Shown here piece by piece: positions 1 to 64,000 of a DNA stretch of 64,000 nt (position 1 is the stretch's first letter; every line of letters begins with the position of its first letter). The DNA lies in contig JAZSPQ010000005.1 of assembly GCA_045537485.1 (NCBI GenBank), positions 45,810 to 109,809 of the forward strand, read 5' to 3'. Origin of the DNA: Acutalibacteraceae bacterium. Its GTDB lineage: Bacteria > Bacillota > Clostridia > Oscillospirales > Acutalibacteraceae. The notes beneath the pieces were generated by a model that was not told the origin of the DNA, searched no databases, and saw only the letters and a program-made list of their open reading frames with translations. A program made the position numbers and the translations under genes.

Positions 1-1
1 T

Positions 2-592
2 ATAATTCCGATGCGGCAGCTTGCAAGCGACTTAGCGGATGAGCTTTTTAAAATTGACGATAAAATGAATCTTGTGCCGACGAAGATGGTGTCACGAATA
101 CGACGGGATACCAGATTTTCCAAAAACAAGGATTTATACCGTGCAAATGTCTGGTGCATGTTTATGCGTGATAAGCATCAATGGAATTATCAACCCTGTA
201 TGTGGTTTGAGTATTTTCCTGACTGCTACAGCTACGGTATAGGTATGTTCAGAACCGATGCCGACTATCTCGATTGCTTCAGGGAGATACTCAGGGAAAA
301 TCAACAGGAATTCAGAGATGCTTTGCGACTGATTGAAGTCACAGGAGCTGTGTGCAATATCGAAAGCTATAAAAAAGACAAGCCCGGTATTGAAGAAATT
401 GATCCTGATTTAAGAAAATTTTATAACTGTAAGAATATTGGGTTCGTTTATTATAACGCAGATATCAACAATCTGATCAACGGCTCAATTAAAGAAGAGC
501 TCACCTATGCATTAAGAGCCTTTGGTCCTATGTACAGGTTTCTTCTGAGAGTAACGGAAAAAATGTATGAAAAGGGTGAACTTAATGAGTGA
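2..592 (+). CDS. DUF2461 (TIGR02453-like) family protein, N-terminus cut by the window edge
   Basis: The frame is open back to base 2. The motif RIRRDTRFSKNKDLYRANVW fits the R-D-x-R-F-S-K-D-K core I associate with DUF2461. Stop TGA at 590-592. Confidence 0.6.
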   Translation: MIPMRQLASDLADELFKIDDKMNLVPTKMVSRIRRDTRFSKNKDLYRANVWCMFMRDKHQWNYQPCMWFEYFPDCYSYGIGMFRTDADYLDCFREILRENQQEFRDALRLIEVTGAVCNIESYKKDKPGIEEIDPDLRKFYNCKNIGFVYYNADINNLINGSIKEELTYALRAFGPMYRFLLRVTEKMYEKGELNE

Positions 593-2096
593 AAATATTT
601 ATGCAGCTTTAAAAAGCGGCACAGATATCAGAGGTACAGCAGTTGAAGGTGTGCCGGGCGAGACCGTTGAATTAACCGACAAGGCGGTATTTGATTTAAC
701 GGTCGGTTTCTGCAAATGGTTAGCTAAAAACAACTATAATAAGAATAAAAAAATTGCCGTTGGTCACGATTCAAGAATCTCAGCTGAGAGAATTAAGAGT
801 AACATCATCGATGCGCTTTCACAGTTTGATTTTGAAATATATGACTGTTCCTATGCATCTACTCCCGCTATGTTTATGTCGACGGTGGATATGGGTTTTG
901 TTGCTGCAATTCAGATAACTGCGAGCCATCATCCTTTTAATAAGAACGGTCTGAAATTTTTTACTGAAAACGGTGGTCTTGACGGTAAGGATATATCCGA
1001 AATAATTGAGCTTGCTGTTGAGCCTTTCAAAAGAACTGAAAAAGCACCGAATGTAATTTCTTGCGATTATATGAGTCTTTATGCAAAAAGACTGCGTGAT
1101 ATGATCTGCAGAGAGGTTAACGCTGAAAATTATGAAAAACCTCTTGAAGGTTACAAGATCATAGTTGACGCCGGCAACGGTGTAGGAGGCTTTTATGCCA
1201 CAGACGTTCTCGCACCTTTGGGGGCCGACACGGAAGGAAGCTGTTATCTTGAGAAAGACGGTATGTTCCCAAATCATGCCCCAAATCCTGAAAACAAAGC
1301 TGCAATGGAATCTATCTGCAGCGCAACAATCAGCAGCAACGCAGACTTAGGTGTTATATTTGACACTGATGTTGACAGGGCAGGTTGTGTTGACGAAAAC
1401 GGCAAAGAAATCAACAGAAACCGTCTGGTTGCTTTGGCATCAATTATTGCTTTAGAAAATAACGAGGGCGGTACTGTTGTAACTGACAGTGTCACATCAA
1501 CCGGGCTGACGGATTTCATTAACAACACTCTGAAAGGTGTGCACTACAGGTTCAAGCGAGGATATAAAAACGTTATTAATGAACAGATTCGTCTTCAGAA
1601 CGAAGGTGTTAACTGTCCGTTGGCCATTGAAACCTCGGGGCATGCTGCCTTCAGAGAAAATTATTATCTTGATGACGGAGCATATCTTATTACAAAAATT
1701 ATAATAAAAATGGCACAGTTAGGTAGGGAAGACAAAAAAATAAACTCTCTTATCAGTGAGCTGAAGGATCCGAAGGAAGAAAAAGAGTTTAGATTTAAAA
1801 TTTTGGAAAGCGACTTCAGAAACTACGGAAATTCAGTTATATCTGAATTGGAAAAGTACGCGGAGAATCAGGGTGACTGGCGAATTGCCGACGATAACAG
1901 AGAGGGCATTCGCGCTTACTTTGACGGTAATGATGAAAAGGGTTGGCTTTTACTCAGGCTCAGTGTACACGACCCGATTATGCCGCTCAACATTGAAAGT
2001 GATGTTGAAGGCGGAGTTAAAAAAATTGTCCGTAAATTCAAAAAGTTTATAGCAGCTTTTGATAAACTGGATACGAGCTCAATTATGAATTTTTAA
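585..2096 (+). CDS. phosphoglucomutase/phosphomannomutase-family phosphohexose mutase
   Basis: Catalytic Ser loop TASHHPFNKNG, GNGVGG, and metal loop DTDVDR. ATG 585 is preferred over 567 because an AAGGGTG SD lies 6 nt upstream, giving an 8-nt overlap with the upstream stop. Confidence 0.85.
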   Translation: MSENIYAALKSGTDIRGTAVEGVPGETVELTDKAVFDLTVGFCKWLAKNNYNKNKKIAVGHDSRISAERIKSNIIDALSQFDFEIYDCSYASTPAMFMSTVDMGFVAAIQITASHHPFNKNGLKFFTENGGLDGKDISEIIELAVEPFKRTEKAPNVISCDYMSLYAKRLRDMICREVNAENYEKPLEGYKIIVDAGNGVGGFYATDVLAPLGADTEGSCYLEKDGMFPNHAPNPENKAAMESICSATISSNADLGVIFDTDVDRAGCVDENGKEINRNRLVALASIIALENNEGGTVVTDSVTSTGLTDFINNTLKGVHYRFKRGYKNVINEQIRLQNEGVNCPLAIETSGHAAFRENYYLDDGAYLITKIIIKMAQLGREDKKINSLISELKDPKEEKEFRFKILESDFRNYGNSVISELEKYAENQGDWRIADDNREGIRAYFDGNDEKGWLLLRLSVHDPIMPLNIESDVEGGVKKIVRKFKKFIAAFDKLDTSSIMNF

Positions 2097-2117
2097 CTTT
2101 TAAAAAGGAGGTTTAAT

Positions 2118-3440
2118 ATGCGTAAATATTTTACGGCATTTATCGGTTTTGGTTTTCTTGCAATAGTTATAACCGTTGTTTGCCTTTTAAGCTTTAAACC
2201 GATTGAATCTCTGCTGAAACCTCCTATGTCCGGTGGCGAAAACCATGAAATTCAGATAGCTTTTGAAAAATCAATCAATAAAAGCTATAAGCTCAGAGCA
2301 CCTTTAAGCGGTGATTACCGATCTTCATATATTTTTGAGGATTTAGACGGTGATCTCCAGGATGAGGTTATCGTGTTTTATTCAACATCGGATGCACTTG
2401 ATATAGTTAAAATGAGCTTTTTGGTCAAGGAAAACAATGAATGGAAGTCTATTGCCGGTTTTGAAAGCTCCTATAGCGAGATTCATCAGATAAGGTTTGC
2501 CGATCTTGACAAAGACGGTGTTATGGAAGTGCTCGTTGGCTGGGCTGTTTATCAGAACGATCTTTCAAGAAACCTGAATGTTTATAAAGTGCCGCTAAAA
2601 AACAGCGACAATTTTGATATGATTTACAGCTGTGCTTATTCCGATTTTGACACTGCAGATATCGATAATGACGGTGACGAGGATATTGCGGTATTTGAAA
2701 GCGACAGCGGCACAGGAATACGTCTCAATTTCAACGCTTTTGAAAATGACGGAATTGTTACCAAAGCCTCTGTTTTACTTGATTCATCGGTGTACTCTGT
2801 TTTGAATATTTCACAGGATAATTCGTCCGTAATCGGTCACACCAGATTGTTTGTTGACGGTTATAAGATCGATGCAGGTATTGTTACTGAATGTGTATAT
2901 TGGAACAAGGAAAGCGAAACTCTGGAAAAATTTAAACCTAAAAACAACACAGCAGTGCTTTCTTCAAGAATGACAAACATAGTATGTCAGGATGTAAATG
3001 ACAACGGACTTATTGATGTTCCTGTTGAGGTTCCTCTTAATGACAGCAAAATAATAACAGAAAATCAGGCAGGTCCACAGATTCAGAATATCATCAAATG
3101 GGTACAGTTTGACGGTGATGCGTCAGATACAGTAACGCAGCAGCTGATATACGGCAATAATGATTTCAGAATAACCTTCAATGATGAATGGATGAAAAAT
3201 ATAACTGTGATAAACAACTACAATAATAACACAATATATTTTTATTCGGCAGATGATGACGATAAGAAAATGCTGTTTGAGTTGAAATATATATCCACTC
3301 AGGCACAGGAAGATGAGCTGACAAATAAATATAAAATTCTCACTGAAACAAAAAAAGGCAAACTGTTTTACGTTATATATAATTCTGACAGGGAGCTGAA
3401 TATAAACAAATTTTTCTTGGAAAAAAACATTGTTTTTTGA
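2118..3440 (+). CDS. membrane-anchored protein with four DxDxDG (FG-GAP/VCBS-like) repeats, function unknown
   Basis: AGGAGG SD upstream. N-terminal TM helix FTAFIGFGFLAIVITVVCLL. Repeated motifs DLDGDLQDEVIV, DLDKDGVMEVLV, DIDNDGDEDIAV and DVNDNGLIDVPV. Confidence 0.6.
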   Translation: MRKYFTAFIGFGFLAIVITVVCLLSFKPIESLLKPPMSGGENHEIQIAFEKSINKSYKLRAPLSGDYRSSYIFEDLDGDLQDEVIVFYSTSDALDIVKMSFLVKENNEWKSIAGFESSYSEIHQIRFADLDKDGVMEVLVGWAVYQNDLSRNLNVYKVPLKNSDNFDMIYSCAYSDFDTADIDNDGDEDIAVFESDSGTGIRLNFNAFENDGIVTKASVLLDSSVYSVLNISQDNSSVIGHTRLFVDGYKIDAGIVTECVYWNKESETLEKFKPKNNTAVLSSRMTNIVCQDVNDNGLIDVPVEVPLNDSKIITENQAGPQIQNIIKWVQFDGDASDTVTQQLIYGNNDFRITFNDEWMKNITVINNYNNNTIYFYSADDDDKKMLFELKYISTQAQEDELTNKYKILTETKKGKLFYVIYNSDRELNINKFFLEKNIVF

Positions 3441-3457
3441 TGGAGGGTGTATACTTT

Positions 3458-4159
3458 ATGAGGACGGTTTTAGTAGCAGAGGATGAAAGCTCAATCAGAG
3501 ATTTTATAGTTGTAAACCTTAAAATTGCAGGTTTTGATGCTGTTGAGGCACATGACGGTTTGCAGGCAATAGAGCTTTACGACCGATATTCAGATAAAAT
3601 TGATATTGCATTACTTGATGTAATGATGCCGGGTGCTGACGGACTTGAGGTTTGTAAGCACATACGGGAAAAAAACTCAAATGTCGGTATTGTGTTCCTC
3701 ACAGCAAGGGCTCAGGAGCAGAATATTGTGAGCGGTTTCAAGTGCGGAGCTGATGACTATGTTATAAAACCCTTTTCTCCCTCTGAGCTCATTGCAAGAA
3801 TTGAAACTCTCCACAGAAGAGTAGAGTACAGCAAAAAGCTTATAAATTCTGTCCAGAGTGATACAATAAAGCTCGGTGACTATGTTCTTGATCTAAAAAA
3901 ACATAACATTTGTCATAATGATGAGGTTATTGAGCTCACTCAGATTGAATTTCAGATATTGGAATGCTTCTTTAATGAACCGGGCAAATCAATAGACCGT
4001 AAATACATATTAAACAAGGTTTGGGGAGACCCCTATTTCGGAGACGATAAGGTTGTTGATGTTAATATCAGAAGATTGAGGTTAAAGCTTGAAGAAAGCC
4101 CTTCAAATCCGAGACATCTCATTACTGTTTGGGGACAGGGTTACTGCTGGAAGGAATAA
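3458..4159 (+). CDS. OmpR/PhoB-family response regulator
   Basis: Receiver start MRTVLVAEDE, phospho-acceptor context LLDVMMPG, and a winged-helix C-terminus (VDVNIRRLRLKLE...TVWGQGY). Start moved to ATG 3458. Confidence 0.9.
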   Translation: MRTVLVAEDESSIRDFIVVNLKIAGFDAVEAHDGLQAIELYDRYSDKIDIALLDVMMPGADGLEVCKHIREKNSNVGIVFLTARAQEQNIVSGFKCGADDYVIKPFSPSELIARIETLHRRVEYSKKLINSVQSDTIKLGDYVLDLKKHNICHNDEVIELTQIEFQILECFFNEPGKSIDRKYILNKVWGDPYFGDDKVVDVNIRRLRLKLEESPSNPRHLITVWGQGYCWKE

Positions 4160-4181
4160 AAAAGACTAAGGAGGTATTGCA

Positions 4182-5603
4182 GTGAAGCGCTCAATTAAGC
4201 GTAGGTGGATGAAAAACATATTATTAACAATCATTGTGGTACTTCTGATTTGCTCGTCAATTATTTTGTTTACGGTATATAACAGGTATCACAATACTGT
4301 TGAGCAAACCATCAGAGCTCGTATCACCAGATCGGTTGACACTTTCTTTTTACCGTACAGTACAGCAGATGAGGAAACCTTTGCAATATGTGCGGCGGAG
4401 TTTGTTGATACCTTTATGTATAAGGATATAATGGAGGTTTGGGTTCTCGACAAAAACGGTAATATGATTGTGTCCTCAAGCGGATTCAGCGAAGAAAACG
4501 AGGATGTATATGACGATTATCTTGAGGCTCTTTATTCGGAAAACAAAATCGGCTCAGCTCTTACAACTCTTGAATCAGGTGAACACGTTACCGCCGTAAC
4601 TTACATTCTGAGAGATGAGAACGAGGAGCCCTACGGCGCTTTGAGATATATGATTTCAATGCAGGACATTGACAAGCAGTTTTTACTTATAACAATTCTC
4701 GTAATTATAATCCTTATTATGGTAATACTTATTTTCGCAATGTCAGGTGTATATTTTATCGCTTCTATAGTAAATCCGCTGCAGAGAATAAATCTTATAA
4801 CCAAGGAAATTGCGAAAGGAAACTTTGAGGTGCGAATTGAATCGGAAAACGATGACGAAATAGGTGAGCTTGCTTCGTCGATAAATGATATGGCTCTCAG
4901 GTTGAGTGAAATCGACGAAATGAAAAATGAGTTTATTTCAACGGTATCTCATGAAATCCGCACGCCGCTGACGTCGATTAAAGGCTGGGGTGAAACCTTA
5001 ATCAACGTCGGTGAAAACAATGAATTGACACAAAAAGGCTTAGGCATTATTGTTGATGAAACTACAAGACTTTCAACTATGGTTGAAGAGCTTCTTGATT
5101 TTTCGAGAATTCAGAACGGTAAATTGACGGTAAACAAGGAAAAATTAGATATTGTTTCGGCGGTTGAGCTGACTTATTCGATTTACAAACAAAAATCCGA
5201 AAGCGACAATTTGGAATTTGCTATGAATTGCAAACAACCAAGGATATTCGTTTATGCGGACCGTGATAAAATACGTCAGGTACTGATAAATATTCTTGAC
5301 AATGCCTTTAAATATACATCCGAGGGCGGAAAAATTGAATTGTCTCTTGAAAAATATAAGAAGCATGCAAAAATCACAGTCACGGACAGTGGCTGCGGAA
5401 TTGACGAAAAAGATCTGTTGCATGTAAAGGAAAAGTTTTACAAAGCAAATAACACTGTCAGAGGCACAGGGATAGGACTTGCTGTGGCGGATGAAATTGT
5501 CCGAATGCATGACGGTGAATTAAATATAAAAAGCGAGACAGGTAAAGGAACGAGTGTTGAAGTTTACTTACCCTTGTATACAAAGGAGTCAGATTATGAA
5601 TAA
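4182..5603 (+). CDS. sensor histidine kinase (2 TM, extracytoplasmic domain, HAMP, HisKA, HATPase_c)
   Basis: GTG start with an AAGGAGG SD. H-box SHEIRTPLTSI, N box DNAFKYT, G boxes DSGCGI and GTGIGL. Confidence 0.9.
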   Translation: MKRSIKRRWMKNILLTIIVVLLICSSIILFTVYNRYHNTVEQTIRARITRSVDTFFLPYSTADEETFAICAAEFVDTFMYKDIMEVWVLDKNGNMIVSSSGFSEENEDVYDDYLEALYSENKIGSALTTLESGEHVTAVTYILRDENEEPYGALRYMISMQDIDKQFLLITILVIIILIMVILIFAMSGVYFIASIVNPLQRINLITKEIAKGNFEVRIESENDDEIGELASSINDMALRLSEIDEMKNEFISTVSHEIRTPLTSIKGWGETLINVGENNELTQKGLGIIVDETTRLSTMVEELLDFSRIQNGKLTVNKEKLDIVSAVELTYSIYKQKSESDNLEFAMNCKQPRIFVYADRDKIRQVLINILDNAFKYTSEGGKIELSLEKYKKHAKITVTDSGCGIDEKDLLHVKEKFYKANNTVRGTGIGLAVADEIVRMHDGELNIKSETGKGTSVEVYLPLYTKESDYE

Positions 5604-6579
5604 AAAAGAAAAATCAGCTTGCAAGCTTTCAATCGGAGGTCAGGCCCTGATTGAAGGTATTATGATGCAGGGGCCGAATGGTGCAGCGGTATCGGTAAGA
5701 TGCCCTGACGGAAGTATTGATACAGAAATTATTGAAGTTAAGCATATCAAGGATAAAATTAAATTTTTGGGTTGGCCGCTCGTCAGAGGTATAGTCAATT
5801 ATATTGAATCAATGGTTTTCGGCTACAAATGCCTTATGATTTCAGCAGAAAAGTCAGGGCTTGAGGATATCGAGAACACTGATGAAAATTCATCAAAGCT
5901 TGATAAGTGGCTCACTGAGCATCTTAACAAGAAGGTTATGGGTGTAATAACGGGTATCGCTTCAATAATCGGTGTTTTGCTTGCATTTTTCCTATTTTTT
6001 TATCTTCCAACTGCTGCAGTTAATTTATTGAATAGGCTTTCAGGCGAGGTGCTGACAAACTACCGTGCTCTTTTTGAAGGAATAATCAGAATGGCGATCT
6101 TTGTCTTATACATCGCTCTGGTTTCTCTTATGAAAGACATTAAGCGTACTTTTATGTATCACGGGGCAGAACACAAGACAATATTCTGTTATGAGAACGG
6201 TCTAGAGCTTACTGTTGAGAATGTAAAAAAACAGTCGCGCTTTCATCCCAGATGCGGCACAAGCTTCATTTTTGTTATCATTATCATCAGTGTTATTATT
6301 TCATCTGTAATTTCAGTTACAACATCGCTTCATTCCAACAACATTCTTTGGATGGGTGTAAAACTGCTTATCCTTCCTCTTGTAACAGGCTTCAGCTATG
6401 AGTTCATTAAATATGCAGGCAGACATAATAATCTGTTCGTTAAAATACTTGCAGCACCGGGTCTCTGGATGCAGAGGCTTACAACAAAGGAACCTGACGA
6501 TCAGATGATAGAAGTTGCACTGGAGGCTTTCAAGGCAGTACTCCCTGGCGAAACGGGAGATGTGAAAGATGAAGCTTAA
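5596..6579 (+). CDS. DUF1385 domain membrane protein (commonly adjacent to prmC)
   Basis: Motifs GGQALIEGIMM and YHGAEHK, with several TM helices. ATG 5596 has an AAGGAG SD 8 nt upstream. Confidence 0.8.
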   Translation: MNKKEKSACKLSIGGQALIEGIMMQGPNGAAVSVRCPDGSIDTEIIEVKHIKDKIKFLGWPLVRGIVNYIESMVFGYKCLMISAEKSGLEDIENTDENSSKLDKWLTEHLNKKVMGVITGIASIIGVLLAFFLFFYLPTAAVNLLNRLSGEVLTNYRALFEGIIRMAIFVLYIALVSLMKDIKRTFMYHGAEHKTIFCYENGLELTVENVKKQSRFHPRCGTSFIFVIIIISVIISSVISVTTSLHSNNILWMGVKLLILPLVTGFSYEFIKYAGRHNNLFVKILAAPGLWMQRLTTKEPDDQMIEVALEAFKAVLPGETGDVKDEA

Positions 6580-7420
6580 CATTCTGTATAACACGGTACT
6601 CAGGCAGCTTGATGATAATTCAATAGAGAATTCTGTTTTTGAAGCGAAGGAGCTCATCAAGCATTTTTACAAGCTGTCGGAAAGTGATTTTCTGCTCAGA
6701 AGAAATGATGATTTCTCCGATGTGATATGTCAGGCATTGCAGACCGCTGTTGACAGAAGACTTAACGGCGAGCCGCTGCAGTATATAATCGGCGAATGGG
6801 ATTTTATGGGTTATACCTTCAGCGTCGGTGACGGTGTTCTTATCCCGAGGCCTGAAACAGAGCTTTTATGTGAGTTTGTAATTGAAAGTATACTTTCTTT
6901 GCAAAGTCCCGTTGTTTACGATTTATGTTCAGGGAGCGGTTGCATAGGGATATCTGTGAAAAAAGCAGTTCCTTCAGCAGAGGTTTATCTTGTGGAAAAA
7001 AGCGATCTCGCTTATAAATACCTTAAGAAAAACGTCATAAAGCTTTGCGGAGAAAATCAGGTTAACACTGTCAATGCCGATATTTTTAATTTTGATATGT
7101 TTAAAAACAATCAAAAAGCTGATGTTATCGTAAGTAATCCGCCATACATCAGAAGCAGTGAAATCCCCACACTGCAAGCAGAAGTACAGCAGGAACCGGT
7201 TATGGCTCTTGACGGGGGTGAGGACGGCCTTGAATTTTATCGGTTTATCATCACTGAATGGAGACAGCTTCTGAAGGATAACGGTTTTTTTGCTTTTGAA
7301 TGCGGTGAGGATCAAGCGGGGGACATCGCTCAAATTTTAGATAATTACGGATTTGACAGTTTTACACTAAAAGATTATAATAATATAGACAGAATCGTAA
7401 TCGGAAGGAGGAAATGCTGA
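6569..7420 (+). CDS. prmC: peptide chain release factor N5-glutamine methyltransferase
   Basis: SAM motif DLCSGSGCIG, catalytic NPPY, and the PLQYIIGEWDF motif. Confidence 0.9.
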   Translation: MKLNILYNTVLRQLDDNSIENSVFEAKELIKHFYKLSESDFLLRRNDDFSDVICQALQTAVDRRLNGEPLQYIIGEWDFMGYTFSVGDGVLIPRPETELLCEFVIESILSLQSPVVYDLCSGSGCIGISVKKAVPSAEVYLVEKSDLAYKYLKKNVIKLCGENQVNTVNADIFNFDMFKNNQKADVIVSNPPYIRSSEIPTLQAEVQQEPVMALDGGEDGLEFYRFIITEWRQLLKDNGFFAFECGEDQAGDIAQILDNYGFDSFTLKDYNNIDRIVIGRRKC

Positions 7421-8073
7421 TGCTTTTCGGTATTTCAATGGAAAAAATACTTGTGAGGCTTTTCATTGCTGTTTGCATATTGCCAATTCATGAATTCGCA
7501 CATGCTTATACTGCTCACAAACTTGGAGATGATACAGCAAGACTGTCGGAAAGAATGACCATCAATCCGCTTGCTCATATAGATCCTGTCGGAGCGTTAC
7601 TTATGATTTTTGCAGGTGTCGGTTATGCTAAAGCTGTACCTGTAAATATCAGAAACTTCAGAAAGAGAAAACAGTATATGGCTATAGTTTCACTTGCCGG
7701 TCCCGTTTCAAATTTAATTATGGCTTTAATCTTTATGCTTCTTTCCAATGCGACATATTATTTGAGCGGTACGCTGAATAACGCAATATACACAATATAT
7801 ACTTTGTTGATGTATGCAGCGTCCGTGAATATTTCACTTGCTGTATTTAATCTGATTCCCATACCGCCGTTGGACGGTTCAAGAATACTCAGTGTAATAA
7901 TTCCCGACAGGCAATATTACAAGATTATGCAGTATGAAAGGTACCTCATTCTCGTAATTCTTGTGCTTGCTTTTATCGGTGTTCTTTCCGGACCAATCAA
8001 TATAGTTACATCCTACATTCTTAATCTTTTTGATAAAATAACATCATTCCCGTTTATAATGATTTCACAATAA
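7420..8073 (+). CDS. site-2 protease (M50) family zinc metalloprotease
   Basis: HEFAHAY (HExxH) and NLIPIPPLDGSRIL motifs in a polytopic membrane protein. ATG 7420 lies 7 nt after GGAGGA. Confidence 0.8.
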   Translation: MLFGISMEKILVRLFIAVCILPIHEFAHAYTAHKLGDDTARLSERMTINPLAHIDPVGALLMIFAGVGYAKAVPVNIRNFRKRKQYMAIVSLAGPVSNLIMALIFMLLSNATYYLSGTLNNAIYTIYTLLMYAASVNISLAVFNLIPIPPLDGSRILSVIIPDRQYYKIMQYERYLILVILVLAFIGVLSGPINIVTSYILNLFDKITSFPFIMISQ

Positions 8074-8085
8074 CATAGGTGAATT

Positions 8086-8844
8086 ATGGAAAAAATACAG
8101 TATAAATTAGATGTGTTTGAAGGTCCTATGGATCTGCTTTTGCATCTGATAAGTAAACATAAACTGAATATTAATGACATTCCTATTTTTGAGCTTGTGG
8201 AGCAATATATTGACTATGTTCATCAAATGGAAGAGGCCGATATGGAAGTTGCCAGTGATTTTCTGGAAATGGCCGCAAGACTTGTTTATATAAAGTCGGT
8301 GTCACTCTTGCCTGTATACGAAGAAGCTGAGCAACTTAAAAAAGAGCTTACGGGTGAACTGCTTGAATATCAGGATTGCAAAATGATGGCTCAGAAAATT
8401 GCTCAGACAGCAAACGGATTCGATTATTTTTATCGCTCAACAATGCAGCTTGATGTGGATAAAAAATATGAACGTTTACATGAAAGCAATGAGCTTGTCG
8501 GACATTATCTTGAAGCTGTCGGCAGAGGTAAGAGGAAGCTTCCGCCACCCATAGAAGCTTTTACTGCTATCGTTACAAGAAAAATCGTATCCGTCGGTTC
8601 ACGTATCGCAGGGATTTTCTCTAAGCTCAGAAATAAATCCGTGCACCGCTTGGATGATTTTTTCTCAGATGCAGCATCACGTTCGGAAATGGTCGCAACT
8701 TTCCTTGCCATACTGGAGCTTATTAAGGCAAAAAAAATAGTTGCCGACGGTGACGGTGAAGATACTGTAGTCGGGCAAATAGGTGAAATTGAAAATATTG
8801 ATGAATTTATGATCAGTTCAGGTGGTGAAGAATATGATGAATGA
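8086..8844 (+). CDS. scpA: segregation and condensation protein A
   Basis: N-terminus FEGPMDLLLHLI..KLNINDIPI is typical of ScpA, and scpB follows. Confidence 0.9.
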   Translation: MEKIQYKLDVFEGPMDLLLHLISKHKLNINDIPIFELVEQYIDYVHQMEEADMEVASDFLEMAARLVYIKSVSLLPVYEEAEQLKKELTGELLEYQDCKMMAQKIAQTANGFDYFYRSTMQLDVDKKYERLHESNELVGHYLEAVGRGKRKLPPPIEAFTAIVTRKIVSVGSRIAGIFSKLRNKSVHRLDDFFSDAASRSEMVATFLAILELIKAKKIVADGDGEDTVVGQIGEIENIDEFMISSGGEEYDE

Positions 8845-9424
8845 TGCTGAGTTACTTTCAACTCTTGAAGCTGTGCTTTTTGCAGTTGGCGAACCCATTG
8901 AGATTCAGCGACTGTCTCAGGGGCTGCACGTAAGCACAGATATACTTGAAAATGCGCTGATGATCCTTAAAGATAAATATGAAAGCGCTGAGTCCGGCAT
9001 TTGTTTGTTGAAGCTTGATGATAAGTATCAGCTTTGCACAAAGCAAATTTTTGCAGATAGTATAAGAAACGTTATCGAAGTGAAAAAGAACGCACCTCTA
9101 TCTCAGGCGGCTTTTGAGGTTTTAGCCATAATCGCTTATAATCAGCCGGTCACAAAATCTTTTATTGAGCAGATCCGAGGTGTTGATTGCTCCGCGGTAA
9201 TCACAAACTTATGTCAGAAATCACTTATTGAGGAAAAAGGCAGACTCGACCTTCCCGGCAGGCCTCTTATATACGGCACCACACCTGAATTTCTCAGATG
9301 CTTCTGCATTTCTTCTCTTGATGAGCTTCCGGAACTGCCGGAAAAAGAAAAAACTGACGAAAACAATGAAAATGTATCGGAAGATTTGAATTTAATGGTT
9401 GACGAAAACGAAAATTTAGAGTAA
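8834..9424 (+). CDS. scpB: segregation and condensation protein B
   Basis: Motifs LEAVLFAVGEPI and GRPLIYGTTPEFL. It overlaps the end of scpA. Confidence 0.9.
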   Translation: MMNDAELLSTLEAVLFAVGEPIEIQRLSQGLHVSTDILENALMILKDKYESAESGICLLKLDDKYQLCTKQIFADSIRNVIEVKKNAPLSQAAFEVLAIIAYNQPVTKSFIEQIRGVDCSAVITNLCQKSLIEEKGRLDLPGRPLIYGTTPEFLRCFCISSLDELPELPEKEKTDENNENVSEDLNLMVDENENLE

Positions 9425-9458
9425 CATATACTAAGATGATTATTGAGGTGGTGAAAGA

Positions 9459-10190
9459 GTGAACGGTTTTCAGATTTTTTTGTGTGTTTTAGCCTGTATT
9501 ATCGGTTTCTTCGTGCTCATTCTTTCAATACCGATTCATGTCTCGGTTGGATATGACGACAAAATCCGACTGTCGGTTAAATACCTCTTTATCAAGCTTA
9601 ATATTTTACCTGCAGGAGAAAAGAAAAAGAAAGAAAAGCCTGCGAAGGAAAAAAAGCCCAAAGAAGAGAAGCCGAAGGAAGAAAAACCTGAAAAGGAAAA
9701 AAAGCCGAATCCTATAGTTGAGATGGTTAAAGCTAACGGATACGACGGTATGATGCTTGTTATCCGTAATTTAGGAAGAGTACTGGGCACATACGGCGGA
9801 AAGCTTTTTAAAAGTGTAGTTTTTGATGAAATTGTTTTACATATATGTGTTGGTACCGGTGATTCGGCAGCAACAGCTATAAAGTACGGTAAGACCTGTC
9901 AGAAGGTTTATCCGGTTTTTGGTTTTATCTGCTCAAATAATCTTGTCAGACGCTACGATATAGATGTACATCCGGATTTTCTTGCTAATAAAACCGAAAG
10001 TGAGTTTTATTTTGATTTTCACATCTGTATCCGCAAGATTATCAACGCTTCTATAGCAATGGTTTTAAGGCTTATATTCGGAGTTGTTCTTAAGTTCCTG
10101 ACAGGAGCTAAAAAGAACAAAACCTCCAATGAGTCAAAAAATATAAACACGGAACAACAAAAATCAAAACAGACTGTAATGAAAGGATGA
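9459..10190 (+). CDS. DUF2953 (YtfI-like) sporulation-associated membrane protein with a K/E/P-rich insert
   Basis: GTG start after GAGGTGG, with an N-terminal TM helix. It is paired with a downstream gerW/ytfJ homologue, as ytfI-ytfJ are in Bacillus. Confidence 0.6.
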   Translation: MNGFQIFLCVLACIIGFFVLILSIPIHVSVGYDDKIRLSVKYLFIKLNILPAGEKKKKEKPAKEKKPKEEKPKEEKPEKEKKPNPIVEMVKANGYDGMMLVIRNLGRVLGTYGGKLFKSVVFDEIVLHICVGTGDSAATAIKYGKTCQKVYPVFGFICSNNLVRRYDIDVHPDFLANKTESEFYFDFHICIRKIINASIAMVLRLIFGVVLKFLTGAKKNKTSNESKNINTEQQKSKQTVMKG

Positions 10191-10196
10191 TATACA

Positions 10197-10604
10197 ATGG
10201 CAGAAAAATCAGCAGGCGCAATTCTTGCATCAACAATTGAAAAAATCCGTGAGCTTGTGGATACAAGCACAATTATCGGAGAACCCATCTACGCGGAGGG
10301 CGGCACAACAATAATCCCTGTTTCAAAAGTTACATACGGCTTTGCTTCAGGCGGTGCTGATTTCCCCTCGAAGAGCACAAAAGAACTTTTCGGTGGCGGC
10401 GGTGGAGCCGGCGTGACAATCACTCCTGTTGCATTCCTTGTTATCAACGGCGGAGAAGTAACTCTCAAGCACATTACCGCTTATGATAATGCAGCTGAAA
10501 GAGTGGTAAATCTCGTGCCTGAAATGTTCGATAAGGTAACAGGTCTTATGAATAAGGCTAAGAAGGACGCAACTCCTGCTGAGGTTACCGAAGAACAGGC
10601 ATAA
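10197..10604 (+). CDS. GerW (YtfJ) family sporulation protein
   Basis: Motifs IIPVSKVTYGFASGG and GGGGGAGVTITPVAFLV are typical of the GerW/YtfJ family. Confidence 0.8.
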   Translation: MAEKSAGAILASTIEKIRELVDTSTIIGEPIYAEGGTTIIPVSKVTYGFASGGADFPSKSTKELFGGGGGAGVTITPVAFLVINGGEVTLKHITAYDNAAERVVNLVPEMFDKVTGLMNKAKKDATPAEVTEEQA

Positions 10605-10628
10605 TTTCACAAAGCTATAATTTTAATA

Positions 10629-10670
10629 CAACCGCCTGCATATCATATATTGGCAGGTGGTTGCTTTGTT
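10629..10670 (+). terminator. putative intrinsic terminator after the gerW-like gene
   Basis: Stem CAACCGCCTGC (10629-10639) pairs with GCAGGTGGTTG (10653-10663), including one G-U pair, and is followed by CTTTGTT. The 3' arm contains the SD of the next gene. Confidence 0.45.
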
Positions 10671-11787
10671 AATTAAAAAAATATCTTTAATTCTGTTTAT
10701 CGCAATATTATTTTCATTCAAGGTGTATTCTGTTGAACCTCCCGTTACGAGTGCCCGTTCAGCTGTTGTTATTGACAGCAATACAAATGAGGTTATTTAT
10801 CAGAAAAATATGTCTGATATGCTCTCAATGGCAAGTACGACAAAAATTATGACAAGTATACTTGCTGTTGAATCGGGTAAGCTTCATTGTACGGTTAAGG
10901 CTGAAAGAGACGTGGTGTGTGAAGGTACTTCAATCGGGATAAAAAAAGGGGACTGCTTTACTCTTGAAACCCTGGTGTGGGCAATGCTTCTTGAATCGGG
11001 AAACGATGCAGCTGTACTTACAGCCGAATATCTTGCCGGCAGTGAAGAAGATTTTGCGGTTATGATGAATGAAAAAGCTGCTGAAATCGGAATGGAGAAC
11101 ACAAATTTTGTCACTGCCTCCGGTCTTGATGACGAGGAGCACTTTTCAACGGCTTACGATATGGCGCTTCTTGCTTCTTATGCCATCAAAAATCCCATAT
11201 TCAGGCAGATGTGTTCGTCACAAAGCTATTCAGCCCGATATGTTTCTCCGGATATATCGGTTACTTATTCGAATCATAACAGACTTCTCGATATGTACGA
11301 AGGCGTTTTCGGTGTAAAAACCGGATTCACTAAAAAAAGCGGCAGATGCCTTGTTTCTGCCTGCGAAAGAGACGGTGTAACGCTCGTTGCGGTAACATTA
11401 AAAGCTCCGGATGATTGGAACGATCACAAAAAAATGTATGATTACGGCTTTGCTGTATCGAAATTAAATCCCATCGAAACTGAGCTGCCGCAGAGTCTTG
11501 CTGTATACGGAGGAGAAAAAGCCTCCGTTTCACTTAGAGGGCCTGAAATAAACATCAACAACTTTAATGACAGCACTGTAACTTACCGTGTGCACATACC
11601 TGATTTTCTATATGCACCGATAGCGGAAAATGACAAAATCGGTACGCTTACGCTGTATATTAACAACAAAAAAGTTGATGAATATCCGATAACAGCCGCA
11701 GAGAGTGTTGGTATAACAGAAGGAAAGAAATCTCCCGAATATAACTTATTTGACAAATTAAAATACTTCTTATCAGAATTATTTTGA
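10666..11787 (+). CDS. D-alanyl-D-alanine carboxypeptidase (S11, DacB-like)
   Basis: Signal peptide, SxxK (ASTTK), SGN and KTG (VKTGFT) motifs. TTG 10666 has an AGGTGG SD 5 nt upstream. The GTG at 10657 given in the ORF track is also possible. Confidence 0.85.
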   Translation: MLIKKISLILFIAILFSFKVYSVEPPVTSARSAVVIDSNTNEVIYQKNMSDMLSMASTTKIMTSILAVESGKLHCTVKAERDVVCEGTSIGIKKGDCFTLETLVWAMLLESGNDAAVLTAEYLAGSEEDFAVMMNEKAAEIGMENTNFVTASGLDDEEHFSTAYDMALLASYAIKNPIFRQMCSSQSYSARYVSPDISVTYSNHNRLLDMYEGVFGVKTGFTKKSGRCLVSACERDGVTLVAVTLKAPDDWNDHKKMYDYGFAVSKLNPIETELPQSLAVYGGEKASVSLRGPEININNFNDSTVTYRVHIPDFLYAPIAENDKIGTLTLYINNKKVDEYPITAAESVGITEGKKSPEYNLFDKLKYFLSELF

Positions 11788-11802
11788 AAGGATGAAATAT
11801 AA

Positions 11803-12546
11803 ATGACAGACGGTAAAGTCAGGCTGCAAAAATTTCTCGCTGAAAGCGGAGTTGCTTCAAGAAGAAAAAGTGAGGAGCTGATAGAAAGCGGTAAGGTCAA
11901 GGTTAACGGTCGCGTCGCATCAATCGGTGATAAGGTCAACCCAAAGAGAGACACTGTAACTGTCAGCGGTAAAAAAATTATCAAGCAAAAGGAAAACACA
12001 TACATCGTCTTGCATAAGCCCAGAGGTTTCATTACAACCATGAGCGATGAAATGGATAGAAAGTGTGTTGCTGAGCTTATTAAAGATGTAAAGTGCAGAG
12101 TTTTCCCTGTGGGCAGACTTGACAGAGATTCTGAAGGTATGCTTTTATTCACGAACGACGGTGAGTTCGCCAATGCAATGACACATCCTACTAAGCATGT
12201 TCCGAAAACCTACCGTGTAACCGTTAGACCTTCAATCAGCGAGGATCAGTTAACGGCTCTCGCAACCGGTGTTATTATTGACGACAGAAAAACAGCACCT
12301 GCCGAGGTTCGTGTTGTTACCAAAGAAGAAAACAGAGTTGTGCTTGAGATTATTCTTTACGAAGGCAGAAACAGACAGATAAGAAAGATGTGCGAAGAGG
12401 TGGGTCTTGAGGTTGCAAGACTTAAAAGAACCGCTATCGGTTCAATAAAGCTCGGTATGCTTAAGCAAGGAGCCTGGCGCCATCTTACCGAAGATGAAGT
12501 GAGAAAGCTTATGATTGCCGCAGGAATGGAAAGAAAGAAGAAATAA
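11803..12546 (+). CDS. rluB: 23S rRNA pseudouridine synthase (RsuA/RluB family)
   Basis: N-terminal S4 domain (RLQKFLAESGVASRR) and catalytic motif GRLDRDSEG. Confidence 0.85.
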   Translation: MTDGKVRLQKFLAESGVASRRKSEELIESGKVKVNGRVASIGDKVNPKRDTVTVSGKKIIKQKENTYIVLHKPRGFITTMSDEMDRKCVAELIKDVKCRVFPVGRLDRDSEGMLLFTNDGEFANAMTHPTKHVPKTYRVTVRPSISEDQLTALATGVIIDDRKTAPAEVRVVTKEENRVVLEIILYEGRNRQIRKMCEEVGLEVARLKRTAIGSIKLGMLKQGAWRHLTEDEVRKLMIAAGMERKKK

Positions 12547-12547
12547 T

Positions 12548-12889
12548 ATGATATATTTTGAGCATAGATTTATTGATTCTGACAATAAAATTGCAGAATT
12601 TTTTGCAATTGAAAACGGTGAAAACTTAGGTGAATGTACTCTTTTTTTAGCCGGAAATTTTGCTGAGGTCACAAAAGTGATCTTCGCCGATAATAAAGAA
12701 TTTATCGTTGAGGGTCTTTTAAAAGCTGCTTTTAATTTTGCTGCAAACAGAAATTATTACATGGGCAGATGCAATGTATGCGGCATTGAGTTTTGCCTTG
12801 ACAGAATGAACTTTTCCAAGACTGAAAACGGCTATGAAAACGATATACCGTCAATACTTGCAGGAAGCTGCAAAAACTGCTGTAAATGA
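12548..12889 (+). CDS. hypothetical 113-aa protein with a Cys-rich C-terminus
   Basis: ORF from ATG 12548, directly after the rluB stop. It contains CNVCG...C and a C-terminal SCKNCCK. I recognise no family. Confidence 0.5.
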   Translation: MIYFEHRFIDSDNKIAEFFAIENGENLGECTLFLAGNFAEVTKVIFADNKEFIVEGLLKAAFNFAANRNYYMGRCNVCGIEFCLDRMNFSKTENGYENDIPSILAGSCKNCCK

Positions 12890-12902
12890 TTGCGTTTTTT
12901 GT

Positions 12903-12931
12903 TTGACAAACGAAGCAAAACAATATATAAT
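12903..12931 (+). promoter_or_regulatory. consensus sigma-A type promoter upstream of the yicC cluster
   Basis: TTGACA (12903-12908), a 17-nt spacer, then TATAAT (12926-12931), about 55 nt upstream of the yicC ATG. Confidence 0.7.
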
Positions 12932-12987
12932 TAAAAGGATAAGTTTATACTTTAATAACAGTTATCTGTTTGGAGGAATAGTATAAT

Positions 12988-13866
12988 ATGATCAGAAGTA
13001 TGACAGGCTTCGGCAGAGCCCAGGAAATCGTTGACGGAATGAGCATTACCGTTGAGATGAAAAGTGTTAATCACAGATATTTTGATTTTTCATCAAGAGT
13101 ACCGAGAACCTTCGGTTTTCTTGATGAAAAGCTTAAAACATATATTCAGACCTATGTTTCAAGAGGGAAGATGGAATGCATTGTTCAAATTGAGGAACTT
13201 CAGGAAGAGGATTGTATCGTTTCCGTTAATCACTCTCTTGCTAAAGGATATATAAATGCTCTTAGAGAGCTTTGTGATACCTATGAGCTCAGAAATGATG
13301 TGACAGTATCATCTGTTGCAAGATACCATGATATTTTTTCAGTTCATAAAACTGAAGCTGATGAAGAACGTATATGGAACGCAGTTAAAAAGGTGACCGA
13401 TTCTGCACTTGATAACTTTATTTCAATGCGTGAGCGTGAGGGAGAAAAGCTCAAAAGGGATATTCTTTCACGATGTGACCTTATTATCGAAAATGTTGAA
13501 TTTATCGAAAAGCGTTCACCGCAGACGGTTATTGAATATAATGCTAAGCTTATCGAAAGAATGAGAAGCGTACTTGAAGATGTTAACGTTGACGAACAAC
13601 GTCTTCTTACCGAAGCTGCAATATACGCTGATAAAATTGCAGTTGCTGAGGAAACTGTACGTTTAAGGAGCCATATAAGCCAGATGCACGAGTTTATGGA
13701 TAGCTCATCAGCTGTAGGCAGAAAGATGGATTTTCTTGTTCAGGAATTCAACAGAGAGGCTAACACAATAGGTTCTAAGGCTCAGGATGTTGAAATAGCC
13801 CGCAAGGTAATTGACATTAAGGCTGAGGTTGAAAAAATCAGGGAACAGGTACAAAATATCGAATAA
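12988..13866 (+). CDS. yicC: YicC/YloC family stress-induced protein (endoribonuclease)
   Basis: N-terminus [11 protein letters not shown] and C-terminal [12 protein letters not shown] motif. GGAGG SD upstream. Confidence 0.9.
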
Positions 13867-13879
13867 CAGGGTGAATACT

Positions 13880-14152
13880 ATGAAGTTGATAAATATTGGA
13901 TTCGGTAATATGATAAATGCGCAAAGACTTGTTGCTATTGTCAGCCCGGATTCCGCTCCTATTAAGCGTATCATTCAGGAGTGTAAAGAAAGAGGAACTC
14001 TGATTGATGCCACGCAGGGCAGACGCACAAGAGCGGTTATAATTATGGACAGTGACCATGTAATATTGACATATCTTCAGTGCGAAACCGTCGCAAACAG
14101 ACTCAACTCGGATGAGGACGAAATCGGAGTGGAGGAATGCGAAAATGAATGA
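13880..14152 (+). CDS. remA: RemA (DUF370) family regulator
   Basis: [30 protein letters not shown]...[18 protein letters not shown] is the typical RemA/YlzA sequence. Start moved to ATG 13880. Confidence 0.9.
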
Positions 14153-14756
14153 GGGAATTTTGGTGGTCGTATCCGCCCCTTCGGGATGCGGTAAGGACAC
14201 AGTAGTTGCCAAGGTTCTCGAAAGAATGCCGGGGAAAGGCTTTCTTTCGGTTTCTATGACAACAAGAGCAATGCGTCCGGGTGAAACTCAGGGAGTTGAA
14301 TATATCTTTGTCAGCAAGGAGGAATTCCTTAAGCACATTGAAGACGGAGATATGCTTGAATATGCTACCTATGGCTCAAATATGTACGGAACTCCCATTA
14401 AGCCTGTGAAGGATATGCTGAAAAGCGGAAAGGTTGTTTTTCTTATTATCGAGGTTGAAGGCGGCGGAAATGTAAAAAGAGCATTCCCTGATGCTACAAA
14501 AATATTTATTATGCCACCTTCAATGCAGGAATTGGAAAGAAGACTGCGCGGCAGAAACACAGACAGCGAAGAAGCAATATGTAACAGACTTGAAATAGCA
14601 AAAAGAGAGCTTTTAAGAGCTGAAGAATATGATTTCGTGGTTGAAAACAATGAGCTTGATAAAGCTGTTGACGATGTGCTCACAATCATAAGGGCTCAGC
14701 AGCTCAGGATAGAAAAAATGAAAAATAATATAAAAGAGGTAATAAACAATGCTTAA
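14145..14756 (+). CDS. gmk: guanylate kinase
   Basis: P-loop [10 protein letters not shown] and motif [12 protein letters not shown] 14145 follows GGAGGA. Confidence 0.9.
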
Positions 14757-14958
14757 TCCCGATTTAAGAGACTTACTTAAAGACAACACAAGCCGCTATT
14801 CACTTGTAACAGCTGTTGCAAAGAGAGCAAGAGAGGTTTCCGAAAATCCCGTACTTAACGAAAAATGCGGCACAGAGAAACCTGTTTCATACGCACTCGA
14901 GGAATTTCTTGCAGGTAAGCTTGAAATCAGTGAGCCTGAGGAGATCAGAAACATCTAA
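14749..14958 (+). CDS. rpoZ: DNA-directed RNA polymerase subunit omega
   Basis: A 69-aa protein containing SRYSLVTAVAKRARE, in the conserved position after gmk. Confidence 0.85.
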   Translation: MLNPDLRDLLKDNTSRYSLVTAVAKRAREVSENPVLNEKCGTEKPVSYALEEFLAGKLEISEPEEIRNI

Positions 14959-14979
14959 CTAAAGAGGAAGTGAAATGAT

Positions 14980-17433
14980 ATGGAACATGTTTTGGCATTT
15001 GTAGCTGTCGAAAATGTTGCATATCATTTTGACATTTTATACGGCTACATTGTTCCCGATGAACTGAAAAAACGTGTTAAGCTCGGTTCTCGGGTGCTCG
15101 TCAGTTTTGGCAGAAGTAAAACCGTAAAAAGACAGGGAGTTGTTTTTGATTTTGGCAAGTCAGAAAGCACAAAAGGCTATAAAAAGCTGCTTTCGTTGAT
15201 TGATGATGAGACGCTTGTCAGCGATGAAATGCTGTCAGTTGCCCGTTTTTTAAAAGACAGGACCTTCTGCACATATTTTGAGGCTGTCAAGTCACAGATT
15301 CCGTCAGGCTTAAACTATAAAACCATTGTGAGATATCTTGCTAAAGATATGCCTTCTGATATCAGCCTGACAGGTACAGAAAAAGAAGTATATGATTATA
15401 TGCTTTCACTTGATGAGCCTGAGGATATGAAGTATATTTATTCAAAGCTCGGTCTTAGCAGCAAATGTGATGCTATTGAAAATCTCTTAAGAAAAGGCCT
15501 GATAATCAAGTCTTACACTGCAGTAAAGAAAATTGGTGCTGCAACAAACAAAACGGTTAATTTGCGCCTTTTTGGCGATGATCTTGACGCCGCATCCGCT
15601 AAGCTGACTAACAAACAAAAGGATATAGTCAATGTACTAAAAGATGTCGGTTGCTGCACCGTTAAAGAGCTCTGTTATTTCACCGGTGTGACTTCATCAG
15701 TTATAAACACACTGTGTAAAAAGGGAATTGTCAAAATAACAGATACAGTGTATTACAGAATTCCCGAAACTGCGCTTGAATATAAAAAAAGCAGTCAGCA
15801 GATTAAATTAACCGAAGAGCAGCAAAAAGCTTTCTTAGAGCTTAAAGATAAACTTGATACGGGTGGAGTTTCCCTGCTTTACGGTATAACGGGCAGCGGA
15901 AAAACATCGGTTTTCTTATCCTTGATTGATGAGGTTATATCCCGTAATAAACAGGTTATTGTCATGGTGCCTGAAATATCACTGACACCTCAGATGATGT
16001 CGATTTTTAAAGGCAGATACGGCGAAAAGGTAGCAATATTTCACAGCGCACTTTCAGTCGGCGAAAGAAGAGATGAATACAAAAGAGTTAAGAACGGACT
16101 GGTGCAGATAGCTGTCGGCACACGCTCAGCAGTATTTGCACCTTTTGATAATCTTGGACTGATTGTTATCGACGAAGAGCAGGAGCATACATATAAATCC
16201 GAGTCTTCACCAAGATATCACACGGTTGATGTGGCAAAATTCAGAGCGACACGACACAAGGCTTTATTACTGCTATCGTCAGCTACACCTTCGATTTCAA
16301 GCTTCTCCTATGCAAAGCAAGGAAAATATTCGCTTCATATACTTAAAGAAAGATATGGGAACGCTGTTTTACCTGATGTTGACCTGATTGATATGAAAGA
16401 GGACAGGAAAGCTGGCAACAGATACAATATCAGTTCACGCTTGCTTGAAATGCTTGAAAAAAATATTCAGGATAAAAAGCAGTCTATCCTTCTCATAAAC
16501 AGACGCGGATATAACACCTTCGTTGCCTGTGACAGTTGCGGAAGTGTCGTTAACTGTCCTTCTTGCAGCATATCGATGACCTACCACAGTGCTAACAACA
16601 GACTGATGTGTCACTATTGCGGCTATTCAGCGCCGTTCACAAAAATCTGCAGCCAATGCGGCAAGGAGGATGTGCGCTACGCCGGTTACGGTACCCAAAA
16701 AATCGAAGAAGAGCTTTCAATGCTTTTGCCGGAAGCGAGAATACTTAGGATGGATACGGATACCACTTCCTCGAGACATTCCTTTGAGAAGGGACTTATA
16801 GATTTCGGTGAAGGTAAATATGATATAATGCTAGGCACCCAGATGGTAGCAAAGGGACTTAATTTTGAAAACGTAACTGTTGTCGGTGTTATAAACGCCG
16901 ATCAGCAGCTCAATAACGATGACTTCAGAAGTGAGGAAAGAACTTTCGACTTACTGACACAGGTTGTCGGCAGATCAGGCAGAGGCTCATTTAAGGGCAC
17001 TGCAGTTATCCAGACCTTAACACCTGAAAATCATATAATACAGCTTGCACAGAAACAGGATTTCGAAAGCTTTTTCAGCAATGAAATTATAATAAGAAAA
17101 GCTCTTGTATATCCGCCATACTGCGATATGTGCGTTATAAGCTTTTTAGGTGAAAATGAGGTGAAAACGCTGAACTGTGCGAGAGCATTTTTTAGCAGTT
17201 TTCAGGGAAAGATTGAAAGCAAATACAGTAGTCTAAAGGTTATTGTTCTCGGTCCGTTGCCTGCAAGAATAGCTAAAATGAATAATAAATTCCGGTACAG
17301 GTTAATAATTAAATGTAAAAACAGTAAAAGCTTCAGGGAGTTGATTTCTGAATTGCTTGTTGAATTCGGAAAGAACAGCAGCTTTTCCGATATCAGCGTT
17401 TCTGCAGATATTAATCCTGAAAATATGATGTAA
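14980..17433 (+). CDS. priA: primosomal replication protein N' (helicase PriA)
   Basis: Walker A GITGSGKT, DEEH box (VIDEEQEH), and Cys-rich zinc region CDSCG...CPSC...CHYCG...CSQCG. Confidence 0.95.
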   Translation: MEHVLAFVAVENVAYHFDILYGYIVPDELKKRVKLGSRVLVSFGRSKTVKRQGVVFDFGKSESTKGYKKLLSLIDDETLVSDEMLSVARFLKDRTFCTYFEAVKSQIPSGLNYKTIVRYLAKDMPSDISLTGTEKEVYDYMLSLDEPEDMKYIYSKLGLSSKCDAIENLLRKGLIIKSYTAVKKIGAATNKTVNLRLFGDDLDAASAKLTNKQKDIVNVLKDVGCCTVKELCYFTGVTSSVINTLCKKGIVKITDTVYYRIPETALEYKKSSQQIKLTEEQQKAFLELKDKLDTGGVSLLYGITGSGKTSVFLSLIDEVISRNKQVIVMVPEISLTPQMMSIFKGRYGEKVAIFHSALSVGERRDEYKRVKNGLVQIAVGTRSAVFAPFDNLGLIVIDEEQEHTYKSESSPRYHTVDVAKFRATRHKALLLLSSATPSISSFSYAKQGKYSLHILKERYGNAVLPDVDLIDMKEDRKAGNRYNISSRLLEMLEKNIQDKKQSILLINRRGYNTFVACDSCGSVVNCPSCSISMTYHSANNRLMCHYCGYSAPFTKICSQCGKEDVRYAGYGTQKIEEELSMLLPEARILRMDTDTTSSRHSFEKGLIDFGEGKYDIMLGTQMVAKGLNFENVTVVGVINADQQLNNDDFRSEERTFDLLTQVVGRSGRGSFKGTAVIQTLTPENHIIQLAQKQDFESFFSNEIIIRKALVYPPYCDMCVISFLGENEVKTLNCARAFFSSFQGKIESKYSSLKVIVLGPLPARIAKMNNKFRYRLIIKCKNSKSFRELISELLVEFGKNSSFSDISVSADINPENMM

Positions 17434-17449
17434 ATTAGGAGCAAATATT

Positions 17450-17923
17450 ATGGCAATAAGAAAAGTTGTAACTTCAGAAGATCCGATTTTAAGAAAAACA
17501 AGCCGAAGGGTTGAAAATTTTAATGAAAGACTTTGGACGCTTATCGATGATATGAAAGAAACTATGTATAAGGCTGATGGTGTTGGACTTGCAGCTGTAC
17601 AGGTAGGCATACTGAAAAGAGTTGTCGTTATAGATGTCGGAGATGGCTTTATGGAGCTTGTTAATCCTGAAATTATTGAAACCTCAGGGGAGGTTAAGGA
17701 TACAGAGGGATGTCTTTCGGTGCCGGGAGAGAACGGTGTTGTCGCAAGACCTGAGTATGTAAAAATTAAAGCTCAGAACCGTGAAGGTGTTTGGCGCAGA
17801 TATGAAGGAACAGGACTGAAAGCACGTTGCTTCTGCCACGAAATAGACCACCTTGACGGAATTTTATATACAGATAAGGTTATTAAAGAGGTTACGGCAG
17901 AAGACATAAAAAACGATAAATAA
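17450..17923 (+). CDS. def: peptide deformylase
   Basis: Motifs GVGLAAVQ, EGCLS and HEIDHL. Confidence 0.95.
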   Translation: MAIRKVVTSEDPILRKTSRRVENFNERLWTLIDDMKETMYKADGVGLAAVQVGILKRVVVIDVGDGFMELVNPEIIETSGEVKDTEGCLSVPGENGVVARPEYVKIKAQNREGVWRRYEGTGLKARCFCHEIDHLDGILYTDKVIKEVTAEDIKNDK

Positions 17924-17935
17924 CAGGAAGGTGAT

Positions 17936-18871
17936 ATGATGCGTATAGCATTTATGGGTACACCCGATTTTTCGGTTGACTGCTTAAAAGCTTTGATAGA
18001 TTCTGAACACGACATTGTAGGTGTATTCTGTCAGCCCGACAAACCGGTTGGCAGAAAACAGGTTTTAACACCTCCGGATGTTAAGGTTGAGGCACTTAAG
18101 CATGATTTAAAAATTTTTCAACCTGCAAGTCTCAAAAACGGAAAAGGTGTCGAAATTCTTGAAAAAATCCAACCGGAGCTTGTTGTAGTTGTTGCATACG
18201 GCAAAATTTTGCCAAAGGATTTTCTTGATTTTCCGAAATACGGTTGTATAAACATACACGCATCTGTTTTGCCTAAATACAGAGGTGCTTCACCGATACA
18301 TTTCGCTGTGTTAAACGGAGATAAGACAACGGGAGTCACAGCGCAGCTGATGGATGAGGGTGTTGATACAGGCGATATTCTGAATGTGGCCACGGTTGAA
18401 ATCGGTGAAAATGATACAACCGAATACATGTATGAAGTACTGGCTCCGTTAGGCGCAAGAGTTCTTATGGAAACTATAGAACTTCTTGAAAAAGGTGAGT
18501 TAAAGCCTGTTAAACAAGATGACTCCAAAGCTTCAAATGTGGGACTTCTTTCAAAGGATATGAGTAACATCGATTGGAGCTGTTCCGCTTTTGAAATTCA
18601 TAATAAAATCAGAGGTCTTTATTCATGGCCCGGAGCTTCAACAGTTCTTGGTGGAAAAACTTTAAAGCTTCATTCATCTTTTTTATCAGATAAAAAAGGG
18701 AATAATAAACCCGGAGAAGTTATTGAAAACTCAAATAAGCTTGTTGTTGCATGTGGCGACAACAAATGTGTTGAAATCACTGAACTTCAGTTGGAGGGAA
18801 AGAAGCGAATGAGTGCTTCTGCATTTCTCAACGGATATTCAGTTGAAAAAGGACTTATTTTAGGAAAATGA
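17936..18871 (+). CDS. fmt: methionyl-tRNA formyltransferase
   Basis: Motifs FMGTPDFSV and NIHASVLPKYRGASPI, in the position after def. Confidence 0.95.
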   Translation: MMRIAFMGTPDFSVDCLKALIDSEHDIVGVFCQPDKPVGRKQVLTPPDVKVEALKHDLKIFQPASLKNGKGVEILEKIQPELVVVVAYGKILPKDFLDFPKYGCINIHASVLPKYRGASPIHFAVLNGDKTTGVTAQLMDEGVDTGDILNVATVEIGENDTTEYMYEVLAPLGARVLMETIELLEKGELKPVKQDDSKASNVGLLSKDMSNIDWSCSAFEIHNKIRGLYSWPGASTVLGGKTLKLHSSFLSDKKGNNKPGEVIENSNKLVVACGDNKCVEITELQLEGKKRMSASAFLNGYSVEKGLILGK

Positions 18872-18881
18872 AGGTGATTTT

Positions 18882-19565
18882 GTGTTTTGGTACGACTATT
18901 ATTATATAATTCTTGTAGTTCCCGCACTGATTCTCTCGCTTATCGCTCAGGCGAATGTAAAAAGTGTTTATAAGAAGATGTCAGCGGTAAACAACAGAAA
19001 GAGATTATCAGGTGCTCAGGCGGCATACAACGTTCTCAGCTTTGCAGGGCTGGGAAACACCGTTAAAATCGAGTGCATCAGGGGTAATTTAACCGATCAC
19101 TATGATCCGAGAGCAAATGTTGTCCGTTTATCTCAGGCGGTTTATAACGGAACTTCAATAGCGAGCATAGGTATTGCCTGTCACGAGGTTGGTCATGCCA
19201 TTCAGCACGCTACGGGCTACGCCCCCATTAAGATAAGAAATGCTATTTTACCTGTAGCTAATTTCGGCTCAAGCGCAGGCTTCTTTATTGCGATTATAGG
19301 TTACTTTATGGGTGCGCCGCTTATAGTAAATATCGGTGTAATTCTTTTTGCTTGTGTTGTACTCTTTCAGCTTGTTACTTTGCCCGTGGAATTCAATGCA
19401 AGCAGAAGAGCAATGTCACTTATTGCAGAAAAAGGACTTCTGTATGAGGACGAGTTGCCCGGTGCAAGAAAGGTTCTTACCGCCGCTGCAATGACTTATG
19501 TGGCCGCATTGATTGTGTCAATTATGTCACTTTTAAGATTGATTTTAAGAACAAGAAGAGATTAA
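18882..19565 (+). CDS. membrane zinc metallopeptidase (YugP / Zn_peptidase_2 family)
   Basis: HEVGHAIQH motif with flanking TM helices. GTG start after AGGTGA. Confidence 0.75.
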   Translation: MFWYDYYYIILVVPALILSLIAQANVKSVYKKMSAVNNRKRLSGAQAAYNVLSFAGLGNTVKIECIRGNLTDHYDPRANVVRLSQAVYNGTSIASIGIACHEVGHAIQHATGYAPIKIRNAILPVANFGSSAGFFIAIIGYFMGAPLIVNIGVILFACVVLFQLVTLPVEFNASRRAMSLIAEKGLLYEDELPGARKVLTAAAMTYVAALIVSIMSLLRLILRTRRD

Positions 19566-19581
19566 AGAAAAGAGAATTCTA

Positions 19582-20889
19582 ATGGCAAATGCAAGGCAGA
19601 TTGCTTTTGAAGCACTTTTAAAAACAGAGAAAAATAATGCCTATTCAAATATAGCGCTTGACGGTTTTCTTTCAAAAACAAAACTTGACACAAGAGATAA
19701 AGCTTTTGTGTCTGCTTTGTTTTACGGAACTATTGAAAGAAAAATAACAATCGACTACCAGCTCGGACTTTATCTAAGCAAGCCTATTAAAAAGCTCAAG
19801 CCTGAGGTGCTTGTAATTTTAGAATTGGGTGCGTATCAGATTTTGTATATGGATAAGGTACCTTCATCTGCAGCGGTAAATGAGAGTGTCATTCTTGCGA
19901 AAAAGAATGGCTGCGCCTTTGCAGGCGGTCTTATAAATGCAGTACTCAGAAAAATTGTTTCCAACGGTGTAACTTTACCTGCCGAAAATAACTTCGCAGA
20001 ATATTTAAGTGTTAAATATTCTTGCCCTACCGAGCATATCGATGTCTGGATAGAGGAGTTAGGAGTCAATGATACAGTAGCATTCCTTGAAAGTACTCTT
20101 GGCAGTGCGGATATAAATATTAGAGTAAACACACAGAAAACCAATTCGAAGGCACTTGTTGCAATACTCGAAAAAGAAGGTGTGGCATCCGAAAAAACGT
20201 ATCTTGAAAATTGTCTTGCGCTAAATCTGAAGGGTAAGGATATAGAAACGCTTGATTCCTTTAAAAACGGTCTTTATCACGTTCAGGACTTGTCCTGTCA
20301 ACTGTGTGCAATGGCGCTTGTAGCCAAAGAAGGCCAGCGTGTATTTGATATGTGTTCGGCACCGGGCGGAAAAGCTTTCACAGTTGCTCAGCTCATGAAC
20401 GACAACGGAGAGGTTCACTGCTTCGATATACACGGAAGCCGTGTTGAATTAATCAAAAACGGAGCTGAAAGATTAGGCCTTAAAAGTATTTTCGCTTCGG
20501 TTTCCGATGCATCGGTTTACAATGAAAAACACGGTTTTGCTGATGCTGTTTTATGTGATGCGCCTTGTTCCGGTCTCGGAATTATCAGGAGAAAGCCTGA
20601 AATCAAGTATAAAAGCCTTGAATCGATATCAGAACTGCCAAGCATTCAGTTGAACATACTCAAAAATGCATCAAGATATGTTAAGCCCGGCGGAATATTG
20701 CTTTATTCTACCTGTACTCTTCTAAAAAGAGAAAATGAAGATGTTTGCAATAAATTTTTAGATTTAAACAGTGATTTTGAATCGATTAATACTCTTACTG
20801 ATATTTCTGATAAAAAATATATAACATTATTACCGCATAAAAACGGTGGAGACGGATTTTTTATCGCTGTTTTCAAGAGAAAAGGATGA
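19582..20889 (+). CDS. rsmB: 16S rRNA (cytosine967-C5)-methyltransferase
   Basis: N-terminal NusB-like domain, SAM motif DMCSAPGGK, catalytic DAPCSG and STCT. Confidence 0.9.
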   Translation: MANARQIAFEALLKTEKNNAYSNIALDGFLSKTKLDTRDKAFVSALFYGTIERKITIDYQLGLYLSKPIKKLKPEVLVILELGAYQILYMDKVPSSAAVNESVILAKKNGCAFAGGLINAVLRKIVSNGVTLPAENNFAEYLSVKYSCPTEHIDVWIEELGVNDTVAFLESTLGSADINIRVNTQKTNSKALVAILEKEGVASEKTYLENCLALNLKGKDIETLDSFKNGLYHVQDLSCQLCAMALVAKEGQRVFDMCSAPGGKAFTVAQLMNDNGEVHCFDIHGSRVELIKNGAERLGLKSIFASVSDASVYNEKHGFADAVLCDAPCSGLGIIRRKPEIKYKSLESISELPSIQLNILKNASRYVKPGGILLYSTCTLLKRENEDVCNKFLDLNSDFESINTLTDISDKKYITLLPHKNGGDGFFIAVFKRKG

Positions 20890-20893
20890 TTAA

Positions 20894-21919
20894 ATGAAAG
20901 CTGACATTAAATCGTTAAATTTTGCCGAATTAAAAGATGCGATTTTGCTTTTCGGCGAAAAAAGTTTTAAAGCAACTCAGATTTATTCGTGGCTTCATAA
21001 GCGGGGCGCAGACAGCTTCGATGACATGACTGATATTTCGAAGGAGCTCAGAGAAAAGCTGAAAAAAAACTATGATATTTACACTTGCAGTATTGAAAAA
21101 AAGTTAGTTTCAGTGTATGATAATACAGTTAAGTATCTGTTTAAGCTTCATGACGGTGAGCTTATTGAATCTGTTGTAATGAAGTATAAATACGGGTACA
21201 CAATCTGCGTTTCGAGCCAGGTCGGATGCAAAATGGGGTGCAATTTCTGTGCTTCAGGAATTGCCGGATTTATCCGTAACCTTGCGCCTTCCGAAATTCT
21301 TTCACAGATTTATGTTGCCCAAAAAGATCTCAATATCCGCATTTCCCATATTGTTATGATGGGAGTTGGAGAGCCTCTGGATAATTTCGATAATGTTATG
21401 AAGTTTTTATCAATGATCTCCGATGAGAAAGGGCTAAATATCGGTATGCGAAACATCTCCCTTTCAACCTGCGGAGTTGTAACCGGGATTGAAAAACTCA
21501 TGGATAAAAAACTGCAGCTAACACTTTCTATATCTCTGCACGCACCTAATGATGAAATACGCAGCAGAACTATGCCTGTAAATGACAGATGGGGTGTTGA
21601 TGAGCTTTTAAGTGTATGTAAGAAATATACCGACGTTACCTCGCGGCGAATATCTTTTGAATATGCAATGATCAACGGTGTCAACGACAGTAACGAATGT
21701 GCACATGAGCTTGGGAAAAAGCTCAAGGGTATGCTTTGCCATGTGAATCTTATACCCGTTAATTCGGTTAAGGAGCGTACTTATAAAAAAAGCAGCGACA
21801 GCAGAATAAGTGAATTTATCAAAGTTTTGGAAAAATATTCAGTAAATGTTACTGTAAGAAGAACATTGGGCAGTGATATTAACGCCTCATGCGGTCAGCT
21901 CAGAAGGGGCGAGAAATAA
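20894..21919 (+). CDS. rlmN: 23S rRNA/tRNA (adenine2503-C2)-methyltransferase, radical SAM
   Basis: Radical SAM motif CKMGCNFCASG and GVGEPLDN, with C-terminal ASCGQL. Confidence 0.95.
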   Translation: MKADIKSLNFAELKDAILLFGEKSFKATQIYSWLHKRGADSFDDMTDISKELREKLKKNYDIYTCSIEKKLVSVYDNTVKYLFKLHDGELIESVVMKYKYGYTICVSSQVGCKMGCNFCASGIAGFIRNLAPSEILSQIYVAQKDLNIRISHIVMMGVGEPLDNFDNVMKFLSMISDEKGLNIGMRNISLSTCGVVTGIEKLMDKKLQLTLSISLHAPNDEIRSRTMPVNDRWGVDELLSVCKKYTDVTSRRISFEYAMINGVNDSNECAHELGKKLKGMLCHVNLIPVNSVKERTYKKSSDSRISEFIKVLEKYSVNVTVRRTLGSDINASCGQLRRGEK

Positions 21920-21939
21920 ATTTTTATGGAGTTGAAAAA

Positions 21940-22668
21940 ATGAAGATAGTCGGACAGACGGATATAGGTAAATTGCGTCAACAAAATGAAGATGCTTATA
22001 ATTTTGGTTATTTTGATGACGGTGCTGCCTGGGCTCTTGTTTGTGACGGTATGGGTGGAATACACGGCGGAAAAATTGCCGGTACGATGGCTGTTGATGT
22101 TATTTCCGAGAAGGTGAAAAAGTGTTACAGCAAAGCTATGCCGGTTTCGTCTCTTGAAAATTTGTTGCTCTCAGCGATTACCACTGCAAATGTTACTGTT
22201 TTTGACAGAGGCTCGGTTGACAGTGATTTAAGGGGAATGGGCACTACGGTTGTGGCGGCTGTTGCTAAAAACAATGAAGCCTGCATAGCACATGTAGGGG
22301 ACAGCAGAGCCTACAGAATATCCGGTGACACTATTGAGCAAGTAACAAAAGACCACTCCCTTGTGCAGGAAATGCTTGATAAAGGGCAGATAACAAAAGA
22401 AGAATACGAAAACACACCAATAAAAAATATAATCACAAGAGCGTTGGGCATCGGCGAAGAAATAGATATTGATTTCGATTTCGTTTGCATCAACGAAGGT
22501 GAGGCTTTGATTCTTTGTTCAGACGGCTTGAGCGGTCTTGTTGATGAAAGAACGCTTCTTGAAATTTATAATAATACCGAATTTGACCTGTTAGCTGAGA
22601 AATACATAGATATTGCCAATGCACACGGCGGACGGGACAACATAACAGTTGTTGTAATGAAAGGGTAA
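21940..22668 (+). CDS. prpC: PP2C-family Ser/Thr protein phosphatase (Stp/PrpC)
   Basis: Motifs NEDA, CDGMGG and GGRDNITVVV. Start moved to ATG 21940. It precedes the PASTA kinase. Confidence 0.9.
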   Translation: MKIVGQTDIGKLRQQNEDAYNFGYFDDGAAWALVCDGMGGIHGGKIAGTMAVDVISEKVKKCYSKAMPVSSLENLLLSAITTANVTVFDRGSVDSDLRGMGTTVVAAVAKNNEACIAHVGDSRAYRISGDTIEQVTKDHSLVQEMLDKGQITKEEYENTPIKNIITRALGIGEEIDIDFDFVCINEGEALILCSDGLSGLVDERTLLEIYNNTEFDLLAEKYIDIANAHGGRDNITVVVMKG

Positions 22669-22669
22669 G

Positions 22670-24787
22670 GTGATATTGATGGAAAATTACGTTGGAAAAC
22701 GACTTGACGGTCGCTACGAAATTATGGAAATTATCGGTGTTGGCGGAATGGCTGTTGTGTATAAGGCCTTTGACAATATCGATCATAAAATTGTTGCCGT
22801 AAAAATTCTTAAAGATGAATTTCTTGCTAACGAAGAATTCAGAAGAAGATTTAAAAATGAATCCAAGGCCATCGCAGTGCTTTCTCACCAAAACATTGTT
22901 AAGGTTTACGATGTGAGCTACGGTGATGTGCTTCAGTATATCGTAATGGAGTATGTTGACGGTATTACTCTTAAAGAATATATGCTTCAGCAGGGCAAAA
23001 TTGATCCTCGGGAAGCTATATATTTTCTTACCCAGATTCTTCGTGCCCTTCAGCATGCACACGATAAAGGCATCGTTCACCGTGACATCAAGCCTCAAAA
23101 TATAATGCTCCAGGCTGACGGCTCAATTAAGGTTACGGATTTCGGCATTGCACGTTTCAGCCGCAGTGAGACACGCACCATAACTGACGGTGCCATAGGT
23201 TCGGTCCATTATATAAGCCCTGAACAGGCAAAGGGAAGCATAACAGATGCAAAAACAGACTTATATTCTGTTGGCGTCGTACTTTATGAAATGCTCACAG
23301 GAAGATTACCTTTCCAATCGGATAACGCAGTTTCTGTTGCTTTGATGCAGCTTCAGAATGATCCTGAAAGACCTCGCACAATCAATCCTGATATTCCGGT
23401 TGGTCTCGAACAGATTATTATCAGAGCTATGCAAAAAAATCAGAACGACAGATATCAGTCTGCCTCTGAATTTTTACTTGATCTTGATGCCTATAAGAAA
23501 AATCCGAATATAAAATTTGACTACATGTATGACGATGAAGCCGAGCCTCTGCCCACAAAAACAGCCCCCGACTATTCAGGTGACACAGATAAAGCTTCAG
23601 AACCTCTTGAAGACGATGATTATTACGAGGAAATAGAAAATTCAGGCAGTGACAGAGGAAAAAAGGTTACAATTACTATTTTAACCGCTGTATTGGTGGC
23701 ACTGATAATATTTGCAGGTGTGCTTATTTCAATGTTTTCATCTTCTTCAAATAAAATTGAGGTGCCGGATTTCCGAAATATGCATCACCTTGATGCTATG
23801 GAGCAATACGGGGATTTATTTGACTTGAATTTCCAGTTTAACAGCAATCCCGATTATCCTGAAGGGATTATTTATGCTCAGGATGTTGATGCTGAAAGAA
23901 GAGTAATTAAAGGCTCATCAATCACTTTGTTTGTTGCGGGTAATAACGAAATTGAAATTCCTGATGTATCCGAATATGATGTTACTGTTGCTGAGAATAA
24001 GCTTAAGGCTTTAGGCTTTACTGTAGAAATAATTGCTGAATATGATGATACAGTTCCTTTAGGAACTATACTAAGAACTGAGCCTGAAGCAGGCGAAACG
24101 GCACCTATAGGCTCGATAGTAACAATTTTTCACTCAACAAATATTGAATCCTTTACGGTTCCGAGAGTTATCGGTCTGTACTCTGGCGAGGCGATAGAAA
24201 TTCTCGATGATCTGGGCTTAAGAGTTGAAATCCGTGATGAAGACAACAAGAAGCCTAAGGGTATGGTTCTCAGTCAGTCACCGATAGAAGAAGAGGTCTA
24301 CCCCGGTGATATTATCACTCTCTTCGTAAGTACAGGTAAGGATCCTCAGGAAATTGAGATTCCTACCGGACTTGAGGGTAAAATGCTTGCTGATGCCCAA
24401 AAGGCACTTGAAGAACTCGGATTTGAGGTTGTAGTTGAACCTCAAGACAGTGACCTGCCGAAAAACACGGTTATCAGCGTTGTTGATGCAGGCAAGAAGG
24501 TTACACCGTCAAATACAGTTGTTACGGTTATAGTAAGTAGCGGAAACAGCCCGACAACCACTACCGAGCCTACTACTACCGCACCTTCCACAACTTTGAG
24601 AGATACAACTGTGCCTACCACGAAGCCCTCAACTACACAGCCGTCAACAAAGCCCACAGAGCCGTCAACTGAACCCACAACTACTGCACCAAGCACAGAG
24701 GAGCCTCAGACCACTACGCAGCCTCAGGTGTCGACTACCGAGCCGACAACCACCGGAGCTGTAGTTGTTGAGGGTGCTGAGGGATAA
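22670..24787 (+). CDS. prkC: Ser/Thr protein kinase with a TM segment, PASTA repeats and a Thr/Pro-rich tail (PrkC/PknB type)
   Basis: Motifs GVGGMAVVYKA, VAVK, HRDIKPQN, DFGIA and SPEQ. A TM helix lies near residue 340, followed by repeated PASTA-like units. The start is GTG 22670 or ATG 22679. Confidence 0.9.
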   Translation: MILMENYVGKRLDGRYEIMEIIGVGGMAVVYKAFDNIDHKIVAVKILKDEFLANEEFRRRFKNESKAIAVLSHQNIVKVYDVSYGDVLQYIVMEYVDGITLKEYMLQQGKIDPREAIYFLTQILRALQHAHDKGIVHRDIKPQNIMLQADGSIKVTDFGIARFSRSETRTITDGAIGSVHYISPEQAKGSITDAKTDLYSVGVVLYEMLTGRLPFQSDNAVSVALMQLQNDPERPRTINPDIPVGLEQIIIRAMQKNQNDRYQSASEFLLDLDAYKKNPNIKFDYMYDDEAEPLPTKTAPDYSGDTDKASEPLEDDDYYEEIENSGSDRGKKVTITILTAVLVALIIFAGVLISMFSSSSNKIEVPDFRNMHHLDAMEQYGDLFDLNFQFNSNPDYPEGIIYAQDVDAERRVIKGSSITLFVAGNNEIEIPDVSEYDVTVAENKLKALGFTVEIIAEYDDTVPLGTILRTEPEAGETAPIGSIVTIFHSTNIESFTVPRVIGLYSGEAIEILDDLGLRVEIRDEDNKKPKGMVLSQSPIEEEVYPGDIITLFVSTGKDPQEIEIPTGLEGKMLADAQKALEELGFEVVVEPQDSDLPKNTVISVVDAGKKVTPSNTVVTVIVSSGNSPTTTTEPTTTAPSTTLRDTTVPTTKPSTTQPSTKPTEPSTEPTTTAPSTEEPQTTTQPQVSTTEPTTTGAVVVEGAEG

Positions 24788-24789
24788 CA

Positions 24790-25674
24790 ATGGTAGCTTC
24801 GGTTAAAGGACAAATTGTTAAAGGAATAGGCGGACTGTACACCGTCAAAACAGACGACGGGGTTTATATCTGCAAAGCAAAAGGCAAATTCCGTAAAGAG
24901 CGGGTGACTCCGTTGGTCGGTGATGAAGTTTTTATTACTATTAACAGCGTAAATGATAACACCATTGACGAAATCTGCGAGCGAAAGAACAAGCTTGTAA
25001 GACCGCCTGTTTCCAACATAGATAAGCTTATAATTGTTATATCAGTTGCTAAACCGTTCCCCAACACTACCGTTATTGATAAAATGACGGTATTAGCTGA
25101 AAAAAATAATATCAGACCTGTTATTGTTATTACCAAAACTGATTTGATGAGTTGTGACGAGCTTTGCGAAATATACAACAGCACAGGATACAGTGTGTAT
25201 ACCTTTTCAAGCATTGATGACTCAAGCTTTGATGAAATCATGTCTGAGCTCGGAGGTTGCCTAAGTGCCTTTACGGGAAATTCGGGAGTTGGTAAATCTA
25301 CCCTTATTAATAAGCTCAGCGGTAAGCTTCAGCTTGAAACGGGCGAAATCAGCGATAAGCTCGGAAGAGGCAGACACACAACAAGGCAGGCAGAAATTTT
25401 CAGTATAGGTGACGGTCTCGTGATTGATACAGCAGGTTTTTCAAGTATAGATTTTGTTGATGATAACATTTTGCTTTCAGAAGATTTGCAATATTACTTC
25501 AATGAATTCAATGAATATATCGGTCAATGCAAATTTACAGGCTGCTCCCATATGGGCGACAAAGGCTGTAAAATTTGCGAAATGGTTGAAAAGGGCGTTA
25601 TAAGCAAGAGTCGCTATGAAAGCTATAAAATTATGTATAACGAACTTAAAAATATAAAAAAGTGGCAATTATAA
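24790..25674 (+). CDS. rsgA: ribosome small-subunit-dependent GTPase A
   Basis: Circularly permuted GTPase motifs TKTD and GNSGVGKST, plus zinc knuckle CKFTGCSHMGDKGC. Confidence 0.95.
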   Translation: MVASVKGQIVKGIGGLYTVKTDDGVYICKAKGKFRKERVTPLVGDEVFITINSVNDNTIDEICERKNKLVRPPVSNIDKLIIVISVAKPFPNTTVIDKMTVLAEKNNIRPVIVITKTDLMSCDELCEIYNSTGYSVYTFSSIDDSSFDEIMSELGGCLSAFTGNSGVGKSTLINKLSGKLQLETGEISDKLGRGRHTTRQAEIFSIGDGLVIDTAGFSSIDFVDDNILLSEDLQYYFNEFNEYIGQCKFTGCSHMGDKGCKICEMVEKGVISKSRYESYKIMYNELKNIKKWQL

Positions 25675-25760
25675 CCCTCTCTTTATCACGTTTTCCCATC
25701 GGTTCCGTATAATGATATTAGTTCGATACATTCGGGCTAATACGCTGAAGGGATGATGGC

Positions 25761-25913
25761 ATGGCGAATCCAAAATCTTATCCTAAAGGACTCATTTTTA
25801 CCGCATTTGGTGCAGGATTTCTGTTGTCACTGTGCTTCCCGGATAAGTTCATACTCTTTGTAATGGCGCTTATGCTTGTCATTCTCGGTATTATTTCCTG
25901 TCAGAAGAGATGA
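25761..25913 (+). CDS. unannotated 50-aa two-TM microprotein
   Basis: ORF read by hand and absent from the track: MANPKSYPKGLIFTAFGAGFLLSLCFPDKFILFVMALMLVILGIISCQKR. A GAAGGGA SD lies 8 nt upstream. It has two hydrophobic helices and ends 5 nt before the SD of the next micro-ORF. Confidence 0.45.
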   Translation: MANPKSYPKGLIFTAFGAGFLLSLCFPDKFILFVMALMLVILGIISCQKR

Positions 25914-25933
25914 TATTTGGAGGTATGAGACTA

Positions 25934-26017
25934 ATGAAGATTGTTGTTGTCAGAAGTCCGAAGTCTTTGAGAGGAATCTTAAAGATGATTTTTAAAATCA
26001 AAGACACTGAGAGTTAA
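25934..26017 (+). CDS. spoVM: stage V sporulation protein M-like 27-aa peptide
   Basis: ORF read by hand: MKIVVVRSPKSLRGILKMIFKIKDTES. GGAGG lies at 25919-25923. It aligns without gaps to B. subtilis SpoVM as I remember it (M1 K2 P9 K10 L12 G14 I15 conserved). Its position after prkC-rsgA is syntenic, and a terminator follows. An alternative in-frame ATG lies at 25925. Confidence 0.6.
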   Translation: MKIVVVRSPKSLRGILKMIFKIKDTES

Positions 26018-26032
26018 TCCTCATAAAATGTA

Positions 26033-26068
26033 AATGCAGATGGATTTCTCCGTCTGCATTATTATTTA
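26033..26068 (+). terminator. intrinsic terminator after the spoVM-like micro-operon
   Basis: AATGCAGATGGA (26033-26044), loop TTTC, TCCGTCTGCATT (26049-26060), then a T-rich ATTATTTAT. Confidence 0.7.
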
Positions 26069-26083
26069 TAAGGTTGTGTTCAA

Positions 26084-26917
26084 ATGGAAAAACATATTGA
26101 AGTTGAAAGAAGTATAATAAAAAAATACCGCAAAGACATATGGAAAAGATTTATTGCCGGGATCAATGAATATGAAATGTTGAAGCCCGGTGACAAGGTT
26201 GCGGTTTGCATTTCCGGCGGCAAGGATTCTATGCTTTTGGCAAAATGCATACAGCATCTTCAAAAGCACAGCGATTTTCCTTTCGAAGCAAAATATATGG
26301 TGCTCGACCCCGGCTATTCAGCAGAAAACCGTCAAAGAATTATCGATAACGCCAAGCTTCTTGATATTCCGATTGAAATTTGCGAGGCGGATATTTTTGA
26401 TTATGTTGTTAATATAGAACAGTCTCCTTGCTATATGTGCGCCAGAATGAGAAGGGGACACCTATATAAGAATGCAAAGCTGTTAGGATGCAATAAAATT
26501 GCTCTGGGTCACCATTTTGACGATGTCATCGAGACAATACTGCTGAGTATGATTTACGGCGCTGAAATTAAAACAATGATGCCGAAGCTTCACAGTACTA
26601 ACTTTGAAGGTATGGAGCTGATCAGACCGTTGTATATGGTCAGAGAGGCTGACATAATTGCCTGGGCAAGATATAATGGACTTGAATTTTTGCAATGCGC
26701 CTGCAAATTTACTAAAGAAAACGACTTCAGATCAGATGTGGAAATGCAATCAAAGCGTAAAGAAATGAAAGAGTTGATTTCCCGTTTCAGAAAAATCAAC
26801 TCTAATATTGAAATGAATATATTCAGAAGTGTGCATAACGTAAACCTTGAAACTGTAATCGGATACAGAAAAGGTGATATGAAATATAATTTTCTTGATG
26901 ATTATGACATAGGATAA
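26084..26917 (+). CDS. PP-loop ATPase, tRNA 2-thiocytidine biosynthesis TtcA family
   Basis: PP-loop CISGGKDS, Cys motifs CYMCARMRRG and CAC, and GHHFDD. Confidence 0.8.
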   Translation: MEKHIEVERSIIKKYRKDIWKRFIAGINEYEMLKPGDKVAVCISGGKDSMLLAKCIQHLQKHSDFPFEAKYMVLDPGYSAENRQRIIDNAKLLDIPIEICEADIFDYVVNIEQSPCYMCARMRRGHLYKNAKLLGCNKIALGHHFDDVIETILLSMIYGAEIKTMMPKLHSTNFEGMELIRPLYMVREADIIAWARYNGLEFLQCACKFTKENDFRSDVEMQSKRKEMKELISRFRKINSNIEMNIFRSVHNVNLETVIGYRKGDMKYNFLDDYDIG

Positions 26918-26924
26918 GATGAAA

Positions 26925-27521
26925 TCAGCCGTTATCCATAAGGTGGTTTTGGTAAAATAGTGTAATTTCATCGATTCTGTGCTCAAAGAAGGAGTAAATG
27001 TCATCAAGGGTACATTCTCCGTTCTGAGATACATACCACTTTACAACACCTAAAACAGCACCGGAATAAAAGTGGGAAAGGACCTCAAGCTTATGTTCGG
27101 GAACATTACTGAGCACAAACTTAAATTTATCAAAACAGAAAGCCGTAATCATTTCCTCAAGGTGATAATTAAAAACTATTGACTGATTGCTTGAAAATAC
27201 TGCCGAAAAAATGTATTTATATTTATCAATATACTGAAAAACGACCTTAATAAATATCGTGCAGGATTTCTTAATGTTTTCCGGTGAAATCTCCGTGTTA
27301 AGAGGGGAGAGGTCAATATCACTAAGCAAAGATTTGAGACAAAATGTAAGGAACTCGAATTTATCGTTGAAGTGTTTATAAAATGTGGCTCTGTGAACAT
27401 TTGCATGGCCGCAAATTTCAGAAACAGTTATATTATCAAAGGATTTTACTTTTAACAGATCAAGAAAGCCGTTAAACAGCTGTGTATATGTTTTTTTTAT
27501 TCTTAAATCTATCTTATCCAT
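26925..27521 (-). CDS. TetR/AcrR family transcriptional regulator
   Basis: N-terminal helix-turn-helix FDNITVSEICGHANVHRATFYKHF. Confidence 0.85.
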   Translation of the reverse strand: MDKIDLRIKKTYTQLFNGFLDLLKVKSFDNITVSEICGHANVHRATFYKHFNDKFEFLTFCLKSLLSDIDLSPLNTEISPENIKKSCTIFIKVVFQYIDKYKYIFSAVFSSNQSIVFNYHLEEMITAFCFDKFKFVLSNVPEHKLEVLSHFYSGAVLGVVKWYVSQNGECTLDDIYSFFEHRIDEITLFYQNHLMDNG

Positions 27522-27554
27522 TTTTTGATCTCCTTAACGTTTTTTACAGATAAG

Positions 27555-27601
27555 GCTTTCAAGCAGGTTGTGATATTTAACCTGTTTGAAGCTTCTTTTT
27601 T
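27555..27601 (+). terminator. hairpin with a T-run on the plus strand only, lying between two minus-strand genes
   Basis: GCTTTCAAGCAGGTT (27555-27569) pairs with AACCTGTTTGAAGC (27579-27592), with one bulge and one G-U pair, then TTCTTTTTTT. On the minus strand the stem is not followed by a U-run. Confidence 0.45.
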
Positions 27602-28128
27602 TAACGTTCACTGCGTTTTTTTGCTTTAAGACTCTTTCTGACAGTGTTGATAAGATCTAAAGTAAAAATTGCTAAAATAACAATAAGTATATAATAAATG
27701 TACTCACTGCTTATTTTGTAGTATAATCTTTCAACAGCAGGATGAATAAGAAGAACGAATACAACAGATACAACGCCCCAGTGAAGCGAATGTTTTAAAG
27801 AAATTCGACCGTTCAGATTAAAAAATTCATAGGTATAGTCCCACCATCTTGCGTCGAAAAGCTTTTCCATAATCAGGCTGGTCGCAAACTCAACAATATC
27901 GCAAACAATTATACCGAAAAGAAATACCAGAAGAGGAGTCTCTCTGAACGGATATATCAGTACAGCCATAACAATAGCAGCAGTACCGTAAATCGGGCAG
28001 AGCGGACCTGTTAAAAAACCTCGATTAATGATTTTTTTCTCACCGATTGAGCAATAGGTCGACTCAAGACACCAACCGCCAAAGCTGTAAAAAAAGAATA
28101 GAATTGTATATTTTATCACTTCTTGCAT
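27601..28128 (-). CDS. polytopic membrane protein, putative ABC-transporter type IV (CmpB/PF06541-like)
   Basis: About five TM helices and motif GPLCPIYG. The family assignment is from memory. Confidence 0.6.
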   Translation of the reverse strand: MQEVIKYTILFFFYSFGGWCLESTYCSIGEKKIINRGFLTGPLCPIYGTAAIVMAVLIYPFRETPLLVFLFGIIVCDIVEFATSLIMEKLFDARWWDYTYEFFNLNGRISLKHSLHWGVVSVVFVLLIHPAVERLYYKISSEYIYYILIVILAIFTLDLINTVRKSLKAKKRSER

Positions 28129-28670
28129 TGCTTTTTACCCTCAACATCTTTCAAAAATTTTGTTTTATATTTTTTGCTGAAGGAATAGAGAACCTCTCTT
28201 GTTGCACAGTACTTATCTGAAAATGTAACAACCATTCCTTCTTTATATCTCGGCGGTATAACAGTCAGAGGCCACATATGCCTTAATATGATGTCTTTTT
28301 CAAGTTTTGAAATACCCCCGCAGAGTTCATCGGCGTTATAACACGCATACTTAGGATGCTTATAACCGTGATTCTTATGCCAGGCGCCTGTTTCACCGTT
28401 GCGCCAATCGTAATACACAAGATCGTGCATCGTCGCAGCACGTGCAGCAGACTTATAATCCCAACCGAGCTTTTTACATATTTTATAGGAAATATATGCA
28501 ACTCCGGTAATATGCTGTAATCTGTCAATTTCAAAATGCTGTTCATACTGAGCTAAAGATTGAACTTCATCTGAATAATAAATATCCCCGACAGTGTCAA
28601 AAAAACCGTCAGAATTATTTTCATGCAAGCCGGTATATGTTTTTAAGTATTCGTCGTAGAGTTTACCCAT
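28116..28670 (-). CDS. HD-domain phosphohydrolase
   Basis: H...HD signature (RLQHITGV...ATMHDLV). Its 3' end overlaps the next gene by 13 nt. Confidence 0.7.
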   Translation of the reverse strand: MGKLYDEYLKTYTGLHENNSDGFFDTVGDIYYSDEVQSLAQYEQHFEIDRLQHITGVAYISYKICKKLGWDYKSAARAATMHDLVYYDWRNGETGAWHKNHGYKHPKYACYNADELCGGISKLEKDIILRHMWPLTVIPPRYKEGMVVTFSDKYCATREVLYSFSKKYKTKFLKDVEGKKQCKK

Positions 28671-28679
28671 AAACAGCTC

Positions 28680-29516
28680 CTAAGATTCATTTTTGTTAAA
28701 TTTATCAATTAAAAAACGCACTACGCCGTCATTTTCATTTGAGTCGATAACTCCCGTGGCTACAGCCTTCAGTTCATTGCAGGCGTTGGATACGGCGTAA
28801 CACTCATCTGCAATTTCAAACAAAGGAATATCGTTCAGATTATCACCAAAAGCTACTATTCTGTCAACACCGAGTATTCGTTTTACCTCTAGAGCGGCAA
28901 CACCTTTTGATACACTTTTATTCATACATTCCATAAAGTTGCAGTCAGTATAGTTATCCGAATAAAAAGCACAGGTAACCTTGTTTTCAGCAACGATTTC
29001 ATTGTAAATCGGTGACAGTATATCACTTTTATCGAGACTGACAATATAAATTAGTTTATCTGTATCAGAAATGGAAAGCTCTGTCTTGCACTCGGTAAAT
29101 TTTTTGTATTTAAGATTGTTTCTTGCCGAAACGTATTCCTTTTGGTATTCGTTATCGAGGGTTTTATACACTATTTCAAGGTAACCTTCACGCAAAAAAT
29201 ACAGCATCGGATATTTGCCATGGTTGCTATAAACATTGAGAATACTGTCTGCGTCAGATTTGGAAATATCAAATGCTGATATGTTTCTGTTCTCAATTGG
29301 ATCGTATATCAATACTCCGTTCATAAGAATAAACGGTAAAGTCAGTTCTACACCCGAAAACATCTGAATAACCGTGGCATTTGTTCTGGCTGTTGCAACG
29401 GTAAACATCATACCTTTAGCGATAAGTTTATTTAAATTTTCTTTGGAATACGCTGACAGCTGAGCATTGCTATCAAGCAGCGTACCGTCTAAATCTGTAA
29501 TGTACAAGGTTTTCAT
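28680..29516 (-). CDS. Cof-type HAD-IIB family hydrolase
   Basis: Motifs ITDLDGTLL, TVATAR and FGDNLNDIPL. Confidence 0.85.
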   Translation of the reverse strand: MKTLYITDLDGTLLDSNAQLSAYSKENLNKLIAKGMMFTVATARTNATVIQMFSGVELTLPFILMNGVLIYDPIENRNISAFDISKSDADSILNVYSNHGKYPMLYFLREGYLEIVYKTLDNEYQKEYVSARNNLKYKKFTECKTELSISDTDKLIYIVSLDKSDILSPIYNEIVAENKVTCAFYSDNYTDCNFMECMNKSVSKGVAALEVKRILGVDRIVAFGDNLNDIPLFEIADECYAVSNACNELKAVATGVIDSNENDGVVRFLIDKFNKNES

Positions 29517-29551
29517 AATACATCAATTCCGTTTTTATATTATTCCTTGAC

Positions 29552-29580
29552 AGTATATCATATAAGCACAAAAAAGACAA
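29552..29580 (-). promoter_or_regulatory. sigma-A type promoter for the HAD/HD/membrane/TetR operon
   Basis: The minus strand reads TTGTCT, a 17-nt spacer, then TATACT (plus-strand AGACAA 29575-29580 and AGTATA 29552-29557). Confidence 0.5.
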
Positions 29581-29666
29581 CTGTATATTTAACTATATTA
29601 ATTTATTTACATTTTTGATATATTTTTTTCTAATTTGCATAAATAGATATTTTTAATGAAAATCTA

Positions 29667-29695
29667 TTGAAAAATGAGTTAAAAGTAAGTATAAT
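29667..29695 (+). promoter_or_regulatory. sigma-A type promoter for the NUDIX gene
   Basis: TTGAAA (29667-29672), a 17-nt spacer, then TATAAT (29690-29695). Confidence 0.6.
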
Positions 29696-29768
29696 GTATC
29701 CATATTAATCTGTGTAGTTATGCATAATTTAAAGATATAACTGCATTTTGTAAAAAGGGGATACCTAA

Positions 29769-30518
29769 ATGTTAGGAAAATTCGTAAAGGTACGTGTAAC
29801 ATCCCCAATGCATTCTTTTAACAACAGATTCGGCTTTAAATATAAGCTCAATTACGGCATAATTGACAGCTTTAAAAGCAACAAAAAATCTGTTCAGGGC
29901 GCCTATATTATGGGTATTAACCATCCTGTCAGAAATTTTGACGGCAGGGTAATTGCTGTCATAAAGAGACAGAGCTGCAGAGGAATGGCATGGGTAGTTG
30001 CACCTAAAAGTACAAGATTCATTGTAAACGATATTAAACAGGCTATTGAATTTGCCGAAGGCAGAAACAATTACAGCATAGAGTGCTTATATGAAAGCTC
30101 GTGCGGTGCAGTTATATTCAGAGTAGAAAACGGTTGCAACAAGTTTTTGCTGATAAGAAATAAGCGCAGTGCTCATTGGGGGTTCCCGAAGGGGCATATT
30201 GAGCCGGGTGAAACCGACGAAGATACTGCAATAAGAGAAGTTTTTGAGGAAACCGGACTTCGTGTACGAATAATTCCCGGATTTGTGAAAAAATCTGAGT
30301 ACACTATTCAGGGAAAGATTGAAAAGTCTGTTTCCATTTTCCTTGCTCAGACCGATGAATGTGATTATAAACTTCAGGAAGAAGAGATTGAAGAGTGCGG
30401 CTGGTTCTGCTATGACGAAGCACTTAACACTCTTAATTATGAAAACGATAAATATATTTTAAGCGAAGCTAAGAAATTTATTGAAGCAATTAATTCTTCG
30501 GGGGATAAACATGACTGA
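29769..30518 (+). CDS. NUDIX hydrolase with an N-terminal, apparently degenerate, pyrophosphatase-like domain of about 120 aa
   Basis: NUDIX box GFPKGHIEPGETDEDTAIREVFEETG. The N-terminal domain is discussed under findings. Confidence 0.85.
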   Translation: MLGKFVKVRVTSPMHSFNNRFGFKYKLNYGIIDSFKSNKKSVQGAYIMGINHPVRNFDGRVIAVIKRQSCRGMAWVVAPKSTRFIVNDIKQAIEFAEGRNNYSIECLYESSCGAVIFRVENGCNKFLLIRNKRSAHWGFPKGHIEPGETDEDTAIREVFEETGLRVRIIPGFVKKSEYTIQGKIEKSVSIFLAQTDECDYKLQEEEIEECGWFCYDEALNTLNYENDKYILSEAKKFIEAINSSGDKHD

Positions 30519-31014
30519 AACACTGGCGCAGTATTTTGTCGATAATTTTTCCGATAAGTTATCAGGTGAGTTGATAGCTTTTATCGTTTCATTGCTTCCT
30601 GTTCTTGAGCTCAGAGGCGGACTTATTGTTGCAAAGCTTTTAGAAGTGGATTTTTTAAAAGCGTTTCTTATATGCTTTATCGGAAATCTTCTGCCTATTC
30701 CTTTTATCTTAATTTTCATAAGAAAAATTTTTTCACTCTTAAAAAAGAACAGAAAAGTTGAGGAGCTTATCACAAAGCTGGAAGCTCGGTCCATACGTAA
30801 AGCCGATAGTGTTAAAAAGTACCGTTTGTGGGGATTGTTCATTTTAGTTGCAATTCCGCTTCCGGGTACGGGTGCGTGGACAGGAGCCCTTATTGCAGAT
30901 TTATTGGATATAAGAATCAAGCATTCTTTTCCCGTGATAGCCATAGGCGTATTTGTTGCAGGACTTATAATATCAGCTTTATCTTACGGCCTTTTCGGCT
31001 TGTTAGGATTCTAA
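30511..31014 (+). CDS. small multidrug export-like membrane protein (COG2426 / Sm_multidrug_ex)
   Basis: Motifs LELRGG and IPLPGTGAWTGALIADLL. ATG 30511 overlaps the NUDIX stop by 8 nt. Confidence 0.7.
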   Translation: MTETLAQYFVDNFSDKLSGELIAFIVSLLPVLELRGGLIVAKLLEVDFLKAFLICFIGNLLPIPFILIFIRKIFSLLKKNRKVEELITKLEARSIRKADSVKKYRLWGLFILVAIPLPGTGAWTGALIADLLDIRIKHSFPVIAIGVFVAGLIISALSYGLFGLLGF

Positions 31015-31074
31015 AAAAAGCTACAAGAGCTATGTTTTATTTTTAAATATGCTGTTTCGGTGCAATTATTAAAG

Positions 31075-31117
31075 AAAGCACAGAAGTCCGTTGAGGATTT
31101 TCTGTGCTTTTTGTTTA
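31075..31117. terminator. bidirectional intrinsic terminator between convergent genes
   Basis: AAAGCACAGAA (31075-31085) pairs with TTCTGTGCTTT (31100-31110). TTTTGTTT follows on the plus strand and a T-rich run follows on the minus strand. Confidence 0.65.
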
Positions 31118-33001
31118 GTTAATAACACTTTCCCATGCTTCCATAGCAAGCAAAAGCTCCTCTTCAACCTTGGATATCTCAGTCTGCAATTCAGTAAGCT
31201 TGATATAGTCTGAAATGTTTTCCTCTTTGGCAATTTCATCATTAAGAAAAGCAAGCTTTTCCTCGAGGGTAGCAACGGCTTCTTCTGCTTTTTTTATCGC
31301 ACGCTCGCGTTTTGCTTTCTCTTTACCGGGGGTTGTATAGTTTTTCTTTTGTTTTACGGGAGCAGGTGAGTCAGCTTTATTTTCAATCGCTTTGCTTTTA
31401 GCTGTTTTTTCTTCATACTCATCGTATCCGTATTCATACCAGGTAGTTATACCTTCATTAAATGAAATCAAGTGATGAGCAACTTTTTTAATAAAATATC
31501 TGTCGTGAGAAACAAAGAGCAAAGTGCCGGTATAATCCGAAAGCATATTTTCAAGCGCTTCTTTTCCTAAAATATCCATATGATTTGTAGGTTCATCAAG
31601 AATAAGGAAATTCGGTTTCTTTTTTAAAAGCTTGCATAGCGCAAGTCGTACCTTTTCGCCGCCTGAAAGCATATCTACCGTCTTAAAAACATCGTCTCCC
31701 GTAAACAAAAATGCGCCTAATGAGCTTCTGGCTTCAAACGGTGTTATTCTCGGGAATTCATCCATAAAGTCGTCTAAAACAGTCTTAGAGCTCGTATATT
31801 GAGCCATTTGCTGATCAAAATATCCGATTTTTACATTGTTTCCAATAATAAAAGTACCGCCAAGAGAGGGGACAGCACCCACCAATGTTTTAAGAAGTGT
31901 AGATTTTCCTTGACCGTTTCCACCCAAGATGCCCACATGTTGACCCCGTAAAATCGTAAATGATACTTGCGAAAGCACTTTTTCGTAGCCGATTTTTAAG
32001 TTATTAACATACAAAACATCTTTTGCAGACCTGATATCGGGTTCAAAATCTGCATGAAACTGCTTTGAGTCATATTTTTCAGGTGCTTCGATAAGCTCCA
32101 TTCGCTCAAGGTACTTTATCTTGGACTGGGCCATTGCAGCTTTATTGGCCTTATATCTGAATTTTTCGATTAAATCCTTAATCCGAGCAATTTCTTCTTG
32201 CTGTGCTTCATAAGCTTTTGCTTGCTGTTCTCTCAACAGCTTTTTCTGCTCGGAGAATTGACTGTAGTTTCCGATATATTTATTTGTTTTACCGTGTTCG
32301 ATTTCATAAATCACGCTTACTGTTTTATCAAGAAACATTCGGTCGTGGGATACGATAACTACAGCTTTTTTATATGTAGAAAGGTACTCCTCAAGCCACG
32401 AGACAGCATCAACATCAAGATGATTTGTGGGCTCGTCAAGTAAAAGAAGGTCCGGTTTTGAAAGCAGTAATTTCAGAAACGCTATTTTTGTTCTTTGGCC
32501 TCCCGAGAAATTTGACAAAGGCTTACACTTATCTTCGTTTGTAAAGCCAAAACGCTTAAGAGCAGCTTCGTATTCTTTTTCAAAATAGAAACCGCCCAAA
32601 TTGGTGAAGCTGTCAAGTAGGGTAGTGTATCTGTTGATTTTATCTTCAGATGAATCATTTTCAAGTTCAGACTGAAGAGTCTCAAGCTGACACTTCATCG
32701 CAATTATCTCGCTGTATGCACCTCTGATTTCTTCTATCATTGTTTGTGAGTTATCTTTAAAAGCCATCTGACTCATTGTTCCGATAATCGGTTTACCGGA
32801 AACAATGTGCTGACTGTTTAATTCCGGATTATCCTTCGAAATCTGCAGTTCACCGCTGAGAAGTCTGAGTAAGGTTGTTTTGCCGCAACCGTTTCTACCA
32901 ACTATTCCGACTTTACTTTCGGTATTAATTTCAATGTTGACTTTTTTTAATACAGGTTCACCGGACAAGTCTACGACTCCGTTTTGTATTCTTATTTGCA
33001 T
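31115..33001 (-). CDS. ABC-F family ATPase (two ABC domains, no TM domain, C-terminal coiled coil)
   Basis: Walker A GRNGCGKTT and GGNGQGKST, signatures LSGGQ and LSGGE, Walker B LLLLDEPTNHLD and FLILDEPTNHMD. Start set at Met15 (MQIRIQNG). Confidence 0.9.
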   Translation of the reverse strand: MQIRIQNGVVDLSGEPVLKKVNIEINTESKVGIVGRNGCGKTTLLRLLSGELQISKDNPELNSQHIVSGKPIIGTMSQMAFKDNSQTMIEEIRGAYSEIIAMKCQLETLQSELENDSSEDKINRYTTLLDSFTNLGGFYFEKEYEAALKRFGFTNEDKCKPLSNFSGGQRTKIAFLKLLLSKPDLLLLDEPTNHLDVDAVSWLEEYLSTYKKAVVIVSHDRMFLDKTVSVIYEIEHGKTNKYIGNYSQFSEQKKLLREQQAKAYEAQQEEIARIKDLIEKFRYKANKAAMAQSKIKYLERMELIEAPEKYDSKQFHADFEPDIRSAKDVLYVNNLKIGYEKVLSQVSFTILRGQHVGILGGNGQGKSTLLKTLVGAVPSLGGTFIIGNNVKIGYFDQQMAQYTSSKTVLDDFMDEFPRITPFEARSSLGAFLFTGDDVFKTVDMLSGGEKVRLALCKLLKKKPNFLILDEPTNHMDILGKEALENMLSDYTGTLLFVSHDRYFIKKVAHHLISFNEGITTWYEYGYDEYEEKTAKSKAIENKADSPAPVKQKKNYTTPGKEKAKRERAIKKAEEAVATLEEKLAFLNDEIAKEENISDYIKLTELQTEISKVEEELLLAMEAWESVIN

Positions 33002-33098
33002 CAGAAAGTACATCCTTATATATTGATGCAAATATTTTATCATATTTGCTGACGTTAAGCAACAGTTTTTAAACTTAAAATAGAAATGAGGTGATCAT

Positions 33099-33311
33099 GT
33101 GAGTGAAACGGAACGTTTAATAAATTTAATTTACGGTTTATTGTTTTCTGAAGAAACTCGTCTTGAGTTTGATGTATATAATTCATTTGAGATTTTGAAT
33201 AAGAATTCAAAGGATTCATGTTACATAGCTAAATATTTAGCGACAGTTCAACGCTATGAGGATTTTAAAATCTTTGAAAGAAAGGTGATAGAAGTGTTAC
33301 GGCTGTTTTAG
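33099..33311 (+). CDS. hypothetical 70-aa protein
   Basis: GTG start with a GAGGTG SD 5 nt upstream. Soluble and partly acidic. No family recognised. Confidence 0.5.
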   Translation: MSETERLINLIYGLLFSEETRLEFDVYNSFEILNKNSKDSCYIAKYLATVQRYEDFKIFERKVIEVLRLF

Positions 33312-33334
33312 TTATGTTGTACAATTTTCTATCA

Positions 33335-33350
33335 TCTACTATACAAAATA
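33335..33350 (+). repeat. left inverted repeat TCTACTATACAAAATA
   Basis: Its reverse complement recurs at 33759-33774, 15/16 identical and 13/13 in the core ACTATACAAAATA. Confidence 0.8.
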
Positions 33351-33352
33351 GA

Positions 33353-33367
33353 TATTTTATATAGTAG
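33353..33367 (-). repeat. second arm of the left palindrome, TATTTTATATAGTAG
   Basis: Pairs 14/15 with 33336-33350 across a 2-nt gap. It is a direct repeat (13/15) of the right copy at 33759-33773. Confidence 0.8.
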
Positions 33368-33742
33368 AGGGGAGCAGATTATTGTTTTAGTCTACTTGCT
33401 ATGTAACATAATAAATGCATATATCCGGATTAGTCGATTTTTATGTAACGTCTAACCTGTCTATATTATACGATATATATGATCAAACAAGTTTAATTCA
33501 TGTATGATTATTGTTTTTTAACAGAATGATTTTTTATCTTTGATTCTCTTTGATGGATTTTATTTTTATGATCTGAGCATCGTTGTATAAAAATCTATCA
33601 AATGGAATTTAATCGATAATTAAACATATAAATCTATAATTGCTCAAAAATTACAAACTATAGATGTTCTATTTTAGTTTTTCGATGCAATTATAATACA
33701 TTATACAAATTTATATATTTTAATCAAAATTCAGAAAAACGC

Positions 33743-33771
33743 TTGACCGAACGTAAAATATTTTGTATAGT
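33743..33771 (+). promoter_or_regulatory. sigma-A type promoter of the recombinase gene, with its -10 inside the right repeat
   Basis: TTGACC (33743-33748), a 17-nt spacer, then TATAGT (33766-33771). Confidence 0.5.
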
Positions 33772-33774
33772 TGA
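33759..33774 (-). repeat. right inverted repeat (plus strand TATTTTGTATAGTTGA)
   Basis: Reverse complement of the left repeat. It ends 5 bp before ATG 33779. Confidence 0.8.
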
Positions 33775-33802
33775 ATAAATGAATATTAGGAGCGTGATTA
33801 CT

Positions 33803-34783
33803 GTGCAAGAAAATGTGAACAAAGCGTTGCTGCCGCCGCTAGTCAATGAATTTATTGTTGATAAAATAGTTACAAAGGACTGCAGACCCTCTACACTAAA
33901 TGAATATACTATCGATTTGTGGCTGTTTTTCAGATTTTTGGTCAGCAAAGAAAGAGGGCTCTCCTCCCCTGCTGAGCTTGAAAAAAATTTTGACTTATCA
34001 TACATTGATGCTGATTTTATCAGCAAAATCACTTTAAAAGATGTTAACAGTTTCCTTGCTTATTGTAGCTCTGAAAGAAGCAACTCACCAACAACAAGAG
34101 CGAGAAAAGCATCGTCTATCAGAGGATTTTTCAAGTATATTGCCGACAAAATGGCTTATATAGATCGGAACCCGGTTACACAGCTACAGGTTTCATCTTC
34201 AAAAAAAAGGCTTCCAAAGTACCTGACTCTGGAAGAAAGCAAGAAATTACTTCAAAGTGTTGACGGAGACAATAAAATCAGGGATTATTGCATATTAACC
34301 TTGTTTTTAAACTGCGGACTTAGACTTGCCGAGCTTGTAAGTCTTAATATTCCCGACATTGACTTTAACGAAGAAAAAATGATAGTGACGGGTAAAGGTA
34401 ATAAACAGCGAGTTATTTATCTGAACAAGGCGTGCATTGATTCACTTAATGACTATCTTGCTGTGCGCCCACACGATCAGCTTAAAGGTGACGACAGAGA
34501 TGCTCTTTTTATTAGCAGATTAAATAAGCGTATCGGAAGGCAGGCTGTACAACTTATGGTTTATCATTATCTTGATAAAATAGGCCTTAACGGACAGCAT
34601 TATTCCGTCCATAAGCTTCGTCATACAGCTGCAACACTTATGTACCAACACGGAAAAGCCGATCTTCTTCAAATAAAAGAGGTTCTCGGCCATGAAAATC
34701 TTTCTACAACTGAAATATATACACATGTTGAAGATGAATTAGTGCGTCAGGCAGTTAAAAACAACCCGCTATCAAAAGAATAA
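33803..34783 (+). CDS. tyrosine site-specific recombinase (XerC/XerD-like)
   Basis: Catalytic signature R (NCGLRLAEL), HKLRHTAAT (HxxR) and LGHENLSTTEIYTHV (H...Y). GTG 33803 has AGGAG 10 nt upstream. The in-frame ATG at 33779 has no SD. Confidence 0.85.
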   Translation: MQENVNKALLPPLVNEFIVDKIVTKDCRPSTLNEYTIDLWLFFRFLVSKERGLSSPAELEKNFDLSYIDADFISKITLKDVNSFLAYCSSERSNSPTTRARKASSIRGFFKYIADKMAYIDRNPVTQLQVSSSKKRLPKYLTLEESKKLLQSVDGDNKIRDYCILTLFLNCGLRLAELVSLNIPDIDFNEEKMIVTGKGNKQRVIYLNKACIDSLNDYLAVRPHDQLKGDDRDALFISRLNKRIGRQAVQLMVYHYLDKIGLNGQHYSVHKLRHTAATLMYQHGKADLLQIKEVLGHENLSTTEIYTHVEDELVRQAVKNNPLSKE

Positions 34784-35404
34784 TTAAAATGCAAATAAAT
34801 CTGAAAACATGCTTGTCGTAAGTAACTCAACTGTTGAGCTGATTAGTAAAATAATAAGAACTGCAACTGTTTTCACTGCTATGTTTTTCGGTTCAAAATT
34901 AAATTCTTTTGATCTCTTGGTTACTGTTTTAATAATTGAACTGCAACAGTTTATCAAAAGAAGTATTCCGAGAATAAGAAAAAATTTGCCCGGTAAAAGT
35001 ACCAATAAACAATATTCAATACCCTTGAGTTCATATACCGAATAAATGTATGTAATACAAGTGCTAAGCCCCAAAACCTTTATAAAGCTTAAGGTATAAA
35101 TAAATACATCGCCGATTACACTTGTTGAAAACAGCAGCATTAAAAAGAAATACGGCAATCCTTCCAAAAGCAAGCCTGAAAACATTTCTGGTTTGCTTTT
35201 TTTTATAAAACTCTGTGTGTAAAAATTAAAGCTTTCGGACAGATGCACATCAATCTGACTCTTTGCTATAATATAAAGGAGTACACCACTCAATGCTGCG
35301 ACGGACAGTATAGCTGTTATAATAAGAAGATTTTTGTTAAAAGGTAAGCTTTTTTCTTTTGGTTTAAATGTCCTTTTCGGTATTATCACTGCATTTATCT
35401 TCAA
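34784..35404 (-). CDS. spoIIM: stage II sporulation protein M-like membrane protein
   Basis: About 200 aa with 5-6 TM helices. It neighbours a Xer-type recombinase, as spoIIM neighbours ripX in Bacillus. The call rests on size, topology and context only. Confidence 0.5.
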   Translation of the reverse strand: MKINAVIIPKRTFKPKEKSLPFNKNLLIITAILSVAALSGVLLYIIAKSQIDVHLSESFNFYTQSFIKKSKPEMFSGLLLEGLPYFFLMLLFSTSVIGDVFIYTLSFIKVLGLSTCITYIYSVYELKGIEYCLLVLLPGKFFLILGILLLINCCSSIIKTVTKRSKEFNFEPKNIAVKTVAVLIILLISSTVELLTTSMFSDLFAF

Positions 35405-35415
35405 ATCGCTCTCCC

Positions 35416-35841
35416 CTACCTCTTTCTCTTATTTTTTATCCTTGTATTTACTGCTGTAATTCCGCCTAAGGCTGACATAACAAGAAACACTGCGAGCAAC
35501 ACAAAAAGTCTATAATCAAAAGCAAAAGAATTAAGAATAAGCGAAGTCAATATGAATATGATACAAATAGGAGAGTTATATAATAAGCCTAAAAGCATGC
35601 CTTTTTTTCTGAAACGCAAACCGGTAAAATATGCTGAGACAAAGTTTGCTGCAGCTAAAAGCACTGCTATTATTGCAAAATTCGTATAAACGTCAATGTC
35701 AGCTGCATAAAAAATAACGCACACAGCCATCACTGCAATTAAGTGAATAAAAACTATTATTGTCTCATGAAGGATGATTCCTTTAATTAATGAATCTGAC
35801 TGTTTATTTTTTGTTTTATTTTTGTTTGAAGATTTAACCAT
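35416..35841 (-). CDS. small polytopic membrane protein (TIGR04086/YrzE-like)
   Basis: Four TM helices with basic termini, positioned after yajC. ATG 35841 is preferred over GTG 35850 because GAGGAG lies 9 nt upstream. Confidence 0.5.
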   Translation of the reverse strand: MVKSSNKNKTKNKQSDSLIKGIILHETIIVFIHLIAVMAVCVIFYAADIDVYTNFAIIAVLLAAANFVSAYFTGLRFRKKGMLLGLLYNSPICIIFILTSLILNSFAFDYRLFVLLAVFLVMSALGGITAVNTRIKNKRKR

Positions 35842-35883
35842 AAAAAGCACTCCTCACATCATCTGTTAAATGATATGAGGAGC
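35842..35883 (-). terminator. intrinsic terminator/attenuator between yajC and the next gene
   Basis: The minus strand reads GCTCCTCATATCAT, loop TTAACAG, ATGATGTGAGGAGTGC, TTTTT, ATG. The SD of the downstream gene lies in the 3' arm. Confidence 0.6.
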
Positions 35884-35888
35884 TTAAA

Positions 35889-36290
35889 TCAATTATTCTT
35901 TTCCCAGTCGGGTTTTTCTTTGGACTTGCCGGACTTCTTTGCTTCGGCTTTTTCAGCTTTAGCCTTATCTGCAGCCTCTTTGGCTGCTGCTCTCTGAGCT
36001 GCAAGTCTTTCGTTAGCGCTATTGTTCTGCTGAACTGCCCAACGGGTGATAGTCATTCTGTTTCTGTCTGCGCCGGTTTCAATTACAAGAGTTTCGTCCT
36101 TTACTGTAACAATTCTTCCGCAGATTCCGCCGATTGTTGTGATTTCATCGCCGACCTCAACAGCATTACGCATTTCCTGCTCCTGCTGCTGTCTCTTCTT
36201 CTGAGGACGGATTGAAGTGAAGTACATAAGCGCAAACATTGCGACAATCAAAATTAAAAATGTTGGATCCATCATTTTATTTACCTCCAT
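35889..36290 (-). CDS. yajC: preprotein translocase subunit YajC with a Lys/Ala-rich C-terminal extension
   Basis: TM helix followed by VGDEITTIGGICGRIVTVKDETLVIE. Confidence 0.85.
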   Translation of the reverse strand: MEVNKMMDPTFLILIVAMFALMYFTSIRPQKKRQQQEQEMRNAVEVGDEITTIGGICGRIVTVKDETLVIETGADRNRMTITRWAVQQNNSANERLAAQRAAAKEAADKAKAEKAEAKKSGKSKEKPDWEKNN

Positions 36291-36364
36291 TATTTAAACA
36301 TTGTCAAGAATTATAGCATATAAAAGAACATATTTCAAGTAATTTTAAATATTTTACAGTTTAG

Positions 36365-37495
36365 TTATATTCTTGTATCTAAAAGCTCTACATATTCATT
36401 TTTAAAGCTTTCAAAAGTATCATTATCAATAGCTTCTCTGATCTTCTCCATAAGATTGTTATAAAAATAAAGATTATGAATTACACAAAGGCGCATTGCA
36501 AGTATTTCTTTACACTTTATAAGGTGTCTTATATAAGATTTTGAAAAATTCCTGCAAGTGGGGCAGTCACATTTTTCGTCTATGGGAGATGGGTCCTTTT
36601 CATACTTTGCATTATTGATATTTATGATACCCTTCCACGTATTCAGGTGACCGTGACGGGCATTTCTGCTCGGCATTACGCAGTCAAAAAGATCTACTCC
36701 CCTGCTTACGCCTTCAATTATATTTCCCGGAGTGCCGACTCCCATAAGATATCTCGGCTTATCCTCAGGCATATAAGGCTCAACAGCAGAAATGATGCGG
36801 TACATATCTTCCTTAGGCTCACCTACGGCGAGTCCGCCAATCGCATAGCCGTCAAGGTCAAGTTCGGCAATTTCTTTCATATTTTCAATTCTTAAATCAT
36901 CAAAGGTACAGCCCTGATTTATGCCGAAAAGAAGCTGGTTTTTATTTATGGTTTCAGGCAGAGAATTCAGTCTGTCCATTTCTGCTTTGCATCGCTTTAA
37001 CCACCTTACAGTTCTTGCGCAGGAGTCCTTTGCGTATTCGTATTTAGCGGGATTTTCAACGCATTCATCAAATGCCATTGCTATTGTGGAGCCTAAATTT
37101 GACTGAATCTGCATACTTTCCTCAGGTCCCATAAATATTCTTCTTCCGTCAACATGAGAGGCAAAGGTGACACCCTCTTCGCTGATTTTTCTCAGTCCGG
37201 CAAGCGAAAACACCTGAAATCCGCCGCTGTCTGTCAGTATAGGTCTGTCCCAACGGGTGAACTTATGAAGTCCGCCCATTTCAGAAACAAGCTTATCGCC
37301 CGGCCGAACGTGTAAATGATAAGTGTTCGAAAGCATAACCTGACATCTGATTTCTTTTAAATCAAGAGCAGAAAGACCGCCTTTAATAGCTCCGCAGGTT
37401 GCAACATTCATAAACGCCGGCGTCTGTACGGTTCCGTGAACGGTCTGAAACTCACACCGTCTCGCTTTATCGTTTGTTTTAATAATCTTTAACAT
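36365..37495 (-). CDS. tgt: tRNA-guanosine(34) transglycosylase
   Basis: Motifs LTDSGGFQVFS and DCVMPSRNARHG, with zinc site CDCPTC...H. Confidence 0.95.
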   Translation of the reverse strand: MLKIIKTNDKARRCEFQTVHGTVQTPAFMNVATCGAIKGGLSALDLKEIRCQVMLSNTYHLHVRPGDKLVSEMGGLHKFTRWDRPILTDSGGFQVFSLAGLRKISEEGVTFASHVDGRRIFMGPEESMQIQSNLGSTIAMAFDECVENPAKYEYAKDSCARTVRWLKRCKAEMDRLNSLPETINKNQLLFGINQGCTFDDLRIENMKEIAELDLDGYAIGGLAVGEPKEDMYRIISAVEPYMPEDKPRYLMGVGTPGNIIEGVSRGVDLFDCVMPSRNARHGHLNTWKGIININNAKYEKDPSPIDEKCDCPTCRNFSKSYIRHLIKCKEILAMRLCVIHNLYFYNNLMEKIREAIDNDTFESFKNEYVELLDTRI

Positions 37496-37498
37496 CTT

Positions 37499-38524
37499 TC
37501 ACCTCAAAAACACCGCATCACCGAAAGAGAAAAATCTATATCTCTCTTCTACTGCAGTTCTGTAAAAATTCATTGTATTTTCATATCCGCAAAAGGCACT
37601 TACAAGCATAATAAGCGTACTTTCCGGAAGGTGGAAATTAGTAATAAGTGCATCGATACATTTAAACTTATAACCGGGATAGATAAAAATATCCGTCCAT
37701 CCCTCGGCTTCTTCGATTTTTCCGTTAAAGGTTGCAACAGATTCAAGAGTTCGGCAGCTTGTGGTGCCCACTCCAACAACTCTTCCGCCGTTTGCTTTTG
37801 TTTCATTTATAAGCTCAGCTGTTTCCTTAGGTAACCAATAGTGTTCCGAATGCATAATATGTTGTGAAATATCATCAGCTTTAACAGGTCTGAAAGTTCC
37901 CAACCCGACATGAAGGGTGACATAGCCGATTTTTACACCCTTGCCACGGATTTTTTCCATAAGCTCCTCGGTGAAATGAAGCCCTGCTGTAGGCGCAGCG
38001 GCGGAGCCTATCTCCTTGGAATATACCGTTTGATAGCGCTCGCCGTTTTCAAGTCTTTCGGTTATATAAGGTGGCAACGGCATTTGTCCGATTTTATCAA
38101 GCACTTCGTAGAAATTACCCTCATAGGTAAATTTTGCAAGTCTGTTTCCACCCTCAAGCACATCGATAATTTCTGCGTGAAGCAAACCGTCTCCGAAGGT
38201 AAATTCAGTGCCTACCTTAGCTCTTTTTCCCGGACCTGTAATTGTTTCCCAAACATCATTGCCTTTATCGGTTAACAAAAGGAATTCAACTTTTGCACCG
38301 GTATCAACCTTTGTTCCGTACATTCTTGCCGGCAATACTCTTGTATTGTTTAATATTAGGCAGTCGCCTTCACTGAGTTCATCAAGAATGTCATAAAAAT
38401 GCTTGTGCTCAATATTACCGTTGATTTTATCAACAACCATCAACCGAGAGCAGTCTCGGGGCTCAACCGGGTGCTGAGCTATCAGTTCCTTTGGTAAATC
38501 ATAATAAAAATCAGATTTGTTCAT
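37499..38524 (-). CDS. queA: S-adenosylmethionine:tRNA ribosyltransferase-isomerase
   Basis: Motifs [14 protein letters not shown] and [10 protein letters not shown]. Start set at MNKSDF. Confidence 0.95.
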
Positions 38525-38591
38525 TTTAGTATCCTTTCTGATGTTTTCCAAAAATTAATTTTATGAAGTCACAGAAAATCTGAAAATTAAA

Positions 38592-38620
38592 TTGACATCA
38601 GCTTTAATAAGTGATAATAT
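38592..38620 (+). promoter_or_regulatory. sigma-A type promoter upstream of asd-dapA
   Basis: TTGACA (38592-38597), a 17-nt spacer, then TAATAT (38615-38620). Confidence 0.6.
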
Positions 38621-38719
38621 ATAAATAATCCTTTATATTATAGTGCATATTGCTGAAATTAGCAACAGTTTTATGCAAATTAAAGTAAAAAAATCAGCAA
38701 AAGTTAGAGGTGCTTAATC

Positions 38720-39808
38720 ATGAAAAAGTATAAGGTAGGTATTATCGGAGCCACAGGTATGGTTGGCCAAAGGTTTGCAACAATTCTCGACGGTCATCCC
38801 TGGTTTGATGTTACGGTTCTTGCAGCGAGCGGACGTTCAGCAGGTAAAACATATAAGGAAGCTGTCGGCGAAAGATGGAGAATTGCAAAAGAAATGCCCG
38901 CTTCAATGGCAGATATGATAGTTAAGGATGCAACAGCAGACATAAATGAAATTGCTTCTGCAGTTGATTTTGTATTCTGCGCAGTTGATATGAAAAAGGA
39001 TGAAATCAGAGCCCTTGAGGAGGCATACGCAAAGGCTGAGTGCCCCGTTGTATCAAATAACAGTGCACACAGAGGCACTGCAGATGTTCCAATGGTAATT
39101 CCCGAAATCAATGCAGACCACATCAAAGTTATTGACGCACAAAAGGCAAGACTTGGTACAAAAAGAGGCTTTGTTGCCGTAAAGTCTAACTGCTCACTTC
39201 AGAGCTATGTACCTGCTATTTACCCCCTCGATAAGGTATTCGGCGTTAAGGAAGTTCTCGTTTGTACCTATCAGGCAATTTCAGGCGCAGGCAAGACCTT
39301 TGAAAGCTGGCCTGAAATGGTTGATAACGTTATTCCGTTTATCGGCGGCGAGGAAGAAAAGAGCGAACAGGAGCCCCTTAAGATTTGGGGCAAGGTAGAG
39401 GACGGAGTAATAAAAAATGCTGCATCCCCTGCTTTCACTGCGCAATGCATCAGAGTACCGGTTTCTGACGGTCATATGGGTGCAGTATTCATGAGATTTG
39501 AAGAAGGTAAAAAGCCCTCTAAGGATGAAATAATCAGGGTATGGGAAGGCTTTACAGGCAGAGCTCAGGAGCTTGAGCTTCCCTCTGCTCCCAAAAAGTT
39601 CCTCCACTATTTCACTGAGGACAATATGCCTCAGACTAAGCTTAACCGTAATGAAGAAAACGGCATGGCTGTTTCCATCGGCAGACTGCGCGAGGATACT
39701 CAGTATGACTATAAGTTTGTCTGCCTTTCACACAACACACTCAGAGGTGCAGCAGGCGGTGCAGTTCTTCTTGCAGAGCTTCTTTGCGCTGAGGGTTATA
39801 TGGACTAA
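38720..39808 (+). CDS. asd: aspartate-semialdehyde dehydrogenase
   Basis: Rossmann start VGIIGATGMVGQR and active-site context KSNCSLQ. Confidence 0.9.
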   Translation: MKKYKVGIIGATGMVGQRFATILDGHPWFDVTVLAASGRSAGKTYKEAVGERWRIAKEMPASMADMIVKDATADINEIASAVDFVFCAVDMKKDEIRALEEAYAKAECPVVSNNSAHRGTADVPMVIPEINADHIKVIDAQKARLGTKRGFVAVKSNCSLQSYVPAIYPLDKVFGVKEVLVCTYQAISGAGKTFESWPEMVDNVIPFIGGEEEKSEQEPLKIWGKVEDGVIKNAASPAFTAQCIRVPVSDGHMGAVFMRFEEGKKPSKDEIIRVWEGFTGRAQELELPSAPKKFLHYFTEDNMPQTKLNRNEENGMAVSIGRLREDTQYDYKFVCLSHNTLRGAAGGAVLLAELLCAEGYMD

Positions 39809-39820
39809 GGAGGTTTTTCT

Positions 39821-40729
39821 TTGAGACCGATCTTTATCGGTAGCGGTGTTGCTTTGATAACACCCTTCAATAAGGACGGAGAAATCGATTTTGAATTGTT
39901 TTCAAAGCTCATAGAATTCCAAATTGCAAACGAAACAGATGCTATTATTGTTTGTGGGACAACAGGTGAAGGCTCAACGTTGACCGTTGAGGAGCGTTTA
40001 AAGTTGTTTTCCCTTGCCGTTAAGCAGGTTGCAGGCAGAGTGCCTGTTATCGCAGGCACAGGCAGTAATAGCACTTCTTTTTCACAGGATTTAATAAAAG
40101 AGGCAGAAAAATGCGGAATTGATGCCCATCTGTGTGTGACACCCTATTATAACAAAGCCTCACAAGCCGGGATTGTGAAGCATTATTACGCTCTTGCTGA
40201 CAGTGCAGCAAAGCCGCTGATTGTTTATAATGTTCCAACAAGAACGGGCGTCAATATAACACCCGAGACCTATCAGAAATTAGGTCAACACAATAATATA
40301 GTTGCTGTTAAAGAGGCAGATACCAATGTCGCTAAGCTGCAAAAATCAATTGCATTTTGCGGCGATGCACTGGATTTTTATGTCGGTAATGATGATTTAA
40401 TAGCGATCGGTTGTCTTTTAGGCTGTAAAGGTGTAATATCCGTTCTTTCGAATATTCTTCCTTCTTTTACACATAATATGACACAGAAGGCTGTTAACAA
40501 GCAGGTTGAAAATTGCAATAAAATGCAGGCAGACATCCTTGAGCTTGCAGAAAATCTCTTCAGCGATGTCAACCCCATTCCCGTCAAAACTGCTATGGAG
40601 TGTTTATTCGGTATAGACGGCTTTTGCAGATTGCCGTTATGCGACATGGAGCCGCTTAAGCGCAAACAGCTTGTCAGTATACTCGACAGGTATAAAAGAT
40701 TCTTTTTCGCGGAAAAGTCAGTATTATAA
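39821..40729 (+). CDS. dapA: 4-hydroxy-tetrahydrodipicolinate synthase
   Basis: TTG start 7 nt after AAGGAGG. Motifs ALITPF, GTTGE and Schiff-base lysine context AVKEA. Confidence 0.9.
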   Translation: MRPIFIGSGVALITPFNKDGEIDFELFSKLIEFQIANETDAIIVCGTTGEGSTLTVEERLKLFSLAVKQVAGRVPVIAGTGSNSTSFSQDLIKEAEKCGIDAHLCVTPYYNKASQAGIVKHYYALADSAAKPLIVYNVPTRTGVNITPETYQKLGQHNNIVAVKEADTNVAKLQKSIAFCGDALDFYVGNDDLIAIGCLLGCKGVISVLSNILPSFTHNMTQKAVNKQVENCNKMQADILELAENLFSDVNPIPVKTAMECLFGIDGFCRLPLCDMEPLKRKQLVSILDRYKRFFFAEKSVL

Positions 40730-40876
40730 TGTCATTATTTGCAACGCTTCTGTTGACATATCAGCGGATGTGTTGCATTGTTTTTGGAATTTTATGCAAT
40801 TATTTGAATAAACTATTGAACAATATTGCATAATGTTATATACTATGAGAATAATAAATGTAAAGGAGGCTTAACT

Positions 40877-41695
40877 GTGGATAAAGAAAGAATAATTGAT
40901 ATGCACGTTCATTCGGATAATTCTCCCGACGGTAATCATTCACCTATGTTTATATGTGAGCAGGCAGTCGAAAAGGGTCTGCGGGCTATTGCAATAACCG
41001 ACCATTGTGAGGTTGATAGTTTCTTTAGCGATAAATACGACAACAGGGTCTTTCATTCATATTTTGAATGCAGTAAAGCCAGGTCCGCATTTGAAGGTCA
41101 GTTACTTGTTTTAATCGGTCTCGAGATAGGACAGCCTTTATCCGATGAGAAGCTTACAAAAAAAATACTTGCATCTTATCCCTATGATGCAGTGCTCGGC
41201 AGTATCCATAAGCCTCGGAATTTTGACTGTGATATCAAGGAAATTAATTATCCCGGAATTGATATTTATAAGTTTATGAGGGATTACTTTTCGGAGCTTA
41301 CTGAAATGGCAAAGAGTCCGTATGTGGATATTTTGGCTCACATTACCTGCCCTATGAGAAGAATTCAGGGAAGGTACACAATAGATTTTGATTATGATAA
41401 AATATCTGATGCTACAGATGAGCTTCTTCTTGCAATAATCAACAATAACAAGGCTCTGGAAATTAATGCTTCGGGACTGCGGCAGGATATGAAAAGAACA
41501 ATGCCTGATGAAAACATAATCAGAAGATATAAGGAGTTAGGCGGAAAGTATATTACAATCGGTTCTGACTCACACAGCGCCTATGATGTTGGAGTGGGAG
41601 TTAAAGAAGGTATGAAATTGGCTAAAAACTGCGGTTTTGATAAGCTTACCTTTTTTGTTGAAAGACAAATTTTTCAGATTGAAAACAGCATATAA
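40877..41695 (+). CDS. PHP-domain phosphatase (histidinol-phosphatase HisJ family)
   Basis: Motifs DMHVHSDNSPDG and ITDH. GTG 40877 lies 7 nt after AAGGAGG. Confidence 0.75.
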   Translation: MDKERIIDMHVHSDNSPDGNHSPMFICEQAVEKGLRAIAITDHCEVDSFFSDKYDNRVFHSYFECSKARSAFEGQLLVLIGLEIGQPLSDEKLTKKILASYPYDAVLGSIHKPRNFDCDIKEINYPGIDIYKFMRDYFSELTEMAKSPYVDILAHITCPMRRIQGRYTIDFDYDKISDATDELLLAIINNNKALEINASGLRQDMKRTMPDENIIRRYKELGGKYITIGSDSHSAYDVGVGVKEGMKLAKNCGFDKLTFFVERQIFQIENSI

Positions 41696-41707
41696 GGAGT
41701 TAAAATA

Positions 41708-43183
41708 ATGGACGATAAATCATTGATCAAGCTTGATAAAAAAACAATACTGGGCGTCGGAGCCCTTCTTTTTGCAATAATGATTTTTGCCGGTGTGCTG
41801 ACACAGATTGTGCCGACAGGCGCTTATGAGACGGATTTAAACGGCAATATCATAAACGGAACATATAGCGAAATCCCGAGAGACAGTGTCGGCTACAGCT
41901 TCTGGAGAACATTTATCGCACCAATTGAGGTGTTTATAAATTCGACATCCGAGGCTATGACAGGCGTTATAATAATACTTGTTATAATTGTAATCGGCGG
42001 CACATTTCTTGTCCTTGATAAAAGCGGTGTTCTGAAATACATAATGACAACAATCGTTAACAGGTTTTCTGATAGGAAGTATATCCTTTTATCAATTATG
42101 ATTTTTGCCTGTATGATTCTTTCCTCCTTTGCAGGAATATTGGAAGAATCAATTACACTTGTGCCGTTGGCTGTTGCAATTTCCCTGTCGCTGGGTTGGG
42201 ATTCTTTTGTCGGTCTGGGATTCAGTCTCATATCCGTCACCTTCGGTTATGCCGCAGCAACCTTTAATCCCTTTAATATCGGTATCATTCATTCAATGGC
42301 TGATTTGCCGATGTTCTCCGGTGTGCTTTTCAGAATCTTTGTTTTTGCCGTTATATATGTGATTCTGGCAGGATTTTTTATTACCTACGCAAAGAAAATC
42401 GAAAAGAACCCTGAGAAATCTCCTTGCTATAAATCGGATATCGAGCTCAAGAAAAGACTTCTTGACAGCAACGAAACAAAAAAAGCACTGCAAAATAAAA
42501 GGTTGCCGAAAGCAACAAAAGCCTTCACTCACGCTCTGTTGGCCGTTCTTATAATTACAGTTATATGTCTTGTATCAAATATTTTTATTAATAACGAAAC
42601 AATATCCGATATAATCGGATACCTTCCTCTTGCTTCAATGGCAATTCTGTTCACCGCAGGCGGTATGCGTGCCGGTTATATATCCGGATTTAAAAAGAAT
42701 GACCTCGGTAAAATCTTTTTATCAGGTGCAAAATCAATACTCCCCTGTGCTCCGATTATTTTAATAATAATTAGCGTTACTTATATCCTAAAAAGCGGAA
42801 TGATAATTGATACGCTATTATATTGGGTTCATAACTATATCAGTACTATGAATCCATATGCAGCTTTAACGATAATATTTTTAGTTATTTGTGTATTTGA
42901 ATTCTTCATTGGCAGCGGTTCTGCTAAGGCGTTTCTACTGATGCCGATACTTCTACCTCTTGTTGATATGATAGGCATAGGCAGACAAAACCTTATTGTA
43001 TCCTTTTGTCTGAGTGACGGATTGTGCAATGTGCTTTACCCCACAAACGGTCTCTTAATGATTGCCTTAAGCATAATTAATATTTCATATTTAAAATACA
43101 TAAAATGTGCTTGGAAGCTATTTTTGGCCGTGTTTATTGCATCGGTGGGATTAACCTTCATCGGATACGCAATCGGCTATTAA
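41708..43183 (+). CDS. YfcC/DcuC-like anaerobic carrier family membrane transporter
   Basis: A 491-aa protein with about 12 TM helices. The family is assigned from overall pattern, from memory. Confidence 0.6.
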   Translation: MDDKSLIKLDKKTILGVGALLFAIMIFAGVLTQIVPTGAYETDLNGNIINGTYSEIPRDSVGYSFWRTFIAPIEVFINSTSEAMTGVIIILVIIVIGGTFLVLDKSGVLKYIMTTIVNRFSDRKYILLSIMIFACMILSSFAGILEESITLVPLAVAISLSLGWDSFVGLGFSLISVTFGYAAATFNPFNIGIIHSMADLPMFSGVLFRIFVFAVIYVILAGFFITYAKKIEKNPEKSPCYKSDIELKKRLLDSNETKKALQNKRLPKATKAFTHALLAVLIITVICLVSNIFINNETISDIIGYLPLASMAILFTAGGMRAGYISGFKKNDLGKIFLSGAKSILPCAPIILIIISVTYILKSGMIIDTLLYWVHNYISTMNPYAALTIIFLVICVFEFFIGSGSAKAFLLMPILLPLVDMIGIGRQNLIVSFCLSDGLCNVLYPTNGLLMIALSIINISYLKYIKCAWKLFLAVFIASVGLTFIGYAIGY

Positions 43184-43197
43184 CGCAGGAAACGAGA

Positions 43198-43240
43198 AAA
43201 ATACAGCGACATTTCAAAGAATGCCGCTGTATTTATTTTA
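43198..43240. terminator. bidirectional terminator between convergent genes
   Basis: ATACAGCG (43201-43208) pairs with CGCTGTAT (43225-43232), flanked by an A-run upstream and TTTATTTT downstream. Confidence 0.55.
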
Positions 43241-44902
43241 CTCGGTAACATAAACCCTTGTTTCGTATGGTCTTGTCATAAATCCGTTATGAACAACAGG
43301 ATTATATTCATAATTGCTTAGTACCGGTTCAGCTTTGCTCATATCAAAATCTGACGATGCTCTGAATGCAATTTCTTTATCGGTGAATGAGCAAACCACA
43401 AGCATTTTTTTATTTTCATATCTTCTTATGTAAGCGAAGATATCTTTGCAGGTTTTCAAAAGCTCAAAATCACCGTATTTTACTATATCGTTTTCTTTTC
43501 TGAATCTGAGCAATTTTTTATAGTAATTTAGAATAGAATCGGGATTTTCTGCTTCAGTTTCTACGTTTATAAACCTGTAATTAGGATTAAGCTCAAACCA
43601 CGGTTCTTCTGCTGTAGTGAAGCCGGCATTTTTTTCTGAATTCCACTGCATTGGTGTTCTTGCGTTATCTCTTGATGCGTACATACAGAATTTCATTGTC
43701 AGCTTATCTGAAAATCCAAGCTTTCTGAAAAGGGCATAGGTGTTTAGCGATGAAATGTCTTTGTACCTATCAATAGAAGGTATCTTCGGGTTTGTCATAC
43801 CTATTTCCTGTCCCTGATATATGAAGGGGGTACCGCTCTGACAGATATACATTGTGGCAAGCATTTTACCGCTCTCTACGCGATATTTTTCACTGCCGTA
43901 ACGGGATATAATTCGGGGTTGGTCGTGATTTTCGATGTAGTTTGCATTCCATGCTATACCGTGTAAATCTGTCTGCCAACGCTTATATACTTTCTTTAAT
44001 TTACCTTTTCTGAAGGGCGTAACGATCCAGTTTGTTATAACATTGTCACATCCCATATGTTCGAAATGGAACATCATATTCAGAAGCTGGCCGTCGCCTT
44101 CCTTGATGAATTCAAGAGCCCTCTTCGTCGTCATCATGGGCGCCTCACCAACAGTGAAGCAATCATATTGGTCATAAATCTCTTTAAACTCACGCAGATA
44201 TTTTTTCAGATTGGGACCGTTCATATAATGCTCAATACCTGTTGCTGTCGGCAGCGGGAATCCGTTTGGTAGCCCGGGTTTTTTAGATATAAATGTTATA
44301 ACATCTTCACGGAAACCGTCAACACCCATATCAAGCCAAAAACGGATTATACCCTTGACTTCCTCACGCACTTTCGGATTATCCATATTTAAGTCAGGCT
44401 GACCTTTAGCAAAAACATGGAGATAATACTTATCAATTTCCTTGCAATACTCCCACGCTTTACCCTGAAAGGTTGAAAGCCAGTTGTTTGGTTCCTTACC
44501 CGGCTTTCTGCCCTTACGCCAAATATAGTAATCGTGATAAGGATTAGCCTCTCCTTTTTTGCTTTCTTTAAACCACTCATGCTCGTCTGATGTGTGATTT
44601 ACAACGAGATCCATAATTACCTTTAAGCCTCTCTTATGGGCCTCGTCAAGCAATGCCTTAAATTCTTCAAGAGTTCCGTAATCAGGTGAAATATCACGGT
44701 AATTAGCTATATCGTAGCCATAATCGGCGTTTGGTGAAGGGTAAAGAGGCGAAAACCAGATAGCGTCAACACCCAAATCCTTAATATAATCAAGCTTTGA
44801 CATTATTCCCTTTAAATCACCGACGCCGTCACCGTTTCCGTCGCAGAAGCTTCTGGGCCATATCTGATAAACAGACATCTCTTTATACCATTTTATCTCC
44901 AT
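43238..44902 (-). CDS. GH13 alpha-glucosidase / oligo-1,6-glucosidase-type glucohydrolase
   Basis: Motifs YQIWPRSF.DGNGDG.GDL, DLVVNHTSDEH, GFREDV and NHDQPR. ATG 44902 lies 7 nt after AGGAGA. Confidence 0.9.
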   Translation of the reverse strand: MEIKWYKEMSVYQIWPRSFCDGNGDGVGDLKGIMSKLDYIKDLGVDAIWFSPLYPSPNADYGYDIANYRDISPDYGTLEEFKALLDEAHKRGLKVIMDLVVNHTSDEHEWFKESKKGEANPYHDYYIWRKGRKPGKEPNNWLSTFQGKAWEYCKEIDKYYLHVFAKGQPDLNMDNPKVREEVKGIIRFWLDMGVDGFREDVITFISKKPGLPNGFPLPTATGIEHYMNGPNLKKYLREFKEIYDQYDCFTVGEAPMMTTKRALEFIKEGDGQLLNMMFHFEHMGCDNVITNWIVTPFRKGKLKKVYKRWQTDLHGIAWNANYIENHDQPRIISRYGSEKYRVESGKMLATMYICQSGTPFIYQGQEIGMTNPKIPSIDRYKDISSLNTYALFRKLGFSDKLTMKFCMYASRDNARTPMQWNSEKNAGFTTAEEPWFELNPNYRFINVETEAENPDSILNYYKKLLRFRKENDIVKYGDFELLKTCKDIFAYIRRYENKKMLVVCSFTDKEIAFRASSDFDMSKAEPVLSNYEYNPVVHNGFMTRPYETRVYVTE

Positions 44903-44921
44903 AATCATTCTCCTAAAAAGA

Positions 44922-44949
44922 TTAAGGCTGTATATTACAACAGCCTTAA
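44922..44949 (-). terminator. intra-operon hairpin between the transporter and glucosidase genes
   Basis: TTAAGGCTGT (44922-44931) pairs with ACAGCCTTAA (44940-44949). On the minus strand it is followed by TCTTTTT and then the AGGAGA SD. Confidence 0.45.
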
Positions 44950-44959
44950 CCGATATAAT

Positions 44960-46537
44960 TTATTTTGTTACTTTTCTTGCTTCAATTTCAGCAACGAGCT
45001 CTCTCTGACGCTTTTCTGTAAGTGTATAGAAGAACATCGGAACTGCACAAGCAAACATACTGATAACACCTGAAAGAATAAGAACATTCCAAAGAGCGTC
45101 AGGTGATTGAACAAAGCCTGTTTCAGCATCAATACCTGCAATGTTCATAGCCATAACACCGATAAATGCACCGAATGCCATACCGATTTTATTGATAAGT
45201 GTCTGCATTGCGAAGCAGATACCTTCGCCTCTTTCGCCCGTTTTCCACTCAAGATAGTCAACGGTGTCACCGATCATAGCGTAGGTCATAATGTTGTTGA
45301 CACCCTGGGGAATACCAAGAAGAACAAGACCTACTGCTGCAACGATGAGCTTCCAAGTAGCGTCATAACCAACGAAATACATAACAGCCATTACAACGCC
45401 GCCGAAGAGATGAACAATAACATAGGTCCATTTTTTAGTAAATTTCTTTGTGAGCCAGGGAACAAGCACAGACGCAACAAGACCGCCGGGGATAACAAGC
45501 ATAGTGATAATGCCGTACAAGCCTTCATTTTTCAGAACATACTTTGCAAAGTAGAGACCGCCGGTATATGAATAAACCATTCTTGCACCGCCGAGAACAC
45601 CTGAAAGCACGATGAGAAGAAGCTCCTTATTTTTAAATAAGAGCTTAAGGTTGTGGCCGAATGAAGGTACGTTTTCATCTGTAGCTGTAAAGCGTTCTTT
45701 TGTATTCTTAAAGCCATAGAAGAACATAGGCATTGCAACAACTACGAAAACAACTGCGCAGATGAAATAAATCATCTTAAGAGTGTCAGCATTATCAGTA
45801 ACATAATCATTCATAACAGTGCCGATAAAGCTTTCGGCTGCTTCCATTTTGGTTTTTCCCTGACTGACAAGTATGTCAATAGCCTCTGCTTTTTCAACAA
45901 GAATCTTATCAATGTCGGTTTCGGCATATTTAAACCGAGCTGTGATAGCATCTGTTATAATGGGAACACCAACAGTAACAACGCCGGCGCCTATGGTGCA
46001 GGCAAGACGTGCAACCGTAAGAATGTTACCTCTGACTGTTGTATCGTTTGTAAGACAGGTTGAAAGACCCCAATAAGGAACGTCAGCAACAGTATAAACA
46101 ACTGACCAGATAACATAAATAACTGAAACTGCGATAAAGGTTGACTTAGCTTTTGCTTCAAAAATCGGAAGGAAACAAAGAATCGTAACTATACCGATGG
46201 GGATAGCCATCCACTTAAGGAAAGGTCTGCATTTACCCCACTTTGTACGAGTCTTATCAACGATACTGCCCATGATAGGATCGTTGAACGCATCAAAAAT
46301 TCTTGTGAAAAGCATAAGGAATGCAACAGCAACTGCACCGCTGACGCCAAAGATCTTAACATCGCTTGCACCGAAAAGGAGTGCATCAGTTAAGAAAACT
46401 GTAAGGTATGAGCCTACGATAGTACAGATAAAGTTCTGACCGATACCTGTGATACTGTAAGCAATCGCCTCCTTCGGCTGAACACCCTTGCCCGGTGTAG
46501 TGCCGAATAATTTGTGTAATAATTCGTTGATTTTCAT
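44960..46537 (-). CDS. glycoside-pentoside-hexuronide (GPH):cation symporter family MFS transporter
   Basis: Twelve-TM pattern, N-terminal motif FDAFNDPIMG.IVD.T....GK.RPF, and an AGGAGGA SD. Confidence 0.85.
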   Translation of the reverse strand: MKINELLHKLFGTTPGKGVQPKEAIAYSITGIGQNFICTIVGSYLTVFLTDALLFGASDVKIFGVSGAVAVAFLMLFTRIFDAFNDPIMGSIVDKTRTKWGKCRPFLKWMAIPIGIVTILCFLPIFEAKAKSTFIAVSVIYVIWSVVYTVADVPYWGLSTCLTNDTTVRGNILTVARLACTIGAGVVTVGVPIITDAITARFKYAETDIDKILVEKAEAIDILVSQGKTKMEAAESFIGTVMNDYVTDNADTLKMIYFICAVVFVVVAMPMFFYGFKNTKERFTATDENVPSFGHNLKLLFKNKELLLIVLSGVLGGARMVYSYTGGLYFAKYVLKNEGLYGIITMLVIPGGLVASVLVPWLTKKFTKKWTYVIVHLFGGVVMAVMYFVGYDATWKLIVAAVGLVLLGIPQGVNNIMTYAMIGDTVDYLEWKTGERGEGICFAMQTLINKIGMAFGAFIGVMAMNIAGIDAETGFVQSPDALWNVLILSGVISMFACAVPMFFYTLTEKRQRELVAEIEARKVTK

Positions 46538-46563
46538 TATATTCCTCCTATGTTAGAATTCTC

Positions 46564-46579
46564 ATAAACTATAGTTTAT
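46564..46579. promoter_or_regulatory. perfect 16-bp palindrome ATAAACTATAGTTTAT, candidate operator
   Basis: Self-complementary as read. It lies 27-42 bp upstream of the GPH start codon and overlaps a possible -10 (TAAACT on the minus strand, with TTGCCT 17 nt upstream). Confidence 0.4.
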
Positions 46580-46618
46580 CATGATATACACAAAAAGGCA
46601 AGTGAAAACTGATTATTT

Positions 46619-46632
46619 TGTAAATATTTACA
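46619..46632. promoter_or_regulatory. perfect 14-bp palindrome TGTAAATATTTACA, candidate operator
   Basis: Self-complementary as read. Its centre lies 54 bp from the centre of the 16-bp palindrome. Confidence 0.35.
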
Positions 46633-46645
46633 CTCTTTTAATTTT

Positions 46646-49477
46646 TTATTTAAGGACATTTTTTAAATACTGTCCGGTGTAGGACTTAGCGTTGACAGCT
46701 ATCTCTTCGGGAGTTCCGCAGGCTACGATTTCACCCCCGCCGTCGCCGCCTTCGGGTCCCAAGTCGATAATATAATCTGCACACTTGATTACATCAAGAT
46801 TATGCTCAATTACAACAACACTGTTACCGCTGTCAACCAAAGTTTGAAGCACATTTATCAGTCTGTGAACATCTGCGGTGTGTAGTCCCGTTGTGGGCTC
46901 ATCGAGGATATATATGGTCTTACCCGTTGCAGTCTTTGAAAGCTCTGTCGAAAGCTTAACACGCTGTGCTTCACCGCCGGAAAGAGTAGTTGCAGGCTGA
47001 CCTATTTTAACATAGCCGAGGCCGACATCATAAAGAGTTTTCAGCTTTTTATAAATTTTAGGATGATTTTCGAAGAACAGCATACCTTCTTCAATGGTCA
47101 TTTCAAGAACATCGTGTATGGTCTTTCCTTTGAATTTTACCGACAAGGTTTCGCTGTTGTAACGCTTGCCCTTACACACATCGCAAGGTACATAAATATC
47201 GGCAAGAAAATGCATTTCAATTTTAACAATACCGTCACCCTGACATGCTTCGCAGCGACCGCCTTTGACATTGAATGAAAATCTGCTTGCGGTGTATCCT
47301 TTTGCCTTTGAATCGGTTGTGTTTGCAAAAAGCTCTCTGATATCGTTGAATACCCCCGTATAGGTTGCAGGGTTTGATCTCGGCGTTCTGCCGATTGGCG
47401 ATTGATCAATATCAATCACCTTGTCAAGATGCTCAGTACCGGACATTTTTCTGAAGCTTCCCGGTATTTTTTTTGCACCATTCAGCTCATTGGAAAGATG
47501 TTTATACAATATTTCATTGACAAGAGATGATTTGCCTGAGCCTGAAACACCCGTTACACAAACAAGCTTTCCGAGCGGGATTTCAACATTTATGTCTTTC
47601 AGATTATTCTGAACTGCGTTGAATATTTTAAGGCTTTTGCCGTTGCCTTCACGGCGTTTTTCAGGTATGGGGATAACCTTTCTGCCGCTTAAATACTGAC
47701 CTGTAACAGACTTTTCACATTTCATTATATCCTCAACGGTGCCCTGACAAACAATTTTACCGCCGTGAATACCTGCACCCGGACCGACGTCTACGATATG
47801 GTCAGCTTCAAACATAGTGTCTTCGTCGTGCTCAACAACTATAAGCGTGTTGCCTATATCTCTCAGATGCTTAAGAGTTGAAATGAGCTTGCTGTTATCA
47901 CGCTGATGAAGACCTATGCTCGGCTCATCAAGAATGTAAAGAACACCGACAAGGGATGAGCCGATCTGCGTAGCAAGGCGTATTCTCTGACTTTCACCTC
48001 CCGAAAGTGAGCCTGACTGTCTTGTCAGAGTGAGATAATTAAGTCCGACACTTTCGAGGAATGACAGTCTTTCAACTATTTCCCTAATTATAAGGTTTGC
48101 TATCATTTTTTCTCTGTCTGTGAGGACTTTTTCTGTTTGTCTTACAAATTCAAGACAATCACTTATTGAAAGCGAGCATGCCTCATGAATATTCTTGTCG
48201 TTAACTGTGACACTGAGAGCTTCTTTGCTGAGTCTTGCACCGCCACATTCCTTGCAGTCGTTTGTTGACATCATAGTTTCAATTTCCCGGCGCATTAACT
48301 CTGATGTGGATTCATTGTATCTTCTCTGAAGGTTGTTTATAATACCCTCAAAGGCGGCAAAATAAGTGCCTGAGCCATAGGAAGTTGTTCGCTCCATTTT
48401 GAGTTTTTCACCGTTAGTGCCGTAAAGAAGAGCATTATATGCTTCTAAGGAAAAATCCTCAATAGGTGTATCAAAATCGAAACCGTATTTTTTGCCGAGT
48501 GCATCGTAATACATACCGCCGATGCTCGTGTTATCTCTGCCCGACCATCCGCTGGCTTTAATTGCACCCTGACTTATTGACAGCTTTCTGTCGGGAATTA
48601 CCATAGAGGGTGAGATTTCCATAAACACGCCGAGACCCGAGCACTTTTTGCAGGAGCCAAAGGGACTGTTAAAAGAAAACATACGAGGGGTAATTTCGCC
48701 GAAGCTTACACCGTGGTCGGGACAGGCATAATTTAGTGAAAAGGTTAATTCTTCACTGCCTATAACATCAACAACTAAAATGCCGTCTGCAAGCTTTGTA
48801 GCTGTTTCAATAGAATCGGTAAGTCGAGATTTAATGCCCTCTTTTATAACAAGTCTGTCAACAACAATTTCTATATTATGCTTTTTATTCTTTTCCAAAC
48901 TGATTTTTTCGGATAAATCATAAACTATGGAATCTATACGTGCTCTTACAAATCCTGACTTGCGAGCTGATTCAAGCTCTTTAATATATTCTCCCTTGCG
49001 CCCTCTGACAATAGGAGCAAGAAGTTGAATTTTTGTACCTTCATCAAGAGTCAAAAGCTTCTCTACGATCTGATCCACGGTTTGCTGCTTAATCTCTTTT
49101 CCGCAAACAGTGCAGTGAGGTATGCCGATTCTGGCATACAGCAAGCGAAAATAATCGTAAATTTCCGTAATTGTACCTACTGTTGAACGAGGATTTTTTG
49201 ATGTTGTTTTCTGATCGATGGAAATTGCAGGTGATAAACCGTCGATATAGTCAACATCAGGCTTCTCCATCTGACCGAGGAACTGTCTTGCGTAAGACGA
49301 AAGTGACTCAACATACCTTCTTTGTCCCTCTGCATAAATAGTATCGAAAGCAAGTGATGACTTACCCGAGCCTGAAAGCCCGGTAAAAACAATGAGCTTA
49401 TCCCTGGGTACGGTAAGGTCTATATTTTTAAGATTGTGTTCTCTTGCACCTTTTATTGTAATATATTTTTGTGACAT
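46646..49477 (-). CDS. uvrA: excinuclease ABC subunit A
   Basis: Two ABC modules (GLSGSGKSS and GVSGSGKSS), zinc-finger Cys pairs, and LSGGE signatures. Confidence 0.95.
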
Positions 49478-49493
49478 ATTGCACCTTTCTTTA

Positions 49494-51455
49494 TCACATC
49501 ATTGATTTAAGTTTTTCTATTTTATCGCGCAGGTATGCAGCGTGCTCAAATTCAAGTATCTTAGCCGCATCACGCATTTCTGCGGTAAGCTGTCTGATAA
49601 CCTTTTCTTTATCGAATCTTGACAGACGCTTGAATGCTTTATCCGTATCAACATTTTTCGTTGAGATTTCAAGCACATCACGGACCTCTTTTTTGATAGT
49701 TTTAGGCACTATTCCGTGTTTTTTGTTATATTCGTGCTGTATATTACGTCTTCTGTTGGTTTCGGTTATAGCGTACTCCATAGACGGCGTAACACAGTCA
49801 GCATACATAATTACTTCACCGTTTGCATTTCTAGCAGCTCTTCCTATTGTCTGAACAAGGGAGGTTTCGGAGCGTAAGAAGCCTTCTTTATCCGCATCAA
49901 GAATTGCAACAAGTGATACCTCGGGAATATCAAGACCTTCACGCAGAAGATTGATACCAACGAGCACATCAAATTCACCAAGACGAAGATCGCGGATTAT
50001 TTCCATTCGTTCCATAGTATCAACATCATAATGCATATAGCGCACCTTTATGCCGAGGTTGTCAAGGTAATCAGTAAGAGACTCCGCCATTTTTTTGGTG
50101 AGAGTTGTAATCAGGACTCGCTCCCCTCTTTCGGTTCTGATGTTAATTTCACTGACAATATCGTCAATTTGTCCGTCTGTGGGTTTAACGGTTATAACAG
50201 GATCAAGCAAACCTGTCGGTCTTATAATCTGCTCAACAATCTGTTCGCTTTTTTGTTTTTCAAATGCCGCAGGTGTAGCACTTACAAAGATTTTTTGCCC
50301 AACTCTATCGTAAAACTCGTCAAACTTCAACGGTCTGTTGTCATAAGCTGAAGGTAATCTGAAGCCGAACTCAATAAGACTTTCCTTTCTTGATCTGTCA
50401 CCGCCATACATTGCTCTGAGCTGAGGCAACATAACATGGGATTCATCGACAAACAGCAGAAAATCATCGGGGAAATAATTGAGAAGCGTAAAGGGAGCCT
50501 CACCTGCAGGTCGTCCTGACATAACCCGTGAATAGTTTTCTATTCCCTTGCAAAAGCCTGTTTCTTTGAGCATTTCGAGATCATAGAGAGTTCTTTGTTT
50601 TATTCTCTCAGCTTCGAGAAGCTTACCTTGTTTGGTAAACTCTATAACTCTTTCTTCCATTTCTTCTTTGATACTCACAAGTGCTGTTTCAAGCTTATCG
50701 GGGGCAATAACATAGTGGGATGCGGGATAAATCGCAACATGACTGAGTATATTTTTGATCTCACCCGTCAGAGGATTGATTTCACATATTCTGTCGATCT
50801 CATCACCGAAAAATTCAACTCTTATTGCGGTATCGCTCGTATACACGGGGTAAATTTCAACAACATCTCCCCTGACTCTGAATTTGTTTCTAACAAAGTT
50901 AACATCGTTTCGGTCATACTGAATTTCAACTAGCTTTTTGATAAGCTCGTCTCTGTTCTTTTCCATTCCCGTTCGCAGAGAAATAACCATATTACGGTAG
51001 TCAATAGGATTGCCGAGGGTGTAAATACAGGATACACTTGCAACGATTATTACATCACGTCTTTCTGAAAGAGCCGATGTTGCTGAATGACGCAGTTTAT
51101 CGATTTCATCGTTTATTGCTGAATCCTTTTCAATGTAAGTATCAGTTGTGGGTATATAGGCTTCAGGCTGATAGTAATCATAATAACTGACAAAGTACTC
51201 GACAGCATTCTCCGGGAAAAATTCCTTGAATTCGCTGCAAAGCTGCCCTGCGAGAGTTTTGTTATGAGCTAAAACGAGAGTAGGTCTGTTAAGCTCGGCA
51301 ATTATGTTTGCCATTGTAAAGGTTTTACCTGAACCCGTTACACCCATAAGCGTCTGCTCTTTATAGCCTTTTTTAACACCTTCCACTAATTTGTTGATAG
51401 CCTCAGGCTGGTCACCCGTAGGTTTAAAGGGTGATACAAGCTTAAATTTTTCCAC
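49494..51455 (-). CDS. uvrB: excinuclease ABC subunit B
   Basis: Motifs [14 protein letters not shown] and GVTGSGKT, a DESH box, and a C-terminal UVR domain. GTG 51455 lies 6 nt after AAGGAGGG. The longer track ORF would overlap radC. Confidence 0.95.
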
Positions 51456-51498
51456 GGGTATGCCCTCCTTTTGCGTCTTCCAAAATAGTATAACATAA

Positions 51499-51527
51499 AT
51501 ATTAAGGATTTTAAAGATATCGAACAA
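51499..51527 (-). promoter_or_regulatory. putative uvrBA promoter
   Basis: The minus strand reads TTGTTC, a 17-nt spacer, then TAATAT. Confidence 0.4.
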
Positions 51528-51534
51528 ATTTTCT
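51521..51534. promoter_or_regulatory. LexA (DinR) box-like site overlapping the -35
   Basis: CGAACAAATTTTCT, which on the minus strand reads aGAAAatttGTTCg. It matches the Firmicute CGAAC-N4-GTTCG consensus at 8 of the 10 specified positions. Confidence 0.4.
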
Positions 51535-51535
51535 T

Positions 51536-51577
51536 TTAAAAAACTGAAAACTCCGGCGGAATTTTTCTGCCGGAGTC
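51536..51577 (-). terminator. intrinsic terminator after radC
   Basis: On the minus strand, ACTCCGGC pairs with GCCGGAGT (51550-51557 with 51569-51576), followed by TTTCAGTTTTTT. Confidence 0.7.
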
Positions 51578-52435
51578 TCATTTGCTTTCTTTAGATTTTT
51601 TTAGTATTTGTTGGATTCTATCAATGTTTTCTTGCCTTTGTTTTTCTTCAAGAGCCTTATTGAGTCTTTCAATTTCATCGTCATAATCCTTTTCTAAAGG
51701 AGATTTCTCCATACCTGCAAATATGTATGCATACTGTAGAGTTTCTGCCATAGAAAGATATGAGTTGTCGTTGACTATTATGTGATCGAGAAGTCTTACT
51801 TTAAGAGTATTGACAAAACGGAAAATTTCTTTTGTTGTTTCAATATCATTTCTTGAAGGCGCTGTTATGCCGTGTGGATGATTATGAGCAAGAATTACTC
51901 CGCTAGCTTTGGTCTCAAGAAGTATTTCAGCAAGTTTTCTGAAATCAACCGAGCTTGAAACAATATCGCCATCGCCAATGATTCTGTAACCGAGCAGGCA
52001 TCTTCTGTGGTCAAAGCAAAGTGCAAATACTCTTTCATCGTTGGTATCAAGAAGCAAATTTCTTACATATTCAGCAAGCTTTGCAGTTGACTCGTAATAG
52101 GGATTTTTTGAATTTATATCGATGAAATAACGTTTATATAAAGGCAAAACCATACTTATTAGGCAGGCCGCGTTTTCAGTCATACCTTTAATTTTCACAA
52201 GCTCTGAGGGTTTAGCTTCAAGCACACCGGAAAAGCTGCCGAATCTGTCGATTAAAGCATGTGCAATCTCATTAGTATCTTTATAGGGAATGCCGAAAAA
52301 TAAAAGAAGCTCAAGAATATTATGGTCGGGCATGCCGTTGAATCCGCTGGCAAAATATCTGTTTTTAACCTTAGCTCTGTGGCCTTTATGCGGATTTTCC
52401 TTTTTAATACTGTCTTTATTTTTAGCTTCACTCAA
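51578..52435 (-). CDS. radC: RadC-family JAB-domain protein with a C-terminal coiled-coil extension
   Basis: Motifs [29 protein letters not shown] and HNHPHG. TTG 52435 lies 6 nt after GAGGTG. The upstream part of the track ORF overlaps pfkA. Confidence 0.8.
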
Positions 52436-52496
52436 TTTTATCACCTCAATAAAACAAGGGCTTGCATGGAACAAGCCCTCATTGTTTAGTCTTGAA

Positions 52497-53462
52497 TCAG
52501 ATAGAAATCTCAAGAGCCATTTTATACATATCAAGATCAACTGAATTTTTCATGTTGAGAGCTTCAAATATGTCAAAATCAAGGATGTTTTCTTTCTGCA
52601 TAGCAACAACTCTATTACCGATACCATCCTTAAGAAGCTGAACTGCACGGTAACCCATCTGACTTGCAACAATTCTGTCCTTTGATGTGGGTGAACCGCC
52701 TCTCTGAACATGACCGAGAATAGTAGCTCTCGCTTCAACACCGGTTTCAGCCTGAATTTTCTTAGCCATTTCTTCAACGCCGCCGATTGCCTCGGAAACG
52801 ATTATAACAAAGTGAACCTTATCGGTCTTTTGTGTTCTCTTCATTCTTTCTATAACATCACGTTCGAAGTCATAAGGAACTTCGGGGATAAGAATTGAAG
52901 TTGCACCGCAAGCGATACCTGAGGAAAGAGCAAGATAACCTGCACCTCTGCCCATAACTTCAACAACAGCACAACGGTCGTGTGATTCAGCGGTGTCTCT
53001 GATTCTGTCAACCATCTGCATAATGGTGTTCATTGAAGTATCATAACCGATTGTGTAATCACAGCATCCGATATCATTGTCAATAGTACCGGGAATAGCA
53101 ACACAGGGTATACCTCTGAGAGAAAGGTCTCTTGCGCCTCTGAAGGAGCCGTCGCCGCCGATAACAACGAGACCCTCAATACCTCTTTTTTTACAGGTCT
53201 CGATAGCAGCAGCCATACCCTCTTCGGTCTTGAAACGGGGGCTTCTTGCTGAATAAAGAATAGTACCGCCCCTGTTTATGATATCTGAAACAGAACGAAG
53301 ATGCATTTCATACATATCATCTTCCATAAGACCGTTATAGCCTCTTCTTATGCCGTAAACCTTCATTCCGAGTTCACAACCTGCACGGACAACAGCTCTG
53401 ATGGCTGCGTTCATTCCGGGTGCGTCGCCGCCGCTGGTGAGTACACCGATAGTTTTAATCAT
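52497..53462 (-). CDS. pfkA: ATP-dependent 6-phosphofructokinase
   Basis: Motifs GVLTSGGDAPGMNAA, GGDGS and PGTIDND. Confidence 0.95.
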   Translation of the reverse strand: MIKTIGVLTSGGDAPGMNAAIRAVVRAGCELGMKVYGIRRGYNGLMEDDMYEMHLRSVSDIINRGGTILYSARSPRFKTEEGMAAAIETCKKRGIEGLVVIGGDGSFRGARDLSLRGIPCVAIPGTIDNDIGCCDYTIGYDTSMNTIMQMVDRIRDTAESHDRCAVVEVMGRGAGYLALSSGIACGATSILIPEVPYDFERDVIERMKRTQKTDKVHFVIIVSEAIGGVEEMAKKIQAETGVEARATILGHVQRGGSPTSKDRIVASQMGYRAVQLLKDGIGNRVVAMQKENILDFDIFEALNMKNSVDLDMYKMALEISI

Positions 53463-53536
53463 TGTAACATCCTCCTATAGTTCACACATGGTTAATGCAA
53501 AATAAGCTTAACTTTTATGAATAACAATTATAGTTA

Positions 53537-53564
53537 ATTATACACATATACGGCAAAAAGTCAA
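53537..53564 (-). promoter_or_regulatory. sigma-A type promoter upstream of pfkA
   Basis: The minus strand reads TTGACT, a 16-nt spacer, then TATAAT. Confidence 0.55.
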
Positions 53565-53614
53565 CAATTACAAGGAAAATAAAAGACATTATGGTTAATT
53601 CTGCAAAGTGAGGT

Positions 53615-56600
53615 CTACTGTCTTACAACAACGTTATCCTCTCCGAGGATAAATCGCATTTCATCAAGCATCGGTTCATTAAGTGTAACATATCCCGAAG
53701 TCTTATATTCCTTTGTATCATTATAGTAACAATACACGGGGAAGGTGCCGTCGAATATATCAAGCAAAAGCCTGATTTTCTTTTCCTGATCACAGTCCTT
53801 GCTTTTAATACGAAGGAATAATCCGTTCCTCTGCTTCTTAACTTTTGGCTTTTCGCCTGCATTTTTATAAAGATTTGCAGGGTTGGGTTCAATAGCTTCG
53901 CAAACTATTGAGGGCACTCTGTCCTCACGCATACTCAGTCTGCCTCTGATCATAACAATGTTGCCGAGCTGAAGCATATTTGCTCTGTCGGCAAAGAGCT
54001 TTGAAAACACTATGCATTCAATTCCTGCAGTAAGATCCTCGATTTCAACAAAGCACATAGTTGAATTATTTTTTGTTGTCTTTTTTTCCAGTCTTGAGAT
54101 AATTCCGAAAATTTTTACATCAGAGTTATCTTTATACTTACTGCCGAAAGAGCTGTCACTTTCAAGAATGTCGATAATATTGTCGGCGTTAACCTTTTCT
54201 GAAAGCTCTTTATATTCATCCATCGGATGACCTGAAATATAGAGCCCTGTTATGTCTTTTTCAAGCTTTAGCAGCTCGTTATGCGGCATTTCATCAACGT
54301 CAGGCACAGCAATTTCATTCATTGATGAAAACTGTGAGTCTTCATCAAAAAATCCGATTTGTCCGATAACATTTTTATTTTTATCCTCGTCGATGGCAGA
54401 TATAATAGTGGGTAAAACACTAAGCATCTGTCGGCGGTTCATATCCATGCCGTCAAGTGCTCCGCATTTGATAAGACTTTCAACGGCTCTTCTGTTGAAC
54501 TCCTTACCATGCACCCTCTTGCAGAAGGAGTAAAAGCTTGTATATTTTCCCAGCTGTTCTCTGTTCTGAATAATGGTTCTTATAAAGCCTCTGCCTAAAT
54601 TCTTAATTGCAAGCAAACCGAAACGAATAGCTCCGTTTTTAACAGTAAAACCCTCAAAGCTGCTGTTAACCGATGGAGCGAGGACTTTTATACCGAGCCT
54701 TGTACATTCGGCAATATAATTAGAAACCTTGGTTGAAGATTCAAGCACACTCGTAAGTGTGGCAGCAAGAAGCTCGCAAGGATAATGTGCCTTAAGGTAG
54801 GCGGTCTGATAGGAAACATAAGCATAAGCAGCAGCGTGAGACTTATTAAATGCATACTTTGCAAAGTTAGACATTTCATCAAAAATTGCATTTGCGGCAT
54901 CGACGCTTACGCCATTTTTCACCGCTCCGCAGCAAACATCGTCTCCTTCGAGACCGTAAATGAAAATTTTACGCTCTTTTTCCATAACATCAAGCTTTTT
55001 CTTGCTCATGGCACGGCGTACAAGATCAGCTCTTCCGTAAGAATAACCGGCGAGCTTGCGGCAAATTTCCATAACCTGTTCCTGATATACCATGCAACCA
55101 TAGGTAACATCGAGAATATCACGTAAAAGCTCGGATTTATAAGTAGTATCCTGAGGATTGTGTCTGTTGTGAATGTATGTGTCGATAGAATCCGCAGGAC
55201 CCGGACGGTAAAGTGAAATAACAGCAATCAGATCTTCCAGTGAACGAGGTTTAAGCCTTGTAAGAACGCTTCGCATACCGGCTGATTCATATTGAAACAC
55301 TCCGTCCGTTCTTCCTTGTGATAGCATTTCAAAGGTGTTTTTGTCTTTCAGGTCAATTTTATCAATATCAAAATCAGGATGGCTTTTCTTTATCATCTTA
55401 ACTGCATCGTCAATTACGGTCAGTGTCCTGAGTCCGAGAAAGTCCATTTTAAGCAAACCGAGCTGTTCAAGAGTAACCATTGTGAACTGTGTCACGACAC
55501 TCTCGTCATTAACTGCCAAGGGTACATATGAGGACACAGGATCTCTTGTTATTACAACGCCCGCCGCATGGGTAGACGCGTGTCTCGGCATACCCTCTAC
55601 CTGACGTGCAAGGTCTATCAGCCGTTTGACATCACTGTTTGTCTGATACAGTCTGTTAAGCTCGGGCGTTTTAAGTGCTTTATCAATAGTGATTTTCAGT
55701 TCGTTTGGTATAAGCTTTGCAACCTCATCAACAGTGGCATAAGGCATACCTAAAACTCTTCCCACATCTCTTATAGCGCCTCTGGCCGCCATCGTACCAA
55801 AAGTAACTATCTGTGCAACATGGTCAGCACCGTATTTAGAGACAACATAGTCGATAACCTCCTGTCGGCGCACATAGCAAAAGTCAATATCAAAGTCAGG
55901 CATACTGACTCTTTCAGGATTCAGAAATCGCTCAAAAAGAAGATTAAATTCAATAGGATCAATGCCGGTTATTCCAATGCAGTATGCCGCAAGTGAACCA
56001 GCGCCTGAGCCTCTTCCCGGGCCAACAGGGATTTTTGCGTTCTTGGCGTACCTGATAAAATCATGAACAATGAGGAAATAATCAACATAGCCCATTCTGT
56101 TGATAACATCAAGCTCATAATTGAGCCTGTCGATATATTCCTCAGGCGGATTATCTCCTTTCAGCTTGCAAAGACCGTAGAAACACTGATTTTTAAAGTA
56201 CTCAAAGTGATCCATATTATTAGGCACTTCAAAATGAGGAAGCTTCGTGTTGCCGAATTCAAATTCAACATTACATTTTTCAGCTATCTTTTCAGTGTTA
56301 TAAACCGCCTCAGGAATTTGAGAAAATGCTTCGAGCATCTCTTCTTCACTCTTAACATAAAACTCTTCAGTGCTGAACTCAAGACCGGTCGCCTCGCCTA
56401 AAACATGGTTCGTCTGAATGCATATAAGAATCTGCTGAAGTGAGGCATCTTCTTTTTTCAGATAATGAGCATCATTTGTCGCAACAAGAGGTATACCCGT
56501 TTCTCTTGAAAGACGGATAAGATCCGGAATTATCTCCATTTGTTCACGAAGACCGTGATTCTGGATTTCAAGATAATAATTACCTTCTCCAAAAAGATTA

Positions 56601-57085
56601 AGATAAAACAGAGCGACCTGCTTAGCCGCATCATAGTCTCCTCTCATAAGTGCCTGAGGAATTTCACCGGCAAGACAGCCTGAAAGTGCAATAAGACCTT
56701 CGTGGTGCTTTTCAAGAAGCTCACGGTCTATTCTCGGTTTGGTATAGAATCCCTCAGTCCACGCCTTGCTGACCATGGCAATAAGATTCTGATAACCGAT
56801 GTTGTTTTTGCAAAGAAGCACGAGATGATAACGCTGATTATCAAGGCCGTGAACCTTATCGTGGCGAGTTCTCTGAGCAACGTAGCATTCACAGCCGATA
56901 ATAGGCTTAACACCCTTTTCCTTTGCAGCCTTGTAAAAATCTACAACACCGTACATAACTCCGTGATCTGTTATCGCAACACTGGTTTGTCCCAGTTCCT
57001 TAACTCTGTCCATAAGACTGTTTATTCGGCAGGCACCGTCAAGCAAGCTGTACTCAGTATGAAGATGCAGGTGTGTGAAGGACAT
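53615..57085 (-). CDS. dnaE: DNA polymerase III alpha subunit (DnaE type)
   Basis: PHP start FTHLHLHTEYSLLDG, 1156 aa, and catalytic region MPDFDIDF. Confidence 0.95.
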   Translation of the reverse strand: MSFTHLHLHTEYSLLDGACRINSLMDRVKELGQTSVAITDHGVMYGVVDFYKAAKEKGVKPIIGCECYVAQRTRHDKVHGLDNQRYHLVLLCKNNIGYQNLIAMVSKAWTEGFYTKPRIDRELLEKHHEGLIALSGCLAGEIPQALMRGDYDAAKQVALFYLNLFGEGNYYLEIQNHGLREQMEIIPDLIRLSRETGIPLVATNDAHYLKKEDASLQQILICIQTNHVLGEATGLEFSTEEFYVKSEEEMLEAFSQIPEAVYNTEKIAEKCNVEFEFGNTKLPHFEVPNNMDHFEYFKNQCFYGLCKLKGDNPPEEYIDRLNYELDVINRMGYVDYFLIVHDFIRYAKNAKIPVGPGRGSGAGSLAAYCIGITGIDPIEFNLLFERFLNPERVSMPDFDIDFCYVRRQEVIDYVVSKYGADHVAQIVTFGTMAARGAIRDVGRVLGMPYATVDEVAKLIPNELKITIDKALKTPELNRLYQTNSDVKRLIDLARQVEGMPRHASTHAAGVVITRDPVSSYVPLAVNDESVVTQFTMVTLEQLGLLKMDFLGLRTLTVIDDAVKMIKKSHPDFDIDKIDLKDKNTFEMLSQGRTDGVFQYESAGMRSVLTRLKPRSLEDLIAVISLYRPGPADSIDTYIHNRHNPQDTTYKSELLRDILDVTYGCMVYQEQVMEICRKLAGYSYGRADLVRRAMSKKKLDVMEKERKIFIYGLEGDDVCCGAVKNGVSVDAANAIFDEMSNFAKYAFNKSHAAAYAYVSYQTAYLKAHYPCELLAATLTSVLESSTKVSNYIAECTRLGIKVLAPSVNSSFEGFTVKNGAIRFGLLAIKNLGRGFIRTIIQNREQLGKYTSFYSFCKRVHGKEFNRRAVESLIKCGALDGMDMNRRQMLSVLPTIISAIDEDKNKNVIGQIGFFDEDSQFSSMNEIAVPDVDEMPHNELLKLEKDITGLYISGHPMDEYKELSEKVNADNIIDILESDSSFGSKYKDNSDVKIFGIISRLEKKTTKNNSTMCFVEIEDLTAGIECIVFSKLFADRANMLQLGNIVMIRGRLSMREDRVPSIVCEAIEPNPANLYKNAGEKPKVKKQRNGLFLRIKSKDCDQEKKIRLLLDIFDGTFPVYCYYNDTKEYKTSGYVTLNEPMLDEMRFILGEDNVVVRQ

Positions 57086-57108
57086 ATCATCCCCTCCTTC
57101 TTTATGTG

Positions 57109-58857
57109 TTATTTGACTCTGAGCCTTTCTACAAGCTCTTTGTCGGGCTTAGTAATAATGGTCCAATATTCGTGATATATGACCATACCAGCCTTGGCTC
57201 CGTTAGGCTTTTTTAGCTGTTTGACTCTGGTGTAATCTACCGGTACCAACGAGGAATCCTTAGCCTTGCTATAGCAAGCGGCAATAACAGCAGCTTGCTC
57301 AATAGACAGGTCGGATATTTCTTTCCCCTCAGCGCAGATTATAACGTGAGAGCCCGGTGTTTTCTGTGTATGAAGCCACATATCGTTTTTCATAGCGGTT
57401 TTAAGCGAAAGTCTGTCATTCTGAACATTGTTTCTGCCCACAAGTATTCTGAAGCCGTCATCACTTCTGAATTCGTAGGGCGGAAGTTCTTTAGGAGGCT
57501 TCTGTTTTTTACCCTTTGTATTTTTAATATATCCGCCGTCGGAAAGCTCAAGTCTGATTGCAGAAATCTCACTGTCGGTATCAGCTCTTGAAAGCTCTTC
57601 AAGCACAGACTCAAGATAAATGATTTCATTTTCACCGTCAGCAATTAAGTCAACAAGCATTTTTTCTGCTACTTGAGCCTTACGGTAGTCCTTGTAATAC
57701 TTTTTCTGATTTTCCTGGGGTGACAAGGCAGGATTACAAGGAATTCTTATAACATTACAGTTATCGTAATAGTTTTCAACCTCGTAAAAAGCTGCGCCCT
57801 TTTCAAGTCTGTGCATATTTGCAACTATAAGCTCACCGTAAAGACGAAGCTCATCTTTATTTTTACATCTTTCAAGCTCAGCCTTCTGCAATGCAATTTT
57901 TCGAGCTGTTCTTTCTATGAGATTGTTTATCAGCTTAATAAGCTCGTGACCTCTGTGATTTATGCGGTTGATTCTGTCACGCTCATAATAAAAGCTGTCA
58001 AGAAGCTCACTGCAGGTGTCAAACTCCTTGAGCAAAAGCTTATCACCGTACTGCTTAATCGTACAGTGGGATAAATCCTTGGGCTTGCCGTTTAAATCGG
58101 TAAGCATATACACCTTATCGGTGCAGTTAAGATTTTTCTTAATTTTGCCGATTTCAGCCTTCAATGCATCTACAGCTGCCGTGTTCAGTTCACGGACAAA
58201 AACATCTTCCAGAGCTGTTTTTAAAGCGATTTCACGGCTTACAACGGGAGATACACCCTGAAGCGAATTAATAATAGCTGATGAAAGATATTTGTCCTTA
58301 TGAAGCAGGATTCTGTCAGTTATTTCATCAACTGATGATGTTTCAATACACAGCTTATCCTGCTTAGGCGGCAAATTGTATTGGAGACCGGGCAAAACCT
58401 GCCTCACAGATGAGGTAGTGTAATCAACTCTTTTTATTGAATCTATTATTTTATCTCCGTTAAAAAGTATGAGATTTGAATATTTACCCATTATTTCAAT
58501 GCAAAGCGTAAGAGCGATTCTGTCACCGATTTCATTTGTTGCATCAAAATCAATAAATAAAATTCTGTCTGTTTCAAACTGACGAACATCTTTAATAACG
58601 GCACCCTGCAGATATTTTCGCATAAGCATACAAAACATAGGAGGCACCTGAGGATTATCAATGCTGTGATTGGTAAAATGCACCCTGGGACTGTCCGCAC
58701 GCACACAAAGAAGCAGCTTTTTGTTATCGTTTCTGCCTCTTAGGTTTAAAACTATTTCATCTTTTGTGGGCTGATTGACTCTGTCCACTCTGAGTCCGAC
58801 AGCTCCTTCATAAATTTCGTTTCTTACTTTTCTTAAAAAAATACCGTCTAACGCCAT
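57109..58857 (-). CDS. rqcH: NFACT-family ribosome quality control protein (RqcH / fibronectin-binding protein A-like)
   Basis: N-terminus MALDGIFL, a coiled-coil middle section, and a C-terminal DUF814-like region (WLHTQKTPGSHVI). Confidence 0.85.
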   Translation of the reverse strand: MALDGIFLRKVRNEIYEGAVGLRVDRVNQPTKDEIVLNLRGRNDNKKLLLCVRADSPRVHFTNHSIDNPQVPPMFCMLMRKYLQGAVIKDVRQFETDRILFIDFDATNEIGDRIALTLCIEIMGKYSNLILFNGDKIIDSIKRVDYTTSSVRQVLPGLQYNLPPKQDKLCIETSSVDEITDRILLHKDKYLSSAIINSLQGVSPVVSREIALKTALEDVFVRELNTAAVDALKAEIGKIKKNLNCTDKVYMLTDLNGKPKDLSHCTIKQYGDKLLLKEFDTCSELLDSFYYERDRINRINHRGHELIKLINNLIERTARKIALQKAELERCKNKDELRLYGELIVANMHRLEKGAAFYEVENYYDNCNVIRIPCNPALSPQENQKKYYKDYRKAQVAEKMLVDLIADGENEIIYLESVLEELSRADTDSEISAIRLELSDGGYIKNTKGKKQKPPKELPPYEFRSDDGFRILVGRNNVQNDRLSLKTAMKNDMWLHTQKTPGSHVIICAEGKEISDLSIEQAAVIAACYSKAKDSSLVPVDYTRVKQLKKPNGAKAGMVIYHEYWTIITKPDKELVERLRVK

Positions 58858-58866
58858 AATACACCT

Positions 58867-59628
58867 TTAACCAATAAAACTGACGGGATTTGACTGATTT
58901 ATAACCGTGCACTCTATACCGTCAAATTTGTTTGAAATCAAATCCATAAGTCTTGCCATTGCAGGAAATTCCGTTTCAAAATGACCTGCAGAAATAAGCG
59001 TGACACCTCTTTCTTTTGCTTCGAGAAAATGATGATGACTGACATCACCTGTAACATAAGCGTCAGCACCCATTTTTACTGCTTCACCAAAGAAATCCAT
59101 ACCTGCACCGCCGCAAACGGCTACCTTTTTAATTGTATTTCGACTGTCAGCAACTCTACAGACGGTTCCGAGCTTTTCTGCAACAAGTGATGCAAAATCA
59201 CCGGAATATGCCTGCTCGATTTCACCGATTCTCGCCATCGGTACAACACATTCTGCTGAAGGTACACCTGTAGCCTCTTTAATACCGAGTATTTCACAAA
59301 GAACATCGTTAACGCCACCCTGAGCGCAATCAAAGCAAGTGTGAGCAGATATGGCATTTATATCGCTTACTGCAAGCTCATAAGAAAGCTCACCCTTTAA
59401 AAAGCTTGACTTAGGCTTAAAAATTATAGGATGATGAGTAACAATAAGGTCGGCTCCGAAATCTTTTGCTTTTTCAAGTGTTTCGCTTGTTAGATCAAGT
59501 GCAAACGCAATTTTTCTGACCTGTTTTTCACTGTCACCCACCAGTATGCCACAGTTGTCCCAGTCACATTTTGTGTTGTAAGGGGCTATTTTATCTATGT
59601 AATCGGATATATCCTTGACTTTAATCAT
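58867..59628 (-). CDS. Nif3-like dinuclear metal centre protein
   Basis: Motif LIVTHHPIIFKP with a C-terminal GHFETE. Paired with trmK, as yqfN-yqfO are in Bacillus. Confidence 0.9.
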   Translation of the reverse strand: MIKVKDISDYIDKIAPYNTKCDWDNCGILVGDSEKQVRKIAFALDLTSETLEKAKDFGADLIVTHHPIIFKPKSSFLKGELSYELAVSDINAISAHTCFDCAQGGVNDVLCEILGIKEATGVPSAECVVPMARIGEIEQAYSGDFASLVAEKLGTVCRVADSRNTIKKVAVCGGAGMDFFGEAVKMGADAYVTGDVSHHHFLEAKERGVTLISAGHFETEFPAMARLMDLISNKFDGIECTVINQSNPVSFIG

Positions 59629-60316
59629 AATTATCCTCCGTAAGCTTCGTTTTTATTTCAGATATAAGTTCTTCGAGCTTTTCACCGTCTTTGATGCCTG
59701 CTTTTTTCTGCGCAAGAAATTTTTTCTCAAGCGAAAACAGCATTTTTTCTATATATTTTTTTGTAATTTCATCTTTATTTCTTAAGAGTTCGCCAAGATA
59801 ATAGTAACTCCTGTTTCTTTCAGCTGTCTTGCCTGTATAGTGAGCACAAATTGCGCAATAATAATGCTTTCCGTCAGCGGCGGTTCGTTCATCGGTTATT
59901 TCAAAGCCGTTTTTAACAAGGAATTCACGCAAAAATTCAGCATGGGTCATCGGCTGAGCAACAATATTGATTTTATCGTTAAATACCCACGCTGCTCTTT
60001 CGAGAATTTCACTAATGAGAATACCGCCCATACCCGCAATAACAATATCGCTGCAGGAGTTTTCGGGTATATTTCGCAAGCCGTCTGAAAGCATAAGCTG
60101 AACTTTGTCGGTGAGCTCGCACTCAATCAAAGTTTTTCTTGCATTCTCAAGTGGACCCTCTCTCAAATCTGCACCGATACCTGAGGGACAGATACCGTTT
60201 TGTATAAGATAGCAAAGCAGATATGCATGGTCTGTGCCGATATCAGCCGTAACACTCCCCTTTCGTACGAGAGAAGCAACAGCGGAAAGTCTGGAATCAA
60301 GTTTAATTTTACTCAT
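59621..60316 (-). CDS. trmK: tRNA (adenine22-N1)-methyltransferase
   Basis: Motifs DIGTDHAYL and IAGMGG. Confidence 0.85.
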   Translation of the reverse strand: MSKIKLDSRLSAVASLVRKGSVTADIGTDHAYLLCYLIQNGICPSGIGADLREGPLENARKTLIECELTDKVQLMLSDGLRNIPENSCSDIVIAGMGGILISEILERAAWVFNDKINIVAQPMTHAEFLREFLVKNGFEITDERTAADGKHYYCAICAHYTGKTAERNRSYYYLGELLRNKDEITKKYIEKMLFSLEKKFLAQKKAGIKDGEKLEELISEIKTKLTEDNYD

Positions 60317-60367
60317 AGATACCTCTGAATCAGGATCTCTCGCTCATTATGCTTGAGATCCGCGTTG

Positions 60368-60405
60368 TAACACAATAACAGAGCCACCTGTTACAAGGTG
60401 GCTCA
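60368..60405 (-). terminator. intrinsic terminator after the DUF1858 gene
   Basis: GAGCCACCT (60381-60389) pairs with AGGTGGCTC (60397-60405). On the minus strand TGTTATTGTGTT follows. Confidence 0.55.
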
Positions 60406-60418
60406 AAGTTGAATTTGC

Positions 60419-60622
60419 TTATTTTGTAGCAAGATAGCCGTTGATTTTTTCAACAAGAGCATCAACGCTTACACCATGTACGGCACAAGCCTCTTCAACA
60501 GTTTCGCCTCTTGAAGCGGGGCAACCGAGACAGTGCATACCCATTTCAAGGAAGAATACAGCTGTACCGGGCTCCTTATCAAGAATGTCACCGATAAGCA
60601 TATCTTTTGCAATTTCTTTCAT
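60419..60622 (-). CDS. DUF1858 / hybrid-cluster-protein-associated redox disulfide domain protein
   Basis: A 67-aa protein with motif MHCLGCP....ETVEEA..VHG. Confidence 0.75.
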   Translation of the reverse strand: MKEIAKDMLIGDILDKEPGTAVFFLEMGMHCLGCPASRGETVEEACAVHGVSVDALVEKINGYLATK

Positions 60623-60643
60623 AATTATAAACCTACCTTTATA

Positions 60644-61600
60644 TTATTTGCCGAGTTTATTCTTTAACTCGACTGCTGTTTTTGCTTTGTTTGCAATATT
60701 TTCTGCATCAAGACCGTATATCTTAAGAAGCTCAAGAGCAGGACCTGATTTACCGAAGGTATCATTAACACCGAGGCGAACAACGGGTACGGGATATTCT
60801 TCGCAAAGAACCTCTGATACAGCACCGCCAAGACCGCCGATAACACTATGCTCTTCAGCAGTAACGATGGTGCCGGTTTCCTTTGCGGCTTTTACGATAA
60901 TATCCTTATCAAGAGGCTTAATGGTGTAGATGTTAATAACTCTTGCATCAATACCTTCAGCTTTTAAGGTTTCAGCGGCGATAAGAGCCTCATTAACCAT
61001 AAGACCGGTTGCAACAATTGTAACATCCTTGCCGTCTTTAAGCATTACGCCTTTACCGAGTTCAAACTTGTAATCCTCAGCATTGATACGAGGTACGGCA
61101 AGTCTGCCAAAGCGCATATAAACGGGGCCTTCGTGGTCTGCTGCAGCAAAAACTGCCTGCTTTGCCTCAACATCGTCTGCAGGGTTGATAATAACCATAT
61201 TGGGAATGGAGCGCATAAGTGCGATATCCTCACAGCACTGATGGCTTGCTCCGTCTTCACCAACGGATATACCTGCGTGTGTTGCGCCGATTTTAACGTT
61301 AAGATTCGGGTAAGCGATTGAGTTTCTAACCTGCTCAAAAGCTCTGCCTGCGGCAAACATTGCAAAGGATGAAGCGAAAACAGTGTAGCCGGTTGTTGCA
61401 AGACCTGCTGCAATGCCCATCATATTGCCTTCTGCGATACCGCAATCAATAAACTTATCGGGAAATTCTTTTTTGAATGTAATTGTCTTTGTAGCTTTTG
61501 CAAGGTCAGCGTCAAGAACAAGAATATCGTCTCTGTTACCGAGTTCCTTTAAAGCTGCACCGTAAGCATCTCTTGTTGCACATTTGATTACATCAGCCAT
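60644..61600 (-). CDS. transketolase, C-terminal (pyrimidine-binding) subunit
   Basis: Motifs GIAEGNMMG and GASHQCCEDIA. Split transketolase arrangement. Confidence 0.9.
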   Translation of the reverse strand: MADVIKCATRDAYGAALKELGNRDDILVLDADLAKATKTITFKKEFPDKFIDCGIAEGNMMGIAAGLATTGYTVFASSFAMFAAGRAFEQVRNSIAYPNLNVKIGATHAGISVGEDGASHQCCEDIALMRSIPNMVIINPADDVEAKQAVFAAADHEGPVYMRFGRLAVPRINAEDYKFELGKGVMLKDGKDVTIVATGLMVNEALIAAETLKAEGIDARVINIYTIKPLDKDIIVKAAKETGTIVTAEEHSVIGGLGGAVSEVLCEEYPVPVVRLGVNDTFGKSGPALELLKIYGLDAENIANKAKTAVELKNKLGK

Positions 61601-61602
61601 AA

Positions 61603-62445
61603 TTACACCTCCAATTCTGACATAGCCTTATCAAGCTCAGCCATAGCCTGTGCGTACTGTTCGGCATTGGGAGCGGAGCCGTGCCAGTCACACTTATCTT
61701 CCATAAAGGATACGCCCTTACCTTTAACGGATTTAGCAACAATACAGGTGGGCTTACCCTTACATTCGTCAGCTTTTTTGAAAGCTTCATCAATCTGGTC
61801 AAAGCAATGTCCGTTGATTTCGATTACATTCCAGTTGAAGGCTTCAAACTTTTCTTTAATGGGATAAGGTGAGTTTACTTCGTCAAGTGAGCCGTCGATC
61901 TGAAGGTTGTTATAGTCAACAACGGCAACAAGATTATCAAGCTGACGGTTACCTGCAAACATAGCAGCTTCCCAGACCTGACCTTCTTCGATTTCACCGT
62001 CACCGAGAACGGTGTATACCTTGTAATCCTTGCCCTTGAGCTTACCTGCGAGAGCCATACCGCAAGCAACTGAAATGCCCTGACCGAGCGAACCTGTGCT
62101 CATATCAACACCGGGTGTATATCTCATACTGGGATGTCCCTGAAGGATTGAATCGGGCTTTCTGAGGGTTTTGATGAGCTCAACGGGGAAAAATCCTTTA
62201 TGAGCAAGAGCCGCATAAAGTGCAGGTGCTGTATGTCCCTTAGAAAGGACAAATCTGTCTCTGTTTTCGTCATCGGGATTTTTCGGATCAACATTCATTT
62301 TCGCAAAATAGAGATAGGTAACGATATCTGCTATTGAAAGTGAGCCTCCGGGATGACCTGACTTAGCGTTGAATGTGCCTTCAATTACTCCTTTGCGCAC
62401 ATCAACAGCAATTTTTTTGAGTTCAAGTTTCTTGTTTTCTTCCAT
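61603..62445 (-). CDS. transketolase, N-terminal (thiamine-diphosphate-binding) subunit
   Basis: Motifs GHPGGSLS, SKGH and GDGE..EGQVWEA. Confidence 0.9.
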   Translation of the reverse strand: MEENKKLELKKIAVDVRKGVIEGTFNAKSGHPGGSLSIADIVTYLYFAKMNVDPKNPDDENRDRFVLSKGHTAPALYAALAHKGFFPVELIKTLRKPDSILQGHPSMRYTPGVDMSTGSLGQGISVACGMALAGKLKGKDYKVYTVLGDGEIEEGQVWEAAMFAGNRQLDNLVAVVDYNNLQIDGSLDEVNSPYPIKEKFEAFNWNVIEINGHCFDQIDEAFKKADECKGKPTCIVAKSVKGKGVSFMEDKCDWHGSAPNAEQYAQAMAELDKAMSELEV

Positions 62446-62459
62446 AATGTCCTCCTTAT

Positions 62460-63296
62460 TTATTTTGCAAAGTTTTTAATCATATATTCGATCAAATCTG
62501 CTACTGCACCGTTGTTACAGTGGCAGGTCACAAGCTTTGCTATCTTTTTCATACCCTTGGGCGCCTGACCGCAGCAAGCAGGAAAAGCAACACTTTTAAG
62601 CATCTCATAGTCATTGAAATAGTCCCCGATTGCGGCGGTATGCTCTTTTTCAACACCGAGAATTTCAGCGAGCTTTAAAACCGCCTTTCCTTTATTGGTA
62701 TCCTCGTTAACCATTTCATAGCTCCACTGAGAAGAAAACATAAGATTTTCAGTGGTGTTTGACATTTTGAGTATTTGCTTATGCACCAGCTTTAATGCAG
62801 GCGGCAGACCCGTATAGATTACTTTATACCAATTATCCTTAGGTATAGAATCGAACGAGTAAAAATACTTTATGGGAAGCTTAGCATTTATCGCTAAGAT
62901 TCTTGATGATATTGTCGGTCTGAAAATATATACGAACTTATCTGAAATAACCTGAAATGATATTGTCGGAAATTTTTTAATAGTTTTTCTCACCATATCG
63001 ATGCAATGATCATTAAGCGGGCTTGCCCATATCATTTTTTCCTCTGCAAAGTCATATATACCGGCGCCGTTAATTACAATCGCCTTTCCGTCAGGGATAT
63101 CAAGCCTTTTAAAGTGCTTACGCATTGAGTGGGGAGATCTGCCTGACGCAAGAGTGAAATTTCCTCCGTATTCATTTATAAAACTCTGTACTGCATCGTA
63201 ATTTCTCTGAACAAGCTGTCTGCCTTTGTTATTAATTGTGCCGTCAATATCCGATGCAAGAAGCCAATGAGAAAGAGCTTTTCCGTTTTTTGTCAT
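62460..63296 (-). CDS. Cof-type HAD-IIB family hydrolase
   Basis: Motifs ASDIDGT and IGDYFNDYEML. Start set at MTKNGK. Confidence 0.8.
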   Translation of the reverse strand: MTKNGKALSHWLLASDIDGTINNKGRQLVQRNYDAVQSFINEYGGNFTLASGRSPHSMRKHFKRLDIPDGKAIVINGAGIYDFAEEKMIWASPLNDHCIDMVRKTIKKFPTISFQVISDKFVYIFRPTISSRILAINAKLPIKYFYSFDSIPKDNWYKVIYTGLPPALKLVHKQILKMSNTTENLMFSSQWSYEMVNEDTNKGKAVLKLAEILGVEKEHTAAIGDYFNDYEMLKSVAFPACCGQAPKGMKKIAKLVTCHCNNGAVADLIEYMIKNFAK

Positions 63297-63297
63297 T

Positions 63298-64000
63298 CTA
63301 CTTGATCCTCCTGATGAAATCAGTAAAATAATCGGGTAATTCACTTGAAATTTCGATATATTTACCGGTTCTTGGATGTTTAAAGCCTATCAGACCAGCG
63401 TGGAGGCACTGACCTGATAAATATTCAATAACCTTCTTAGGTCCGTAAACAGGGTCGCCGGCAACAGGGTGACCGATATATGACATATGCACTCTTATCT
63501 GATGTGTTCGACCTGTTTCAAGTCTTAATCTCAAATGTGTAAAATCCTTATATTCATCAATTACTTCATAATGTGTAACAGCGTTTTTTGAATTTTTAGT
63601 TGTTACGGTCATTTTTTTACGTTCAGCAGGATGTCTGCCTATTGGTGCATCGACGGTACCTTCTGTGCATTTAAACTTTCCGTAAACGACGCTCTGATAC
63701 TCACGGGTAAAAGAGTGAGCCTTAATCTGATCAGCCAAAGAAATATGCGCAAAATCATTTTTTGCAACAATAAGAAGACCGCTTGTGTCTTTGTCTATAC
63801 GATGTACTATTCCCGGGCGGATAACTCCGTTTATCCCGGAAAGACTTCCCTTGCAGTGATAAAGAAGTGCGTTTACAAGTGTTCCTTCATAATTACCTGC
63901 GGCAGGATGAACTACCATACCCTTGCTTTTGTTGATAACGAGCAAGTCATCATCCTCGTATCTTATATCAAGAGGAATATTCTCAGCCAAAACCTCAAGC
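63298..64000 (-). CDS. rluD: RluA/RluD-family 23S rRNA pseudouridine synthase, N-terminus beyond the window edge
   Basis: Motifs HRIDKDTSGLL and GRTHQIRVH. The frame stays open to base 64000. Confidence 0.9.
   Translation of the reverse strand, partial: LEVLAENIPLDIRYEDDDLLVINKSKGMVVHPAAGNYEGTLVNALLYHCKGSLSGINGVIRPGIVHRIDKDTSGLLIVAKNDFAHISLADQIKAHSFTREYQSVVYGKFKCTEGTVDAPIGRHPAERKKMTVTTKNSKNAVTHYEVIDEYKDFTHLRLRLETGRTHQIRVHMSYIGHPVAGDPVYGPKKVIEYLSGQCLHAGLIGFKHPRTGKYIEISSELPDYFTDFIRRIK

Follow-up and report, generated by a model that had tools for sequence, protein, structure and literature searches.

The AT-rich intergenic region upstream of the tyrosine recombinase gene (xer) in the window, the whole 64,000-nucleotide stretch of Acutalibacteraceae DNA that was analysed, carries a palindromic site, named here PAL, which is very probably a site of Xer recombination or integration. 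Sequence comparison suggests that PAL and its G-rich flank AGGGGAG form the cognate dif-like site of the Xer protein encoded next to them, and this explanation as a whole, in which the 408-bp segment between the site and the gene would be a fixed spacer, is judged probable. For PAL as the chromosome dimer resolution site the balance tips slightly in favour. In related genomes, integrase-less inovirus-like prophages occupy PAL precisely, one arm and the spacer are repeated at their junctions, and empty sites of the same species exist for comparison with the occupied ones; it is because of these observations that PAL is read as a dif-like Xer site. The features of the region are as follows, with coordinates given as positions in the window.

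33099..33311, + strand: orf70, predicted relic of an inovirus-like prophage, corresponding to the last gene of such prophages, next to attR.
33317..33345, + strand: weak promoter-like site running into PAL (TTGTAC, 17 nt, TATACA), with the putative -10 inside the left arm, as read from the sequence.
33336..33367, no strand: PAL, predicted dif-like core recombination site, with left arm CTACTATACAAAA (33336-33348), spacer TAGATA (33349-33354) and right arm TTTTATATAGTAG (33355-33367).
33368..33374, + strand: G-rich flank AGGGGAG, always on the same side of PAL.
33375..33742, no strand: AT-rich non-coding segment from PAL to the xer promoter, the body of the 408-bp segment.
33547..33604, no strand: conserved 12-bp inverted repeat within the segment (33547-33558 and 33593-33604), consensus CATTTAATAGAAA ... 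TTTCTATCAAATG.
33743..33771, + strand: sigma-A-type xer promoter, with -35 TTGACC (33743-33748), a 17-nt spacer and -10 TATAGT (33766-33771); 10 of 12 matches in a promoter scan.
33761..33773, + strand: lone third arm TTTTGTATAGTTG, within the right repeat (33759-33774) and containing the -10 hexamer.
33803..34783, + strand: Xer-family tyrosine recombinase gene, 326 aa from GTG 33803, with the ribosome-binding site AGGAG at 33788-33792; the in-frame ATG 33779 is an alternative start.

The initial annotation had drawn attention to an inverted repeat bracketing an AT-rich segment, and its description of the sequence is borne out at the same coordinates: TCTACTATACAAAATA (33335-33350) and TATTTTGTATAGTTGA (33759-33774) are complementary at 15 of 16 positions, share an exact 13-mer core and lie 408 nt apart. 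The G+C content of the segment, estimated there at about 24%, computes to 24.0% (39.4% over the whole window), and the segment is ORF-free in the sense that the ORF listing contains no ORF of at least 40 aa inside it, the sole overlapping ORF being one of 102 aa (33724-34032) that runs antisense to xer at the right edge. The right copy ends 5 nt 5' of ATG 33779 and 29 nt 5' of GTG 33803, the same distances as reported before. The probability of a chance 13-mer match had been put at a few per cent, and when this intergenic region was shuffled 1000 times with its dinucleotides preserved, 2.2% of the shuffles had an inverted exact match of at least 13 nt, a rate that taken alone is weak evidence for the repeat. 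It is nonetheless confirmed that the inverted repeat exists as described and is not a product of chance, because the pair recurs in 11 orthologous loci from about ten related Acutalibacteraceae-type species, is a perfect 16/16 with the outer flank bases included in two of them (L001 and L002; L-numbers are the labels of the related loci compared with the window), and has a right copy that is invariant in all 11.

The left copy of this repeat (33335-33350) is the left arm of PAL, and thus one arm of a near-palindrome in which 33323-33350 is 79% complementary to 33353-33380. PAL is a 32-bp core made of a 13-bp arm, a 6-bp spacer of the form TnAATr and a second 13-bp arm, after which AGGGGAG follows; one PAL is present in the 64-kb window. 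The 106 distinct sites compared give the consensus nAATTATACAAAA-TnAATr-TTTTGTATAATTn, with each position of the asymmetric spacer conserved in 86-94% of the sites and the positions of AGGGGAG individually in 65-98%. The arms covary so that the palindrome is preserved (L039, L075, L068, L028 and L008). PAL lies upstream of the xer orthologue in 54 of 81 species-level loci, and 22 of the 29 well-flanked metagenome matches to PAL have an xer homologue at a distance of 21-768 bp. The earlier proposal that the repeats are arms of a tyrosine recombinase site tied to the adjacent gene is upheld. From the linkage of PAL to xer and from phage integration at the site, we infer that Xer binds PAL. PAL is conserved equally in many lineages without a second copy, and across distant lineages the PAL unit is found in both orientations relative to xer.

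The surroundings of PAL combine transcription and translation signals. In simple loci the order is promoter, PAL, Shine-Dalgarno sequence and xer (L197, L231, L094), with AGGGGAG itself acting as the xer Shine-Dalgarno sequence, e.g., in L197 and L094; loci in which it points away from xer keep the motif as well. A role of AGGGGAG as a KOPS/SRS-like polar motif was considered and rejected, as its strand distribution in the window tracks gene orientation and the copy at PAL would point away from the site; the strand bias follows gene orientation because the motif resembles a ribosome-binding site. At the position of the weak promoter-like site of the window stronger promoters are found in relatives, namely TTGCAT-N17-TATAAT (L197/L231), TTGACA-N17-TATAAT (L242) and TTGACA-N17-TAcAAT (L040, L059, L062 and L069). 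PAL overlaps the -10/+1 region of a promoter in many loci, and its position relative to the promoter varies: on the -10, upstream of the -35, or 400 bp away.

The mobile DNA found at this locus in relatives is a filamentous prophage of 5-7 kb, located on the other side of the palindrome from the 408-bp segment. In L094 the element is 6.9 kb long, encodes a Zot-like protein and a G2P Rep with no integrase found, has a G+C content of 0.42 in flanks of 0.50, and is bounded by an arm-TTATTA-degenerate arm site and a full PAL; three loci of the same species, L197, L231 and L153, are empty and have xer genes 99.4% identical. In L245 PAL is occupied by a 6-kb element with Zot, RepB and orf70 genes that has a copy of AACTATACAAAATAAATA at either junction, and the empty L246 encodes the identical Xer protein (P0006, 78% identical to the Xer of the window, with the same gene order). 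The two junctions of L191 have the spacer CATTTA in common, and rolling-circle (RCR) Rep genes abut PAL in L002, L008 and L207. Throughout these prophages the degenerate site is the xer-distal one, and the junctions put the crossover within or beside the spacer. The shared use of the site by two unrelated Rep families points to a host enzyme as the integrator. The window itself, on the evidence of protein comparison, keeps a relic of such a prophage: orf70 is about 70-75% identical (by eye) to a 70-aa ORF that follows the RepB-type gene in the prophages of L243, L244 and L245, is 24% identical to the equivalent ORF of L002 (E=5e-4), and is missing in L246, the empty site. It falls in no Pfam or PHROG family. 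For inoviruses of gut Clostridia, direct repeats at the prophage ends have been reported, with no mechanism (PMC10061712).

The product of the adjacent gene belongs to the tyrosine recombinases (Pfam PF00589, 138 bits), and the intact catalytic signature noted previously holds in detail: R174, K198, H270, R273, H297 and Y306 are invariant in 26 homologues and match the usual R/K/HxxR/H/Y catalytic set. A database protein 100% identical to it, found besides thousands of homologues, is 326 aa long, and the GTG start therefore fits. The comparison of orientations covers related loci, as exact-sequence searches with the recombinase from either start retrieved no contig. Among solved structures E. 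coli XerD is its best match (E=3e-32), with those of XerA (93-102 bits) also among the closest and XerH at 69 bits. Among the NCBIfam models it stays below the cut-offs of XerC (211 bits, cut-off 335), XerD (198, 330), XerA (190, 220) and XerS (162, 267), and two invertase models give 56 and 49 bits against cut-offs near 220. No second recombinase gene was found in the window. Some relatives have a second Xer paralogue beside spoIIM, and where this is present the PAL system may not be the sole one, or not the dimer-resolving one. The initial annotation had cautioned that the recombinase might have a housekeeping Xer function, and this is the reading that the evidence favours.

Gene orientation places PAL in a terminus-like context. 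In the window a run of 28 genes on the + strand (11-26917) gives way to a zone of mixed orientation, beyond which 16 genes in a row lie on the - strand (43238-63990), a convergence as expected at a replication terminus. The sign of the GC skew switches around PAL, between about 26 and 44 kb, and the skew tracks the coding strand; GC3 skew gave no independent replication signal. The terminus assignment rests on the convergence of gene strands because GC skew follows the coding strand. In relatives, a skew that is positive on the left and negative on the right within 4 kb was seen in 36 of 53 loci, a count confounded by conserved gene order. The canonical dif motif (…ATAA-N6-TTATGTnAAnT) has no convincing match in the window. 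Matches to TTATGTAAAC in relatives were considered as dif and proved to be direct repeats in the promoter region.

The right copy of the repeat contains a lone arm that sits in the xer promoter. This arm is invariant at 13 of 13 positions in 11 loci with flanks about 40-60% identical, TTGAC is found at the same distance in 10 of the 11, and in L001 and L002 the lone arm is the exact reverse complement of the left arm (16/16). In distant lineages the lone arm changes together with the PAL arm variant, as in L044 (TTTTGCGAAATTA, which is not -10-like) and L061 (TTTTGTATGAGTC, located downstream of the -10). By sequence reading no partner arm precedes it, and the 6 bp adjoining it (AAAATA in the window) match the PAL spacer (TAGATA) at 4 of 6 positions in direct and 3 of 6 in inverted alignment, with 3-4 of 6 matches in the window, L001, L002 and L115-L117. 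In L003 the lone arm is mirror-image; the possibility that it is a conserved coding motif of DUF6873 was checked and does not hold. In every type of locus inspected closely, transcription of xer begins at an arm or runs through one. Autoregulation of xer would be the likeliest role of the lone arm, at a probability that we place just short of even.

In the mechanism that we propose for PAL as the Xer site, one Xer monomer would bind each 13-bp arm, strand exchange would take place across the 6-bp spacer, and the presumed usual substrate would be the two PAL copies of a chromosome dimer in the terminus-like region that the window spans. Filamentous phages without an integrase appear, from the comparison of relatives, to hijack the same reaction with an attP made of one good arm and the same spacer, which would direct integration to PAL on the side away from xer. 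The right repeat is a lone arm embedded in the xer promoter, with TATAGT serving as the -10, and not a second recombination site. By binding this arm, Xer would block the promoter and repress its own gene, possibly helped by looping to the Xer bound at PAL some 400 bp off. This layout would replace the one of the simpler relatives, in which PAL follows the -10 and precedes the ribosome-binding site of xer. The 408-bp segment would thus be a fixed spacer that keeps the integration hot-spot apart from the xer promoter, and not an invertible or excisable cassette.

The initial annotation had suggested that the segment inverts or is excised. A phase-variable switch, in which the 408 bp would be flipped by Xer-mediated recombination between the left arm and the inverted right copy, would part the -35 (33743-33748) from the -10 and turn xer off, leaving the -35 beside the left arm for leftward transcription. 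Part of such an architecture is in place: the inverted repeat is conserved, with a 16/16 match in L001 and L002, a recombinase gene adjoins it, and the promoter is split between the segment, which has the -35, and the repeat, which has the -10, so that a flip would be regulatory. Moreover, the two orientations of the PAL unit relative to xer in distant lineages and the mirror-image lone arm of L003 suggest that inversions have occurred on evolutionary time scales. An alternative orientation and matching crossover ends are, however, what the loci fail to show. The comparison of orthologous loci found the repeats conserved but none of the 11 loci of this architecture flipped, including two assemblies of one species (L245 and L246), and the right end is a half-site without a partner arm. 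Tyrosine recombinases require homology in the spacer (crossover) bases, and the spacer-equivalent bases match those of PAL at 3 of 6 positions in the inverted alignment; in addition, the many lineages without a second copy conserve PAL just as well. Inversion and excision are both unsupported, because no flipped relative was found and the 6 bp beside the lone arm mismatch the PAL spacer, and a switch of this kind is very unlikely indeed. The part of the excision proposal that stands is the direct repeat, since the second arm of PAL and the right copy agree at 88% over 17 nt. On this repeat an alternative can be built in which the segment is a decayed or miniature element of the IMEX type, with a full site resembling attL at one end and, in direct orientation, a half-site resembling attR at the other, an element which Xer might still excise. 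Its topology, L-c-R ... x-c'-R, resembles the attL/attR pair left by an attP with one degenerate arm, as seen in the prophages of L094, L191 and L245, and its length, 315-456 bp in relatives, goes with a rapid sequence divergence. Presence/absence polymorphism is nevertheless lacking: the segment occurs in 11 of 11 loci of the clade, at empty and occupied sites alike. Its polarity is opposite to that of the observed prophages (with their degenerate site xer-distal), the spacers match at 4 of 6 positions only, the segment has no genes, and it holds the xer -35, so that excision would silence xer. We regard such an element as unlikely.

Two further alternatives were weighed. PAL and the lone arm could be operators of a transcription factor other than Xer that controls xer and a few more genes, with recombination being incidental or carried out by phage functions. 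This would agree with the overlap of PAL with promoter -10/+1 regions in many loci, with the position of the lone arm on the -10, and with the existence of PAL-like sites unaccompanied by xer, both in tailed phages and close to SpoU and CoaX genes. We consider it very unlikely, as no gene other than that of the recombinase accompanies PAL consistently and promoters have PAL at varying positions. Moreover, 13-bp arms around a conserved asymmetric 6-bp spacer are a geometry of recombinase rather than operator sites, the crossovers at the prophage junctions fall within or next to the spacer, and two unrelated Rep families integrate at the same site. Alternatively, the right copy could be an extended -10 element (TTTTG-TATAGT) that by chance resembles an AT-rich palindrome arm; the arm does have a -10-like hexamer preceded by TG, and 2.2% of local shuffles yield a 13-mer inverted match. 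The invariance of 13 of 13 positions in 11 loci extends past the hexamer, though, the 16/16 match in L001 and L002 takes in outer flank bases, the lone arm of L044 is a copy of the variant arm TTTTGCGAAATTA that is not -10-like, and that of L061 is located 3' of the -10. The probability of coincidence is close to negligible.

Several known systems resemble the reading of PAL as the Xer site in part. IMEX such as Vibrio cholerae CTX-phi and TLC-phi are integrase-less filamentous phages that use XerCD/dif and integrate at the host Xer site, with an attP of one good and one degenerate arm that yields one full and one defective site. The same outcome of a full plus a defective site is seen in L094, L191 and L245, but here the hosts are Gram-positive gut Clostridia (Oscillospirales-type MAGs), the site and recombinase are of another type, and integration by the host Xer is deduced from comparison. 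XerH/difH of Helicobacter and Campylobacter and the archaeal XerA/dif use a single recombinase on nearly symmetric sites with a 6-bp central region; the window protein differs from both (69 bits for XerH; 190 bits for the XerA model, cut-off 220), and the arm sequences are unrelated. Short inverted repeats around a non-coding promoter segment by a tyrosine recombinase gene are known from fimS (FimB/FimE) and the RecV switches of Clostridioides difficile. The window shares with them inverted repeats that flank a non-coding, promoter-bearing segment beside such a gene, and differs in having one complete end only, no flipped related locus and low scores with invertase models (56 and 49 bits, cut-offs near 220). 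In the XerS/difSL module of Streptococci and Lactococci, located in the terminus region, the site lies directly upstream of the recombinase gene (Le Bourgeois et al., 2007, PMC1914069), and it was speculated in that work that a site within or next to the xerS promoter leads to autoregulation and that the arrangement guards against insertions (PMC1914069). PAL likewise lies next to the gene of its own recombinase, and the order promoter, PAL, Shine-Dalgarno sequence and xer is actually seen in L197, L231 and L094. Differences are that the window protein stays well below the XerS cut-off (162 bits, cut-off 267), that PAL is a near-perfect 13+6+13 palindrome of different sequence whereas difSL is an atypical 31-bp site, and that in the clade of the window the site is about 400 bp away with a lone arm on a new promoter. 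The XerL/dif system of Legionellales was found through the integration of LME-1 and confirmed genetically (Nicholson et al., 2022, PMC9765430). In both cases a mobile element that mimics the site integrates site-specifically, thereby exposing a non-canonical dif/Xer system, and forms a modified downstream site. The PAL system differs from XerL in phylum, recombinase family and site sequence, and is known from comparative genomics only.

In the literature we found no description of the PAL site or system in Clostridia, Ruminococcaceae or Oscillospiraceae, or of the arm sequence. Tentatively, and at a probability clearly below even, we propose that Oscillospirales-type gut Clostridia have an undescribed, self-contained dif/Xer module in which a symmetric 13+6+13 site with a G-rich flank lies in the promoter and leader of its own recombinase gene and serves as the chromosomal integration site for a family of Gram-positive inoviruses, and that in the clade of the window the site has moved by about 400 bp with a lone arm on the new promoter, such that phage integration would no longer uncouple xer from its promoter and Xer would still sense its own level. 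In a more speculative variant of this proposal, PAL and the lone arm would synapse, giving a regulatory loop or a rare inversion that would control both xer and phage integration. If the module is real, a large group of gut Clostridia, most of them uncultured and fitted by neither canonical dif nor the XerC/XerD models, would have a defined dimer resolution site, or at least a site of Xer integration. The module would also supply the attachment site and the host factor for the inovirus-like prophages of Gram-positive gut bacteria, and natural test cases for the autoregulation and insertion shielding proposed for a dif site in an xer promoter (PMC1914069). For genome scanning the locus is a caution that a conserved inverted repeat by a recombinase gene need not be an inverton.

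Palindromes related to PAL occur elsewhere as well. A second class, with the spacer TGCAAA, lies away from xer near SpoU methylase and CoaX genes in metagenomes, and PAL-like palindromes with other spacers occur in tailed-phage contigs, between terminase genes, beside portal genes or after the endolysin gene. As a general explanation, the proposal that these tailed-phage sites are the attP for xer-linked PAL was rejected on account of their diverse spacers and heterogeneous positions.

The AT-rich segment itself is poorly alignable and fast-diverging in relatives save for one block, and is kept unchanged in the phage-occupied L245 and the empty L246. An Rfam scan of 30000-37000 with E up to 1 returned nothing relevant, and no intrinsic terminator was found in the region. 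The 12-bp inverted repeat (33547-33604) is present in 11 related loci and duplicated in L117. As an RNA element it was rejected: RNAalifold predicted no structure, and pairing in the helix was found in 82.6% of cells as against 83.2% in shuffles, so that covariation does not back an RNA helix. The repeat is probably a DNA-level protein-binding site.

The left palindrome (PAL), in which a 13-bp arm, a 6-bp spacer and a second 13-bp arm occupy window 33336-33367, is the primary element of the locus upstream of xer, the Xer-family tyrosine recombinase gene of the window, and is read as a dif-like Xer site. In gene order, the features around it are:

HAD hydrolase, NUDIX and small multidrug-export protein genes, first in the order
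31115-33043, - strand, ABC-F ribosomal-protection-like gene
33099-33311, + strand, orf70, no family
between orf70 and the tyrosine recombinase gene, 467-bp AT-rich intergenic region
33803-34783, + strand, tyrosine recombinase gene (xer)
beyond the recombinase gene, all on the - strand, spoIIM, DUF3792, yajC and tgt

The window recombinase is Xer-like, scores under the NCBIfam cut-offs for XerC, XerD, XerA and XerS, and has E. coli XerD as its closest solved relative. Acutalibacteraceae, Ruminococcaceae and other Clostridia MAGs contain a great many homologues at 47-81% identity, with more than 597 GTDB species among the matches listed. Some more distant relatives have a second Xer paralogue beside spoIIM; in L013, L018, L040, L041, L048 and L069 (at ~5000-8500) this paralogue, which is 27-32% identical, forms part of the spoIIM operon, and the operon is convergent with the studied xer and has several direct repeats of TTATGTAAA(C) ahead of it.

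The initial annotation had described 16-bp inverted repeats bracketing a 408-bp segment next to the recombinase gene, and this description holds: TCTACTATACAAAATA (33335-33350) and TATTTTGTATAGTTGA (33759-33774) are complementary at 15/16 positions, with an exact 13-nt core and 408 nt between them, and the left copy forms one half of a near-palindrome. The G+C content of the segment, estimated earlier at about 24%, was measured as 24.0% (vs 39.4% for the window). Its description as ORF-free stands in that no ORF of at least 40 aa lies inside it, one antisense ORF that overlaps the 5′ end of xer excepted. The earlier caution that the repeat is not decisive by itself was justified: since an inverted exact match of at least 13 nt arises in 2.2% of 1000 dinucleotide-preserving shuffles of the intergenic region, the window repeat taken alone is only suggestive. 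Comparison of orthologous loci, proposed at the time, revealed that the same layout is kept in eleven related loci (L001, L002, L115, L116, L117, L239/L245, L240/L246, L242, L243, L244 and the partial L241, which shows the right end only; L239/L245 and L240/L246 are one species), whose Xer proteins are 69-81% identical to that of the window. In these loci the palindrome is followed by AGGGG and 315-456 bp of AT-rich, poorly alignable DNA and, on the xer side, by TTGAC, 12-14 nt, TTTTGTATAGTTG and ~42-70 nt to the xer start. The inverted pair is a perfect 16/16 in L001 and L002, and the right copy is invariant (13/13) in the eleven loci, whereas adjacent columns are ~40-60% identical; the repeat is therefore functional and not a product of chance. 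The AT-rich segment also contains a conserved 12-bp inverted repeat (33547-33558 / 33593-33604; consensus CATTTAATAGAAA ... TTTCTATCAAATG), which 11 related loci share and L117 carries twice; because no covariation supporting an RNA helix was found there, it is probably a protein-binding site.

Of 81 species-level loci, 54 have PAL upstream of the orthologous xer, most of them with no third copy, and a blind pattern scan located an xer homologue 21-768 bp from PAL in 22 of the 29 metagenome matches having at least 2.5 kb on each side. The consensus of 106 distinct xer-linked sites is nAATTATACAAAA-TnAATr-TTTTGTATAATTn-AGGGGAG. The arms covary with retention of the palindrome (e.g., CACTTGCACAAAA/TTTTGTGCAAGTG in L039, and likewise in L075, L068, L028 and L008), and the spacer is conserved and asymmetric. 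Two arms surrounding a conserved asymmetric 6-bp centre, in linkage with a tyrosine recombinase gene, are the build of a core recombination site. In the order that is simplest and most frequent (L197, L231, L094), a promoter whose -10 overlaps the left arm is followed by PAL, AGGGGAG as the Shine-Dalgarno sequence, ~8 nt and the xer start; AGGGGAG is conserved also in loci in which it points away from xer. A second PAL class, with spacer TGCAAA and a G-rich flank, has no xer nearby and adjoins SpoU-type methylase, CoaX or GNAT genes (L168 9394, L171 8027, L183 2405, L123 6936, L234 3398); the combination of shared arms and a changed centre suggests a second, heterospecific site. Palindromes of PAL arms with diverse spacers are also found in tailed-phage contigs (L081-L114, IMG/VR; e.g., L093 8210, L087 5387, L088 5510, L095 10622, L114 10025), at positions that include those between small and large terminase genes, beside portal genes, after an endolysin gene and close to a serine recombinase gene.

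Integration of mobile elements at PAL was resolved to the junctions in three cases (L094, L245/L246 and L191). In L094, a 6.9-kb element is bounded by TAATTATACAAAA-TTATTA-TTGTGTCCTCATA and by a full PAL, TAATTATACAAAA-TTATTA-TTTTGTATAATTT, which is followed by AGGGGAG and xer. This element has a G+C content of 0.42 (vs ~0.50 in the flanks). Among its genes are those for a Zot-like ATPase and a rolling-circle Rep of G2P type, and none for an integrase was found. Its empty site is represented by three contigs (L197, L231, L153), in which only PAL separates the left gene (96-98% identical to that of L094) from xer (99.4% identical). L245 and L246 encode an identical Xer (P0006), 78% identical to that of the window, in the gene order of the window. 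L246 has the intact PAL site, and L245 carries between ABC-F and PAL a 6-kb element (HTH regulator, small ORFs, a 359-aa protein, Zot, a RepB-type Rep and a 70-aa ORF) with the junctions TCAACTATACAAAA-TAAATA-AATTGTTCAAAAA and GAACTATACAAAA-TAAATA-TTTTGTTTGGTAG. L245 (occupied) and L246 (empty) do not differ in the AT-rich segment or the right copy, and the integration point is PAL, not the right copy. In L191, a 5.2-kb RepB element lies between a full PAL and a half-site, both with spacer CATTTA, and rolling-circle Rep genes adjoin PAL on the side opposite xer in L002, L008 (with Zot) and L207. Because no integrase was found in the elements, Rep genes of two unrelated families occur at the one PAL site and the duplication comprises one arm and the spacer, we infer that integration is mediated by the host Xer enzyme, as for integrase-less mobile elements (IMEX). 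The Vibrio CTX and TLC phages are precedents of the IMEX type. XerL/dif, which was discovered through LME-1, offers another example of a mobile element at an Xer site (PMC9765430), and the XerS/difSL module is also a published precedent (PMC1914069). The inovirus-like element of L094 brings with it a TTGACT-N17-TATAAT promoter that overlaps its arm copy (7990-8060 and 1060-1125), so that after integration xer is driven by the phage promoter, which replaces the host TTGCAT-N17-TATAAT. In L075 (3846-3924), two tandem palindrome-like sites lie 48 bp apart, the upstream one degenerate, which may be the scar of an earlier integration and excision.

The window itself retains a trace of such an event. 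By eye, orf70 is ~70-75% identical to the 70-aa last prophage gene of L243, L244 and L245, and it shows weak similarity to its counterpart in L002 (E=5e-4); it lies 24 bp from PAL, in the same orientation. By this similarity and location, orf70 is the right-end relic of an inovirus-like prophage between the ABC-F gene and PAL, and the window PAL is an attR-type junction; everything else of the prophage, as far as the ABC-F gene, is gone. L115-L117 retain only the final codons of an orf70-type ORF. The ABC-F protein, the 5′ region of whose gene adjoins the relic, is of the ribosomal-protection type (NCBIfam NF000355, 473 bits vs a cut-off of 380) and scores 665 bits with the OptrA model, far under its cut-off of 1450; it may be an antibiotic-resistance-type ABC-F.

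The gene strands of the window converge, with 28 consecutive + genes (11-26917), a mixed zone (27-43 kb) that includes PAL and 16 consecutive - genes (43238-63990), and GC skew passes from ~+0.13 to ~-0.07 across the mixed zone. Converging gene strands are typical of the replication terminus in Firmicutes. As the skew tracks the coding strand and GC3 skew adds nothing, it is only likely that the window spans the terminus; neither a canonical dif nor a second recombinase gene was found in it. PAL/xer would work like the single-module dif/Xer systems (XerS/difSL, XerL/dif, XerH/difH) and like IMEX targets, but its recombinase falls outside the NCBIfam families XerC, XerD, XerS and XerA and the PAL sequence differs from the sites of those systems. 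The literature search yielded no description of the PAL site or of any dif/Xer system for these Clostridia; direct repeats are reported to flank inovirus prophages of gut Clostridia, with no mechanism given (PMC10061712).

The initial annotation had instead proposed that the 408-bp segment inverts or excises. The PAL unit, made up of PAL and AGGGGAG, is indeed turned towards xer in some lineages and away from it in others, and L003 has a mirror-image lone arm inside its DUF6873 gene, so that inversions around the site have taken place in the course of evolution. The L003 arm is an isolated 15-nt copy (TCAACTATACAAAAT, 1455-1469) within the coding region, 690 bp from the palindrome, and is not present at the same position of other DUF6873 genes. 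However, the inverted state, in which the left arm would be followed by the reverse-complemented -35, is absent from the eleven loci (0/11 flipped), and no presence/absence polymorphism of the segment was found among them or between L245 and L246. Moreover, the right end is an incomplete site: the right copy (33759-33774) contains a lone arm (33761-33773), the 13 nt at the would-be partner position are unrelated to the arm, and the crossover regions differ, as the 6 nt beside the lone arm (AAAATA in the window, GAAATA in L115 and L116, TAAAAA in L001) agree with the spacer of the local PAL at no more than 3-4 of 6 positions, whichever way they are aligned. Neither inversion nor excision of the segment is thus borne out, except perhaps as a rare event, and the resemblance of the window locus to a fimS- or RecV-type inverton is superficial only.

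The lone arm lies within the xer promoter (TTGACC-N17-TATAGT, with a conserved -35) and overlies its -10 hexamer, TATAGT. It is more than a promoter element: in L044, in which the PAL arms are TAATTTCGCAAAA/TTTTGCGAAATAC, the lone arm (TTTTGCGAAATTA, 34 nt before xer) exactly complements the left arm and does not resemble a -10, and in L061 a TTGACA-N17-TATAAT promoter is immediately followed by the lone arm (TTTTGTATGAGTC). Since the lone arm tracks the PAL arm in these loci, the protein that reads PAL would be expected to bind at the xer promoter too; in simple loci, PAL itself fills the promoter position. Through the arm at its own promoter, xer may be negatively autoregulated, as was suggested earlier for difSL/xerS (PMC1914069). 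The lone arm would restore this autoregulation where ~400 bp part PAL from xer and, as a side effect, phage integration at PAL would leave xer attached to its promoter. Several lineages have a perfect Rex-box-like palindrome (CTTTGTTTTGTGAAAC-GTTTCACAAAACAAAG or TGTGAAAC..GTTTCACA) between the promoter and the xer start (L004 3934-3966, also L207 and L230), which hints at redox (Rex) control of xer there.
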